Shown in pieces: positions 1 through 64,000 of a stretch of DNA of 64,000 bases. Made by a program: the position numbers and the translations under genes. This DNA comes from Cyanophora paradoxa CCMP329 (Eukaryota; Plantae; Glaucophyta): positions 62,001-126,000 of the forward strand of contig QPMI01000129.1 of assembly GCA_004431415.1 (NCBI GenBank), written 5' to 3'. Position 1 is the stretch's first letter. The number at the start of each line of letters is the position of its first letter. A model generated the notes under the pieces. That model worked only from the letters and a program-made list of their open reading frames with translations, was not told the origin of the DNA and did not search any database.

Positions 1-708
1 GCGCGGGGCCCCGCTGGCGGCGGCCGGCACCGCGCACCTGATCCCGGGGCGCCCGGCGGGCCCCGCCGGCTGGGTCGGGGGCGTCTACCGGGGGCCAACC
101 ACGCGAGCCCCGCCGCCGTCGCCGCCTTCCTGCGGCCGGGGCGCCCGCCGCGGCCGGCCTCGGCGGCCTCGCGGGCGCTGGCGGCGGCGGCCCTCGCGGC
201 GGCCCTCGCGCAGGAGGAGGCCGGCGGCGAGCTCGACGCCTCCTTCCTCTCCGCCCCCGCCACCGGCTCCCGCCCCGCCCGCCCCGCCCCTCCACCGCCC
301 CCGGCCCCGCCACGCCGCCCCCGACGGGTGCGCCCTCCCCGCCCCGCCCCGCCCCCGCGCCGCGCCTCCCGCGGGCGGCCGACGCGCGGGCGGGCGGCAG
401 GCTGCAGCAGAGCGCGTCGCTGGCGGGCCTCCGCAAGATCCCCCTCGTTCCCTCGCGCGCGGCACGCCCCACTCGCGCTCCGCCCCGACCCTCCCCGCCG
501 AGGGGGTCGCCCCCGACGCCCCGCCCACGCCGAGGCGCGGGCGCGGCCGCGCACGCCGCAGCTGCAGCGCGGGACGGGGCCGGCGGCCGTCGCCGGCGTC
601 CAGTACGCGCAGGCCGCGGCCGAGCAGCTCGGCCTCCAGGTCGGGGGCGCCACGCGGCACCCGCGCCCCTCCTCCGCCCCCGCCGTCCGCGCGGGCGCCT
701 TCGGCTAG
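1..708 (+). CDS. 3' end of an unidentified intron-containing gene
   Basis: GC-rich coding-like sequence ending ...AVRAGAFG-TAG at 706-708, followed by an AT-rich UTR-like tract. No recognisable domain. Confidence 0.4.
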   Translation, partial: ARGPAGGGRHRAPDPGAPGGPRRLGRGRLPGANHASPAAVAAFLRPGRPPRPASAASRALAAAALAAALAQEEAGGELDASFLSAPATGSRPARPAPPPPPAPPRRPRRVRPPRPAPPPRRASRGRPTRGRAAGCSRARRWRASARSPSFPRARHAPLALRPDPPRRGGRPRRPAHAEARARPRTPQLQRGTGPAAVAGVQYAQAAAEQLGLQVGGATRHPRPSSAPAVRAGAFG

Positions 709-1279
709 CCCCTAGGCCTGCCGCCCTTGCGCGCATGCGCACGTGCATCTAGATTTGTGTAATTTCAAATTTCTTTGTAACTTCTGCTTCAGGCTTGTTG
801 CTTCAATTGCAAGTAAATGATTGAAGCGCAACATGAAAAAGAAGGGATATACACGCAATAAGATTCCATACAATACAGAAAGCAAGATCCTGTTAACGTA
901 TCCTACTATACCGTAGATTCGATGCGGAAAAAGCTCTGGGGGCGCCGCCGGGGAGGGGCGGGGGCGCTCCGGGACGAAAGAGGGCGGGGGCGGGGGGGCC
1001 GGCGGGGACCTAGGGGGCGGGCCACGCCCCGCGCTCCGCGGCGGCGGGGCCTCACCGCCGGTTGCGGAAGGCGAGGGAGGCGAACGTGCGCGCCAGGCCC
1101 TCGTCCTCCTCGTCTTCCTCCGCCACCCCCGCCCCCGCCGCTCCGCCGGGGGCGCGGCCCCGCCCGGGCCCTGAGATCAGCGCCGCCGCCTCGCCGTCGC
1201 GCCCCGTCCCTGCCCCGCCCTCCGCCGGCGGGGCGACGTGGCGCCCTCCGGGAGGAGCGGCTGCCGCGGGAGGGCGAGG

Positions 1280-1530
1280 TCACCTCCTCGGGCCCGAGTC
1301 GGCGCCGGCGGGGGCCCGCCCCGCCGTCCGCTCGTGCGCGTGCTCCGACGAGCGCACGCGGCGGAGGGCCGGCGCGGCGCCGGCGCCGGCTGCGGCGGGG
1401 ACGTCGACGGCCGCCGCGTGGCTCGTGTCGGCATCGATGACGGCGATGGGCGGGCCGGCGGCGGCCTCCTCGCCGGCGGCGGCCCGCTCGAGGCCCGCAG
1501 CGAGGTCGGCCTGCACGGCCGGGGCCTCCG

Positions 1531-1562
<32 letters not shown>

Positions 1563-4500
1563 CGGAGGGTGCCCTCGGAGGAAGAGTGGACGGAGGACTC
1601 GCGGGAGGCGGGCGCGCTCGCCGCCGCCTTCGCCCGCACCGCCGCCACCAGCGACGGCAGCGCCCCGAATCCCGAGCTCCCCGAGCGCACCGGCATGCCC
1701 ACCGGCGGCGGGCTCGGCGCCGGCCCCAGACCCGCCAGCGGCGGCACGATGGGCCCGCTGCCCGAGTGGGGCGTCGAGGCGCCCGGGACGAGGCGCAGCG
1801 AGGCGGTGCGCGAGCGGGAGCCGGAGCGGTGCGGGAGGACTCGCGCGAGCGGTGGTGCCGCCTGTGCCCCTGCGAGGCCGCCCCGCCCGGCGTCCCCGCC
1901 CGACCGGCGTCGCCCCGCCCGCCACGAAGAACTGGGGCGGGCCCGTCGGCGAGAGCCGCCCGCTCCGCGAGCCGCCGGGCGCCGTCGCGCCCCGCTCGAC
2001 CGAGCGGGACGAGGAGCGGGACTGGCGGACGCCCGGCGAGATGGGCGCCGGGTCGAGGATGGGCACCGCGCCGCCCGGCCCGTCGGCGATGCCGGCGTGC
2101 TGCATCAGCAGCGCCAGCTTCCGGTGCACCTCGACGAGCTGCGCCGCGATCTCCGCCCGCTCCCGCCGGCCCGTCCCGCCCCGCCGCCGCTCCCGCTCGA
2201 AGCTCCGCTGCGAGGGCGCCGTCCCGTCCGCTCCGACCCCGACGCCGCCGCCGATGACGCCGCCGCCGGCGCTGCGGGGCGTACGGACGCTGCGGACGCT
2301 GCTGGCGACCTCCTCCTCCTCGCTCGTGCTGCTGTAGTCCTCGTCCTCGAAGATGGCGCCCCACTCGTCCGCCGAGCCCGCCCCGCCCCCGCCCCGCCCC
2401 CGCCCCGCCCCCGCCGCCGCCGCCGGGGCGGTGGCGCCCCTGGCCGAGGCCGGCGTGGCGGTGCCGCTGCCGCCCTCGCTCTTGCCTTTGCCCTCCAGGT
2501 CGTGGTACTTGGAGGCCTTGGCGACCGACGCCGGGGCGCCCTGCCCCGGCACCCCGCCGGCCGCCGCCTCGGGGGCCTGCGGCTCGGGGGCCTCCTTGCC
2601 GTCGGCCTTGTCGTCGTCGTCGTCGTCGTCGTCCTTGGTCTCGACGGGGAAGGAGAAGTCGGGCTTGGTGCGGAGGAAGGCGGCGACGCGGTTGCGCTGC
2701 CCCGTGGCGATGTAGAAGAGGGCGAGGGCGGCGGTGAAGGGGAGGAGGGCGAGGAGCATGAGGGCGGAGATGAGGCCGACGACGAAGCGCATGGGGAGGA
2801 AGATGAGGGTGAAGCGGATGGCGTTGAGGGGCGGCGGGACGACGAGGCTGTCCTCGATCTTCTCGAGCACCGTCTCCGCCAGCCCGTACTTGTACTCGCT
2901 GTCAGACACCTCCTTCACCGCCGCGTACCTGCCCGCGCCCCCCCGCCTCGTCGGCGCCCGGCCTCGCCCCGCGCTGCGCTGCGCGGCCCGGGGCGGCGCA
3001 CGTGTTGGTGAGTATCGCGATGAGGAGGTTGAGGAGGAGGACGGAGCCCATCATCTGCGGGGCGGGCCGGCTCAGATGGGAGCGGGCGGGGCGGGGCGGG
3101 GCGGGGCGGGGCGGACGAGGAAGATCTCGAGGAGGACGCGGCCGAAGACGGAGTAGGCGGCGATGTTGTCCTCGAAGCCGAAGCTGGTGCCGAGGAGGGA
3201 GCCGAAGAGGTTGAGGACGGTGTGCGGGTAGTCCTCCGTGTACTTGCTGTCCTCCCGCAGCAGCGTGTAGAACGTCTGCCCGAACCCCAGCAGGATCACC
3301 CCCAGGATCGTCATGAAGTTGAAGATGTTCCGGATCATGTTCCCGATCATCGACAGCAGCGGGCCCAGCGTCGAGTCCAGCAGGCACAGCTGCAGCAGCC
3401 GCATCCACAGGAAGATCGAGTCTGCGCCCCGCGCCCCGCCGGCGTCGGCCCCTCTCTCCCACGGGGGAGCGGGGGCGGGGGCGGGGGGCGGGCCCCGCGG
3501 GGCGCACTGTAGGCCATGAAGCGCATGACCTGGCGGGCCCACTCGACGCGGTGCGCGACGTCGAAGAACCCCACCACACGGAACACGAAGCACGTCACGA
3601 AGATCTGCGCCCCCGCGGCCCCCGGCCGCCCCCGGCGTCAGCGCACGACGAGGAGGGGCGGGGGCCTGCCGAGCTCCGCCCCCGCCGGCGGCGGAGAGAC
3701 GTGCCCCCCGCCCCCGCCGGCCCAGCACCGCCCCGCGCGCGTGCGCACCGCGTACATGGTCGAGTCCATCTTGTTCCACGTCTGTGAGAAGTAGCCGCGG
3801 AAGCCTGCGGGGCGCTCGCTAGCTCGGCGCGCCGCCCGGCAAGGGGATGGCGGCGGGGCTGGGGCGGCGCACCGGCCTCGCGGAACTGCTTGACCTCGTG
3901 CATGATGAAGCCGAGGACGCAGTAGTACATGGCCCACTCGACGGCGGTGGGGGCTAGGGAGAGGGGCCCCGCGTTGACGACCCACGTGAAGAGCCCGAGG
4001 AAGAGGATGTAGAGGATGGTGGAGAGCGCGAACTTGCCCCGCGCCGTCGCGAAGAAGCAGGCCGGGTCCTGCCAGTAGCTGAAGGGCCGCGACCAGGGCC
4101 GGAACAGAATGGACTACCCCCCCCCCCCCCAAAAAAAGGTCAGGAACTGAAGTCCCGTACCCCCCGATGGACTGCGAAGCGATCAGCAACCGGAGTCGCG
4201 TACCATGGCGAGCGTCTCGAAGACGCCGGCCTCGCCGATCCAGAGCATGCGAACGATGTGCTGCACCACGTCGTCCGCCATAAAGTCCACGACTGGAGGG
4301 CGCCCGCCCCGCCGCCTCAGCGCGGCGCTCCCGCCGGGCGAGGGGCGCGCCGGGGCGGGGCGGGGCGGGGCGGGGCGCACAGCGCGACTCGGCGGCGATC
4401 ATCATGCAGGAGCGGCCGCCCACGAGCGTGTTGAAGAGCAGCTGCTGTGTCTGTCCCCCGCGCGCGCCCCGCGTCGGGCCGCGGCGGGCCGGGCGGGCAC

Positions 4501-6238
4501 GGCGCAGCACGGCGGCACGCGGCGGACCTTCTGGTCCTTCATGCGGGTGTAGTAGCGGCCGAGAATCTGGCGCGAGTACGAGATGCAGTCCTTCGCGAGC
4601 GCCTCGAAGACCTGCGCCGGCGCTCGCTCGGGGGCGCTGGCAGGGGGCCGGGGGGGCCGGGGGGCACGCCACGCACGCGGGCACGCTCGGCCTGCGCCTG
4701 CTCGCTCAGGTCCTTGAACCGCTCCGCCAGCATGAGGCACGCGTGCACCGGCTGCGCGCCCCCGGCCCCGTCGGCACCCGCCGGCGCCCCGCCCCGCGCT
4801 CCCCGGCGCGGGGCGCACCTTGGAGCTCTTCCGGACGAGCTCCATCCAGGGGCACTTCTCGTTCAGCTTTATGTAGTTACCGAGGACCTGCGGCGGGCGG
4901 TTGGGGGGCGGCCGCGCGCCGGCTGCGGGGCGGGGCTGGGCGGGGCGGCGGGCCTCGGGGACGCAGCCGTCCGCGGTGATGTCCTCCCGGTCCTCCAGCA
5001 GGCGGAACATCTCCATGTCCTCCCGCCGCGCCGCGTAGTCCAGCGCCGTCTCCCCTGCCGCCCCGCCCAGCCCGTCACCCCGGCGAAAAAGGAAGAGGAA
5101 GGACGGGGGCGCGGGATAGGCCGACCCTTGTTGTTGCGTGCGGTCTTAGAGGCGTTCGCTTCCAGCAGCAGCCTGCAGCGGCGCGCAGGTTCCGGTCAGC
5201 GAGGCGGGAGGAGAGAGCGCCCGCGCTGGCTCCGCACCGCGCCACCTCCGTCGCGCCGTTGTCCACGGCAATCATCAGAGCTGTCTCTCCGTTGAAGTTC
5301 ACGATGTTCAAGTTCGCGTTCGCTTCAATGAGCTGGTGCGGGCGTCAGGCTCATGGCGGAAGCAGGGCGGATGCACGTGGCCCAACCAGCTTCGTGATAT
5401 CAGCGTCGCTCCGTCCGGCCGCGATCATTAGAGCGGTTTCCCCCGTTTCCTTCACTTTAGCCGCGTCGATCGCGGCCTGCCGCGAAGCGCAAGCTGTCAG
5501 GAGCTGGACCGAACCAAGATACTCGATAAAGGCTGCTAGGAGCGCTCGACTAGACGAGAAGCAGACCTTTTCGAAAGATGCCAGGGCAAAGTGCATCATC
5601 TGCACGTCGCCAGAGCGCGCTGCCTTCAACACCTCAGGCTCGTCGTTCGCCGCGCCCATGATTCGAGAAATGCCAATGCTGCAAAGACAGACCGTCAGCG
5701 ACGTGTTTGCGGGATGAGATCTCTAGCAGAGCGGTCTTTTGGCGGAAGCGCGACACGCGTCGCAGCGGGGCGGTACGTGACAGATAGTCACGACAGCGAG
5801 TCGCGCGTCGCGGCAGGCCGCTCTACGTGACATCTAGCCGCGCGTCCGCTCTAGCGCCGTCTAAGCACGCGGGGCGGTCGATTACCTCCGCTGGAACGCG
5901 CCGACCTTGGACCAGCCTGCGAGTAAAAGAAACGTTAGCGGTGGGTGTACGAAACGGAAGTCTCCAGCAGCCCTCGACAACCCCGCCCAGAAAACCGCGC
6001 GGCGACGCGGACCTCTCGTAAGAGAAGACGTAGCAGCTTCGGCCGCTTTCTTCTTCTGCGCTGCGACAGCCCAGGTGTGAAGAGTGTGCTCCTCCACTTC
6101 AACCGTCTGCTCCGGCGTGAGCCTGCCAGACGCGCGGCGCTCCAGGCTTTGTCGGGGGCGCGTTCCATGTTGTCCGTGGTCGTCTGCGTGGCCCGCGTGG
6201 CCCGCGTGGCCCGGTTGGGCTGCGGGAGGGTCCGGCAT
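1280..6238 (-). CDS. Ankyrin-repeat TRP-family cation channel (multi-exon)
   Basis: Spliced exons give ankyrin repeats (GETALMIAA, GETALMIAV, GETALDYAA). The channel region includes TWNKMD, LGPLLSMIGNMIRNIFNFM, S6 LLLNLLIAILTNT and post-TRP-box VPPPLNAI. The low-complexity tail changes frame near 1750-1850 (likely sequencing indel). Start is tentative. Confidence 0.85.
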
Positions 6239-6808
6239 GTGCAACGGCTGTTGCGAACGAAGTGCACCCAGTACCCGGGTCACTGTCCATCAAATTAAAT
6301 TCGAATCCAGCGCGCGCGCGCGGCGCGGCCAGCATGCGTACGCGTTGCTTGTTAGCCCTAGCCTTCTATAGCTAGAAGTCACCGCAGCCACCGCGCTGGC
6401 CGGTATTTTGGCCTCGCGATCGCGAGCGAGCCGCTGCAGCTGATCGATATCGATATCCAACCGTTGAACGTGCAACGGTGCAGGCAAGCACGTGCACTTT
6501 GATTTGACGGTGATTAAATTATAATTACCAACTTGCCCACTGGGCCACACGGGAGACGTGCTCAGCGGCTATGCTAGTACTACGGTATTGAGGCCTGAGG
6601 AAGCGTTGCGGCGGCAGGCCCCCGAGGGCCCAGCCTAGTCATAGACAGCCTGAGGGCCTAGTCATAAATATCATAGTATCCTTATTAGTTACTACGTTAG
6701 AATTTCGAGGGGCTGCCCTCTCTGTACACCGGCAGGGGACGCCCGGCCGGCCGGCCGACGGCGACCGGTGGCCTTGGGGACCCGGCCGTGGGCCCTCCCG
6801 CGGGCCGC

Positions 6809-8480
6809 CTAGAGGAGGTGGCTGTGCTCGAAGACGGCGGGGGCGCCCTCCGCCGCCGCCTCCGCGCCGGCGCCGGCGCCGTCGAAGGCGTCGGCCATGG
6901 CCCCGGCGTCGCCCTGCGCCCCGGACCCCGCACTTCAGGCCTGGGGCCGGGGCCGGGGCGGGTCGGGGCGGGGCGGGGACGGGGCGGACCTCGGCGAACT
7001 CGGCGGCGTCGTCGGCGGCGTCGGCGGCGGCGGCGGCCTCGTCGGAGGCGTAGGGCTTGAGCAGGTCCTCGTCGGCCTGCGCGGCCTGCTGGTCCTCGTC
7101 GGCGTCCGCCACCTTGTCCCCCTCCTCGGCCGCCACCTTCTGGCCCTCCTCGTCCTGCTCCCGCCAGCGGTTCTGCTGGCCCCGGCCGTTCTGCTGGTGG
7201 TTCGCCTGCCGGAGCTGCTGCTGCTGACGGTGCGCGATGCGCCCGAATTGGAACCCCGTTTTGGCAGTTGTCGCAACGTTCCGGCCGAACTGCGCCGCGC
7301 CAGCGACTTTGTTGTTCCAGAAGTTGATTCCGTCAGCGACTCTGGCGGCGCCGCTGCCGAGACCGCAAATCAGCGCGAGCCGCCACGCAGCGCCGCGAGA
7401 ACACTGGGGGCTGCAGGCACCCGCCGAGCGCCACGCCGCCATGAAAGGCTCCCGTCTTGATCGCGCCGGCGGCCCCGGTGGCGGCCTGGCCGGCGACCGC
7501 CTTGAACTGCGTCGCCGTCTTCGTCAGCGGCAGAGCTCCGAGGGCTCGGCCCAGCGGGCGGCACGAATGGCAAAGCCTCGCACCTGACTCATTCCCTGCT
7601 GCGCGGCTTGTCCGACCCGGCCCATCAACCTGGTCGAGCCTGCAGTGAGCAGCGGGCTGTGGGGTTGCGCGTGCGCGTGTACGGCGCGGCGATCGGGGCG
7701 CACGACCGGCCACTGCCACCGAAGCCGCCGGATCCACCGCTGCCGCTGAAGCCACCGGAGCCACCGCTGCCGCCGAAGCCACCGGAGCCACCGGAGCCAC
7801 CGCTGCCGCCGAAGCCACCGCTGCCGCCGAAGCCACCGGAGCCACCGGAGCCACCGGAGCCACCGCTGCCGCCGAAGCCACCGCTGCCGCCGAAGCTATC
7901 GCTGCCGCCGAAGCCCGACTGGGCAGGCTGGCCCCACGAAGATGCCGAGCCGTAGCTCGGCTGGGGAGCAGGCTGACCCCAGGAAGATGCCGAACCCGAG
8001 CCCGTCGGCGCGCCCCAGCCCGCTTGGGAACCTGATTCAAATCAACGACAAAGTGAATTCGCCGTGCCACGCACATCGCGCTCAAGGCCGGACTAGGTCG
8101 CACCGTTCCAGGCCATCTTGCTGCGGACTTGTGAACCTGCCATGCGTACGGTGTCAGAAGAGCGCCGGAGTCGGAGCCGACGGCGAAATGGTGCCACGGT
8201 GGCAAGTGCGATCGAGGCCGCTGCCGACGAGCGGAGGGCGGAACGCATTCAACATGGATCAGATTAAAGGAGACAACGTTTAGGAGCGCAGCGTCCGGCC
8301 ACTCGGAGGCCATCCGACGGTCCCCGGCGGGGGCGAGGGCAGAGACCGCTAGGCAGGGGGCAGAGGGCGGACTTTTGCTAAGCTTTCTATGTGTTCGACG
8401 AAGGCGACGATGGTAGTGGCAGAGAACGCACGACGAAGGCGAAGAACGTTAACGCGCTGCGGCGGCTGATGAACGAGAGG
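6809..8480 (-). CDS. Orphan protein with WG motifs, FGG/SGG repeats, Q-rich segment and acidic Ala-rich tail
   Basis: A frame absent from the ORF track reads SQAGWGAPTGSGSASSWGQPAPQPSYGSASSWGQPAQSGFGGSDSFGGSGGFGG. Later exons read GSTRLMGRVGQAAQQGMSQ, FKAVAGQAATGAAGAIK and EDLLKPYASDEAAAA, ending AVFEHSHLL*. 5' end uncertain. Confidence 0.55.
7715..7912 (-). repeat. 9-nt-unit coding minisatellite encoding (F/S)GG
   Basis: Mixed tandem GCCACCGGA / GCCACCGCT / GCCGCCGAA units on the + strand. Confidence 0.9.
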
Positions 8481-8993
8481 CTGGGGGGTACGGGACTTCA
8501 CTCCCGTGATGCAAAGCGCGCTAGCTAGCGCTCTAAATCTCCATATGCATGCGCATGCGTATACGTATATAATTAGAGCGTAGAACTTAGCACGAGCTGC
8601 GCGCGGCCGCCCGGCCCGATCACGAGGCCCGGCCTCGCGCGCGCATATGCATGCGCACATGCACTGCGGCATATGCATATGTACACCCGCCTCGGCGCGG
8701 CCGCGGGCTTGCTGCAGCTGCAACGTTAACGCTAGCGGCCGTACGCATGCCGGCCCACGGCGGCGCACGTGCGTGCACGCGTACGTGCGGCCGCGCCGCT
8801 GGCGCCGGCGCCGAGCGCAAGCTCAAGAAACGAAGGGTCACACTTCAAAGCTCAAGCTTACTATTGAATTACGCCTACACACTGGTCATACCACACGCAT
8901 GCGAACGCCAGCGGTGCCGATATCGATGACGGTGGCACGGCTGGATTGGATCGGGCTCCGGGAGCTCCGATGCTCGGGTGGGAAGCTAGACTC

Positions 8994-11900
8994 CTACACG
9001 TGCCAGCCGAAGCTCGAGGCCGCGCCGTGAGTGCAGCCGTCGGCACGGGCGAGGTCTCCCGAGAGGTGGAAGTCGGACCCGTGGACCGCCTCCCCGCCCT
9101 CCAGCTCCAGCGCCAGCCATCCCTGCGGGCCAGGCGCGCATCCATGAGGCGTGAACGGAGAGGCCGCAGAATCGCAGTGGCCGCGGTGCGTGCACGAGCC
9201 CTCGAAGGCCGCACCTCGGCCCCGCCGGCCTCCCCCGCGTCGGCGGCGGCCTCCCAAGGATTGGCGGCGGCCTCCTCCTCGGCCCCGTACGCCTTCAGAA
9301 GAGGCTCCTCCTGACGCCAGGTTATCGTCAGCCAAGTGGGCGGAGAAGGGAAGTTTTAGAGGAGAAGGGCGACTCGGGCCCGGGGGTACCGGTGCAGCCT
9401 GCGGGCCGTCGTCGAGATGCAGGCCGCGCGCCGCGACTTCCTGCTTGATTTCCTGGGGTACGCGTTCACTCTAGACAGGGCCGGAGGTTAAGGCGTCATT
9501 AAAGGGCCGTGCGCACGTGCAGGACGTCGCCAATACGATGTGTACCCCGGAACACGTCCTGCAGAGGGAAGGGGGGGAGGGCTCGGGGTACAGAGGGTCC
9601 AAGATGGAGCCGGCGCCGTACCCTGGCGGACTTGAGGACGGCCCGCTGGGCGGCCGCGACGGCGCGCGCCTGCCCCTCCATTGAGCGCAGGTACTGGCCT
9701 CGCTGCCGGTCAGAGGGGTAGAGGAATGTTGCTTTGTTGGGGAGTACATGAGGCGCACGTATTCGAGGGCCTCCAGTTTTTGAAGGAGGGATATCGCTGC
9801 GGTCTGCGTCAGCACTGACCCGGCGAAGTGAGGCGGGGAGGGGCGCCGCAAGGGAGCGAACCCGGGGTGGACTTGTCCACAGCCGTGAGGGTCTCGGGCG
9901 GGGCTGTGCACAGCTCAGGAACATAGGGATTGCGGGGTGAGATGGGGCGCACCCTTCAGAACAATTGGCTTGGTTTCGGGGGCGTTGACGGCGGGCTTTG
10001 CGGGGGCGGGGGCGGGGGCGGAGGGTGCTGGGCCAGGCGCGGGGGCCGCTGCGCACGGGGTTAGAGACCGCGAGCTCGAGTGGGGCGCCGGCGCATACCC
10101 GAGCAGCCGGGCGCAGAAGGGGTCGGAGGGGGTACAGCCGCCTTCGAGCCGGAGGGCGCCGCTGGGTACACGAGGCGGTTAGCAAAGAAGGAAGCGCCAG
10201 CTGGGGCGCAGGGACGGCGGGAGGGGGACCAGAGGAGGGCGCCGGGGTAGACACGAGGACGTCCACCCGCACGCTCCCTGCGCCACCTCAGGCCTCCGGC
10301 GCGGACGGGTGGGGCGAGGCTAGGCTGGGCGGGGATACGGCGGACCGTGGGGTGCAGCGATAACGGTCTTGCCGCTGTCCGTCGCCGGGGCGGCAGGCGC
10401 GGCCACCTTGCCGCTGTCCGTCGCCGGGGCAGCGGGCGCGGCCGCCTTGCCGCTATCCGTCGCCGGGGCGGCGGGCGCGGCCGCCTTGCCGCTGTCCGTC
10501 GCCGGGGCGGCGGGCGCGGCCGCCTTGCCGCTGTCCGTCGCCGGGGCAGCGGGCGCGGCCGCCTTGCCGCTGTCCGTCGCCGGGGCGGCGGGCGCGGCCG
10601 CCTTGCCGCTGTCCGTCGCCGGGGCGGCGGGCGCGGCCGCCTTGCCGCTATCCGTCGCCGGGGCGGAAGGCGCGGCCGCCTTGCCGCTGTCCGTCGCCGG
10701 GGCGGCGGGCGCGGCCGCCTTGCCGCTGTCCGTCGCCGGGGCGGCGGGCGTGGCCGCCTTGCCGCTGTCCGTCGCCGGGGCAGCGGGCGCGGCCGCCTTG
10801 CCGCTATCCGTCGCCGGGGCGGCAGGCGCGGCCGCCTTGCCGCTGTCCGTCGCCGGGGCGGCGGGCGCGGCCGCCTTGCCGCTGTCCGTCGCCGGGGCGG
10901 CGGGCGCGGCCGCCTTGCCGCTGTCCGTCGCCGGGCAGCGGGCGCGGCCGCCTTGCCGCTATCCGTCGCCGGGGCGGAAGGCGCGGCCGCCTTGCCGCTG
11001 TCCGTCGCCGGGGCGGCGGGCGCGGCCGCCTTGCCGCTATCCAACGCAGGCGCGACCGCCTTGCCGCTCTCGGGGCGGAGGGGCGGCTGGGGCGGCGGGC
11101 GCGGCCGCCTTGCCGCTGTCCGTCGCCGGGGCAGCGGGCGCGGCCGCCTTGCCGCTATCCGTCGCCGGGGCGGAAGGCGCGGCCGCCTTGCCGCTGTCCG
11201 TCGCCGGGGCGGCGGGCGCGGCCGCCTTGCCGCTATCCAACGCAGGCGCGACCGCCTTGCCGCTCTCGGGGGCGGAGGGGCGGCTGGGGCGGCGGGCGCA
11301 GTGGGGGCGGCTGGGGCGGCGGGCGCAGTGGGGGCGGCGGGCGCGGCGGGCGCGGCCGCCTTGCCACTATCCAATGTCGGGGCGGTCGCCTTGCCACTTT
11401 CCACGGATGGAATGACGGGAGCGTTAGGCGCTAGGGTCGCCGGCTTTGCGGCGCTTGCCGGTGCCGCCGGCGGAGCGGGCGCCGCAGCTGCCCCCGAGGT
11501 TGCGGACGTGCTGCTGGCGGGTGCTGGGTTTGCTGCATCTGGAGAGGACGTATTAGAAACCGCCGTAGCGCCGCTGGGACCAGCGTTTGCTGCGGCGCCC
11601 TGAGTCGCAGCACCGGCAGAGCCCACCGCTGCGGACGATGCAGCGGGGGGCTTCGATGTCGATGCCTGTGGTTAAACTCAAGGTAAGCAGCGCGTGCCGA
11701 TGTCTGGCGGGATGGAGCACCGAGGCGCCGGGCGGGCTCAACGCATCGTCATCGCTCAAGCTGGCGGGCTGCGGGGAGCCGTCAGAAGCACCCCTTGGTG
11801 TTTGAAATAGCACAAAGCGCGCCTTCTGTGCTCCATTCATCGAGTCGACGACGTCGCTGATGAAGAGGCGGCGTTCGCTGTACCCCGCCGCGGCCGCCGG

Positions 11901-11994
11901 CCCGGCGCCGGGCCGGTGCCGGCCGGCCCGCGCTTCGACAAATCGGCGCGCTAAGGCGCTGCCGCAGTGCGGCCTTTGCGATCTTAGAGGACAC
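8994..11994 (-). CDS. Orphan Ala/Pro-rich protein with 13-aa tandem repeats
   Basis: Exons flank the 39-bp array (ATDSGKAAAPAAP)n. Downstream exons include EEPLLKAYGAEEEAAANPWEAAAD and GWLALELEGGEAVHGSDFHLSG...FGWHV*. Start uncertain. Confidence 0.5.
10369..11300 (-). repeat. 39-bp coding tandem repeat, about 22 units
   Basis: The + strand unit TTGCCGCTGTCCGTCGCCGGGGCGGCGGGCGCGGCCGCC recurs every 39 nt from 10369. A variant block at ~11031 is duplicated at ~11227. Confidence 0.95.
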
Positions 11995-12210
11995 CGAGAA
12001 GGCCCAAGCTTAAGGATCCCGACGGCCTGCGCGCGCGCGCCACGCGCGCCGTGCACCGAGCTCTAGCACGCGTACGGTATAAGTACCAGCGCGCGCACGG
12101 GTATATGTGCACGTGCACTCCATGAACGTGCACGGCGGCGGAACAGACGGTACCAGTGCACCGGTGCCGCGGAGCGGTGCGCGGGGCCTCTACAGCTGCA
12201 GCTCGAGGGC

Positions 12211-13589
12211 CTAGGCGGAGAGGGGGTAGTAGGGGACGCCGCGGGAGAAGCGCTGCTCGGCGGCGTGCATGTGGGAGGCGAGGAAGCCGAGGGGGATGTC
12301 CAGCAGCGCGTACGAGGCGCAGTCCTCCGCGTCGAAGTGCCACCACTCTGCCCCGCCCCGCCCCGCGCCCGCGCGCGCGATCGCGTGAGCGAGGGGGGAG
12401 CGCGCGGACAGCGGTGGCACGAGGCACCGGAGGGCAACCTGCGCGCGCGCGGGAGCCTCAGGGCGGAAGCGGGCGGCGCAGCGCCGGGGCTGAGGAGGAG
12501 GGGCGGACCCGACGAAGCCGTGGCGCTCCATGACTCTGGTGAGGAGGTCGCGGTTGCGCAGCTGCTCGGCGGGGGCGTCCGCGAAGGCCCTCGCCGCCCG
12601 CTCCGTGAAGTCGTCGAACGCTGCGGGCCAAGTGAGACGCGCGGTCAGCTGGCGGGCGGGCGGGCGGGCGGGCGGGCGGGCGGGCTCGCCAGTGGGCATG
12701 GGCAGGTAGCTCCCGTCAGCGTCGACGAGGGTGCAGTCGACGGCGGCGCCGCGGCTGTGGTTGGAGCCCTTGTCGGGGTTCGCCACGAAGCGCTCGTCCG
12801 GCATGTAGTCCCAGAACTCGTACTGCACGTGCCGCGGCCTGCCCGCGCCGGCTCAGAGGGGCGGGGCGGCGTTGGGCGGGCCGCGGACGATCGCACCGGT
12901 AGAGGTCCCAGACGAGAAGGGAGAGGCCCATCTCCTGGAACTCGCGCTGCCAGTGCCGCGTCCGAGCGCTCAGCGGCGGCCCGGGGCCGCTCGCGCCGCG
13001 CGCGTTAGGCGGAGGCACCTGGGCGGCGGCCAGCTTGCGCGCGACGCTGCGGCGGGCGAAGCAGCGCCCGTTCTCGTACATCGGCTTGCCGAACACGTGG
13101 TCCGCTGTCGCGTACCGCAGGTCGACGCGGATGCTGCGGTCGAGGTCAGCAAGGTCTCTCTTGCGGGCTCAAAAATAAGCGACAGTCCGACCTCGGATCG
13201 ATGCGCACTACCTCGACAAGGTCGAAGTCGGACTCGGGCTGGTCTTCCGGTGCATAGACCGACCCCGGCGCCGGCTCAGCACGCTGCCGAGCGTTCTCGG
13301 CCGCCTCGCACACAGTCGCCGGCGGCGCCTGCGCGGATCGTACTCTTCAACTCACCGGCCGAGCAAGCGGGCGACCGCGCCGCGGCACAGTGCGCACCGC
13401 TACGAAGCTGGAGCACTGTAGCGCGCCCCAAGTGCTCCGCGGCGCGATGTCCTGGCCGACGAATTGCGGCCGCGGCAAGGGTCGCGGCCGCTGGGCGCTC
13501 CGATGGCTGGCAAATTGGCCGACGCATGCGCTGACATTGGGCGCGGCGGGGAGCAGCGGCAGCGCTAGCGGCAGCGCGAAGGCCGCCAT
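12211..13589 (-). CDS. vanX: D-Ala-D-Ala dipeptidase (VanX/DdpX, peptidase M15D) with putative plastid transit peptide
   Basis: Motifs DLRYAT, DLYRP, SNHSRGAAVD (SxHxxGxAxD) and EWWHF. The N-terminus MAAFALPLALP... splices to ...TVCEAAE...ESDFDLVE. Confidence 0.92.
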
Positions 13590-13624
13590 CGTGATGTCGC
13601 GTACCCGTCGAATTGAATTGATCG

Positions 13625-14110
13625 ATGGCCCAGCCACCGCGCTGCGAGCTGCGGCACACGGAGGAGAAGGGCCGGCTGTACGTGGCGGTCGTGGATCTGG
13701 AGGCGGGAGACCTGCTCCTCGAAGACGCCGCGTTCGGTCTGCCTTCAAACTCCGGCGAGTCCGGCCTGCCGCCCCCGTACGGCGTCCTCGTCCCGGACAC
13801 TTCGCGACTCGCCGCGGAGTGCTGCTGCTGCTGCGGGCCGCTTCCGGATGCGCCAGGCGCCGCGCCGAAGTGCGGCGGTGCGTGTGGCCTCTCCTTCTGC
13901 TCCTCGGCGTGCCGGGACTCCGAGGCCGGCGCCGTACACGCCCTGGAGTGCGCGCCCGCCCCTGCCGTCCCGCTCAAGCCTCCCTGACGCCGCGCAGGTG
14001 CCCACTGGTGCCCGCCGGCGTGAAGTCGATCGCGGAGGAGGCGGGGGTGGACGTGCACTACGTCTGGCTCGCCCTCCGAGCCATCCTCGCCTCGCACGTC
14101 TTTCGGGCGC

Positions 14111-14142
<32 letters not shown>

Positions 14143-15570
14143 CCCGGGGCGACGGGGGACCCGTGGGAGGACCTGGCGGTGCTCGAGACGCACCGCGACC
14201 GGTTCGAGGCGGCGCAGCTCGCGCGCTTCGAGCGCGCCGCGGCGCTGCTCCTCGCCGCGCTGCCGGAGGCGCCCCGCGCGAGCGTCGCCCCGACGGAGGC
14301 GCGCGTCGCGTCGCTCCTCTGCGCCGTGCGCGTCAACGCGTACGGCTTCCCCGACGGGCTCCTCTCCGGCTGCAAGGGCTTCGGCCTGTACCCCCGGCTC
14401 TCCCTCATGGCGCACTCGTGCGAGCCGAACGCGGCCTTCGTGGCGAGCCGAGGCCGCCTGGCGGTGCGGGCGAACCGGAGGGTCCCCGCCGGCTCCGAGG
14501 TCGCCGTCTCGTACGTCGACCTGTGGAAGCCGACGGCCGCGCGGCGCGCCTACCTCCGCGCGACCAAGTTCTTCGAGTGCTCCTGCCCCCGGCGCGCTGC
14601 GTTTTGCTTGATTCGCCCTGTGCCCCCCTCGTTTGTCTGACAGTACCCCTGCAGGTGCTCGTCCCCCGACGAGGGCGGCCGGTGCCTCTCCGGCGTTCGG
14701 TGTCCGCACGACGGCTGCGGGGGGTACGCGCATGCGCCGGCGGGGGGCGGGGAGGGGCGGGAGTGCGCGGCGTGCGGGCGCCCCGCTGGCGATCTGGCCG
14801 CCGTCGCCGCCGCCAAGGACCGCTTCCTGGGGGCGGCCTCGAGGGGGGGTACGCCCGCCGAGGAGGACGCCCGCATCGCCGAGGCCCGCGCCGCCCTCGA
14901 GGCCGTCCGGCCCCTGTACCCCCCTCCCTTCCCCCCTCGCCATCCCCTCCTAAGCAGGGCGCAGGCTGCACGGGAGGCACGCGATGGTGCGGGACATGCT
15001 GACGGGCGTGCGGGGCCGCCTCATCGCCCGCGGGCGCCACGCCGAGGCCGCCGAGATCATGGCCGAGGCAAGCCTTGTCACTCCCCGTTCTCTCCTCCTT
15101 GCCTCTCCACCTGACTTCTCCTCCTTCTCCTCCTTCTCCCTCGCAGCTGCTGGAGCACGCGGAGGCGGTGCTGCCGCCGGCGCACGCCGAGAAGGCCGTG
15201 CTCCTCTTCTCCTCCGCCACCTGCTGGCTCAAGGCGCGCCCCCTCTCCCCCTCAGAGTCTCTTGATCAGTCTCCGTGACCGCCGGCGGCGGCAGCACGCG
15301 CAGCGGGCGGGCCTGCCGGCGGCGGAGCGGGCGCGGGCCCTCACCGCCGCCCTCGACTGCTACCGGTCCGCCGGGGCGCGCGCCGGCGCCGCTCGTGCGC
15401 CCTGGATTTGATGCGGGACGGGCCCGGGGGCCAGGCGGTGCGGGGAGGCGGTGCGGGTGCTGGAGGGGCCCGAGGGGCCCGACGTGGCGCCCGTCGCTGC
15501 CGCCGTCGCCCGCCTCCACGCCCTCCTCGCCCCGCCGCCCCGCCCCGCCCCCCGCCGCCCCGCACGATAG
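13625..15570 (+). CDS. SET and MYND domain (SMYD-like) lysine methyltransferase
   Basis: N-terminal KGRLYVA..LEAGDLLL, Cys/His MYND-like finger (FCSSAC..HALEC), GLYPRLSLMAHSCEPN, EVAVSYVD and post-SET FECSCPRC. Confidence 0.88.
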
Positions 15571-16247
15571 CTTCCCGAGCGCTGCCGTTCTGGGCTTCGG
15601 GATCCAAATATGTAAATGTCCACTTCGAATTCGCTATTTACACGCAAGCGTACGCCGACCTGTCTCGGCTCTCAACGAGCCCTGCACGGGGCGCCGGGCC
15701 CTTGGGGGCCCTCGCGCCCTGCCACGCAAACACTGACTAGGCTAAGAAAACAATCACTAAAGAAGTAGGGACTGGACAAACTCAGAGTCAAACCAATACA
15801 AATTTCCTTCCTTTAAGGCTTCTAGATCTGGCTGCGTGGTAGAATCTTGAAGAACGACTGCCCTAGCTATAGCTGCTTCCTTCCTGCTGCGAACACACGC
15901 GGTCTGCACACGGGGGAGTCGGAGAATTCTTCATGATCAAACTAAACTCTTAAACCTGGGAGAACTGGATCCGCAGGGGGTTACGCACAGGCTTCGCGTC
16001 ACAGACCGCGAGCCGATGCAGAGCCGAGACGGAGATACTACGTAAAAAAAACGAAACCGATCGCATAAGAAAGGGCGCGCCCTTCCGTAAAGAACAGGCT
16101 GCAGCTGCCGCAGCGAGGAAATAACATACAGAGGAAAAAGCAGGCACAAAAACAGCGTGCCCCGACAAGGGCGGAGTTCGAAGCCGAAGGTCAAGCTTCA
16201 GGCGGGGCGCCGGCGGGCCGCCGGGCGCGGGGCGGGGGAGCGGGCGC

Positions 16248-17938
16248 TCACATGCCGACGGCGGCCTGGCTGGCGGCGGCGAGGACGGTCTCCTGGAAGG
16301 AGAAGGGGGAGGCCCAGGGGACGGCCCCGCAGGCCCCGGGCTCCTCGAAGCAGAAGCCGCCCCCGAACATGTCGAACGGGTTGAACATCGCCCCGAAGGC
16401 CGCCGCCCCGCCCGAGCCCGGACCGCCCGAGCCCGGGCCGCCGGCGCCGCCGGCCGCCGAGAAGACGGGCGCCGCGGCCGGCGACTCGAAGACGGGCGCC
16501 TCGTGGGCCTCCACGCGGGCGGCCTTGGCGGGCGGGCCCGCGAGGAGGAGCGGCGCGTGCGGGTGCGAGCCGGTCCGCCGCAGCTGCTGCTGCCCCGGCG
16601 AGAGCTGCGGCGGGTCGATGGGCGACGCCGAGCGCGACGAGTCCATCGGCGAGACGCCGGACCGCTGCAGCGCCGCCGCAGCGGCGGCGGCCGCTGCCGC
16701 CGCCGCGCCGACGCCGGCGGCCGAGGAGCCGCGGCCGGCCCCGACGCCGGCCAGGCCCGTCGCGGAGGAGCGCCGGCCCATGCCGGGGCCGGCGCCCCGG
16801 GGCCCGAGGCCGGCGGGGGCGGCGGGGCCGGCCCCTGGGGCGGCGAGCCCACGCCGGCGCCGCCGGAGCCGCCCGAGCCGCGGGCGCCGCCGCCGGCGGC
16901 GGAGCGGAGGGCGGCGAAGCCCGAGCCGGCAAAGGGGTCCAGCAGGCGCTTCGTGAACACGGGGTTGAGGCAGCGCTCCAGGTCCGCCGGGCTGTCCACG
17001 CGGATGCGGACGAGGTAGGTCGCGTCCAGCGTAGCGCACGGCGGCTGCGGGTCGCGTCAGCGGCGGCAGCGGGGAGGGCAAGGGGGGGCGCACCATGCCG
17101 GGCGGCCGGGCGTGGAAGCCGAAGAAGAGGATCGCCCCGATGATCTGGTTCCCGTCCATCGAGTGGATCGGCACGCCAAGGACCTGCGCGAGAGGCCGTG
17201 GGCGGGGGAAGCGGAGTGCAGAGCCTCCTGGAATGCGCGTACGGAGCGGAACCCGGCGTTCACCGCCTGACCGACGACGACCGTGCCGCGGAGCGCGGCC
17301 GTGGCGCTCCCGGGGGTGAAGTGGCCGCGGTACCACAGGTCCGGCTCGTACACGATGCCCCTGCTCGCCGCGCGTTTCAGGAGCAAGCGATATATTCACT
17401 CGCAAGGGGATGAGCGTGCACCGCTGGGGAAGGAAAGACCCGAACACGTCCTGGTGCGGAGCGAAGGCAAGGCGGCTGGTGAAGCCCCTATAGTTTTCTA
17501 CGCCTTGCGCGTTCTGCACGTCCTGCAGGCACGGAAGGGACACATCGTCAGACAAACGCGAAACCACCCGCGGGCAATTAGAGCATAGAGCAGACGAACT
17601 GACCAGCGCTCCGCTCGTGACGTACATGTCCGTTCTGGACAAGGTTCCGCGCGATGAGTCCAGGCCCCAGAACTCCCCTGCGACGCGTCTCGGTCGCCAG
17701 CGCGCAGGAGCGCGGGGGATCGCCACGCTCACCATAGCACCAGGCTGGGGGCATCGTGTCGTTGCCAGCCAGGTTCTGCAGGATGTTGATGACATCCCTC
17801 GCATATGCCTCCAGGAATAAGAATGGGCTGCACGCCGGGTGCAATTGCAAGATGAGCTGGCGCGCGCCACGCAACCATCCGCCCAGGGGAACCGCACCCG
17901 GCATGCACGCCCTCGTTGCAGACGCCAGGAAGGCCCAT
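16248..17938 (-). CDS. Hypothetical multi-exon protein
   Basis: Coding-like exons bounded by GT/GC-AG sites (GIVYEPDLWYRGHFTPG, VLGVPIHSMDGNQIIGAILFFGFH) with a low-complexity C-terminus. No domain recognised. Confidence 0.5.
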
Positions 17939-18472
17939 CGTGTTCGCGTGGAGGTTCAGCGTCGCGCAGGAGAGCGGACGCGCGGAGCTTCGCCGAGCCG
18001 GCTCGCCCAGAAGAAGTCTGCTGGTCGCTGCGGGGCTATGATTACAGGGCTGGAATGCGGGCGATGCGCGCAGGGAACACACCTCGCCCGAGCTTGAGGA
18101 GCACACTGCAGTCTGCAGCGCGCACGGGATCGGGCGGTGCAGTTCAAGCTCGGTGAGTTTCGATGGGGCAAGCCAACTGGCGGCTATCAACACTGCGACT
18201 CTATTGACGAGCGCGAAGTCAAGTGGACGGCTGAGACCGAATTATATCAGCGGGGGTTAAAAGAAATAGCGGAATTTAACTAAGCGGTCACGCGCGCAGC
18301 GTCCGCGATGAAAAGCACGGCGCGGGCCGGGCCGTCCTGTCAAACTTGCCGCGCGCGCTCCAAACGGCGCAAGTTGCAAATTGGCCCGGCGGGTAGAGGG
18401 TTAGATTGGCCCTGGCTGTACCCCGAGTCAAAGAGCTCTGGGCTCGCAGCTGAGCTTGGCGAAAGCTTCGAG

Positions 18473-20340
18473 ATGAAGCGCAGCTTCGAGGAGACCGAAA
18501 ACGGCCCCATCGAAGCGCTGCCGGACGATCTCCTTCTCGAGGTTTTTCGGGGCCTGAGCAACTCCGAGCGGTGCTGCGCAGCTCGCGTGTGCAGTCGATT
18601 CAGAGCGCTTCTGGAAAGGCCAGATGCCGGGTGGGTGTCGTTGAGTTTACGGTGCGCTGTGCCGCGTGCGTCTTTTCGACCCGGCCCCACGCGCGCTCGA
18701 TAAGCCATGCCCGTCACACCATTCGCGCGCTTTTACACCATTCCCTCCATTGATCGCCGGCCGGAACGCCCCCGCCGCCTCCACGGGCCGGCTGGCGTCC
18801 AACGACTTCGCCCCGTCTCGTCCTCTCCCCAGCGCCAACTCTCCCCAGCGCCCTTTCCCATTGTCCCGCGCATCCCAGCGGCCGCCTATCTTCATTCCTA
18901 TTCGTGGCTATTAGACTCGCGCGTCGTGGAGCGCGCCCGGGGCCAGGACCCGCCAATCGCGCCTCTGACCCGAGCGCCCGGCCACAGGATCGCGCACGCT
19001 CGGGCCGACAACAACTTCGGGCTCAAGCTGGTGCTGCGGGCGATGCAGGCGGGCACGTCCAACCTCACCGCCCGCGCCGCCGTCGATCTGCTCTCCCAGC
19101 CGCGGTCCGTGCCCCCGCCGCAGGCGCGGCCGCGAAGCTGACGGGCGGAGGCAGCTTCTCGCAGCTGCAGAAGCTCCAGCTTCAGATCGAGGACAACGGC
19201 CTGCAGTCGGCTAAGATCCCGGCCATTCTGCAGGTCGTCCTGGCCGCCCCGCCGTGCGCCGCCCCTCGCCCCGCTCCGCGCCCTCGCCCCGTGCGGCCCC
19301 GACCTGCCGCCGCGGCCGGAGCAGGTGCGCGAGACTGGAGAGCCTCTACGTGGAGCGCGTCGTGCGCACAAAGTTCGGGGAGGAGGCGGAGGCCCTCGCC
19401 GGCGACGACCTGCTCCCCGTCCCCGTGCGCCCCGCGGCCGGGCGCGCCCCGCTGCGCTGCTTCCGCGCGCCGATGCGCTGTCCGCGTGCCTCGCAGGCGC
19501 TGGTCCCCGCGCTGAAGGAGATCGGCGTGTCGGGGCGGCTGGCCGGCCCGCTGCGGCCGCTGGCCGTCCCCGGGAACCGCATCGAGCGGGTGGCCTTCGC
19601 GGCGGGGGACGAGAGCCTGCGGCTGCTGCGCGAGTGGTTCCCGCGCTGCCGGGAGGTGGGCCTGGTGGACCTCGGGCGCCCCGGCCCGCTCGCCCGCGCC
19701 CGCCTCTGCGCCCACTCCCTCTCCCTCGCCGCCCCCGACTGGACCCGCCCCGAGGACGCCCTCGACGTGCGCGTGCCCCCTCGCGCACCCTCGTTCGCTC
19801 GAGCGAGCGAGCGGCGCGCAGCTGGCGCAGTGCGTGAAGGCGGGGACGCGGCGGCTGCGGCTGGCGCACACGGGCCCGCGGGCGTGCGAGCGCGGCGGGG
19901 CCGGCGCCGGCGTGCCGCCCTCGACGGACGCAGCGCACGGGGCGTTGCTGGCGGCGCTCGCGCCCGAGGCCGGCGGCCGCCTCGAGAGCCTCTCGCTGAA
20001 GGACTTCCCTTGGCCCCGCCCTCCTCGCCGCCCTCTCCCGCGCCTCCTCCCTCCGCCGCCTCGCCCTCCACGTCTCCTCGCCCCGCCCGCCCCGCCCGCC
20101 GGCGAGGCCGCCCCCGCGCCCTCGCTGGCGGGCCCGCTGGCGGAGGCCCTGACGGCGCTGCCGCGCCTTTCGGCGCTGGTGCTGGACCGGGTGCCCGGCC
20201 TGCCGGCCCACTTCCCCGCCGTCCTCCGCGCCCGCTGCCCCCGCCTCCGCGAGATCTCCTTCTCCCTCCCGGAGGCCCCCGGGCCCCACAAGCCGGCCTC
20301 CCGCTTCGCCGCCCCCTCCCTCCTCACCGCCTTCGCCTAG
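18473..20340 (+). CDS. F-box protein with degenerate LRR-like C-terminus
   Basis: IEALPDDLLLEVFRGLSNSERCCAARVCSRFRAL matches the F-box consensus. Downstream LESLSL and CPRLREISF are LRR-like. Confidence 0.8.
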
Positions 20341-20854
20341 CCGGCCCCGCGCCCGGGGGCCCCCGATAAAGCCCTCTCCTCTCCCACCCCTCGGGCCTGT
20401 ACACTCGCTATAAATCGTCTATTCGTCTTTCTGTTTCTGGGTTTCTTTCTTGTTGAATTTCGTAGGCATCGCTACGGGCACCTGTGTAGTTGTATTGCGG
20501 TAATTATCGCTTGCCTCCGGCTCGCCCGCCCCTCGCTCGCACCCCTTCTCGATCGCGAGCGAGCGAGCGAGCGCGCCTGCAATTGTATTGTATACGTAGA
20601 CCCTCCTGCTCTGTTCTCGCTGGCCTTAGCGCCCTTGGTTTAGTCCGAGCCGCCGGTCGAGGCTCCTGTACCATATCGTTCTGTGAATAGATCTACCCCC
20701 ACTGGTCGCAGCTGCCCCGGCCCCGGCCGCGGCTGCAGCTCCGCGGGCAGAGCAGCATGGAGCCAAGCCGTGGAGAGGCCGGAGGAACGGCGCCTGCTGT
20801 CCAGGAGAAAGAATTTCATAATGGATTCAAATCGCAGCACCTAGCTAACCTATC

Positions 20855-21432
20855 CTAGGACCTGTCGGCTGCGGCCGTCATGCTTTGATCTTCGGCAAGA
20901 ACTGCGCGCGGGAGCGGCCGTGGGCGGGTAGGAGAGGGCGCGGGGCGGGAAGCGGCGGACCTTCCCGCGGTGGTTAAAGTGCGCGAAGTCGGGCCTGAAC
21001 GAGTACGACTCGAAGCCCCTGCGCGAGCGAGGAGCGTGAGATGGGGCGGGCGGGAGGCGGGCAGCGGCATCGTCTCGCACTTCGCGACGGAGGCGGGCGG
21101 CTGCTTCAGCGGCGTCAAGGTGCCCATCACCTTGGTGCAGCCCCATACGCACAGGACAAGCGCCACGGCGCACTGGACCTGGATCTGCAGCAATCGCGTG
21201 AGGATGGCTGGACCGGGCGGGCGACGGAGCTGAGGCGCCAGACGCACATCGAGAGGGATCACAAGGCCTGCTTCCGTCGAGCTGACGAGGTCCCGGTCTG
21301 CGGAGCGCGCTCAGCTGGAGAGCGGGGCGAGGCCAGACGGAGCAGTCGCTCACATCGGATGGCCGAATGCGTCGCGCGGATGACAAGAAGGATCGACAGC
21401 GCGACAGCTAGCTTGTGTATGGAGAAGCCCAT
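20855..21432 (-). CDS. EMC5: ER membrane complex subunit 5 / MMGT1
   Basis: Spliced: MGFSIHKLAVALSILLVIRATHSAIR|YRDLVSSTEAGLVIPLD|IQVQCAVALVLCVWG...|GFESYSFRPDFAHFNHRGK. Two TM segments plus the FNHRG family motif. Confidence 0.85.
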
Positions 21433-21583
21433 CGCCCGAGCCGCGCACGACGTTCGGCGCCGCTTTCCGAATGCCTCTACTGCGCTAGCTGTTCCGAAAC
21501 GACCCGAAGGGCGGCCTGTAGCTTGCTTTTCGTCGGGAAGTTTTGCGGAGGGGGGTATGCGAGACTAGCTAGCGCGAGCCGCC

Positions 21584-23936
21584 ATGAACGCCGAGAACTT
21601 CGAAGCGGCGTGCGGCGTGATCCCGGCCAGCTACGCGCGTCAGGCGCAGCAGGGCCGGCGACGGCGCGAGAACCTCATCAAGTCTCTGCTGTCCCAGGTC
21701 CGCCGCGCGCCTCTGCGCGCCTTGTTTCTCACGCCTGCGGTCGGCAGAGGCGCCTTCCGGACGAGGGATGGGACGAGGAGACGATCGAGCTCTTCCTGCA
21801 CGAGCTGGCCGCGATGGACTCGAACAACTTCGTCGGTGCGCGCGTACGCGCGCTTCGCGGCCCAGAGAGTGACCCAGCAGCCCAGATAACGTCGGGGTCG
21901 GGGAGCGGGAGGCGCGCGTCTACAGCGGGATCGTGGCGCGGAGGCACTACCGGATGGCGCACGGCGTCGGGCGGAGCGGGGACGTCGCCGCCTCGCAGCC
22001 GAAGGCCGCCGGGTCGTCCCTCGTCAACTCGATCACCCGCCGCCTCGCGCTCGACGCCGTTCGGATCTGCGGTGGGCGCGCCGTCCGCGTCCGGCGGGCC
22101 TGGGCCGACGGGGAGGGCGGGGCAGGCTTCGTGGACGCGGCCTCGGTGCTGGTGCTGCCGCTGGCGACGGGAATGGCCATCACCATGGCCCTCCTTGCCC
22201 TCCGCCAGGTCCGCGCCCCGACCGCCCGCCCCGCCCCGCCCCGCGCCAGCTGACCGGCGGCCGGGGGCGCAGCAACGGAAGGCGGGGCGGGTGGTGGTGT
22301 GGTCGCGGGTGGACCAGAAGTCGTGCGTGAAGAGCATCGCGGCGGCGGGCCTGGAGGTGGAGGTCGTGGAGGGGGTGCTGGAGGGGGACGAGCTCCGCAC
22401 CGACCTCCCCGCCATCGAGGCCGCGGTCTCCAGCAGGGAGCGCGAGGCGGTGCGCCCGAGCTCTAGCGGGCTGAGTCCTCTCGGGCCATCGAGACGCTAG
22501 GGCGTCGCTGAGACGCTGGCCGTGGGCGCAGCCGGGGTCGGTGCTGTGCGTGGTCTCGACGACCTCGTGCTTCGCCCCGCGGGCCCCCGAGCGCGTCGTT
22601 AAGGCCCGTGCTGGCCCCCCGCCCCCACGCCTAACTAAGCTCAAGAGGGGCGCAGGTAGCGCGCCTGTGCGCGCGCCTGGGGGTCGGGCACCTCGTGAAC
22701 AACGCGTACGGGCTCCAGTCCGCCCGCACCGCCCACAAGCTCTCCAAGGCCTGCAGGAGGCGCCCGCAGCCCTCCTCTCCCCTTCCCCGACCTTTCACTT
22801 AGCCGCCGTACGCTCTCTTAATCGAGCGGGGGCAGAGGGCGCGTCGACGCGGTCGTGCAGTCGACCGACAAGAACTTCATGGTACCCGTCGGCGGCTCCA
22901 TCCTCGCCGCCAAGGCGCGCACTGTACCCCCCTCTCCGCCACGTACCCCCTTGAACCCGACCTCCCGCGGCAGGACCCGACCCTCATCGAAGCGGTCAAC
23001 GGCATGTACCCGGGTACGTGGGTCTACATCGCGCTCTCCCCACTTCCGTGACCCCTACCCCCCTCTAATTCCTGTACCCAGGGCGGGCGTCGTCCGGCCC
23101 GGTGCTGGACCTCTTCGTGACCCTCCTCGCAATGGGCGCCGCCGGCCTCCGCTCCCTCCTCCGCCAGCGCGAGGCGCGTCCCGTACCCCCCTCCCCCTCT
23201 CTGATCTCTGTACCCCCTCACTTCGCCATGGGGCAGGAGCTGCTGCCGGAGATGCGGGCGCGGCTGGCGGCGGTGGCGGAGGCGCGCGGCGAGCGGCTCC
23301 TCCACACGCCCCGCAACCCCATCTCCCTCGGTCCGCCCGGCTTCTCCCATCCGCTCCCGTCCCCCCGCGTCACATCCGACTCACGCCCCTCTCTCGCGCG
23401 CCCAGCGATGACGGTGGACAAGGTGGGGGCGAGCGCCCGGGAGCGCACGCAGCTCGGCGCCATGCTCTACTCCCGCTGCGTCTCCGGCGTCCGGTACCCC
23501 CGCCCGCTCCCTCCCCCCTCCGCCGCCCTCCCGGATCCAGAGTCACGCTGGGCGGCAGGGTGGTGAGCGCGGATGGGCCCTCGCAGAAGGTGGCGGGGCG
23601 CGAGTTCCGGCACTACGGGGCCCACCACGACGCGTACCCCCACTCTTACCTCACCGCCGCCTGCGCCGTCGGCCTCACCCGCCCCGGTCCGACTCCCCGG
23701 CCGAAACGCGTACCCCCGCTGAGAACTGGCACGCCCGCTGGCGCGCAGAGTTCGAGGCGTTCGCGCAGCGGCTCGAGCGGACGCTCGGCGAGCTCGCCAA
23801 GATGCGGGCCAAGGGCGCCGCCGCGGCAGGGGCGGCAGGGGCGGCGGCAGCTCCGACAGAGGGGGCGCCGGCAGAGGCTGGCGTCCGAGCGGACTTTGGA
23901 GGCGACGTCGGCGCCGACGGGGAGGGCGCGCCATGA
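21584..23936 (+). CDS. SEPSECS: O-phosphoseryl-tRNA(Sec) selenium transferase
   Basis: Motifs [58 protein letters not shown] and YPGRAS. I counted 13 introns. Confidence 0.97.
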
Positions 23937-24178
23937 CTCTGCTTTAACATCCAACGAGTCGAGGCGTTCTATCTGGACATCACTCGGAGGGGAGGGTGCA
24001 GAGGGGGGGGGGGGGGAGGGGGGGGGAGAAGCGGGAATGAGAAATGGATGAGAAGTGCGGCGCCCGCAGGGTTTAGGGTTAAGGGATGGGTCAGGTGCAG
24101 GGCGGAGGGGCGCCTTGCACTCGGTGGCGGAGAGGGGGGGGGGATTGGGCGGGGGGGGGAAGGAGGCCAAGGAATCGA

Positions 24179-25250
24179 TCATTCCCACTCGAGGTTGGGG
24201 AGGTCGTCGTCCTCGATGCGGGCCCCGCTCTGCCCGTCCATGAACCTGCCGCAGCGTGAGCGAGGTGGACTCGGCGGCCGACGAGGCCGGGGGGCGGGGC
24301 GCCTGTGGAAGTGGGGGTTGCGCCAGCGGATGCGGCTCCCCGCGCGCACGCCCAGCAGGCCCGGCGGCGGGCCGCCCTCCAGGTAGAAGGAGACGGTCCC
24401 CACCTCGCCCTTGGCGTCCGCCGCCTGCACCGTGTGCCGCAGGAAGAAGGGCGGGCCCTGCGCCCACACCTCCAGCGTGCCCCGCACCGCCCCGCCGCCC
24501 CCGCGCCGCACGTCCCCCCACGTCAGCCTCCTCTCCCCGCCGCCGGCGCCCTTCCGCTGCCGCGAAGGCGGCGGCTGGGCCGCTGCTGAAGCCGCGGCCG
24601 GTGCCGGAGCAGGTGCCGAGGGTGCGGAGGTAGCGGTCGCGGGGGCAGCGGCCGTGGCCGCAGGCTGGCAGAGGGGCTTGTGCCGGCCCCAGTCTGCCCG
24701 CTGGCACGGGACATCGCAGTAGAAAACCTGGGGCAGACGCTGTCATGATCAGCTGCGGATCGTGCGCGCGCGCGCCGAGTCAACTGCAAGCAAAGCCCTC
24801 GCCTGCTTACAGCGACCGCAGCGGTTCGTCGCGCCTGCCTTGCCACACTTCCCGCACAGACCCGAGGTCGCTCCGGCCGCGCCGGCGGCACTCGCTGGCG
24901 CCGCGTCTCCCGCGGGCGCAATCTTGACGGCGCCCGGCAAGGCCTCGTCGAAGAGCTCGTTTGCCAGCGGAGTCCCGTGCGGCAAGCGGCTAAGCCCGCG
25001 CTTCCGCACGGCCTCCTGGACGCGCTCGCTGTCCGGGAGCTCCGTCTTCATGATCCGCTCGAACTCGCCCTCGATCTTGTCCCGGAACGCCGGCTCGTGA
25101 CACTGCGCGTTGATAAGCGCAGGCTAGATTGGCGGACCAGGCCGGAGCTCTCGCCTGCAGACAGACATCGCGCCTGTGTCTGGCGCAGTACGCGAAGCCA
25201 TCTGCGTCCCTGTATATCTCATCCTTCTCGCAATCGTCCGCATCCTTCAT
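24179..25250 (-). CDS. MYND zinc-finger protein
   Basis: CGKCGK...RCGRCKQ|VFYCDVPCQRADWGRHKPLC after splicing. Confidence 0.85.
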
Positions 25251-25556
25251 CCTTCAACGCCTCGAGTACGCTTACGCGCACGGTCACACGTCCGCGGTCA
25301 AGCGCTAGCTGACGGTTACGTATGCTGGACGCAGCGGCGGCTCGATCAGATCAACGACGGCTCGATCAGATCAACGACGGAGAGCGACCTTGAGACCGCG
25401 GCTCGGCTCTCCAGGGGGCGAGTTCTCAGCTCGGCCGCCTGAGCCTAAGAAGCGGCGGTTGCCGCATCCAGCCTGATGAGATCGACCTAGCGGCGGCGTC
25501 TGGAGCCATAATCTTCCCGCGCGGCATCGCAAGAGCAGCGCAGCGCTGAGGGGGCC

Positions 25557-28512
25557 ATGTCGGACGCCGCGGTCGGATCCGGTGCGCACGCGAAGCGCCG
25601 GCTTGAAGCCGAGTCGAATCCGCGTCGCCGGTCGCGCTGAGCGCCTCCTCGCCCGCCGGCAGGCGCCGCGTTCGTCGCGGCGCTCCTGACGAATGCCGCC
25701 CTCTTCTTCGTCTTTGCGGGCATATTCCTCTTCTTCCGGAAGCGCGTCCAGATCGTCTACGAGCCGCGAGCCCTCGCGTGCGTCCGTCGAAAAATCGTGG
25801 ACACTTCCTCTGACCGGAAGCTGACCGCTGGGGCGCAGGAGCGACGCGGCTGTTAAGCCGACGTCTCCGGGCGCCCTCGCGTGGATCCGCGACGTGCTGA
25901 GCTACAGCGACGAGCACGTGTACCAGCAGAGCGGCGCGGATGCCGTCATGTACCTGTGCGCCCGCCCGCTCCGCCCGCCCGCCCGTCCGCTTCGCGCCGA
26001 CGGCCGCGCAGGCGGTTCCTTCGGATGGCGGTGGTGGCAGTGCTGGGGCAGGTCGTCTACGGCTGCGTCGTCCTCATGCCGCTCGTGCGCTTCGCCCCCG
26101 CCCGACAGCTGCGGCCGCGGCTCGGCGGCCCCGCTCAGCTCAGCCTCGCGGGGCGCCGCGGCGCGCAGCACGCGACGGGGGAGAACCGCGCGGGCGTCTC
26201 GGGCCTCGAGGTCATCACCGTCGCCGCGGTCCGCCCCGCCGCCGCCCCCGCCGCCCGCCTTGGCCGGCCTCCCACGCCGCGCCCTCCTCTTCGCTGGCCG
26301 CAGGTGGCCTCGGGGTCGCCCCGCCTCGCCGCCCACGCGATCTCCATCGCTCTGAACACCGCCCTCCTCCTCTTCCTCCTCCGCCGCGAGTTCGCCGCCG
26401 TGCGCTCCGGAGCCTCGCCGCCCTCCGCCCCGCCCCGCTCAGCGGCTTCGCCCGTGCAGTACGTGGACTACCGGCTGCGCTCTGTGGCGGAGTGCGCGCC
26501 GCAGAACTACACCCTCATGGTCGCCGACCCGCCGCGGGCCCCCGGCGACCCCCGCGCCGCCCTGCGCGACGCCCTCGCCTCGGCGCTGGAGCGGGTCGGG
26601 GAGGGCGCGGGGGGCGCCCCCTCCGTGGCCGGCGTCGAGGCCGTCGCGCACTTCCCCGACCTGCGGGACCGCATGGAGGAGCGCGAGGCCCTGCTGCTCA
26701 AGGCGGAGGCCAGGCTCGCCAAGGGCCCCGCGGGGAGCCCGACGCCGCCGTGCTGCGCGCCCGCGCCCGCGCCATGGAGGCCGACATGGCGAACCTGCGC
26801 GCCCTCGCCGCCTCGGGCCTCGCGCGGGGCGAGCCGCCCAAGGGCGTCGCCCCCGCCCCCGTCCTCTTCGCCCGCCTCTCGGGCCTCCACCCGGCGGCCG
26901 CGCTCGCCCGGCGGGGCCTCCTGGCCGCGCTGCTCCCCGGCTGCTCCGTCTACCGCGCCCCGGACCCGCGGGCCCTCGTGTGGGGGCACCTCAGCGTGGG
27001 GCGCGCGGGGCGCTCCCTGCGGGCCTTCCTCGTCGCCCTCTGCGTCTTCTGGCTCGTCGCCTTCTGGACCGTCCCCACGTCCGCCCCGCCCCGCCCCGCC
27101 CGGCTCCCTGCACCCCTCCCTGTCCTGCCTCACCTCCCCTCCCCCGCAGGACCTTCGTGCAGGGCCTCGCCAACCTCGAGAGGCTCTTCGACGCGCGTAC
27201 CCCCCGCCGCTCGCGCCCCCCCCCCCCCCCCCCCCCCCGGCCTGACGGGGGCGCAGCTGTTCGGGCAGAAGGAGCGGGCGGCGTCGGTGCCGAAGCCCGT
27301 GGCGGCCTGGGTCCAGGGCTTCCTGCCCCCGCTCTTCGTCGCCATCCTCAACGCCCTCGTCCCCATCGCCGTCCGGTGCCCCCCGGCCCCGTGGCCCCCC
27401 CCTCCCTCCCCCGCGCCCGCTCACAGGGGTACAGCTTCCTCGCGGACCTCTGCGCGCTGCCCTCGCTCGCCCTCGCCGACAGCTTCGTCCTCTCCCGCAT
27501 GGTCGCCTTCAAAGTACCCCCCTGCACACACCCTACCCTGGCCTCTCGCCCACGCACCCACTCCCCCTGCCCTCCAGCTGGTGAACGTGCTGCTGGGGGG
27601 CACGGCGGTGGGCTCCCTCCTGGCGGCCCTGCCCGAGCTGGCCTCGGGCCCGCTGCTCTCGTCGGGCCCGCTGCGCGCCCTGGCGCAGGGCGTGGCGCGC
27701 CAGTCGGCCTTCTTCGCCGCCTTCTGCATGGCCGCCGCCCTCTCCGGGCTGCCCCTCGAGCTCTCCCGCGCCGTGCCCCTCGCCCTGCGCGCCCTCAAGC
27801 TCCGCCTCCTGTGCTCCACCGACCGCCAGCGCGCCGCCGCCGACGCCGACGCCTCCGGACCCTTCCCATTCCCCCTCGCCTACGCCGCCCATGTCCTCGT
27901 CTTCGCCATCGCGCGCCCCCCTTCCCCTCCCTCCCTCCCCCGCTCGTGTGCCCCCGCTCACCCCCCCCCCCCCCCCCCCCGCAGGCGCTGGTGTACTCCC
28001 CCTGGGCGCCGTTCGTGGGCCTGTGGGCGCTGCTCTACTTCGGGCTGGCGGCGCTGGCGCACGGGTACCTGGTCCTCTTCGTGCACGAGCCGGGGTACCT
28101 CGCCGCCGGCCTCGGCTGGCGCCGCGCGGCGGGGGCCCTCGCCTGGGCCCAGCTCCTCCACCACGCCCTCGCCGCCTTCCAGCTCGCCGCCCTCGGCGCC
28201 CCCGCCCCCGCCGCCGTCGCCGCCGCCTGCCTCCTCGCAGGCGCCCTCGGCTTCTGGCTCCTCGCGCGCGCGGCGGAGCGGCGGTTCGAGGGGCGGTGCG
28301 TGGAGGCGTGCGCCGAGGGGGACACGCTGCACGGGGCGCGCGCGGGGGCGGTGGTGGGGGCGGCGGGGGCGTGGTACACGCAGGCCGAGACGGCGGCGCC
28401 GGACGCGAAGCGCCGGGCGTACGGCCCCGCGGGGAGCGCCGAGACGGCGCATGTCGTCGACTCGCTGAGCCTCGGGAGCCCCCCGCTCGCCTCCTCCCTC
28501 GTCGTCCCCTAG
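25557..28512 (+). CDS. OSCA/TMEM63 (CSC1/ERD4-like) mechanosensitive channel
   Basis: N-terminal TM then IVYEPR, GADAVMYLRFLRM, NYTLMV, RAPDPRALVWGHL, FWTVP, VQGFLPPL and FPFPLAYA. Confidence 0.88.
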
Positions 28513-28760
28513 CCGGCCCCCGGCGCAGGGGCGGCCTCCCTCAAATGTCTCAACTTGTAGTTCGATTCAATGATTCAAGAGCATGCGCAGTAGTAGCTGT
28601 ATACGTAATACGGTAGCACAATAGTGTTCTTAAATTTACACGCTTTATTTACACGCTTAACTTGAAACGCGGAATTCGAAAGCCCCGAAGGCTTGGATCC
28701 GGAGCTCGAGGAAAATGAGGCGTCATGATCAAGTCCGACGGTCGGAGTTTTGCGCCCCGC

Positions 28761-31700
28761 TCACCCCTTGATGACCCCGATGGGGCGCAGGCGGAGCACC
28801 TGCGCGGGCACGGGGCGGGCCCCGGCGTCGGCGTCGGCCTCGGATCCCGTGGGAGGGGAGCTCGAGGCGCTAGGCGAAGGGGGAAGGGACCTTCTTGGAG
28901 ATGCCGGCCTCATGGCAGGTGTCGACGACGGCCGTCACGTCCTTGTACGCCCCGGGGGCCTCCTCCTGCGCCCGCCCCGCCCGCGCGTGAGGCCCGAGGG
29001 AACGGCGCCGCCACGGGCGGCGTTGGCGGGGGCGGGGCGGGGCGGGCGGACGCCGACGAGCTTGGGGGTGGCGACGCGGATGGAGATCCCCTTCCGCTCG
29101 AGGTCCGCCAGCACCTGCCACGCGACGACGTCGGACGTCAGCAAGCTTAAGGCTGAAGCTCTAATCTCGGTGAGAGGGAGCGGGGCGGCACCTCGGCGTG
29201 GCCGAAGCTCCGGGCCGCGTGGCGGGACTGCACGCGCCCCGCCCCGTGGCACGTGCTCCCGAACGTCTCCCGCATGGCGCCCTCCGTCCCCACCAGCACG
29301 TACGAGCACGTCCCCATCGAGCCGCCGATCAGCACCGGCTGGCCGACCTCCTGCGCCGCCGGGCTCAGCGCCAGCGTCGCCTCTCGTTCGGGCGGGGCGG
29401 ACGCGGTAGGCGGCGGGGACGAGGGGGTGGCCGGGGCCGAAGGCGCGCGTGGCGCCCTTGCGGTGGACGAGGAGGCGGCGCGGCCGCCCGTCCACCACGT
29501 GCTCCTCCTCCTGCCGGCCCCCGCGTCAGCCCGCGCCGGCAAGCAGCTCGAGGCGGCGCTCTCGCCTTTGCGATGTTGTGGCACACGTCGTACACGAGGT
29601 GCATGCCCAGCTCCCGCGCGTCCTGCCCCACGACGCGCCCCGCCGTTGGCGCCGCCGTCAGCGCGGGCGCGACGGGTCTAGATCTGCAGAGCTCGAGCTT
29701 GAGTACGTCGGCCGGACCTTCTTGAAGAAGTCGGCGAAGACGCGGCGGGTGAGGTGCGTCATGAAGGAGCGGTTCACCCACGCTGCCGCCCCCGCCCCCG
29801 CCGCCTCAGCGCGCTAGACGCGCCCGACGCGCGCGATCGCGAGGGGCGAGTCCCGCACCGAAGTTGGCCGCCGCGTACTGCGCGCGCGCCGCGCTCGCGT
29901 CAGCCATCGGAAGAACGGGACGGGGGCGGGCCGGAGGCGGGGCCGGGGCGCGCCATGGCGGCGATGTAGTCCTGGCCCTCCTTCGAGTGGATGCGCGCGC
30001 ACGCGAGCTGCGCGTGGCGCCGGCCGCTCAGAGGGCGGGGGCGTAGGGGGCGGGCAAGGGGCGGGGCGGGCGGGGGCGCCTGGCGGTCGTTGAGCTTGAT
30101 CTTGTCGCGCGCCATCACCCGGTCCATGTCCTGCCTGGGGCGTAAGAGAGACGGCCGGCGGGCGGGCGGGAGGCCGGGGGGGGCGGGGGGCGGGCCTGGA
30201 GGGCGTCGGTGGCGACCTGGTGCCCGAGGCCACGGGAGCCGCAGTGCAGCATGACCACCACCTGCGCCGCATCAGAGCGGAGCCAGCAGCCGGCGGCGAT
30301 CTCGAGGAGGGGGCGGGGGCGGGCGGGCCTGGCCGACGGCGGTGATGCCCATCGCGCGCGCCGCCGCCTCGTCGAAGATCTCGTCCACCACCTCCCGAGG
30401 GGGTCAGGGAGGCGAAAGACACGCTCCAGCGGCCGGCGCCGGGGCTACCTGGATCTCCTCGTAGTGGTTCCCGGCGCCGAGGGTCCCGATCTGCGAGAGG
30501 CCGCGCTTCTTGGCCCGCCCCGACACCTTCCCCGGGTCCGCGTTCCGCAGGCGCCCGCCCTTCCGAAGCGATCGAGGCGGTCAAAGAGGGCGACCGTGCC
30601 AGCGCTGGGTCACGAGGAGGGCACCTCCTCGCAGTGGGTGAGGTCCTCGGGCCAGGCGTGGCCCTTCTCCAGCGACCACTCCATGCCCCGCGCCAGCACC
30701 TGCCCGCCGCTCAGGGCCCGAAGGCCCGCGCCAGGGGGCGGGGCGCGGGCGGGTTGGGGAGCGCACGTCGTCCAGCTCGCGCGTGTTGAGGGTGAGCGAG
30801 CCCTGGCTGCCCACGCCCACCGGCACCGACCTGCGCGCGCGCGCGCGCCCCGGGCTCGCGATCGGCGGGGCGGGCCGGGGCGGGCGGGCGGGGGCGGTGA
30901 CTTGTAGAGGAGGTCGGTGAGGCGCTCGCGGTGCGGGGCGACCTCATCCTCCGTCAGGTTCGTCCGGATCAGCCGCACCCCGCAGTTGATGTCGAACCCC
31001 ACGCCTGCCCCGCGCGCGCGAGAGAGAGAGGACGCGCGCGCGCGCGGTTGTCGGCGTCGTGGGGAGGAGACGGGAAAGCGCGGGGGCACCTCCGGGGCTC
31101 ACGACGGCCTGCGGGTCCTCCATGTCCATCGCAGCGACGTTCCTGCGAACGCGGTCGGCCGAGCCCGCCTCGGGCCGGCCGCGGGGCGCGCGGGATCAAA
31201 TTCGATTCTACATAAAACCCCGCACCCGATGGCGAAGCCGTAGCCGGAGTGGATGTCGGGCATGCCGATGGAGGCGCCGACGATGCCCGGGAGCGACGCG
31301 ACGTTGGCGATCTGGCGGGGCGCGGGCAGGAAGCCGCCGCCCTTCCCCGCGCTCGCATGCTCCAGCTCCTCAAAGACCACCTCTGCGAGCGGCTGGTTCA
31401 CGAAGAACCGCCCCTCCACCTGTTGAAGGAAAACTGTCAGGCCTAGACACTAGGCGCAAGGCGCGCAAGCTCGAGGATCCCGGAATTCGAAGCTTAAGCG
31501 CGCGTATACGCATGCGCACGTTCATGCCAGGGACATAGCCCTTCTTGATCTAAGGCGAACGTCAGCGCGCATCGAATGCCGTTGAATATGAAGAAATGGG
31601 CGTAGGGCCTCGAGCGCGGCGCGCGCCGGCGCACAGCGGCTTGAAGCTTTAGGGCGCTGGGCGCGCTGGGCGCGTACGCGTGCGGCGCGCACCCTGTATG

Positions 31701-31842
31701 TCACGGCGTTGATCTGCTCGATCATTGGATGGGGACGCGAGCTCGCGCTCGTAGCCATCGTGCCGCTCGCTCCTTCGCCCTCGCCGCTGTGCTTCGCTTT
31801 GCCCTTGCTGCCCGGCATCATAACCGACGCGATCGATTCCAT
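28761..31842 (-). CDS. RTCB: RNA-splicing ligase RtcB (eukaryotic type)
   Basis: Motifs [70 protein letters not shown] and LRPIGVIKG*. Start approximate. Confidence 0.97.
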
Positions 31843-32388
31843 TTCGTGCAGGCGCCGGCTAAAGAACAGCGGCTTTGGATGAAATGTGAGCCCATCTGAC
31901 CCCCTCGAGGCGTACCCCTCGAACGCGGTGCCAACTGGCCTGGCCGGCCTCCTGGCGTGTCCCCCGCCGCTTCTTTATCCACAAGCATCTCTTTAATTTC
32001 TTTCTGGGCTGACACTACGACCCGGTGCGCGCCGTGGATCATTTCAAGCGCCGACGCCCCGCGGGACCTGCCGAGCGTCGCATGGGCTACGAGCGAGAGT
32101 TCGGGACCCTGCAAACCCATTCGCGTCCCGTCCCGTTGTCGCGGCGCTCGTTTACGTGTTTGAGTGGCGCGCCGCCACGACCGGCGCAGCTAGCAGAGCG
32201 CGAGCAACGAGCTAGCGCTTCAAACCGAGCGAACTGCGTGCGCGCTAGGCGTTGGGTTCTACTCAAGACCATGCAACGGGCGCTGTCGCTGGACCTAACC
32301 TCCGGCCGATATCGATGCATCCGCAGATCTAGACGCCCCGCGAGCGCACGCCGCCGTCGCGGCTGACCTGGGGGCCGGTGGCAGGGGC

Positions 32389-33377
32389 GATGATGAGCCC
32401 GGGGCCGGTGCAGGCGGGCGAGCTGCCGGAGGAGTCGGACTTCGACCTCGTGGAGCTCGCCGCGGTGGCCCCTGGCGTCCGCCTCGACCTGCGCTACGCG
32501 ACGGCCGACAACTTCGTCGGGAGGCCGCTCTACGAGACCCGGCGCTGCTTCGCGCGGCGGGCCGTGGCCTACAAGCTCGCCGCCGCCCAGCGCGAGCTCG
32601 AGCGCATGGGTCTCACCCTCCTCGTCTGGGACCTCTACAGGCGCGCAGGCAGCGCCCGCGGCCGCGTGGCCGCCAAAGCAGAGTCCTCAGCTTCTCACGC
32701 TTGCGTCCGCGCAGGCCGCGGGGGGTGCAACAGGCGCTGTGGGCGATCACGCCGGACGAGCGGTACGTGGCGGACCCGCGGAAGGGCTCCAACCACAACC
32801 GCGCCGCCGCCGTCGACTGCACCCTCGCCGACCGCGCCGGCGCGCCCCTCCCCATGCCCTCCCCCTTCGACGACTTCTCCGAGGTCCGCTTGCCCGGGCC
32901 GGGGTAGGGCTACGCTTCCCCCCGCCCCGCACTCAACGCTGTACCCCCCAGAGAGCGCACCGGGGCTACGAGGGGGGTACGGCGGAGCAGCGGGCAAACC
33001 GGGACCTTCTCGAGGAGGTCATGGCCAAGCACGGCTTCATCGGGTGCGCGTACCCCCGTCCCTTTATCCCAGTACCTCCTTTATGGCAGTACCCCTCACC
33101 ACGGCCGCGGCCGGTCTCGCAGGCTGCCGACGGTGACCCTGACCTGCCCCTCCCTTCCCCCTACCCCCCCGCCCCCCCCCCCCCCCCCCCCCCCCCCCCC
33201 GCCTGATTCGGGGGTACGGCGGTGCAGGAGTGGTGGCACTTCGACTGCGGGGACGCGGCGGGGTACGAGCTGCTGGACGTGCCCCTCGGCAGGCTCGCCG
33301 CCGAGCTGGACCGGCAGGAGGCCGAGGGCTGGGCCTCCCGCGGCGCCCGCCTCCCCTTCTACCCCCTCTTCGCCTGA
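32389..33377 (+). CDS. vanX: Second D-Ala-D-Ala dipeptidase (VanX/DdpX) paralogue
   Basis: ESDFDLVE, DLRYATADNFVG, DLYR|P, SNHNRAAAVD, HGFIG-LPT-EWWHF, ending PFYPLFA*. No MAAF presequence seen. A short upstream exon near 32271 is possible. Confidence 0.92.
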
Positions 33378-34361
33378 CTCGGCGAGCGCCGCCCCCGGGC
33401 CCAGGCCCTCCGGACCCCCGCCTTATCCGCTCCGCCCGCCCGCCCGCTCCCGTGTCCCGTACCCACTCCTTCATGATCATGGCACCGCCTTGACCCCCGA
33501 CACTTTCCACGTATCCGTGCATGCCTCCCCTCCGTATCCGCTCCGCCCCTCGCCTCCTCGGGGCCCGTACACATCCCTTCAGGGCCTCGCTTTGGCCCCG
33601 TCAGTCTCCACGTGCACGATTCCCCTTCGAATTCCGCATCAGCCTCCAAGCCCGTCCTCCTCCTTCGAATTCCCTTCGAATTCGAAACCCGACTCGGCGA
33701 GATCCCATTCATGATCAGTCTGCTGCTGGCAGCCTCCGATGCTCTCCGTTCCCTCCCTAGGCCTCCTAGCCTATTCTCTGGTGGACTACAATGCATAAAA
33801 TATGCCTGAATCGCTGACTTTAGTTTACGGAACTCGGAATGACAAGATGCACGAGGCTCATGATGAAGACTCTGAGACTTGCCAAGTTGAAGTCGTACGC
33901 CCATAGCAGTCAGCAGCCTGCAGCTGGCCCCAGTGGCAGCGCATTGGAGCGATTCAATTGCAATGATTTCGTGCGCTCAGCCTTGGCCATGGCAGCGGCG
34001 CGCGGGCGGCGGCTCGACCGACGTTCAACGTTAACGTTGTCACGGTAACGCTAGCGCTGTACATGTCACAGCTCTTCAAGGCTTCGGATTCCGAAGTTCA
34101 AATGATCATGATTCCGAGTTCAAACTTGGAGCACCGGTACCGGCACATGTACTACGGTACAGGGGCCGTATACGTGCTCAGGGCCTAGCGTAGTACGCTG
34201 ATGCTATTTCGTGGCTTTGGCTCAAGACTTCGAGATTGAGAGTTCGTTTTGAAACTGCCTGGATTGCAAATTGGTTTCAGGTGTAGACTACGTAATCTAA
34301 ATCAAAGCGCTGCCGGCTTGAAACTACACTGCGGGGTGGATCAATCTGCGCGGGCCCCCGG

Positions 34362-37300
34362 CTAGAGGGCGCCGGCGGGGGAGGCGCGGAGGAGGATGGC
34401 GCCGGGCCCGTGGAAGCGCACGGTGGGGGCCCCCGGCCGCTCCGCCGTCCCCCGCACCAGCTCGGGCCCCCGCTCGGGCGCCTGCTCGCCGGCCACGTAG
34501 TCGGCATCCTGCGTCGTCAGCACCACGCTCCACGTCTGAGAGAGGCCAGTCAGGGGGGGGGCTCGAGCAGCGGGGTGCGCGGGCCGGGCCGGCTCGCCTT
34601 GGGGGCGGCGGCCCAGGCGTCCCACTCGGCGGCCGCGGCGGCGCGGCTGCCCGAGACGCCGTCCATCGAGCCGCGCCGCTCGCGCTCGCCGGGGGACGAG
34701 GCGGGCGCGAGGGCCGGGGAGGCGGGGCCCGAGGCGGGGCCGGGGCGGCCGGCGAGGCTCGGGGAGCCCTTGGAGAGGGACATGGAGCGGACGAGCTTGG
34801 AGAAGAAGCCCTCGCCCTCCCCTCCCTCCCCCTCGCCCTTGCCTGCCGCGGCGGCGGCGGCGGGCCCAAGGTCGAAGGGCGGGGGCGGGAGGGCGCCCCC
34901 CGGGAGCTCCTCGTCCCCCGTCCAGCGCGGGTCCAGGATGGCGTGCCCCTCCAGGTCCACCGTCTCCGTCGCCGACGCGCGCGTGTGGCCGGCGGCAACG
35001 CCGGGCCCGCCCCCGAGCTGCACCGGCGCCGCCCGTCAGAGGCGGGGGGCGGGGCGGGGCGGGCTGGCTGGAGGGCGGGCCTTGCAGAGGAGGAGGAAGG
35101 CGGCGTCCGAGGGGCGCTTGGGGCGGCGCGCGACGGCGACCACGTCGGGCTCGAAGGCGGCCACCGCGAAGCCGGCGCGGTGGCGGTTGCGGAAGGCGGG
35201 GCGGCTGGCGCGCAGGGCGAGGAGGTCCCGGTAGAGCCGCAGCGCCGCCCCGTGGGCCCCCGCCTCCCGCTCCTCCCACCGCAGCTTCGACCGCTCGAAC
35301 GTGCCCCGGTCCTGCGAGTGGACGGCGACGGCCTCAGCGGCCGCCTCGGGCTCGGATGCAGCTGGGGGGGGCACCTGGGGGTCGGGGACGTTGCGGGGGT
35401 CCGAGAAGCCCTTGACGTGCGCGAACTCGCGCCGCCGGCCCTCCGTCACCCCGTTCCCCACCTGCCCGCCACCCGTCAGGCAGGGGGAGAGGGGGAGGAA
35501 AGAGGGGGGGGGGGGAGAAAAGGAGGGGGAGGAAAGAGGGGGGGGGGGCGCACGTGGCCGGCGTGGTTGGTGAAGAACTGGAAGGGGCTGGAGGCGGCGA
35601 ACTCCTGCCCCATGAAGAGCAGCGCCGTGTGGGGCAGGCAGAGCAGCAGCGCGCTGCAGGCCCGGTACAGCGCCCCGTCCACCACGTGCGAGAAGCGGTC
35701 CCCCAGCGGCCGGTTCCCCACCTGAGGGCCGGCCAGGGCGGTCATTCAGAGGGGCGGGGGCGGGCGGTTTTGGGGACGGGGGAGGGCGCCTGGTCGTGGT
35801 TGTCGAGGTAGACGACGAACTTGCTCATGTCGGTGAGGGTCGAGGGGTCCGCCGGCGGCTCCCGCCCGTCGAAGCCGGCCTCGCGGGGCCCCGTGTAGTG
35901 CCAGCCCCGCCGGATCGCCAGCGCGAGGTCGGCGACGGTGCCGCCGCCGGTGCCGTAGTCGCCGTGGAGGTGGAGGGTCGGGTGGGGGATGAGGAGCTTG
36001 AGCTGGTGGTGGAAGTCGTCCGTCCACGTCCCCGAGCACCCGTACCCGCCCCGCTCGCCCGGCCAGTAGAGGAGAGGCCAGCGGTGCATGCTCTCCAGGA
36101 TCACCTCGCAGGCCCGCCCCGAGGGGGCCAGCGAGGCGCGGAGGAGGGCGGGGAGCTCGTGCAGGAAGTGGCGCCCGCGGTCGTCAAAGAGGTTGTGCGC
36201 CGAGTCGAGGCGGAGGCCGTCGATGCGGTACTCGTGCACCCACATCAGCGCGTTCTCGGCGAAGAACCAGCGCAGGTCCGTGCCGAGGTCGTTCGCGGCG
36301 CCCCAGGGGACCTTGTGCTTCCGGCTCGAGATGTTCGGGTTGTACACGTGCATGTAGTGCCCGTCCGGCCCGAAGTGGTTGTACCTGCCCCCGAATTCAA
36401 AAATTCGAATTCGAAAAGAGTTTTGGGCCGGCGCGGGGGTACGGGGGCGCACACGACGTCGAGGTAGACGGCGATGCCGAGGCGGTGCGCCTCGTCGACG
36501 AAGGCGCGGAGGTCGTCGGGGGCGCCGTAGCAGCGCGGCACGGCGAAGAGCTGGGTGCCGTCGTAGCCCCAGTTGCGGTCCCCCGGGAACTCGGCCATGG
36601 GCAGCAGCTCGACGGCGTCGATGCCGCACGCCGCGAGGTCCGCCAGCCGCCCCCGCGCCGCCTTCAGCGTCCCCTCCCGCGTGAACGCCCCCACGTGGAG
36701 CTCGTAGATGCAGGCCGTGTCGCGCAGCGCGCGCCCGCGCCAGGCGGCGTCGGTCCAGCGGAAGGCGCGGGGGTCGACGACGGCGGACCAGCCGTGCGGG
36801 CCCTCCGGGCTGTACCGCGCCGCGGGGTCCGGGAACGTGTCGTGCGCGTTGGCGTGCAGCCCGAAGCTGCCGGGAGGGAGGACGAGGTCAGGGGAGGGGA
36901 AGAGGAATGGCGGGCGGGGGGGCGCGGGGACCGGTAGACGTCGCCGGGGCAGACGCCGCCGACCCAACCCTCCCAGAACTGCCCGTTGACGGAGCGGCGC
37001 AGGACCTGCCGCAGCTGCCCCGAGCGCCCGTGCGCCCGCCGCTCCACCAGCACCTCCACGTGCGCCGGCTGCGGCGCCCACACCCGGAAGAACGCCCCGT
37101 CGCCCTCAGGCCACGCCCCGAGGTACGGCCGCCAGCCGTCGGAGGCGTCGTAGTCGCGCGGGGCGGCGCGCCAGAGGCCGAAGGTCTCGAAGGAGTACTT
37201 GGGGCAGTCGGGGAGGTTGCCGGGGAGCACCGGCAGGCGCCCCGCGTACGGCTTCTTCCACCCGGGCGTCCCCGGCGCCGCCTCCGCCTCCCCCGCCTTC

Positions 37301-37893
37301 ACCGCCGGCGACTTGGGCGGCGCCACGGCCGGGGCCGGGGCCGGGGCCGGGGCCGGGGCGGGGCGGGGCCCGGGAGGGCTTCGGGGGCGGCGGGGCCGGG
37401 GCGGGGGCCGGGGCGGGGGCCGGGGCGGGGGCCGGGGGCGGGGCGTGGGGACGGGAAGGTGGCGAGGCCGGCGGGGACCTCGACGACGTTGTTCGTCGCC
37501 TCCAGCGCCGCGTCCCGCACCGCCCGCTGCCCCCGCCCCACCGCCTCGCCCCGGCCCGCCGCCCGGCCGGGCGGGGCGGGGCGGGGCGAGGCGGTGGGTA
37601 CCTGGTCCGGCGCGTGCATCCACTTGCCGTCCACCACGTACTTGTACCTGAGGGGGGAAGAACTCGCGGGGGTACGAGCCGAGGGAGTGGAAGGGGTAGG
37701 TACCGGTAGAGGCCCGGATCGAGATACACGATCCCCGTGTAAAGGTCCCTCCCGTCTGGCGCCGGGGAATTAAGGGGAGGGGGGTGAAGGCGGAAGGGGG
37801 GTACTGCGCACCAGCTTTGACGAGGGGCACGTAGTGCTTCCACTCGGCGAAGTCGCCGGTCACAGAGACCTGCCGGCCCGGGAGGGTTCGCCA

Positions 37894-37925
<32 letters not shown>

Positions 37926-38918
37926 CGCGAGCTCACGTTCCGGGCGGGCCCGCTCCAGCGAAACTCGACGGCGACCTGCGGGCGGCTGGCGCTGTAGAAC
38001 CGCACGCTGCTGTCCACCCGCTTCGGGCCCGCCGGGCCCCCGCTCGCCGCCCCGCCCCGCCCCGGGGCCGGCGCCGGCGCCGGCGCGGCGGCCGCTGGTT
38101 GCGGGCGGGGGCGGCGGAGGGGAGCTGGAAGGCGGGCATGGCGGGGGGCGGCAGCCCGGCGAGCGAGCCGGTCTCGGGGCTCGCCGGCCCGCGGGACCGC
38201 ACGCGCGACGGCGGGCTCCCCAGGCCCTGCCGCCACCGTACCCCCGTGAGCGCGCGGGGCCGGCGGCATCCCTTCGGAGGGGCCGGCGGCACCTTCACGG
38301 AGGGCGCCTTGGCGAGGACCGCGATCTCAATCTCGTTGTTCGTGTTGTTTCCGTCCCGCACGCACTTCTGCTCCCGCGCGCGAGCGGCGCGCGTAAGAAT
38401 CTGCCGTGTCCATGCGGATCCCGGCGGGCGGGGGCCGTGGGCACCTGGTCCGGCGCGTGCTGCCACTTTCCATCCACCACGTACTTGTACCTGCAAAGCG
38501 CGTAAGCGGCCGCCGGGCCGGTGCCCGGATAGGTCGGCTGGCGGTCGACTCGTCTAAAGGGCGCCCGCCCAATGCCCTGGTGCGTGCGGGCGCCCGATCC
38601 TTGCGCGCGGGGAATCATATGCGAGATATTGCGCACTGGTATCGCCCGGGCGGCAGGCGGATAGAAGCATAAGCGTGTCCGCCCCGCGCGGGATCTCGAG
38701 TCAACACCAGGAACTCCTGTGAGCGGATCGGTTAGGTAAAGCCATGCTCCTCACTCGCCGTACGCGAAAAGTGGGTCGCGCCCTTCGGCGCGCCGCGCCG
38801 ATCGCACCTTCCACGGGTTCGCACCGAAGGAGCCAGTGATCTTCACCTCCTTCCCCCCGCCGGTCCAGCGGAACTCGGTCTCGACGGCACCGGTGCTCTC
38901 GCTCGCTCCCATATGCAT
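34362..38918 (-). CDS. treZ: TreZ-like (GH13_10 malto-oligosyltrehalose trehalohydrolase-like) enzyme with two extra N-terminal AMPK-beta-type CBM48 domains
   Basis: Two copies of FRW.G..V..TG.F..W...YKYVVDGKW.HAPDQ. Then FRVWAP, IYELHVG, NWGYDG, LDVVYNHFGPDG, IDGLRLDSAH, NHDQVGNR and LLFMGQEF. Start tentative. Confidence 0.9.
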
Positions 38919-39050
38919 TACCGGCCTCGGGGTCAAGTTTGCTGACTGTACCCCCGCTGAGACATCTTGCTTCGTCCGGCGGCAACTCAGCGATGCACCG
39001 AGCGCTTCGGCGAAGCTAGCAGAAACCACACTTTAGCGCCGAGGACTCGG

Positions 39051-41468
39051 ATGGAGCTCAGACTTCTTGCATTTCTCGTCGCGCTCCTCGCGCTGGCACC
39101 TGGAGCACTCGCGCAAGATGCTACGGAGGGCGCCTGCTACGCGGTGAGCCGCCCGCGCGGGAGGGGGTGGACAGCTGGCGCGATCTGCCATCCTGGGCCC
39201 GCGCGCATGGGCTGCGCGTACGTGCCTCTAGTCCCGCTTCTATGGGACTAGAATACGCCAATCTCGCGCTGAGACGCCGCCCTGGGCGCCACGCGGTCGG
39301 CCCGTCACCGTGGGCCGCTCCGCTCGCGTCATGCGGGGGATCGCGCAGGTGCACACCGCGAAGGACAAGTGCAAGTTTGTACGGGAGACCCCGGACTGCG
39401 AGCCGTGCGTCCCGCGCACCACGCCCCCCCGCCGCGCTACTGCCCTCTCCCGCCTGCAGCTGACGCCCCGCGCCCCGCCGCCTGCGCGCGCCGGTGCGCA
39501 GGGTGGGATACATCCACTTCACGTGAGCACCGCAGGCACTCTGCGCGGCCTGCGCCGACGCGGCTGAGGCGGGGCGGGCGGGGCGCAGGCACATGTACTA
39601 CTGCGCGGAGGCGCCGGCGCTGCGGGCGCTGCTGCTCGTGCTCTACGCGCTGCTCGTGCCGGCCTTCTTCCGCCTGCTGGGCTCCACCGCCGACTCCTTC
39701 CTCCGCCCCGCGCTGGAGGAGCTCGCCGACCAGCTGAACATGAGCCCCGGGGCGGCCGGCACGACCTTCGTGGCCTTCGGCAACGGCGCCCCCGACGTCT
39801 TCTCGGGCATCGCCGCGATCCGGTCGGGGAGCTACGGGCTGGCGCTGGGGGCGCTCCTCGGGGGCGGCCTCTTCATCACCTCCGTCGTCATGTCCTCCGT
39901 CGTCCTCGTCGCCGGCGAGCTCCGCGTCCTCAAGGTGCCCCAGACACACGCGCCCCCCGGCTTCTCCCCCCCCTCCTCCCCCCCCCCGCGGCTTCTTCCC
40001 CCGCCCCGCAAGCAACGTACCCCGCGCAGTCGCTGCTGCGGGACGCCGGGGCGCTCTTCTCGGCGGTGGCGGCGGCCTTCGCGGCGACGCTGCTCTACCA
40101 GAGCCCGAGCAGCGTGCCCCTCTGGCTCCCCATCGCCCTCCTCTCCCTCTACGGCTCCTACGTCGCCGGCGTCCTCCTCGCCGAGCTCCTCCGCTCCCGC
40201 TCCATCTACAAGGTGCCGCTCCCCCCCGAAGGAAGGGAAGGAGGAGGCCGGCGGCCTCAGCGGGCCTGCGGGCGCAGGCGAACTCGTTCTTCGTGCCGCC
40301 GCACGTGCCGCACGTGTACGCGAGCGTGCCGAGCCTCGCGGAGGCCATCGCGCCGGCCCCGGGCGAGGAGGACGACGACTCCGAGGTCGACGGCCTCAGG
40401 TTCGAGCCCGCCCCGGGCGATCGCGCGGGCCTCGGTCCGCTGAGAGCCCCGCAGCGTGATCGAGGACGTGGACGACGCCCGCCTGCTCTCCCAGGACCCC
40501 CTCCTCGTCTCCTCATCCTCCTCCCACTCCGCCCCGCGGCCCGCCTCCACGCCCGCCCCCGCCCCCACCCCCGCCCCCGCCCCGGCCCCGGCCCCGGCCC
40601 CGGCGGTCGTCCCGGCCCCCGACAGCGACGAGGAGGACGAGGACGAGGATGGGCCCGGCGGCGAGCGGCGGCGCCTGCTCCCGCGGAGCCCGCCCCCGGC
40701 CGCCCCGCCGGCGCCGGCGCGCTCGGCGGCTGCGGCGGCGGCTGCGGTGCGGGGGTCGAGCGGGGCGAGCGTGGGGGCGGGGACGCAGCAGTCGGGGCTC
40801 TCTGCGGGGTCGCTGCTGCGGCGGCCGCGGGCGGGGCGGCGGGCGCTGAAGGCGGCGCGGGCGTGCCTGCAGTCGGCCCCCTGGCAGGGCCTCCTGCGCC
40901 TGCTGCGCTGGGCCGAGGCCCCCTTCGACCTCGCCCGCCGCCTCACCATCCCCCACGTCGACTTCGAGACCGACGAGTGGTCCCGCCCCCTCACCCTCCT
41001 CGCCGTCGCCCTCTGCCCCGCCACCGTCTACCTCGGCTCCGACAACTTCGACGGTCCCCGCCCCGCCCCGCCCCCTCTGACCTCTCACCTCGCTGAGGGG
41101 CCGCCTGGCAGACATGGTGGAGGTCGGGGGCGGGGCGCGGGTGCCGCTGCTCCTCTTCCTGCTCGCCGCGGGGACGCTCCCCGCCGCCCTCCTCTTCCTC
41201 TACACCCGCTCCCGCCCCGACCTCCCCCGCGTCCGCGCTTCTTCACCCTACCCCCGCCCTCCCCCCTGCTTCCTCCTGACCGCCCCGCAGCCCCGCGCCG
41301 TGTACGCCGTCGTCGGTGCCGCCTGATCCCTCCACCCTCGACCCCCCACTCGGGCTGACGGCCGCGCCGCGGGGCGCGCTGGCGGGCGGCCTCAGCGTTC
41401 GCGTGCGCGGCCTTCTGGGTGAACGCCGTCGCCGCCGAGCTCGTCGGCGTCGTCACCTTCGCCGGCCC

Positions 41469-41500
<32 letters not shown>

Positions 41501-42315
41501 GAGTCCAGGGCCTTGAGAGGGCTCGGGGGGTTCCCCTCACCGTCCGCCCTCGCCCCGGCAGGGATCCTGCTGAACGCGGACCCGGCGCTCATGGGGATGA
41601 CCGTCATCGCCTGGGGCAACTCCATGCCCGACCTCGTCACCGGTGCCCCCGCCCCGCCCCCGCCCCCGCCCCTCCCCCGACGCCTCGCCGACCGTCTGAC
41701 GCCTCGGCCAGACGTGACACTGGCGCGGCGCGGGCACACGCGCATGGCCTGCGCCGCCTGCTACGGCGGTGCCCCCCCGCGCCCGCGCTATCGCGATCGC
41801 GAGCGAGCGGCCGCCCCGCCTGAGGCCTCCCTTCGTCCGTTCGCTCGCAGGGCCCTTCTTCAACCTCTGCGTGGGGCTCTCCATGGGCCTCCTCTTCTAC
41901 TACTTCGCCGAGGGCGCCATGCCTGTCGCCCAGGCGCGCCCGGGCATTCGATCCCCGTCTTGGGATGTGAGATGGATTCGATCGAGCGCGGGCTGAGCTG
42001 GACCCCCGCCCCCGCCTCCGCCGCGCAGTCGGACCGGGTGCTGGCGGTGACCTTCGCGGCCGTCCTCGCCTCCGTCTCCGTCGCCGCCACCGCCGCCTTC
42101 GTCGGCAAGGCGCGCACCGCCCCGCCCCGCCCCGCCCCGCCCCGCCCCGCCCCGCCCCGCCCCGCCCCGCCCCGCCCTTCGCACCTCGCATCTCTTCCCG
42201 TAGCTGACGCGGGGCGGGCGGGCAGGGGCGGCTGACGTGGCGCTTCTCGGCGCTGCTCTTCCTCGTCTACGCCGCCTCCCTCGCCGCCTGCATCGCCGTC
42301 CGCGAGGCCCGCTAG
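39051..42315 (+). CDS. Cation/Ca2+ exchanger, CCX/NCLX subfamily
   Basis: Signal peptide, alpha-1 repeat GTTFVAFGNGAPDVF and alpha-2 repeat GMTVIAWGNSMPDL...ACYGGPFFN. Confidence 0.92.
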
Positions 42316-42745
42316 ACGGAGCCCGGCCCCTTCAAGCTCATGATCAGCGGCCTGCGATTGCGGTCCCCTCCAGCTCGCTTGTCCCCTAGCTATAGCTATA
42401 TATAGGCCTAGGCCTCCTCGAAATCTTGATTTCACAGCCTCCTCAGAGAACGTGCTCGGTCATGCATATTAAATATTCTGAATTTATGACGCGGAAGTAT
42501 TGTACATGCTGGGAGTACTATACAGTCAACTTGGCAAAGTCAAACAGCCATGCTAAGTATTCTACTAGTACTGCATTTACTAAGTACACGGATCCACAGA
42601 CTAGAAAAGCGAAAAACGAAAGACGAAAACGAAATGGAAGAAGGAACTTCGGAATTATCCGCATTTTATCAGATCTAGAGCAGTTGCAGGTTTGGGTGAC
42701 TGACGTCGACGCGTACGTCCACGCCGGTGCATGCGCACGTGCTGG

Positions 42746-45175
42746 CTACGCAAAAGCAAGGGCGAGGACCGAGATGAAGAGACCGGCGAGGGGCGCCGAG
42801 AGGGGCGCCGCTCCGCTGCGGATGTAGGGCCTGCGCGATAAAGCATTAATGATTAGCCCGGCAGCGCTATCTATATAGCTATAGCTAGCACAAGCGCCAA
42901 CGTTGACGTACACGGCGGATGCCCCCGTCGACGTCGGGATCCAAGCGAAAGCCTGATAATGGAGGAAATCGAAGTCAGCTTTTTAATTTGTGATCGATAT
43001 CGTGAACTTCGGAAAATCACGATTCCCACACGTGTACGACTCTGGTCTAGCCATCCTGGCTCATATGCATGATCATCCAGGATAGGACGCTGGCCGTCTA
43101 TCACAAGCTCGAGCCGCGACGGCGCGCGTGTGCGTGTATCCCGCCGGCGTCGGGCGGAATGCATATGCATATGCATGCGGACCTGGGGGAGGGTGAAGGA
43201 GACGAATTCTCCGGTCGGGCTCCGGATCACGAGGTCGTACCCCACTCCGGGCGTGTACGTCGCTCCCTGCACACGCGCGCCGAAATTCGAAATCCGGTTA
43301 CTTCGTTCGATTTTGAATTTGCAGTCGATTTGAGCCTCGGAAAAATATTGCTCGTGGCAAACGAATGGAAATGAATAGAATACTCACAAGAAGGGCGCGT
43401 TGGCGGGTGCGGCTGCTGCAGGTCTCGAATGAGGGAACCGCTGCGAAGCGAGTGAGTCTGACTTTATATATATAATTAACTTCCGAAGCGGGAGGCACGA
43501 ATTCAACTGGCAACGCACTGAAGCGGATCTCGGTGCCACTGACGAAACGCGGGTTGATTGCAGAACACGAAACGCCCGTCGGGGAAACAATCTCAATCTG
43601 CGCGCGCATGCACAATCGATGTTGGTTACAATATATATGAGTACCATTAAATTCGTGGGAGTAAAGAACAATGTGGCTCACAGCAACGCTCTTTCCAACG
43701 GGGAAGCCCGTGCCAAAGATGCTCACCTCCCCTCCAGTCTGCGATCATGACACGCAATTCGATGCGAAATTTGAAAATCGATGAGGCGATCGCAAGGGAA
43801 CTCGAATGATCACGAGCTCGAGGGTATGCGTATATATATGCTTGAGCTTGCCTGGGCAACCTGGATGGGGGGCGTGTTGAAAGGAGTTGTCGAACTGCCC
43901 CCTGCGCCGCCTGAAACGGCAAATGTGCGACCCGCCACTGTTATTTGTGTGATGTTCTGCGGAATTCAGTTTGTGTCATGATCAGGTCAACGGAAAATTT
44001 AGAACGTAGCGCTATTCCAATTCCAATATTGATTGCAGGGCGGACGCACGAGGGGAAGGGGAGGGGTAGTCGGCCGCGGGGTGGCCGATGCCGTGGGCGC
44101 AGCGATGGTCGAGCTTGAGGGGCTCGGGCTGGGCGACGGGCCCGCGATTGAGCTTGCTGGTGCCGAGGGGGAGGGGCTGGCCACGGCCGCGGGTGCCTCC
44201 GAGGGCGTCGGGCTCGCGATCGCGCTCGGGCTGGGAATCGCGATATCGATCGGCGACGGGCTCGGCGACGGGCTCGGCGACGGGCTCGCGCTCGGCGATG
44301 GGCTCGGGCTCGGGGACGGGCTCGGGCTCGGCGTAGGGGGCACGACACAGGTCTCGCCGATGACTTGGAGTGGCTCGTAGCAGGCACAGGCGGCTCCGGT
44401 GTAGCTGTCAACGATCTTGAAAAAAGCATCGCCGGCTGTGCAATTGCTATCGACGCAGTAGCCCGTGGTCGAGTTGAGCATAAAGACGAATCTCGGTGGT
44501 GAAGCTGCAGCAGAGCAGTCGCTGTTCACCCATTGGGGGTCAGACCGGCAGTAGGGCGTGCCGATGGGCTGGCCAGCCACACAGTTGCCGGGGAAGTTCT
44601 CAGCAACGGATTTAGCCGAGACGTAGACGCGACTGCGGCCCGCTCTCCCGCCGGCTTTGGGGGCGTGCGGCTGGAAGGCGCTGATTTTCGCGATTGAGGT
44701 GCGGGTCGTGGTTGACGTTGAGATCGGCTGGCGGACGCGATTGAGACCAGCACAAGTGGTGGCCATGGCCATGGCAGGACAGCTGCAGACGCGAGGCCTA
44801 GGGACCGCCACTGCGCACGGGGTCTTCCGGTCCCTTATGTCAGCGCTGTATGCGTAAGATTGCAATATTGCATGTTTTTATGCAATTACGAAAAATCATG
44901 ATCAACGTTCGACAAACCGGCGGGCAGGCGCGGGAGCATGCATGGCCTTCAGGCAGATCTAGACGAGGCTGGATACGTTCGCTGCGGCTGCGGAACGCGC
45001 ACGCGCAGGGGTGCATATCTCCGACGTCGACGGCTCCGGGGCCATGGCCAGGGACAGCGACATCAACGCTCGAGCTCGTCGCCACGCCATTCGCATTTGC
45101 AATTGCATCGACGCTGCTGATCACAGCCAACAGGCCGAAGCCCAAGAGCACAGCGGCCGACAACCGCGCCGCCAT
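42746..45175 (-). CDS. Secreted/surface Cys-rich protein with (SP)n stalk, IPT/TIG-like domain and hydrophobic (GPI-like) tail
   Basis: Signal MAARLSAAVLLGFGLLAVISSVDA, a Cys-rich region, PSPSPSPS repeats, GGEVSIFGTGF, and a last exon ...SGAAPLSAPLAGLFISVLALAFA*. Confidence 0.65.
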
Positions 45176-46204
45176 CGTGAGTATGACGAGTTGATCTGGA
45201 GACGCCTCAGCTCAGCGGCTGTGCACTGTGCAGCCTGCTAGCTGCACTGTGCAGTCTGTGCACTGTCACAGTGTGCACTGTGCAGCCGCTGAGCTGCGCT
45301 GCTGCAGGCTGCATGCGCACTGCAGCTGCAGGCTGCGCATGCCGCAGTGCAGCCTGCACCTTGTAACTTTAGTAATTGCGCATGCAATTCAAATTTATAT
45401 TAGCTATAGGGCTGTGGACCTGCTAGCTATAGGCTATACCTGTGGAGGCTGTGCCACGGTGGTCGCTCGTACGGTAACGGCTCGCTGCAATTAAATATTG
45501 TCGCCCGAGTCCGGCGAGTCGCTTCGCGCTCGCGCGCCGCGGCGAGGTTCTATACCGGGTAGGCAATAGCCTATACGCTACAAGTTATTTGGAACCGTAC
45601 GGCTTTCCGCCATAGTAACTTTTCCCAGCCTAGAAACTCGGCGGCCCCGGAAAGTTTGTACGGGGCAAAACTCGGAGACGCTTGTAGAAAAGTTCGTCGA
45701 GACTTAATTTCGACAAAACCTGCAGGAAAATCGTGACGAAAATATGGTTCGCTAGCATCATTTTTTCGTCAACCCTGCGACTTCGACATAGACGGGTCAG
45801 TCGCTGGCCATGGTACCCTTCTCCATTTAAAAATTCTGTTCAAGAGTATCAAATATTCGTCAAAGCTCGATCGGGTCTGACGAATATAGACGAAATAAAG
45901 ACGCTGTCGAAGATTCCTAGGTTTACAGTCCTGCGATCGCGATGACACACTGTGACAGTGATGTACCGTAGTACAGGCAGTACCGTACAGCTCTACTGTA
46001 TACCGAGTCTACTGCAGAACCGTTGAACGAGAAATATTTAGTGGGCTGCATATTTATAGTACTAAAAGTTTTTGGGCGATCTACTATAAATATTTAATTT
46101 CCGCCTGCTGAAGCCGGGCTCCGGCCGGGATTTCTTCAAGGCTTTGGGGACCTTGGGGTAGCCCCGTCTCCGCCATACATGTGTACAAAAGCCGGGGCGC
46201 CATA

Positions 46205-46551
46205 CTGTAAGTCGGGAAATATTTAGTATACTGGATCTTTATAGTACCAAAGTTTTCAGGCCCGACTACTAAAGTTTTATCGTATACTAAACCGAGGTGC
46301 GAGGGGGGGTACGTAGCGCAGCCTTAGTTGCAGCGCGGGAGAAGCTAGCTGTGGACCAGCCTGTGGTGCGAGGGGGCTCTCGGACGCTCCAACAGATCTA
46401 GACCCCCTAGCGCGCGCCGTGCCCACCCCTTCTAAAGGCCGCTACTAAAGCGCTCCGCGCGGCCAACTCCTAATTATTTTCAGCCTACTAAACCGACCAA
46501 ACCCCGGGATTACTAATTATTTTGGGGTCTCAAATATTACCCGAATTACAG
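46205..46551. mobile_element. MITE (TA-flanked, Tc1/mariner-like), copy A
   Basis: TA|CTGTAAGTCGGGAAATATTT ... AAATATTACCCGAATTACAG|TA: 20-bp TIR with 2 mismatches and internal TACTAAA motifs. Possibly nested in an older relative (~46012-46700). Confidence 0.85.
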
Positions 46552-47488
46552 TATGCATGCAGCTGTCATTTGCGGCGATGATTTGCCTGTCGACGTCAAG
46601 ACTGACGGTCACTGACCTACTAAATTATAAAGTTTTACCAGCTGCTGAAGTGGCATTTTTGGCGAAGTACTAATTAGTTTCCTGTACTAAAAATTAACCG
46701 TGAACTATAGCTCTAGCTAGTCAGCCTCGGGTCACCTGGTCGGTGGGTACAGTGACCAAGAGGCTTCTCTTTTCACGGTCATGCTGTCTGTTTGTCGGAT
46801 ACATCGCTTCCCCGATTTTGGGTTTTACTTGCAGCACCGATCACGAACAATGGCTCACTACAATCGGCAAGCTGACAATTAGCCATGTGCCTGGAATTTT
46901 ATCAATAGGTCTTCCGAGTCATTGTGAATGGTCAACAATCGGTTGGCGATCAGGCAATCCGCTTTTCAACTATGAATAGCTCTTACAAATCATACATCGT
47001 CAACATCGACAATCCGCCCGGCCGCGGAGTCGGCGCGGACTGCAGATCTAGATTCGAACACAGAAAAGTTATGGCATATATACCCGGTCAGCAGATCCGT
47101 GAACACACAAACCGCGCTTCCGTATACGTAGATATCGATCTAAATTCCAACACATGCACATGTACACGTGCAAGCGCACCCGATCTAGCTGGTGAAGCGC
47201 GAGCCGAGCGGGCGCGCCAGCGACCGCGAGGGGAGCGCTAGCGCGCGCTATTACATAACCGGTGACCCGAGGCTGCACTGCCCCGAGGGGGCAGGAAGTC
47301 TTGTTCTCCAGTACGTTATAATTATAACGACAACGTTAACGTTTTATCATAGTATACTATGATAATTAACGTTCATGATCATGATCAACGGTTAACGCGG
47401 TGACGCTGCCACTCAGCACCGCTGGCCATGGGCCACTGCCTGCAGCTGCCAGGCCCGAGGCGCTGCCAGCTGCCAGTTGCAGCGCGGG

Positions 47489-47857
47489 TGTGCCGCCCAC
47501 TTTCCGACTCCCAGCTAGCCCTGGTCGTCGGCTCTAAGCCGGCAGCTTGCCTTGCCTTGTACCCTTTGTAGCCTGCTATTCCTGGTGCCACGTTGTTGCC
47601 AACTGGCCCGCTTATTTTAGCCCTGGGCCCTCGCTTGCCCTGCGCGGCCCTCGCTTGCTGTCTTGTCCCTGTTCTCTGTACTTACTGTCTTACGCTGTAC
47701 CTGTTACTTGCTGTCTTACGCCGGCTCTGCGCCTGCTGTGTACGTAATGGCACCCGCTTGCAATTGCCGTCGCCCTACGGTGCTGTACGGGCCTGTCCCT
47801 CTCTGCTTGGGGCGCCTCTGGGCCTAGCCAACTGCTTAGCGCATCCCGCTCAGCGCA
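47489..47857 (+). repeat. 5' LTR (369 bp)
   Basis: Near-identical direct repeat of 50046-50434. Confidence 0.95.
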
Positions 47858-50045
47858 TGGGGGCTGCTGCGTTGGGCTTCGACTTTTTAGCTCGTATGCC
47901 TGGGGACGAACGCTGCGCTCTTGCATGCCCGAACCCCTGGACAAGCACGCCATCGTTTGCCTTGGCTTGCGCGTACGGCCTCCACTCTCTTGTAGTGGGA
48001 AGCGCCTATGCGGCAGAGCTTAGCAATACGAACCGCATGGTTCATCGCGCGCCTTTCCTTGCTTACGGACCTGGCGCACCACTCTTTCTGTAGTGGGAAG
48101 CGTCCGCCAACCCGTCTATTGAGCCGCACGCGCTCACAGTCATCTAAACGTGCCGTGGCTGCGCTCAAGAGCAAATGCTGATGCAGCCCGCGCGCATGTC
48201 GAGTGAAACTGTATTGTATTGTATCGGGAGACGACACCACAACGTACTACTAAATGTATTGTATGCGGCGAGTGTATCTGAAGAACGCATGGAGTCAAAC
48301 CGCTGCGACGTGAAAGCCCCTGGGATAACACGGCCCCAGTACGCGCCCGAGGTCTCACCTACGACGGCTGCGGTGGCGCCTGCGGACCTCCCGAGGCACG
48401 ATCAGCGGCGGCGAGTGGCATCCTTCGTCAGGATCACTCCACTTGACTCCACCCTGCATCCAGAGGACGTGCGGCTCCGCGTCTCTCTCGGCTCTGCGGG
48501 TTGCGTACGCGTCAGTGGAAGCCGGCGCAGCTCCACTTGACAGCGATCTCTATGCGAGGAAGCGCATCTATCTGTTGTCAAGTCTACTGTGCGCGCTGTC
48601 GCACCGAGACGGCAGACAAGATGCCAAGACCTTGCCCTGGCTCCGACGACGTAGCTGCCCTTCTCCGGGACGTCCAGCTCGTCAAGCCAGATGTCAGTCG
48701 CTTCACGCACATCTCAAGCGTGTGCGAACTGTCGTTCTTCCCTGTCGGAGGCGTTTGATCAGCGACCGAGGCCTGTTCAGTGGGCGGAGGTCTGACCGAG
48801 GCCTGTCCAGCGGGCGAAGGTCAACAGAAGCGTAAAGAATGCGCTCTGGAACGTCCTACGACGACGTGAGCAGCCATAGCTAAAGTTGGACGGCGGACAG
48901 CGGACCTGTCTGTTGAGGAGCGTCAGCAAGCAGCACTGGGTGATGCCCCGCGACCAGTCTTCACGTTCGCGCGTCGACTGCGTCGGCCCGTCGGGTGATT
49001 CCCGTGCATCGGTTGAACCTGGCAGCTGGGTGATGCCAGCTGGACGCCAGCGCTGTTTCGGTCTGCTTAGCTGTGGGTGATTCCACGCTGACCAAGCCAG
49101 CACGCACCGGCGCTCTAGTCCGGGTGCTTCCGACCAAGCCTCCGCTTGCGACTCTCCGCTGCTGAGAGGTCCATACGTCTGCCTACGACTATCACGCGAG
49201 CACCGATGATCATTCCGGGCCGCGCTGATGCTGTCTCCTGTCCCGCGATGGTGGCCTGCCTAAGCCCCGGCTACGCGCTGCATCTGCGTACGCCGGCGGA
49301 CTCGATGGCTGTATCCGTGGTTTGCCATCCCGTCTGATCGCGGAGGATCCTTGGCGATGGGTCTGTATGATGCGACCAGTGGCCTGCTGCGGCTGCGGAG
49401 CCGACCCCGTACGACTGGCTCGCCGCCTCTACTCTTCATGGCTTGCCTGCTCTACGCGTACGCGGCTGCACACGCTACTGTGCTGTCCGATCGCCCCGCC
49501 TCGTGACTCCGCTGGCCGAGTCACTTGGCAACGCAATGCGGCAAGCTGCGCCGAGCTTGGCCCGCAACGCGTACTCTGCCGCTGCGGCTCTGCTGATCGA
49601 GCCTGCGGTCCTACACTTCTACATCTACACTCTATCTACACTTCTACACTGAGGAACTTTCGACCCGGCGCCGCCGCAGCCCGGCGGCTTGCGGCGCGGC
49701 GCCGGCTTAGGGCTAGCGCTAGCACTCGTTTTCCCCTCCGGCGGGATTTAGAGGGTTTGCCCCCGGTTGGCTGGCGGCGCTCCGCGCGCTCTGGCGTCAG
49801 GTCGTGGGTCCCTCACCCAACTTTCCTTGTTGGGCCCAGTTCCTCATACTGGTGCCGACGGCCTGATGGATTTTCATTTGCCCCTCTAGATCTGGCCCGC
49901 CCGCTGTGGCGCCGAGGACGGCTTTCTGTGCAGGGACGGTAGCCGGCTTTTGGCTCGTAGTCCGTTCAGCCTCGCCTACGTATACGCAGCTTTAGTTCAG
50001 CCTTTAGCTCGTAGCGCCGAGGACGGCTTTTTGTAGCGGGAAGCG

Positions 50046-50434
50046 TGTGCCGCCCACTTTCCGACTCCCAGCTAGCCCTGGTCGTCGGCTCTAAGCCGGC
50101 AGCTTGCCTTGCCTTGTACCCTTTGTAGCCTGCTATTCCTGGTGCCACGTTGTTGCCAACTGGCCCGCTTATTTTAGCCCTGGGCCCTCGCTTGCCCTGC
50201 GCGGCCCTCGCTTGCCCTGCGCGGCGCTCGCTTGCTGTCTTGTCCCTGTTCTCTGTACTTACTGTCTTACGCTGTACCTGTTACTTGCTGTCTTACGCCG
50301 GCTCTGCGCCTGCTGTGTACGTAATGGCACCCGCTTGCAATTGCCGTCGCCCTACGGTGCTGTACGGGCCTGTCCCTCTCTGCTTGGGGCGCCTCTGGGC
50401 CTAGCCAACTGCTTAGCGCATCCCGCTCAGCGCA
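50046..50434 (+). repeat. 3' LTR (389 bp)
   Basis: Same as the 5' LTR plus one extra 20-bp tandem unit at ~50185-50230. Confidence 0.95.
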
Positions 50435-50749
50435 CGGGAGATCTAGCTATAGAAGCTAGCCGTAGCCTAGTAGCTATAGCTATAGTGCACCGTGGCAGGC
50501 GTACGTGCGAGGCCGGGGGCTCCCAGACGCTCCAACAGGTCTAGACTCCCTGGGCCCTAGCGCACGCCGCGCCCACCCCCTTCTAAATTTTAAAGGCCGC
50601 TACTAAAGCGCTCCCGGAGTCCGAGGCTCCGAGTCCGCGTGGCGAATTCGAACTCTTACTAAGTTAATTATTTTCAGCCTACTAAATTAACCGACGAAAC
50701 CCCGGGATTACTAATTATTTTGGGGTCTTAAATATTACCCGAATTACAG
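50435..50749. mobile_element. Right half of MITE copy B, interrupted by the LTR element
   Basis: Collinear with copy A from ~46335 to 46551 and ends in the same TIR (AAATATTACCCGAATTACAG|TA). Left-half remnants lie at ~47341-47488. Confidence 0.85.
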
Positions 50750-51029
50750 TACTAGTGTAGCCTGTGTAGGCGGCAGTAGGCCGGTAACTTACTAAGTTAG
50801 GACGGTAGTAACCAGTGCACGTGGTGACCTTTCGCTTCGTATATATGCGCGAATATACATTTCGTAGAAAAACAACGTGTACGGTACTACGGTGTACTAC
50901 TATTCTGTATATATTTTGTGCTAGTTTACTGTATCTTTGATTTGTGATTGCTTTGTTGTCTTTAATATCACTACCTACGGGGGGTTCGCCCCACCGTAGT
51001 CTCTCAAAAAACAAAATACTACTAGGCTA

Positions 51030-51374
51030 CTGTAAAGCAGGAAATATTTAAGAGGTTGGATATTAATAGTACTAAAGTTTTACGGCCTGAGTACTAAAGT
51101 TTTTGATACTATTAAACCCGAGGCCCAGGGGTACGTAGCGCAGTAACGTCGGCGCGGCCGTAGGTGAATTGCTCGAAGGGAGCGCAGAAGCGCGCGGCGT
51201 CGCTGGCTTCGAGCACCCCCCGTTGCATTGCGGCACGCGCCGCGCCTACGTGCACCCCGGAACCCCCTGCTAAAGGCTTCCGCGACTAACTCTTAATTAT
51301 TTTAGGCCTACTAAACCGGCCAAACCCCGGAGTTACTAAACATTTTGGGGTCTTAAATATTTCCTGCTTTACAG
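51030..51374. mobile_element. MITE copy C (related subfamily) with perfect TIRs
   Basis: TA|CTGTAAAGCAGGAAATATTTAAGA ... TCTTAAATATTTCCTGCTTTACAG|TA, 345 bp. Confidence 0.92.
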
Positions 51375-52870
51375 TAGTACCTGGCCCAGTGGTGACCGCC
51401 CAGTGCCCACTGCCCAGTACTAGTGCCCACGGCCACTGACCGGACTCTCCCCGGTTGTCTCCCGAGTCCCGACTCCCGGGTAGGGGTGCGGCTTGACCGC
51501 CAGAAAGTCGGCTCAAGTCAAGCCAAGCCCGGGGCGCTCGCGGCCAAGCCAAGCCAAGCCGGCCGACCGGCCCGGACAAGCGCTTGGCCACTTGGCCGGG
51601 TCAAGCGCTTGGCCCGGCTTGAGGCAAGCCGAAGGGGGGGTACACTTCCGCAAGCCCTCAGCGCCGCAGCGAAATGCTAGAGCTAGCGCTTATTATGCTT
51701 TGAATTCTAAAGAAACACATCTAAACACTGATCATGAGCTGCTAATATATCGACTCGGCAAGCTCGGAGCTCGCGACGGCGCGGGCCGTGCGCGCGCGCC
51801 GCGCGCGCGCGCCTCGATATCGATCATACCTGCACGCTTTTAATTCACTGAGTCAGACCTCTAGATCGACATTCGGTCCGACGGTCGCGATGCCATCGAT
51901 CGCAGCTGCAGGCGCGCGCGCGCGCCGCGGCGCCGCGCCGCGCCGGCTTCGAATTCGCTGCAGCTGCGCATGCGTCGAAGTACCCCCGCGCGCCGATCCC
52001 CCCTCCCCTGCCCCCCCCCCCTCCCCAAAGGACATTCGACCCCCGCCAGGTGATAGACACCGTTAGCCTCGTTATACCGTGGGCGGTTTCTTGAAGATTT
52101 CGACGACAGAAGATCATTTTTTTTGGTCGACCCACGTCAAGCTTTAGATGGGAAAAGTCCACAGGGGGGCACGCCGTGACGCTCCCAGCAGGGTGTTGTA
52201 TGATTCCTGGAGACCCCCCATCATGGGCCCCATATGCATGCGCATGGCCATCCAGCCGCCGTTTTACTAAGTTACCTTAAGCTTAGTTACGTCAAGTTTT
52301 ACAAGGGCCTGTACTACTGTAAATTTGAAAAGTAAAAGTAAAACTTGACACTGTGACAGTGACGTTTTACGTCAAGTTTTACAGGTGTCGGCGTGGACGT
52401 CGACCGCGGCCGCGGCCGCGGCCGGCGCCGGCCGCGCGGTGATCATCATCAGATCATGATCATGATGCATGCCGCAGTGCGCATGCCATGATGCGCATGC
52501 GCAGTGACTCGAGTCACTCAAGCGGGCCGCGCGCTGCCAGGCTGCGTACGCGTTGCGCAACCGCGCCTCCCTGCGCAGCCGAGCGCAGTGACTCCCGAGT
52601 CCCAACTCTCACACGACTTCACTGCGGCCGCCGGGCCGCGGAGCCCCGGCCGGCACCAGCTGCCGCAGTGCAGGCTCAGCCTCGGCCCGCCGAGTCACTG
52701 AGTGAACGTTTAGATCTAACGCCATCGTGCGGCCGCGGGCGGCGATGCATATGGTGCCCGAGCATTTACCGTTCAAAACGAGTAAAAACGTAACACACAC
52801 CGTGGACATACGCATGCATGCGTGCCGGCCGGCGCCATTGAAATGAAGCTTTAATTTTTCCGAGTTCAGT

Positions 52871-54087
52871 TTAGAGAGACTGGTACCATCCTAGTAATGG
52901 GCAGCGGATATAAGATAAGATAGGCGATAATACAATAGGGAGGGTGACCGACAGCGCAAAGGGCGGGCGATGGATCAGCCTTCGGGTGGAGAGGGGGCCG
53001 GCGCGGCTGCGGGCGACCCTGCGCGGCCAGGTCAGAGCTGCAGGGCAGGGCGGGGCCGGCTGCGAGGCCGCGAGGGGCGCGGCACCTTCCGACGGGAAAG
53101 AGGAGCGGGAGCGGGGGGTAGTGGCGGGGATGGTGGGGATCAGGGACGCGATGGAGGGGAGGGGCGCCTCCCGGGGGGGTACCGCGAGGGCCGCGAGCTC
53201 GGGCCGGGGCGCGGCGGCGGGGGCGCCCCCCGCGCCCCCCCCGGAGAAGGAGGCGGGGGAGGGGGAGATCAGGACGGAGGCGGCGAGGGGGGAGGAGTCA
53301 GGGAGGGGTTCGGAGGCCTGCTGCGGGGCGGGGGAGGGGCGCGCCGGCGGCCGGTACTCGATCCGCAGCATTGCTGTGCAGTCGCAGGAGGGCACGGCCG
53401 CCGTCAGCTTCAGCGCGATCTCCGCCTGCGGAGGGCCGGCCGCGGGGCCGCGCGTCAAGGGGGTACAGGGAGCGTTTGGGGGGTACGGCGCACGTCGGCC
53501 CACTCGTCCTTGACGAGCTTGCCGAAGACGGCGACGACTGCGGTGCCCAGGCGGGAGCCGCCGCTCTGCGCGCTGAAGACGCGCACGAAGACGAACGAGA
53601 CCGCCTCGTGGTCCACGTCGAACGACCACTCTGCGAACGAAGGGAGGGGCACCGGTCTCGCGAGGGCTCCAAGGGGGGCGGGGGGCGGTGCAGGGGGGGT
53701 ACCCTCGTGGAACTCGCAGTCGTTGAGGGAGAGCAGGCGCGGGTTCGACTCCTTGATCTTGTCCGCGATTTGTATTTGCGTAATCAAGTTCGCGGCCTGC
53801 GCGGTGCGTGCGTCGTGAGCGGCGCCCGCCGCTCGGGTCCGGCGGGGGCGGGCCGCTCGCCTGCAGGTGCTTCGCCGCGGAGCCCGTGACCCGCACCGAC
53901 ATGATGCGTATCCGCAGCTGCGGCCGGGCGGCGTCTCGGATCGAGTGGGCGCGAGCGAAGCGGGCCAGCCGCGTGCGCGGACCTGGCCGCGGGGCCCCGT
54001 CTCTCCCGGAATGCTAGGTCCGGTCGAGAACGCGGGAAGGAGCGCCGAAAGGGGAGAGTTAGCTGCGAGTAGCGCCTCCGTCGTCAT
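52871..54087 (-). CDS. C2-domain-like protein with Pro/Ser-rich tail
   Basis: Beta-strand pattern LRIRIMSVRV, FHE|EWSFDV, FVRVFS...SRLGTAVV. 3' end uncertain. Confidence 0.5.
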
Positions 54088-54809
54088 GTGCGGCGGCAGC
54101 TCCGTCGGCCGCTTGGGCAGCGGGCGGAGGCGGCCCGTCGAGTACCCCGAGCCGCCAGGCCCCTGCAGCTCAGCGCCAGCCTCTCCCCCGATCTGACGCG
54201 ATTCCGGCGGCGCAGGGAGAACCAGCAGCCATGGCTGAGCTCGCCCGCGCTCGTCAGAAGGCCCCAAGGAAGTCGCGCGAATCGCAACGAGCGCACCGGG
54301 AGGTCCTCGGTGGGAGTGCTCTCGGACTCTCCCGCACAAAGCTTATCTCTTATCAGGTCGAAGAAGCTGAGCCCGCACACCGACGAGCCGGCTTTCATCG
54401 CCGAGCGCGAGTGCAATCGCTTCTTCCAACGGCCTCGACTGCCCCGGTGGCCGCTTCAGCTTCGAAATTCAAGCGCGCGCGAGGATGCTAGCGCGCTAGC
54501 GCTGCACCGCCTCTTAGGCGAAAAAAAACGCCGGTTCCGAGTTAATGTACGGGGGCGCAGAATGGGAGGGCGGGGCGAATCGCAGAGAGGGGGAGGAGGC
54601 GGGGGGGTTCGCTCGGCCGGGGGGTGCTCGAGCCTTGCACAATCTGCGCGCGAAGCACGCTCTACCCCGTCGAATACAGAGCCCTTGTTTCCGCCGATCA
54701 GTGTTCTTGTTCTTCCGGGTAGCAGCCTGGCAGCTTGCAGGTGCAGGGCGCGCGTCAGCACAAGCGGGCGATGCCCCCGGCGTGCGCCAGGGAGGCCTTC
54801 ACTAAGGCC

Positions 54810-57800
54810 ATGGACGCAGACCGGCACAAGCGCCCCCGCGTAGAGCCGCCCGCCGACGACTCGCCACCAGCCGTCAACTCGTCGGCTCTCATCGAAACAG
54901 TCCAGTTCTTGCTCGACCGGCTCGCCGGGAAGGGCGAATCGTACCGAGTCAAGGTTCTCCGCGGCCGCCAGGGGCAAGGGCCGCCGCAGACCCTGGTCGA
55001 GCTCGTCCCGAGGAGTAGAGGATCTTCGTGTAGAGAAGATACCAGGAACACAGCGATGTGCGCAGGCTCGCCGGGCGCGACAGCGCTTGTCTCCGAGAAC
55101 ACGCTCAGCCTCGCGGACGGTGGTTCCTCGGAGGTGTGTGATGTATGCCGAATTCGTTTCCAATTGTCTCACACAATCGTGCAGCCGAGTCCGTGCACGC
55201 CGGAGATCCGGGAGTGGGCAACAGTCGAGCAGCTTGCGAGCGGTGACAACAATGGGACTGGTACTCGGGAGGGCGCCCTTGCTGCCCCTACCGCGGAAGC
55301 ACCCCAGTTTCGTGCACTGGAGGTAAGACAACGGCGAAGCGCGCTGTGCGCATCGAGCGGGCCGGCAGGTCGACCCTCCGAGTGGATGCCATGGCCAGCC
55401 GCTCAGCGCGCGAAAGCGGCGGCCCAGCGTGAACCAGGACGTGCTCTACCGCTTCGCTATGGAGAATGTCCACGATATGATCTCCATCAACCAGACGGAT
55501 TCCACGGTTCGCCGTTTACTTCGGCTCCTTCGGCGCGCTGGCCACTTTTGATCCGCGGCAGATTGTGTACGTGTCCCCGTCATGCGAGCGCATCTTCGGG
55601 TACAAGCCGAGCGAGATGGTGGGCCGCAAGGGCTACGAGTTCGTGTACCCCGAGGACGAGGTGCCCGCGGCCGCCCGGCCTCGAACGCCCCTCCCTCCCC
55701 GCACGCTGAGACGTCGCGCGCAGCAGACGATTCGGCCGCAGCACGCGGCGAGCATCGAGAGCGGGACGAACCAGGGGACCTTCCGCATCCGCCGCAAGGA
55801 CGGCACCCCGAGGCGAGCGAGCGAGCTGCGCTGCGCTGCGCCCCGCTCCGCCGCGCCGTCGGCTCACGGGCGGCCGGCGCAGGACGGTGGAGTTCCTGAC
55901 GAAGAAGGTGACGGGGCCGGCGGGCACGCCCCCGCCCTCCTCTTCCGCCTCCGCCTCGGGGGCCTCCTCGGGGGACGAGGGCGGCCCCGCCCCCGCCGCC
56001 CCCGCCCACTTCGTCTGCGTCTGGCGGGTGCCCACTTGGCGGCCGCCTGCGCCTCGCCCGCCGGCGCCTCGGCTGAGAGCGGGGCGGGGCGGGCAGGACG
56101 TCACGGAGCGGCAGCAGGTGGAGGAGGAGCGGGCCCGCGCCGAGCGCGAGCGCAGCGCCCGCGAGGCCGTCAGCCAGTACGTCGCCTACACCTGCCACGG
56201 TCCGCCGTCCCCAGCCGGCCGCCCCGCCGCAGGCGGTGGGGAGGCTTCGGCGAACCCGAGCGCTCGCGCGCGCTCCCTGCGGGGAGTGATCGTTCGCGGG
56301 GCGCGGGGCGGGGGCAGAGCTGCGGAACCCGGTGCAGGGGATCCTGGGCTTCGCGCAGCTGCTGCGGGAGGGGGCGGCCGACGAGGTGCAGGCCGGCTAC
56401 GCCGAGGTGCGCCCTGGAGTGGCGCGGGGCGCGGGGCGCGGGGCGCGGGGCGGCGCGCTCGGGCAGGCGCTAACGAGCGGAGCGGGGGAAGGCGGTGGTG
56501 GCGTGCTCGGGCCTCGTGCTGGCCCTCCTCAACGACGTGCTCGACCTCGGGCGGCTCGAGGCGGGGCGGGCCGAGCTGCGGGAGGAGCCCTTTGCGCTGC
56601 GCTTCGCCCTCGAGACGGCCGTCCGCGTCCTCGCGCCGTACGCCGAGGAGAAGGGCCTCGCCCTCGCCGTGCGCCCGCCCCCGCCTCTCTTCCTCTCTCC
56701 GTGGCCCGAGGCCGGCACTCTCGATCCGGGTCTAGCTCGAGCTCCAGGAGCGATGGGCGGCGCGGCGCTGGCTCCTCGCTGACGGGGCAGCTCGCTGGGG
56801 CGGGGGCGCAGCTGGAGGTGGCGGGGGAGGTGCCGGAGATGGCCGTCGGGGATGCCGCGCGCCTCGCCCAGGTCCTGGTGCGCGCGCTCGAGCCGGCCGC
56901 GCCTGCAGCTCGAGCTCGTGCTCCAGCTCGGTCAAGCGCGCTGAGGCGCCCGCCCCGCGCAGTTGAACCTCATCAGCAACGCGATCAAGTACACGCCCAG
57001 CGGCGGCGTCCGCGTGCTCGTCGGCCCCGACCCCGCCTTCGCCGCGGCGCCGGCGCCCCCGGCCTCCTCCTCCCCCGCGCCCTCCCCCGCCGAGTGCTTC
57101 GGGGTGGTGGTGCGGGTGGTGGACACGGGGGTGGGGATCGCGCCCGAGGAGCTCCCCAAGCTCTTCACCAAGTACAGCCGCCTGCGCGCCTCGCTGCCCG
57201 GCGGCGGCGGCGAGGGCGGCCTCGACGACCTCCGCCGCGCCGGCTGCAGCCCCCTCAAGCACTCCACCGGCCTCGGTGCCCCCGATCACGCCCCTCGCTC
57301 CCCTGCCCCTGACGCGCCCCGCGCCTGCGCCCGCCCGCGCGCGCGTGCGCAGGGCTGGCGATCTGCAAGGAGGTGGTGGGCCTGCTGGGCGGCTCGATAT
57401 CCGTGCGGCCGGGCCCCGGCGGCGCCGGCTCCGAGTTCTACTTCACCTGCCGCTTCCGCCACGCCCCGCCGGCCCCCGCCCCCGAGGAGGCCCAGGCCTG
57501 CGCGCCCGGCCACGCGGCGCTCGGCTCGGCCGCCTCCTCCTCGGGGTGCCCCTCGGGCCGCTTGACGCCGGACCGGGGCCTGGGGGCGGCGGGGGCGGGG
57601 GCGGGGCCCCTGGAGTCGCCCCTCTCGGTGCTCGTGGCGGAGGACAACCCGGTGGTGCAGGCGCTGCTGCGGCGGCGGCTCGAGCGCCTCGGCTGCCCCT
57701 GCCGCGTCGTCGGGGACGGGCGGGCGGCGGTGGCCGAGGCGCTCGCCCGCCCGTACGACGCCGTCCTCATGGACTGGGTCATGCCCTTCCTCGACGTGCG

Positions 57801-58117
57801 CGCCCCCGCCTCCGAGACGCCTTGAAGAGGGGCTGACGTCCAGGCAGGGGCTGGCGGCGACGCGGGAGATCCGGGCGAGCGGGTCGCGGGTGCGGATCGT
57901 GGGGGTGACGGCGAACACGCGCCCCGAGGACCAGGCGATGTGCCTCGAGGCCGGCATGGACATGGTCCTCCCCAAGCCCTTCACCGCCCAGCAGCTCCGC
58001 GCCGCCCTCCTCGCCCCCGCCCGCCCCGCCTCCGCCCCTGCCGCCCCGCACTCCCCCTCCCCGCTCCCCTCGCCCCTCCCGGCCCCGGCGGACGCCCGGC
58101 CGGCCCCCACTCCGTGA
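54810..58117 (+). CDS. PAS-domain hybrid histidine kinase (PAS-HisKA-HATPase-REC)
   Basis: PAS YVSPSCERIFGYKPSEMVG, H-box CHELRNP, N-box LNLISNAIKYT, G1 DTGVGI, G2 TGLGLAI, receiver VLVAEDN...LMDWVMP...KPF. Confidence 0.95.
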
Positions 58118-59127
58118 TCCCGTGAGATCAAGATATCTTATTCGCAGCGCAGCTTTGATTATTCTAGTGCCGGTTTGAGGTTCCTGCTTTTTCGTGTGTC
58201 CGGGCGGCCCCCTAGAGCTATGTGTGGCCAGGACCGCGCCATCCTTCAGATTTGATTTTTCTCGAGCGCTAAGAGATAGGTCTCAGAACAGCTGCCATGG
58301 ACTTGCTCCCGATCTCTTTCCCCTGACCGCCTTCGGCCATGTACCATAGCACGCTCCCTAGTAATTTTTCAAACCAGCTTCCGAGGCTTCAGCTGCAAGG
58401 AGTTTTTGAGTGCGAGTGCCCGTCTTAGTTCCCAGCCCGGCAGACTCACGCGCATCTGGTGATCTCATGATTACCGAAAGACCTTCATCATTTATAGTCT
58501 TAAAGAACATAGCCCGTTATTCAATGATTTATTCGCTTGTCACAGTGTTGCATCGGTCCCGGGTGCAGTGTGTCTATCGTAGTATTCGGTATTCTCGACT
58601 CCATAATGTCATAGACTATACCTCGACCACCCATCAGACTCGCGATTCACTGAGTCAGGACCGGAACCGGGAACTAGTACTACGGTACTCGAGAGCTGGA
58701 GGCTCGCCGAGTCGAGGGTCTGACGGTCGACGTCCGATGATCCGGGGATCATCATCGGATCCGGATCCGGATCCGTCGCTATACTATGATAGGCCTAGGG
58801 TGCCAAGGGGCGTGTACCGTAGTCTGCCGCCGCGGCGCGGGTCCGGTAACAAACGGTAGACCTCCTTTTCAAAGTTTCTCAGAGTCTAGAACTCGGGCCC
58901 CCCGGACCGCACTGCGGCATTACTATGATTAATATGTTGTAGATCTCGCACGAGCTGGGTAGACATGCATGGATCGATATCATTGAATATCTCAATGAGA
59001 ATCTTCGCAAAAAGAGTGCCCGCGGCCGACAAAAAGCAAAGATCTAGATCTAGGGCCACGCATAAATTAAATAAACCCCGGAAGGAGAGTTGAAGGCGCC
59101 AAGACGGCGCGCGGCTGACGGCCGCGG

Positions 59128-62100
59128 CTAGGCAAGGGGGGCAAACTCGTGGTGCCCGACGCCGAGCCCCGCCGCCGCCGCCGCCGCCGCTGCCGCCTCC
59201 GATTCTCCGTGCGAGCCCTCCTCCTGCGCCGGCCCCGGCGCTCCAGTCAAGAATTGAAAAGTGTGGCGGCCGGGCGCCGAACATGAAGGAGGAGACGTGC
59301 ACAGATCTAGACGTACCACGAAGGGGCCTAGGTCCAGACCGGCCGCCTCCGCCCAGAGGCCGGAACAGAGCGACGCCTCCTCGGCTCCCGCCGCGCTGTA
59401 CGCTTCGACCACCGCCGCGCCGGCGCTGCCCCCCGCGGCCGCGGCCGCCGCCTCCTCTGAGGAACCCTCCTCGGCAGATTCGAACCCGTACGAGGCCGCG
59501 ATCGCCGCCACCTCTGCGGCGCACAGTCAGAGATCTAGAGCGGGCCGCGAGGCGGGGAAGGGGGAAGGCAAGCCGCGCCGGGGCGGAGGCCTACGCTCGC
59601 GTGGCTCTCCGCGACCTGGGGCGCCGCGTCTAGGCGCGCCTCTGCCGCCGCCGGGGCAGGCCCCTCCTGCGGTTCCGGCTCCGAGGCGGCCGCGGCAGGC
59701 CCTTCTTGCGGCTGCTGCTCCGCGGGCGTAGACTCCTCTTGTGGCTGTTGCACTGCGGGGGTAGACTCCTCCTGCGGTTCCGGCTCCGAGGGCATAGACT
59801 CCTCTTGAGGCTCCTGCTCTGCGGGGGTAGCTATAGGCCCCTCCTGCGGTTCCGGCTCCGCGGGCGTAGACTCCTCTTGAGGCTCCTGCTCTGCGGGGGT
59901 AGGCCCCTCCTGCGGTTCCGGCTCCGAGGGGGTCGGCCCCTCTCGAGGCTCCTGCTCTGCGGGGGTAGGCCCCTCCTGCGGTTCCGGCTGGGCGGCCCAC
60001 TTTTCGGCCGCCGCCGCTGCCTTTTCCTCTACCGCCCCCTTGGCCTTCTCCTTCCCCTTGTCCAGCGCCTATTCCGGTCGCGTCCGTCCGACGGTCATCT
60101 TGAGGGGCGGGCAGCAGCGGGCTCGCGTCGCACCTTTTTGCCCCACTTCTTGGCGCGGCTCTTGGCGCCATTCTTTCCGGCCTGCGGCAATCGTGTGGGA
60201 GGAGGGAGGCGCAGGAGCCACGAAAGCACGGCTCCAGCAACGGATTCGCCCTCGGACCTTCTTCGCCCTGCCCTTCGCCGCCTTGGCGCCCTGCCGCGAA
60301 GCTCCCGCTCTCAGCGGCGGAGCCGAGCGGGGGTACAGCAGCATCGAAATCGAATGCACACCTGCTTGATGGCCTTCTTTCCGGCCTTGCGGCTGTGCTT
60401 GAGGCCCTGCGCGGCAGATCGGGCCTCGGTGAGGCGCCAGGGGGAGGAGGGGGCCCCGCCGGCGCGCCTGCTTCCCGAGCTTCTTGGCGCCGGCCTTGGC
60501 CATCGCCTGCGAGGTCGAGCGCGATCGATGAGGGGCGTGCGTGGGCGGCCGGGGGCAGAACACGGGCGGGGAGCGCGCCTTGCCGCCCGCCTTCCCGCCC
60601 GCCTTGAGGGCTGCCTTGGACGCCCCTTTCACCAGCGCCCTGCGCGCGCTCGCCGGCTCGGGCCGAGGAGGCGCGGAGAGGGCGGAGCGGGGAGGCCGGC
60701 GGGGGCGCCGGCGGGGGCGAGGGCGGCGACGCACTTGGCGCCGGCCCTGAGAACGGCCCTGCGTGCCGGCCGCTTGCGTTCGGTGCGCGGCGTTGCCCCC
60801 GATCGAAGAGAGGGCGCGAGATCTAGATCTAGAGGGCGGCCGGGGCCGGGTGCGGGCGGAGGTGGCGCATGCACGTGCGCACTTGCCGACCGCTTTCGCG
60901 GCGGTCTTGGCGGCGACGCCGAGGGCGGCCCTGCGCGGGGCCCCCGGGGCCGCGTAAGCTGGAGGGGACAAGGCGTTGGGGTGGAGGGGAGGCGGAGGCG
61001 GAGGCGCATGCGCATGCGCACTTCCCCGCGACCATGCCGATGCCGACGCCGGCGCCGGCGCCGCCGGTGGCGACGGTGACGGCGACGCCGGCCCCGATCG
61101 TCGCCGCTGTCGTCCCGATATCCGTCGCCAGCGACACCTGCCGCCCCATCTCGATCGCGATCGCGCTTCGGGGCGAGATCTAATGCGGGATGGACGCTTC
61201 GAAGCGGGCCGCCTCGGGCCCGGGCCGGGGCGAGAAGGGCGGCGGTGGGTCGAAGTCACGAGGCGCGCAGGGGCGCGCGAGCGCGCATGCTTGAGCGTGC
61301 TTTGAGCCCACGCTTTTAACTTCAACGCTTTAATTCGATTTGGATCTAATCTGGGAGCGCACGCCGTGCTTGAGCATGCCGTGCACGTCGCCCTTTGCCG
61401 CCGACTGCACGAAGCCGTGCCCAGTCTCCACGTAGTCTGGAGCAGTCGAGGAAGCAAAGCTTGGTGAGCGATCGAGCTCGAGGGCCAGGCGTGCGCATGC
61501 CGGGCCGGGGCCGGGCGCATGCACCGCCGACGATCGGGACCTGCGACAGAGCGCGCTCCGCATCAGAGGACAGCGGGGGTGACGCAAATGGAGGAGGGGG
61601 CGGTGGGCATGCGCCGCACCGTCTTCGCGAGACCGAGGCCTGCCGCGCACGTGCACCCCGGAGCAGCGCCGCCCGTCAAGAGCGCCCACACCGATCGAGA
61701 GGGGACGCGGGTCGGAGCCGGCCCGCACCGTGCTTCGCTATGCCTGCGGCCGACGTCGAGGCCACGATCAGCGGCGGGGCGGGGCGGGCGGGGACTCCGG
61801 CACGGCCTGCAGCTAGCTATAGGGCGGCGGGGCGGGGAGGGCGCGGACCCTTGAAGTTGCCGATCTTGATCGACTGGTCGAGGGGCGCCCCCGCGTCAGC
61901 GTGTTCCGCGCCGCGGGGATGACGGGGGGGGAGGGGGGGGGGCGGTTGGGGGGGGTTTGGGGGGGGGGGGGTGGGGTGGGGGTGGGGGTGGGGGAAGAAA
62001 GAGGGGGAGGCCACCTTAATCAAGCCCTTTCCGCTCTTCACCATCTCTGCGCAGGAAAGGGTGGGGGGGTTAGGGACAGTGGTCGCCCCGCGGGCGCCGC

Positions 62101-63131
62101 ATCGCACCGGGGATCTTGAGGGCCTGGGGGGAGGAGGGGGGAGGTACATGAGCGCGGGAACTGAAGTCGAAAGAAAGAAAGGGAGGGGGTGGACAGTAAA
62201 GGCGCACGTCCTTGCCGAACGTGAGGGCGGACTTGCCGAGGCCCTTGAAGTTGCCCTTCTTCAGCATCTGCGCGCCCGAGTCAGCGGCCCCGCCTCGAGC
62301 CCGAGCGCCCCTCGCCCCTCGCCCCTCGCGCCTTCCAGTTCTGCTTCATGCCGGCGATGCCGCCCTTCACCATGTTCTGCGCGTCCGATGCGAACTTGCC
62401 CACCACCGGGATCTGACCGCGTGCCCGGTTCGCTTCATGACGGGGGGGGAGGACCCCCGGGGAGGGGAAATGCGGGGGGGGGTACAGTACCTTGCTCGCG
62501 AACTTGGTGGTCTTGTCCAGCGCTTTCTTCGCGAATTTGAGACCCCCCTTCGCGGCCTTCTTGACACCCTTGAAGCCCTGCGCGCGGGCGGCTCAGTCGG
62601 CAAAGGGCGCGCCTGTGGACGGCGTGCCCCTCCGGCTATAGCTATAGCTAGGTCGGTAGAGCGCTGGGCCCTTTATGCAGAGGCGGGGCGGCCTCCGGGC
62701 TGGGCCCGGACGGGCCATGGCCGCCGGGCGCCAGCACGCGGAGATCCAGCCCTAGATCATTGCTGTATAGGCCACGGGCACGGATCGGGGGCCTTGGGCG
62801 ACTTGCCTTCTTGGCGACATTCTTGACCTTCTTGAACCCCTGCGAGCGCGCGAGCGGAGTTGGTCGCCTGCGCTACGCGATAGGGCAGATCTTGCCGCGC
62901 GCGCGCGCGGTCGCGCAGTGGCCGTATGCATAGCCGGCGCCGGGCCGGGGCGGTGCTGGCGCATGGCGCGCTTCGGATCCGGATGTTGATCATACCTTTT
63001 TTACCTGCGTCCGTCCGGCCCGCAATCGCGTCAGGACTTTGCGTGGCGGCTGGCGCGTCTAATCTGATCGAGGAGAGCGGGGAACGGCGCGCCTTCTTCT
63101 TGACCTTCTTGAACAGCTTCTTCAATCCCAT
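59128..63131 (-). CDS. Orphan micro-exon gene: Lys-rich amphipathic repeats, Gly/Ala hydrophobic hairpin, acidic E/P/Q repeat C-terminus
   Basis: Short exons with CAG acceptors and GT/GC donors: MGLKKLFKKVKKK|VKK|GFKKVKNVAKK|GFKGVKKAAKGGLKFAKKALDKTTKFASK|IPVVGKF... ending GHHEFAPLA*. Confidence 0.7.
59660..59990 (-). repeat. 30-bp coding repeats (EPEPQEGPTP / AEQEPQEEST)
   Basis: Recurring CTCCTGCGGTTCCGGCTCC and CTCTTGAGGCTCCTGCTCTGCGGGGGTAG on the + strand. Confidence 0.85.
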
Positions 63132-64000
63132 GGCCGGCGCCGCTGACGCGCACGCCTTGCAGGCAAGAGCAATGCCTCGTCAGCAGGTGCACGGGCCCGC
63201 CACCGTGGCCGGCTTGTCCCTCGGAGGCGGGAACGCCTGCGGCCGCGCCGTACGCGTCACGCCCGCGTCGCTCGGCTCCTTCGGAGATCGACTCGGCGAG
63301 GCCAGCTGCAACTGCAGCTGCTGATCGACTCCACGCCGCGTCACACTCCTGGCGTTCGTTGATTGAGCCCGGCCCGCTCGGGTCGTCGCCGGCGCAGCGC
63401 CGCGCGTGCGCGGCTGACGCAGGCTTGCTGCGGCTGGCTGAGCGTCGCAGAACGCAGCCGATTAGCTGCGCATGTCAACAGGCTTCCGCCGCCCTCCGGT
63501 CTCCGGTCCGATCCGAAGCTCTGTGGCCGGGATCCGAGCGCGTTCATCAGAGCCAAATCCGTACCCCCCCAGTTCGAAGTCACAGCTGCGCACGCACGCC
63601 TTTGCATGCATGCGTATGTGGCAATAATAATCGCGATTCGCGAGGCCCTGAGGACGATCGCGAATCTAATAGAGTTAGTACTACGGTAGATCTGCGCATG
63701 CTGCGCGTTGGGCGTCCGCCAGCCGCCCGGCCGCCGCGAGAAGGGCAAACCAGCTGCAGTTAGATCCTAGCTGGCACACTCAAATTTAAAGAAAGGACAG
63801 CGCCGCGGCGCGGCGAGGAGGGGGCCGAGCGCTAGCGCTAGCAGGGTACGGGGAGGGGTGGGGGTGCGGAGCAGTTCTAGACGAACGGGGCGGCCGCGCG
63901 GGCCGCAGGCCAGGCCCGGGGGAAGTGCAGACGGAACTTTGGAAGCGGTGGGCGGAGGGGGCGAGAGGGTGAGTGGCAGGAGGCGGACCGGAAGGGAGGT

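Follow-up and report, generated by a model that had tools for sequence, protein, structure and literature searches.

MARCKS, BASP1 and GAP-43 are held at membranes by electrostatic attraction that a regulatory switch controls, and aromatic plus basic residues are the recipe of electrostatic membrane binders, among them polybasic motifs and the effector domain of MARCKS. Tropoelastin is encoded by many tiny exons that specify Lys/Ala or Gly/Val/Ala hydrophobic modules, many of them frame-symmetric, so that skipping keeps the frame. Helical antimicrobial peptides favour lysine over arginine, unlike organelle targeting peptides (PMC10363480), perilipin 4 carries charges of +3/-2 per 33 residues with a very weak moment (PMC5889406), and the cyanelle transit peptides of Cyanophora have a Phe within the first 10 residues and an uncharged hydrophobic N-terminal module, with a body rich in Ser and Ala (PMC4510345).

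A predicted gene in a 64,000-nt stretch of the genome of the glaucophyte Cyanophora paradoxa (the window) recalls several of these designs. Its product is laid out in the same order as alpha-synuclein: amphipathic repeats of 11 residues at the N-terminus, then a hydrophobic Gly/Ala/Val segment in the middle and an acidic tail rich in Pro and Glu; the helices of both are expected to fold only on membranes. In contrast with alpha-synuclein, to which Pfam shows no sequence relationship, the algal protein is four times longer, has a second basic block after the hydrophobic segment, and presents a polar face made up of lysine alone, with +5 to +7 per 11 residues, where that of alpha-synuclein is of the mixed KTKEGV type. 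With MARCKS, BASP1 and GAP-43 it shares a Met-Gly start, a polybasic Phe-containing stretch and a long Ala/Glu/Pro-rich acidic PEST-like remainder, but its basic part spans 300 residues compared with 25 and there is no homology. The myristoylation pattern (PROSITE PS00008) combines Gly2 with a small residue at position 6; the algal protein has Gly2 but a Leu at position 6, which makes N-myristoylation unlikely. The gene organization, with many very small Lys/Ala or hydrophobic exons, resembles that of tropoelastin; however, elastin is secreted into the vertebrate matrix and its hydrophobic modules are rich in proline, and nothing here suggests secretion.

Structure of the predicted gene

Direct reading of the minus strand from 63131 to 59128 gave a predicted gene of 24 exons in frame, encoding 561 codons and a stop, with a summed coding length of 1686 nt (Table 1). 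We infer the joining of these exons from intrinsic sequence signals. The first-pass annotation of this DNA had described first exons of 39, 9, 33 and 87 nt, all of phase 0, and had quoted the units GLKKLFKKVKK, GFKKVKNVAKK, GFKGVKKAAKG and GLKFAKKALDK; our reading reproduced these lengths and phases and yielded the same peptides. The hydrophobic stretch that it placed at about 61025-61115 was found inside exon 14, its further short Lys/Ala/Gly exons correspond to exons 15, 17 and 18, and its acidic repeat to exon 22. The exons that it listed were reproduced, but exons 5-13, 16 and 19-21, including about nine micro-exons of mixed phase, had been missed. Phase 0 holds for exons 1-6 and 18-24 and is confined to them, whereas exons 7-17 (16, 32, 25, 15, 20, 16, 74, 116, 48, 24 and 61 nt) are of mixed phases, which link up without any stop. 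An exon finder based on dynamic programming, whose splice matrices came from other introns of this gene, recovered exons 7-11 exactly and gave 61540-61532 plus 61404-61363 as an alternative for exons 12 and 13. Omission of exon 2 leaves the reading frame intact, and inclusion of this micro-exon is favoured because a CTGAC branch-like motif sits 26 nt upstream of its acceptor.

Table 1. Exons of the predicted gene, in window coordinates.
Feature	Position	Strand	Description
Exon 1	63131-63093	-	39 nt, phase 0; ATG, then GLKKLFKKVKK-K; donor GCGCGC
Exon 2	63004-62996	-	9-nt micro-exon, phase 0; VKK; optional, putative
Exon 3	62839-62807	-	33 nt, phase 0; GFKKVKNVAKK; donor GCAAGT
Exon 4	62577-62491	-	87 nt, phase 0; GFKGVKKAAKG-GLKFAKKALDK-TTKFASK (two 11-mers + TTKFASK)
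Exon 5	62412-62332	-	81 nt; IPVVGKFASDAQNMVKGGIAGMKQNWK
Exon 6	62267-62208	-	60 nt; MLKKGNFKGLGKSALTFGKD
Micro-exons 7-9	62123-62108, 62046-62015, 61873-61849	-	Mixed phases; Lys/Gly-rich
Micro-exons 10-12	61743-61729, 61639-61620, 61540-61525	-	Mixed phases; Lys/Gly-rich; end of exon 12 uncertain
Exon 13	61436-61363	-	74 nt; (D)YVETGHGFVQSAAKGDVHGMLKHG; 5' border uncertain, alternative 61404
Exon 14	61137-61022	-	116 nt; Gly/Ala/Val/Thr hydrophobic segment with GxxxG / GxGxG glycine zipper
Exons 15-18	60930-60883, 60758-60735, 60639-60579, 60506-60468	-	Lys/Ala/Gly block, proline-free
Exons 19-21	60406-60362, 60290-60258, 60181-60134	-	Lys/Ala/Gly block, proline-free
Exon 22	60068-59595	-	474 nt; short K/E/A link, then acidic Pro-rich repeat
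Exon 23	59511-59317	-	195 nt; acidic, Ala/Glu-rich, ends in SLCSGLWAEAAGLDLGPFV
Exon 24	59223-59128	-	96 nt; acidic, poly-Ala end; stop TAG 59130-59128

Several intrinsic signals support the view that this chain is probably a genuine gene. GC content at codon positions 1, 2 and 3 is 0.68, 0.51 and 0.86, the introns are C-rich with a GC of 0.73, and lysine is encoded by AAG and AAA in a ratio of 69:6. Donors are GT in 18 introns and GC in five (GTGCG nine times, GCGCG four times), and 21 of the 23 introns end in a CAG acceptor, that of exon 23 being of the NAGNAG type (cagag). In 12 of the 23 introns a CTNAY motif precedes the acceptor by 13-28 nt, against a background of 12%. Intron lengths of 61-229 nt fit the mean intron of C. 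paradoxa, 86 bp (PMC6704402). An in-frame TGA is present 16 codons upstream of the ATG, and AT-richer flanks at 58200-59000 (3' side) and 63600-63800 border the gene. Units of exon plus intron junction are duplicated internally: one DNA repeat is common to exons 1, 3 and 4, a GNFKG repeat to exons 6 and 9, and exons 15-21 contain the exon 15/16 duplication together with duplications of exon-intron junctions.

The cationic N-terminal helices

Residues 1-307 have a net charge of +68, and the basic part holds 78 Lys against 4 Arg, the preference seen in helical antimicrobial peptides. The four 11-mers of exons 1, 3 and 4 fit one pattern, G-[LF]-K-x-[LVA]-x-x-x-[VAL]-x-x. The first units have their Phe, Leu and Val together on one side and nothing but lysine on the opposite side, Asp and Glu are absent from the first three 11-mers, and the 11-residue periodicity becomes irregular past exon 4. 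Exons 1-13 encode 10 Phe; across exons 1-8 the spacing of Phe is regular. The muH of exons 1, 3 and 4 is 0.58-0.69, and amphipathicity reaches p<0.05 in exons 3, 5, 8 and 19 (exon 3, muH 0.69, p 0.02 in a shuffle test; exon 5, p 0.0035). The strongest amphipathic helix is that of exon 4 (muH 0.59 at a best angle of 98 degrees, reached by 0 of 2000 shuffles, p<0.0005), which AlphaFold, given this exon alone, predicts as a single helix over residues 4-28 with a pLDDT of 84. The helices have a low mean hydrophobicity (-0.15 to -0.38) and narrow non-polar faces; membrane binding would therefore rest almost wholly on charge.

These properties bear out in part an earlier description of the helices as antimicrobial-peptide-like 11-mers: they are lysine-faced and amphipathic, with a period of about 11 residues and a helix predicted in exon 4, but no Pfam family matches at E<=10. 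Like cecropin, magainin and dermaseptin, they are short, lysine-rich and amphipathic with K far exceeding R, and, as in cecropin, a basic helix precedes a Gly/Ala/Val-rich hydrophobic part. In language-model space exon 4 lies closest to clusters of dermaseptin and frog peptides, at a score (0.82) also attained in a third of shuffles. Cationic antimicrobial peptides differ in that the algal modules have lower hydrophobicity, lack a signal peptide, propeptide sites and a family match, and are embedded in a 561-residue, cytosolic-looking protein. A signal peptide is absent because the N-terminus, MGLKKLFKKVKKK, is lysine-rich (7 Lys among residues 1-13) and has no hydrophobic core; this agrees with the initial annotation and with the upstream in-frame TGA, and no signal-peptide exon was seen at the locus upstream of the ATG. 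The Phe at position 7 is a trait of cyanelle targeting, but a cyanelle transit peptide was rejected on account of the same seven lysines and of the absence of a Ser/Ala-rich stretch.

Perilipins and apolipoproteins also use 11-residue (33-nt) modules to form a long amphipathic helix, and the best angle of exon 4 is the 3-11 helix value. However, compared with perilipin 4, the algal units carry about +14 per 33 residues and no acidic residues, which predicts binding to anionic bilayers rather than lipid droplets. A perilipin-type lipid-droplet coat was rejected, as the first three units have no mixed-charge polar face and Pfam gives no match.

The glycine-zipper segment

The hydrophobic segment of exon 14 spans about 30 residues, 68% of them small, with a Kyte-Doolittle mean of 1.5-1.6. 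Its hydrophobicity is borderline (summed Hessa cost +3.7 to +4.7 kcal/mol). Glycines at exon-14 positions 26, 30, 34 and 38, and at 28 and 32, give the GxxxGxxxG and GxGxGxG spacings of a glycine zipper, and the exon is predicted to form a helix at 3-24, a Gly break at GGAGAG, and then a further helix. This spacing in a Gly/Ala/Val/Ile segment is shared with bacterial glycine-zipper proteins and with helix 1 of ATP-synthase c/K subunits, which were also the closest look-alikes, all of them non-significant: E was 0.08-0.6 in NCBIfam (10-13 bits against cut-offs above 100), PDB sequences gave only weak c-subunit look-alikes (E 0.23), and language-model neighbours scored 0.77-0.81. No glycine-zipper or c-subunit family matched exon 14 in Pfam or above the NCBIfam cut-offs, and, unlike c/K subunits, the segment has neither a second hydrophobic helix nor a carboxylate site. 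The resemblance is one of composition and not of membership. The segment had been likened at first to the hairpin of SipB-type translocators. This likeness did not survive: a SipB/IpaB-type hairpin was rejected, as there is no Pfam match at E<=10 and the nearest look-alikes are c-subunit helices, and by its length and Hessa sum the segment is too short and too weakly hydrophobic for a translocon-inserted hairpin.

The Lys/Ala/Gly block and the acidic tail

Exons 14-21 contribute a charge of about +32 across 138 residues. Except for exon 19, the Lys/Ala/Gly exons that follow the hydrophobic segment are not significantly amphipathic, a point against a membrane reading of the protein. The last 254 residues have a net charge of -45 and consist of Pro/Glu/Thr units of 11 residues that lead into an Ala/Glu tail. 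About nine acidic Pro-rich units of the PEPQEGPTPAE type lie in exon 22 (net charge -30, PEST-like), whose DNA repeats with a period of 33/66 nt, and P, E, S and T abound in the tail as a whole, where TP/SP recurs.

Searches for relatives

Searches, folds and family scans were run exon by exon, and queries to the large protein databases came from the part of the gene after exons 1-13, each of which is below 30 residues. Every exon of at least 20 residues was compared with Pfam and NCBIfam and none gave a match above noise; at E<=10, Pfam returned no cecropin, magainin, dermaseptin, perilipin, synuclein, apolipoprotein, IpaB/SipB, linker-histone or HMG match. A word-index protein search was blank for a 483-residue stop-free ORF that holds exons 15, 17, 18 and 20 in frame, for residues 295-351 of this ORF (exons 17-18) and for exon 22, blanks of limited meaning given a length window of 0.55-1.75 times the query and low-complexity words. 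HMMER, run against 1.84 billion representatives with the ORF made of exon 23, the in-frame intron and exon 24, found only two spurious bacterial repeat proteins. There was no record of the 483-residue ORF in an exact-product look-up, no confirmed locus in a metagenome scan with exon 23, no PDB sequence match to exons 4 and 5, and no Rfam match in the window. Paralogues had been suggested as worth seeking, and tblastn of the exons detected none within the 64,000-nt window. The literature yielded no account of such a lysine-rich protein from Cyanophora. Among the pieces searched, the gene would be an orphan, with no family, PDB or database relative; hence there is no conservation signal from homologues, which also counts against a membrane reading.

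Discussion

Overall, the locus is well supported as an orphan gene of putative function. Our tentative proposal, which we regard as possible, is that this lineage-restricted nuclear gene encodes a cytosolic, largely disordered protein of three parts that binds membranes externally rather than lysing them. The protein would be made in the cytosol, since a signal peptide is absent. Its lysine-faced helices would fold on touching acidic lipid surfaces and lie flat there, while the glycine-zipper segment might anchor the protein shallowly, by dipping into the bilayer or by packing with its own copies. The acidic, PEST-like tail, rich in Ser/Thr-Pro, could fold back onto the basic part and switch it off electrostatically, in a manner tuned by phosphorylation or proteolysis; alternatively, it could project from the membrane as a charged brush. 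The lack of Asp and Glu in the first three 11-mers, together with the 10 Phe, matches the aromatic-plus-basic recipe of electrostatic membrane binders.

Charge-dependent binding fits nucleic acids equally well. A nucleic-acid or chromatin binder, in which the Lys/Ala/Gly block would act like a linker-histone tail and the acidic tail would auto-inhibit as in HMGB-type proteins, agrees with the +68 charge and 78 Lys, with the non-amphipathic AKAAK- and KKAGK-like runs of exons 15-21, with KKVKKK and KKWGKK, which resemble nuclear localization signals, and with the classic chromatin-protein layout of basic body and acidic tail. We nevertheless consider it unlikely: helical amphipathicity is significant, Phe is regularly spaced in exons 1-8, and a 30-residue glycine-zipper segment would be odd in a chromatin protein. 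Neither a linker-histone nor an HMG domain is found by Pfam. A linker histone proper, a family match raised at the outset as contrary to a membrane role, was rejected, as Pfam gives no Linker_histone match, exons 15-21 have no proline and the basic region, unlike H1 tails, lacks both proline and S/TPKK motifs.

The extreme charge segregation (+68 versus -45) and the low-complexity repeats of both halves could also suit a block-polyampholyte scaffold, whose oppositely charged halves would self-associate to build or tune a membrane-less condensate or cortical matrix and not bind lipids. This is rather improbable, as coacervation needs neither amphipathic periodicity nor a hydrophobic glycine zipper.

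We see no support for a lytic or antimicrobial role, although it is possible; pore formation, neutralization by the protein's own tail and diversification through exon skipping, as proposed in the first-pass annotation, are hypothetical. The corresponding precursor, whose acidic tail would mask the cationic helices until proteolysis and whose target would be bacteria or the peptidoglycan-walled plastid, is suggested by the lysine-only polar faces and high K:R ratio, by the KKLFKK start, which resembles cecropin-type N-termini, by the dermaseptin and frog peptide clusters, albeit at chance-level score, and by the anionic propieces that neutralize cationic peptides in defensins. Against it, lytic peptides have broader non-polar faces of greater hydrophobicity than the narrow, weakly hydrophobic ones seen here; there is no signal peptide, recognizable processing site or Pfam family match, and the hairpin has no translocator kinship. 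The Phe at position 7 is shared with cyanelle-targeted proteins (PMC4510345), but the N-terminus is lysine-rich and not the uncharged Ser/Ala-rich module of their transit peptides. We find this precursor improbable.

It is quite improbable that we are dealing with a young gene grown by repeat expansion and devoid of fixed function, or with a partly wrong gene model: the absence of relatives in any search run, the internal exon-intron duplications and two uncertain exon borders point that way, but the 23 introns have consistent signals, the frame is kept over 561 codons and codon bias is strong (GC3 0.86, AAG:AAA 69:6). That the gene belongs to a lineage-specific Cyanophora set of self-neutralized antimicrobial-peptide-like proteins, whose lysine-faced helices would target the peptidoglycan-walled cyanelle or bacteria, is very improbable.

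If the protein does bind membranes externally, it would be an algal, four-fold enlarged analogue of the synuclein/MARCKS design, assembled independently by exon duplication, and a natural test case for charge blocks that switch membrane binding on and off. Were the less likely antimicrobial role to prove true, it would be relevant to the proposal that plastid targeting peptides have an antimicrobial origin, and a self-neutralized set would be an extant instance of the host-peptide arsenal proposed as the source of organelle targeting peptides. The locus also indicates that real genes of a whole class in the Cyanophora genome are missed by ORF-based or HMM-based finders, because their exons are 9-116 nt long.

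Gene structure

Twenty-four exons, numbered 5' to 3' along the coding strand, chain on the minus strand without a frame break or a stop, giving a coding sequence of 1686 nt (561 codons plus TAG; coordinates in the table). The 39-, 9-, 33- and 87-nt exons described in the first-pass annotation were all reproduced by direct reading, as were its four 11-residue units (GLKKLFKKVKK, GFKKVKNVAKK, GFKGVKKAAKG and GLKFAKKALDK), the hydrophobic stretch (exon 14), the K/A/G exons (15, 17 and 18) and the acidic repeat tail (exon 22); exons 5–13, 16 and 19–21 were missing from its list. Exons 7–17 measure 16, 32, 25, 15, 20, 16, 74, 116, 48, 24 and 61 nt, and their phases chain despite lengths that are not all multiples of three. 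An exon finder based on dynamic programming, its splice matrices derived from other introns in the gene, returned micro-exons 7–11 with exactly the same borders and proposed an alternative for exons 12 and 13. The frame is kept if the 9-nt exon is skipped, and inclusion of this exon is favoured because a CTGAC lies 26 nt upstream of its acceptor.

Since no transcript or annotated protein was found for the gene, the case for its reality is intrinsic; this case is nevertheless strong. GC at codon positions 1, 2 and 3 is 0.68, 0.51 and 0.86, compared with 0.73 in the C-rich introns, and lysine is encoded by AAG 69 times and by AAA 6 times. Donors are GT (18) or GC (5), with GTGCG used nine times and GCGCG four times; the acceptor is CAG in 21 of 23 introns. 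Of these 23 introns, 12 carry a CTNAY branch-like motif 13–28 nt upstream of the acceptor, a motif found in 12% of random windows. An in-frame TGA precedes the ATG by 16 codons, and AT-richer stretches flank the gene on both sides. The intron lengths (61–229 nt) and the GC content of the window (about 70%) fit the published statistics for Cyanophora paradoxa (67.6% GC, 9.2 introns per gene, mean intron 86 bp; PMC6704402).

Several parts of the gene resemble each other. The ends of exons 1, 3, 18 and 21 form a direct repeat that includes the donors, exons 15 and 16 match with their acceptors included, exons 6 and 9 share a GNFKG repeat, and the acidic tail is a tandem array with a 33/66-nt period; the gene therefore expanded by duplication of exon-plus-intron-junction units. 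Introns 14 and 15 share 78% identity over their first 40 nt, which, with the match between exons 15 and 16, indicates duplication of exon-plus-intron units within the gene.

Features of the gene, its product and the surrounding window
Feature	Position in window	Strand	Description	Net charge
Gene	63131-59128	-	24 exons	
Exons 1-13			169 residues, 10 Phe	about +36
Exon 14	61137-61022	-	38 residues, Gly/Ala/Val/Thr segment	
Exons 15-21			Lys/Ala/Gly block, no proline	
Exons 14-21 combined			138 residues	about +32
Exon 22	60068-59595	-	about nine 11-residue units, PEPQEGPTPAE type	-30
Exons 23-24			Ala/Glu-rich	-15
Starts of introns 14/15	60848-60887, 60987-61026		first 40 nt	
ATAGCT insertion	59829-59834		6 nt, in frame, in exon 22	
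Motif of the insertion	62639-62650, ~61814		introns 3 and 9	
AGATCT/TAGATCTA palindromes	59040-59052, 60819-60831, also 59303, 59531, 61176, 62887			
C tract of intron 8	61924-61994		about 70 nt	
Antisense ORF	59706-61079	+	457 codons	
Convergent neighbour	55565-58117	+	PAS fold 55565-56473, receiver domain end 57890-58117	
Spacer	58200-59000		AT-richer	
RSN1_7TM exon	25940-28468	+		
SepSecS-like ORF	22855-24051	+		

Relatives and predicted structure

The gene is an orphan made of known kinds of module in a new arrangement. The spliced model was queried exon by exon, the large-database searches covering exons 15, 17, 18, 20 and 22–24; exons 1–13, each with fewer than 30 residues, fall below the length that these databases accept. 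Pfam and NCBIfam gave no match above noise with the exons of at least 20 residues, and word-index protein searches were blank with a 483-residue stop-free ORF (exons 15, 17, 18 and 20), with residues 295–351 of that ORF and with exon 22. HMMER, run with the C-terminal ORF (exon 23, an in-frame intron and exon 24) against 1.84 billion representatives, returned only two spurious bacterial repeat proteins, a metagenome scan with exon 23 was blank, and no paralogue lies within the window. Exon 14 resembles helix 1 of the ATP-synthase c/K subunit (PDB E 0.23; NCBIfam E 0.08–0.6) and bacterial glycine-zipper clusters (0.77–0.81), and exon 4 resembles dermaseptin/frog-peptide clusters (0.82); none of these likenesses, the only ones found, is significant, and shuffled sequences often reach the same scores. 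The kinship with perilipin and synuclein, and with SipB-type translocators, that had been proposed for the repeats and for exon 14 does not hold; no match to these families was found. The N-terminal units are indeed lysine-faced amphipathic 11-mers, the first three devoid of acidic residues, but they match no antimicrobial-peptide family.

Exon 4 is significantly amphipathic as a helix (muH 0.59; best angle 98 degrees; value reached by 0 of 2000 shuffles), and so are exons 3, 5, 8 and 19; by the same hydrophobic moment calculation most K/A/G exons fall short of significance. AlphaFold, run without alignment, predicts exon 4 alone as a single helix (residues 4–28, pLDDT 84), and exon 14 as a helix (residues 3–24), a GGAGAGV break and a short helix (mean pLDDT 74). 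Exon 14 has glycine-zipper spacing and borderline hydrophobicity, with a Kyte–Doolittle mean of 1.5–1.6 and an unweighted Hessa sum of +3.7 to +4.7 kcal/mol; it probably does not form an inserted two-helix hairpin of the classical type.

Possible role of the product

This is a solid hidden gene whose role is testable but unproven. We tentatively favour, as one possibility among several, a cytosolic protein that would bind anionic membranes electrostatically. The Phe/Lys helices would lie on the membrane surface, such helices being steered to negatively charged membranes by their net positive charge (PMC5889406); the glycine zipper might provide a shallow anchor or a self-association site, and the acidic tail, which is PEST-like and rich in TP/SP, might fold back to serve as a switch, or form a charged brush. 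The closest analogies in design are alpha-synuclein, with its 11-mer repeats, Gly/Ala/Val core and acidic Pro/Glu tail, and MARCKS/BASP1-type proteins; the product belongs to neither family.

Less likely is a protein that binds nucleic acids and is auto-inhibited by its tail, and somewhat less likely still a block-polyampholyte scaffold. The lytic precursor suggested by the first-pass annotation is rather improbable, and the pore formation, neutralisation of the protein by its own tail and diversification by exon skipping that it envisaged are hypothetical. In favour of such a precursor, the product shows the bias for K over R that is typical of helical antimicrobial peptides (PMC10363480) and has a Phe among its ten N-terminal residues, as is characteristic of cyanelle-targeted proteins (PMC4510345), but the N-terminus does not otherwise resemble a transit peptide. 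A secreted lytic precursor is opposed by the absence of a signal peptide, by the absence of processing sites and by the narrow, weakly hydrophobic non-polar faces of the helices. Least probable of all is a young gene with no settled function, or a partly wrong gene model.

Other features of the gene and of the window

AGATCT and TAGATCTA palindromes are over-represented, the latter with 4 copies in the window for 0.1 expected. Eight of the 26 AGATCT sites of the window lie in introns 2, 13, 15, 22 and 23 and in the 3' UTR of the gene, and AGATCT occurs twice as the tandem CTAGATCTAGATCT; these palindromes could be a short dispersed element, or intron filler that carries stop codons. In one acidic repeat unit the ATAGCT insertion replaces PTP by PIATP, and its CTATAGCTA-type motif recurs in two introns; a small mobile element may have left this footprint. 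On the coding strand the intron 8 tract consists almost wholly of C, read as G on the plus strand. The antisense ORF that overlaps the gene is most likely a by-product of high GC; bidirectional ORFs of this kind are discussed in PMC6704402.

The convergent neighbour, whose 3' end faces the gene across the spacer, looks like a hybrid histidine kinase, with a PAS fold and the terminal part of a response-regulator receiver domain. Elsewhere in the window, a large exon gives a match with E 1.5e-14 to RSN1_7TM, of the OSCA/TMEM63 type of calcium-permeable channel, and another ORF starts with a short SepSecS-like fragment.
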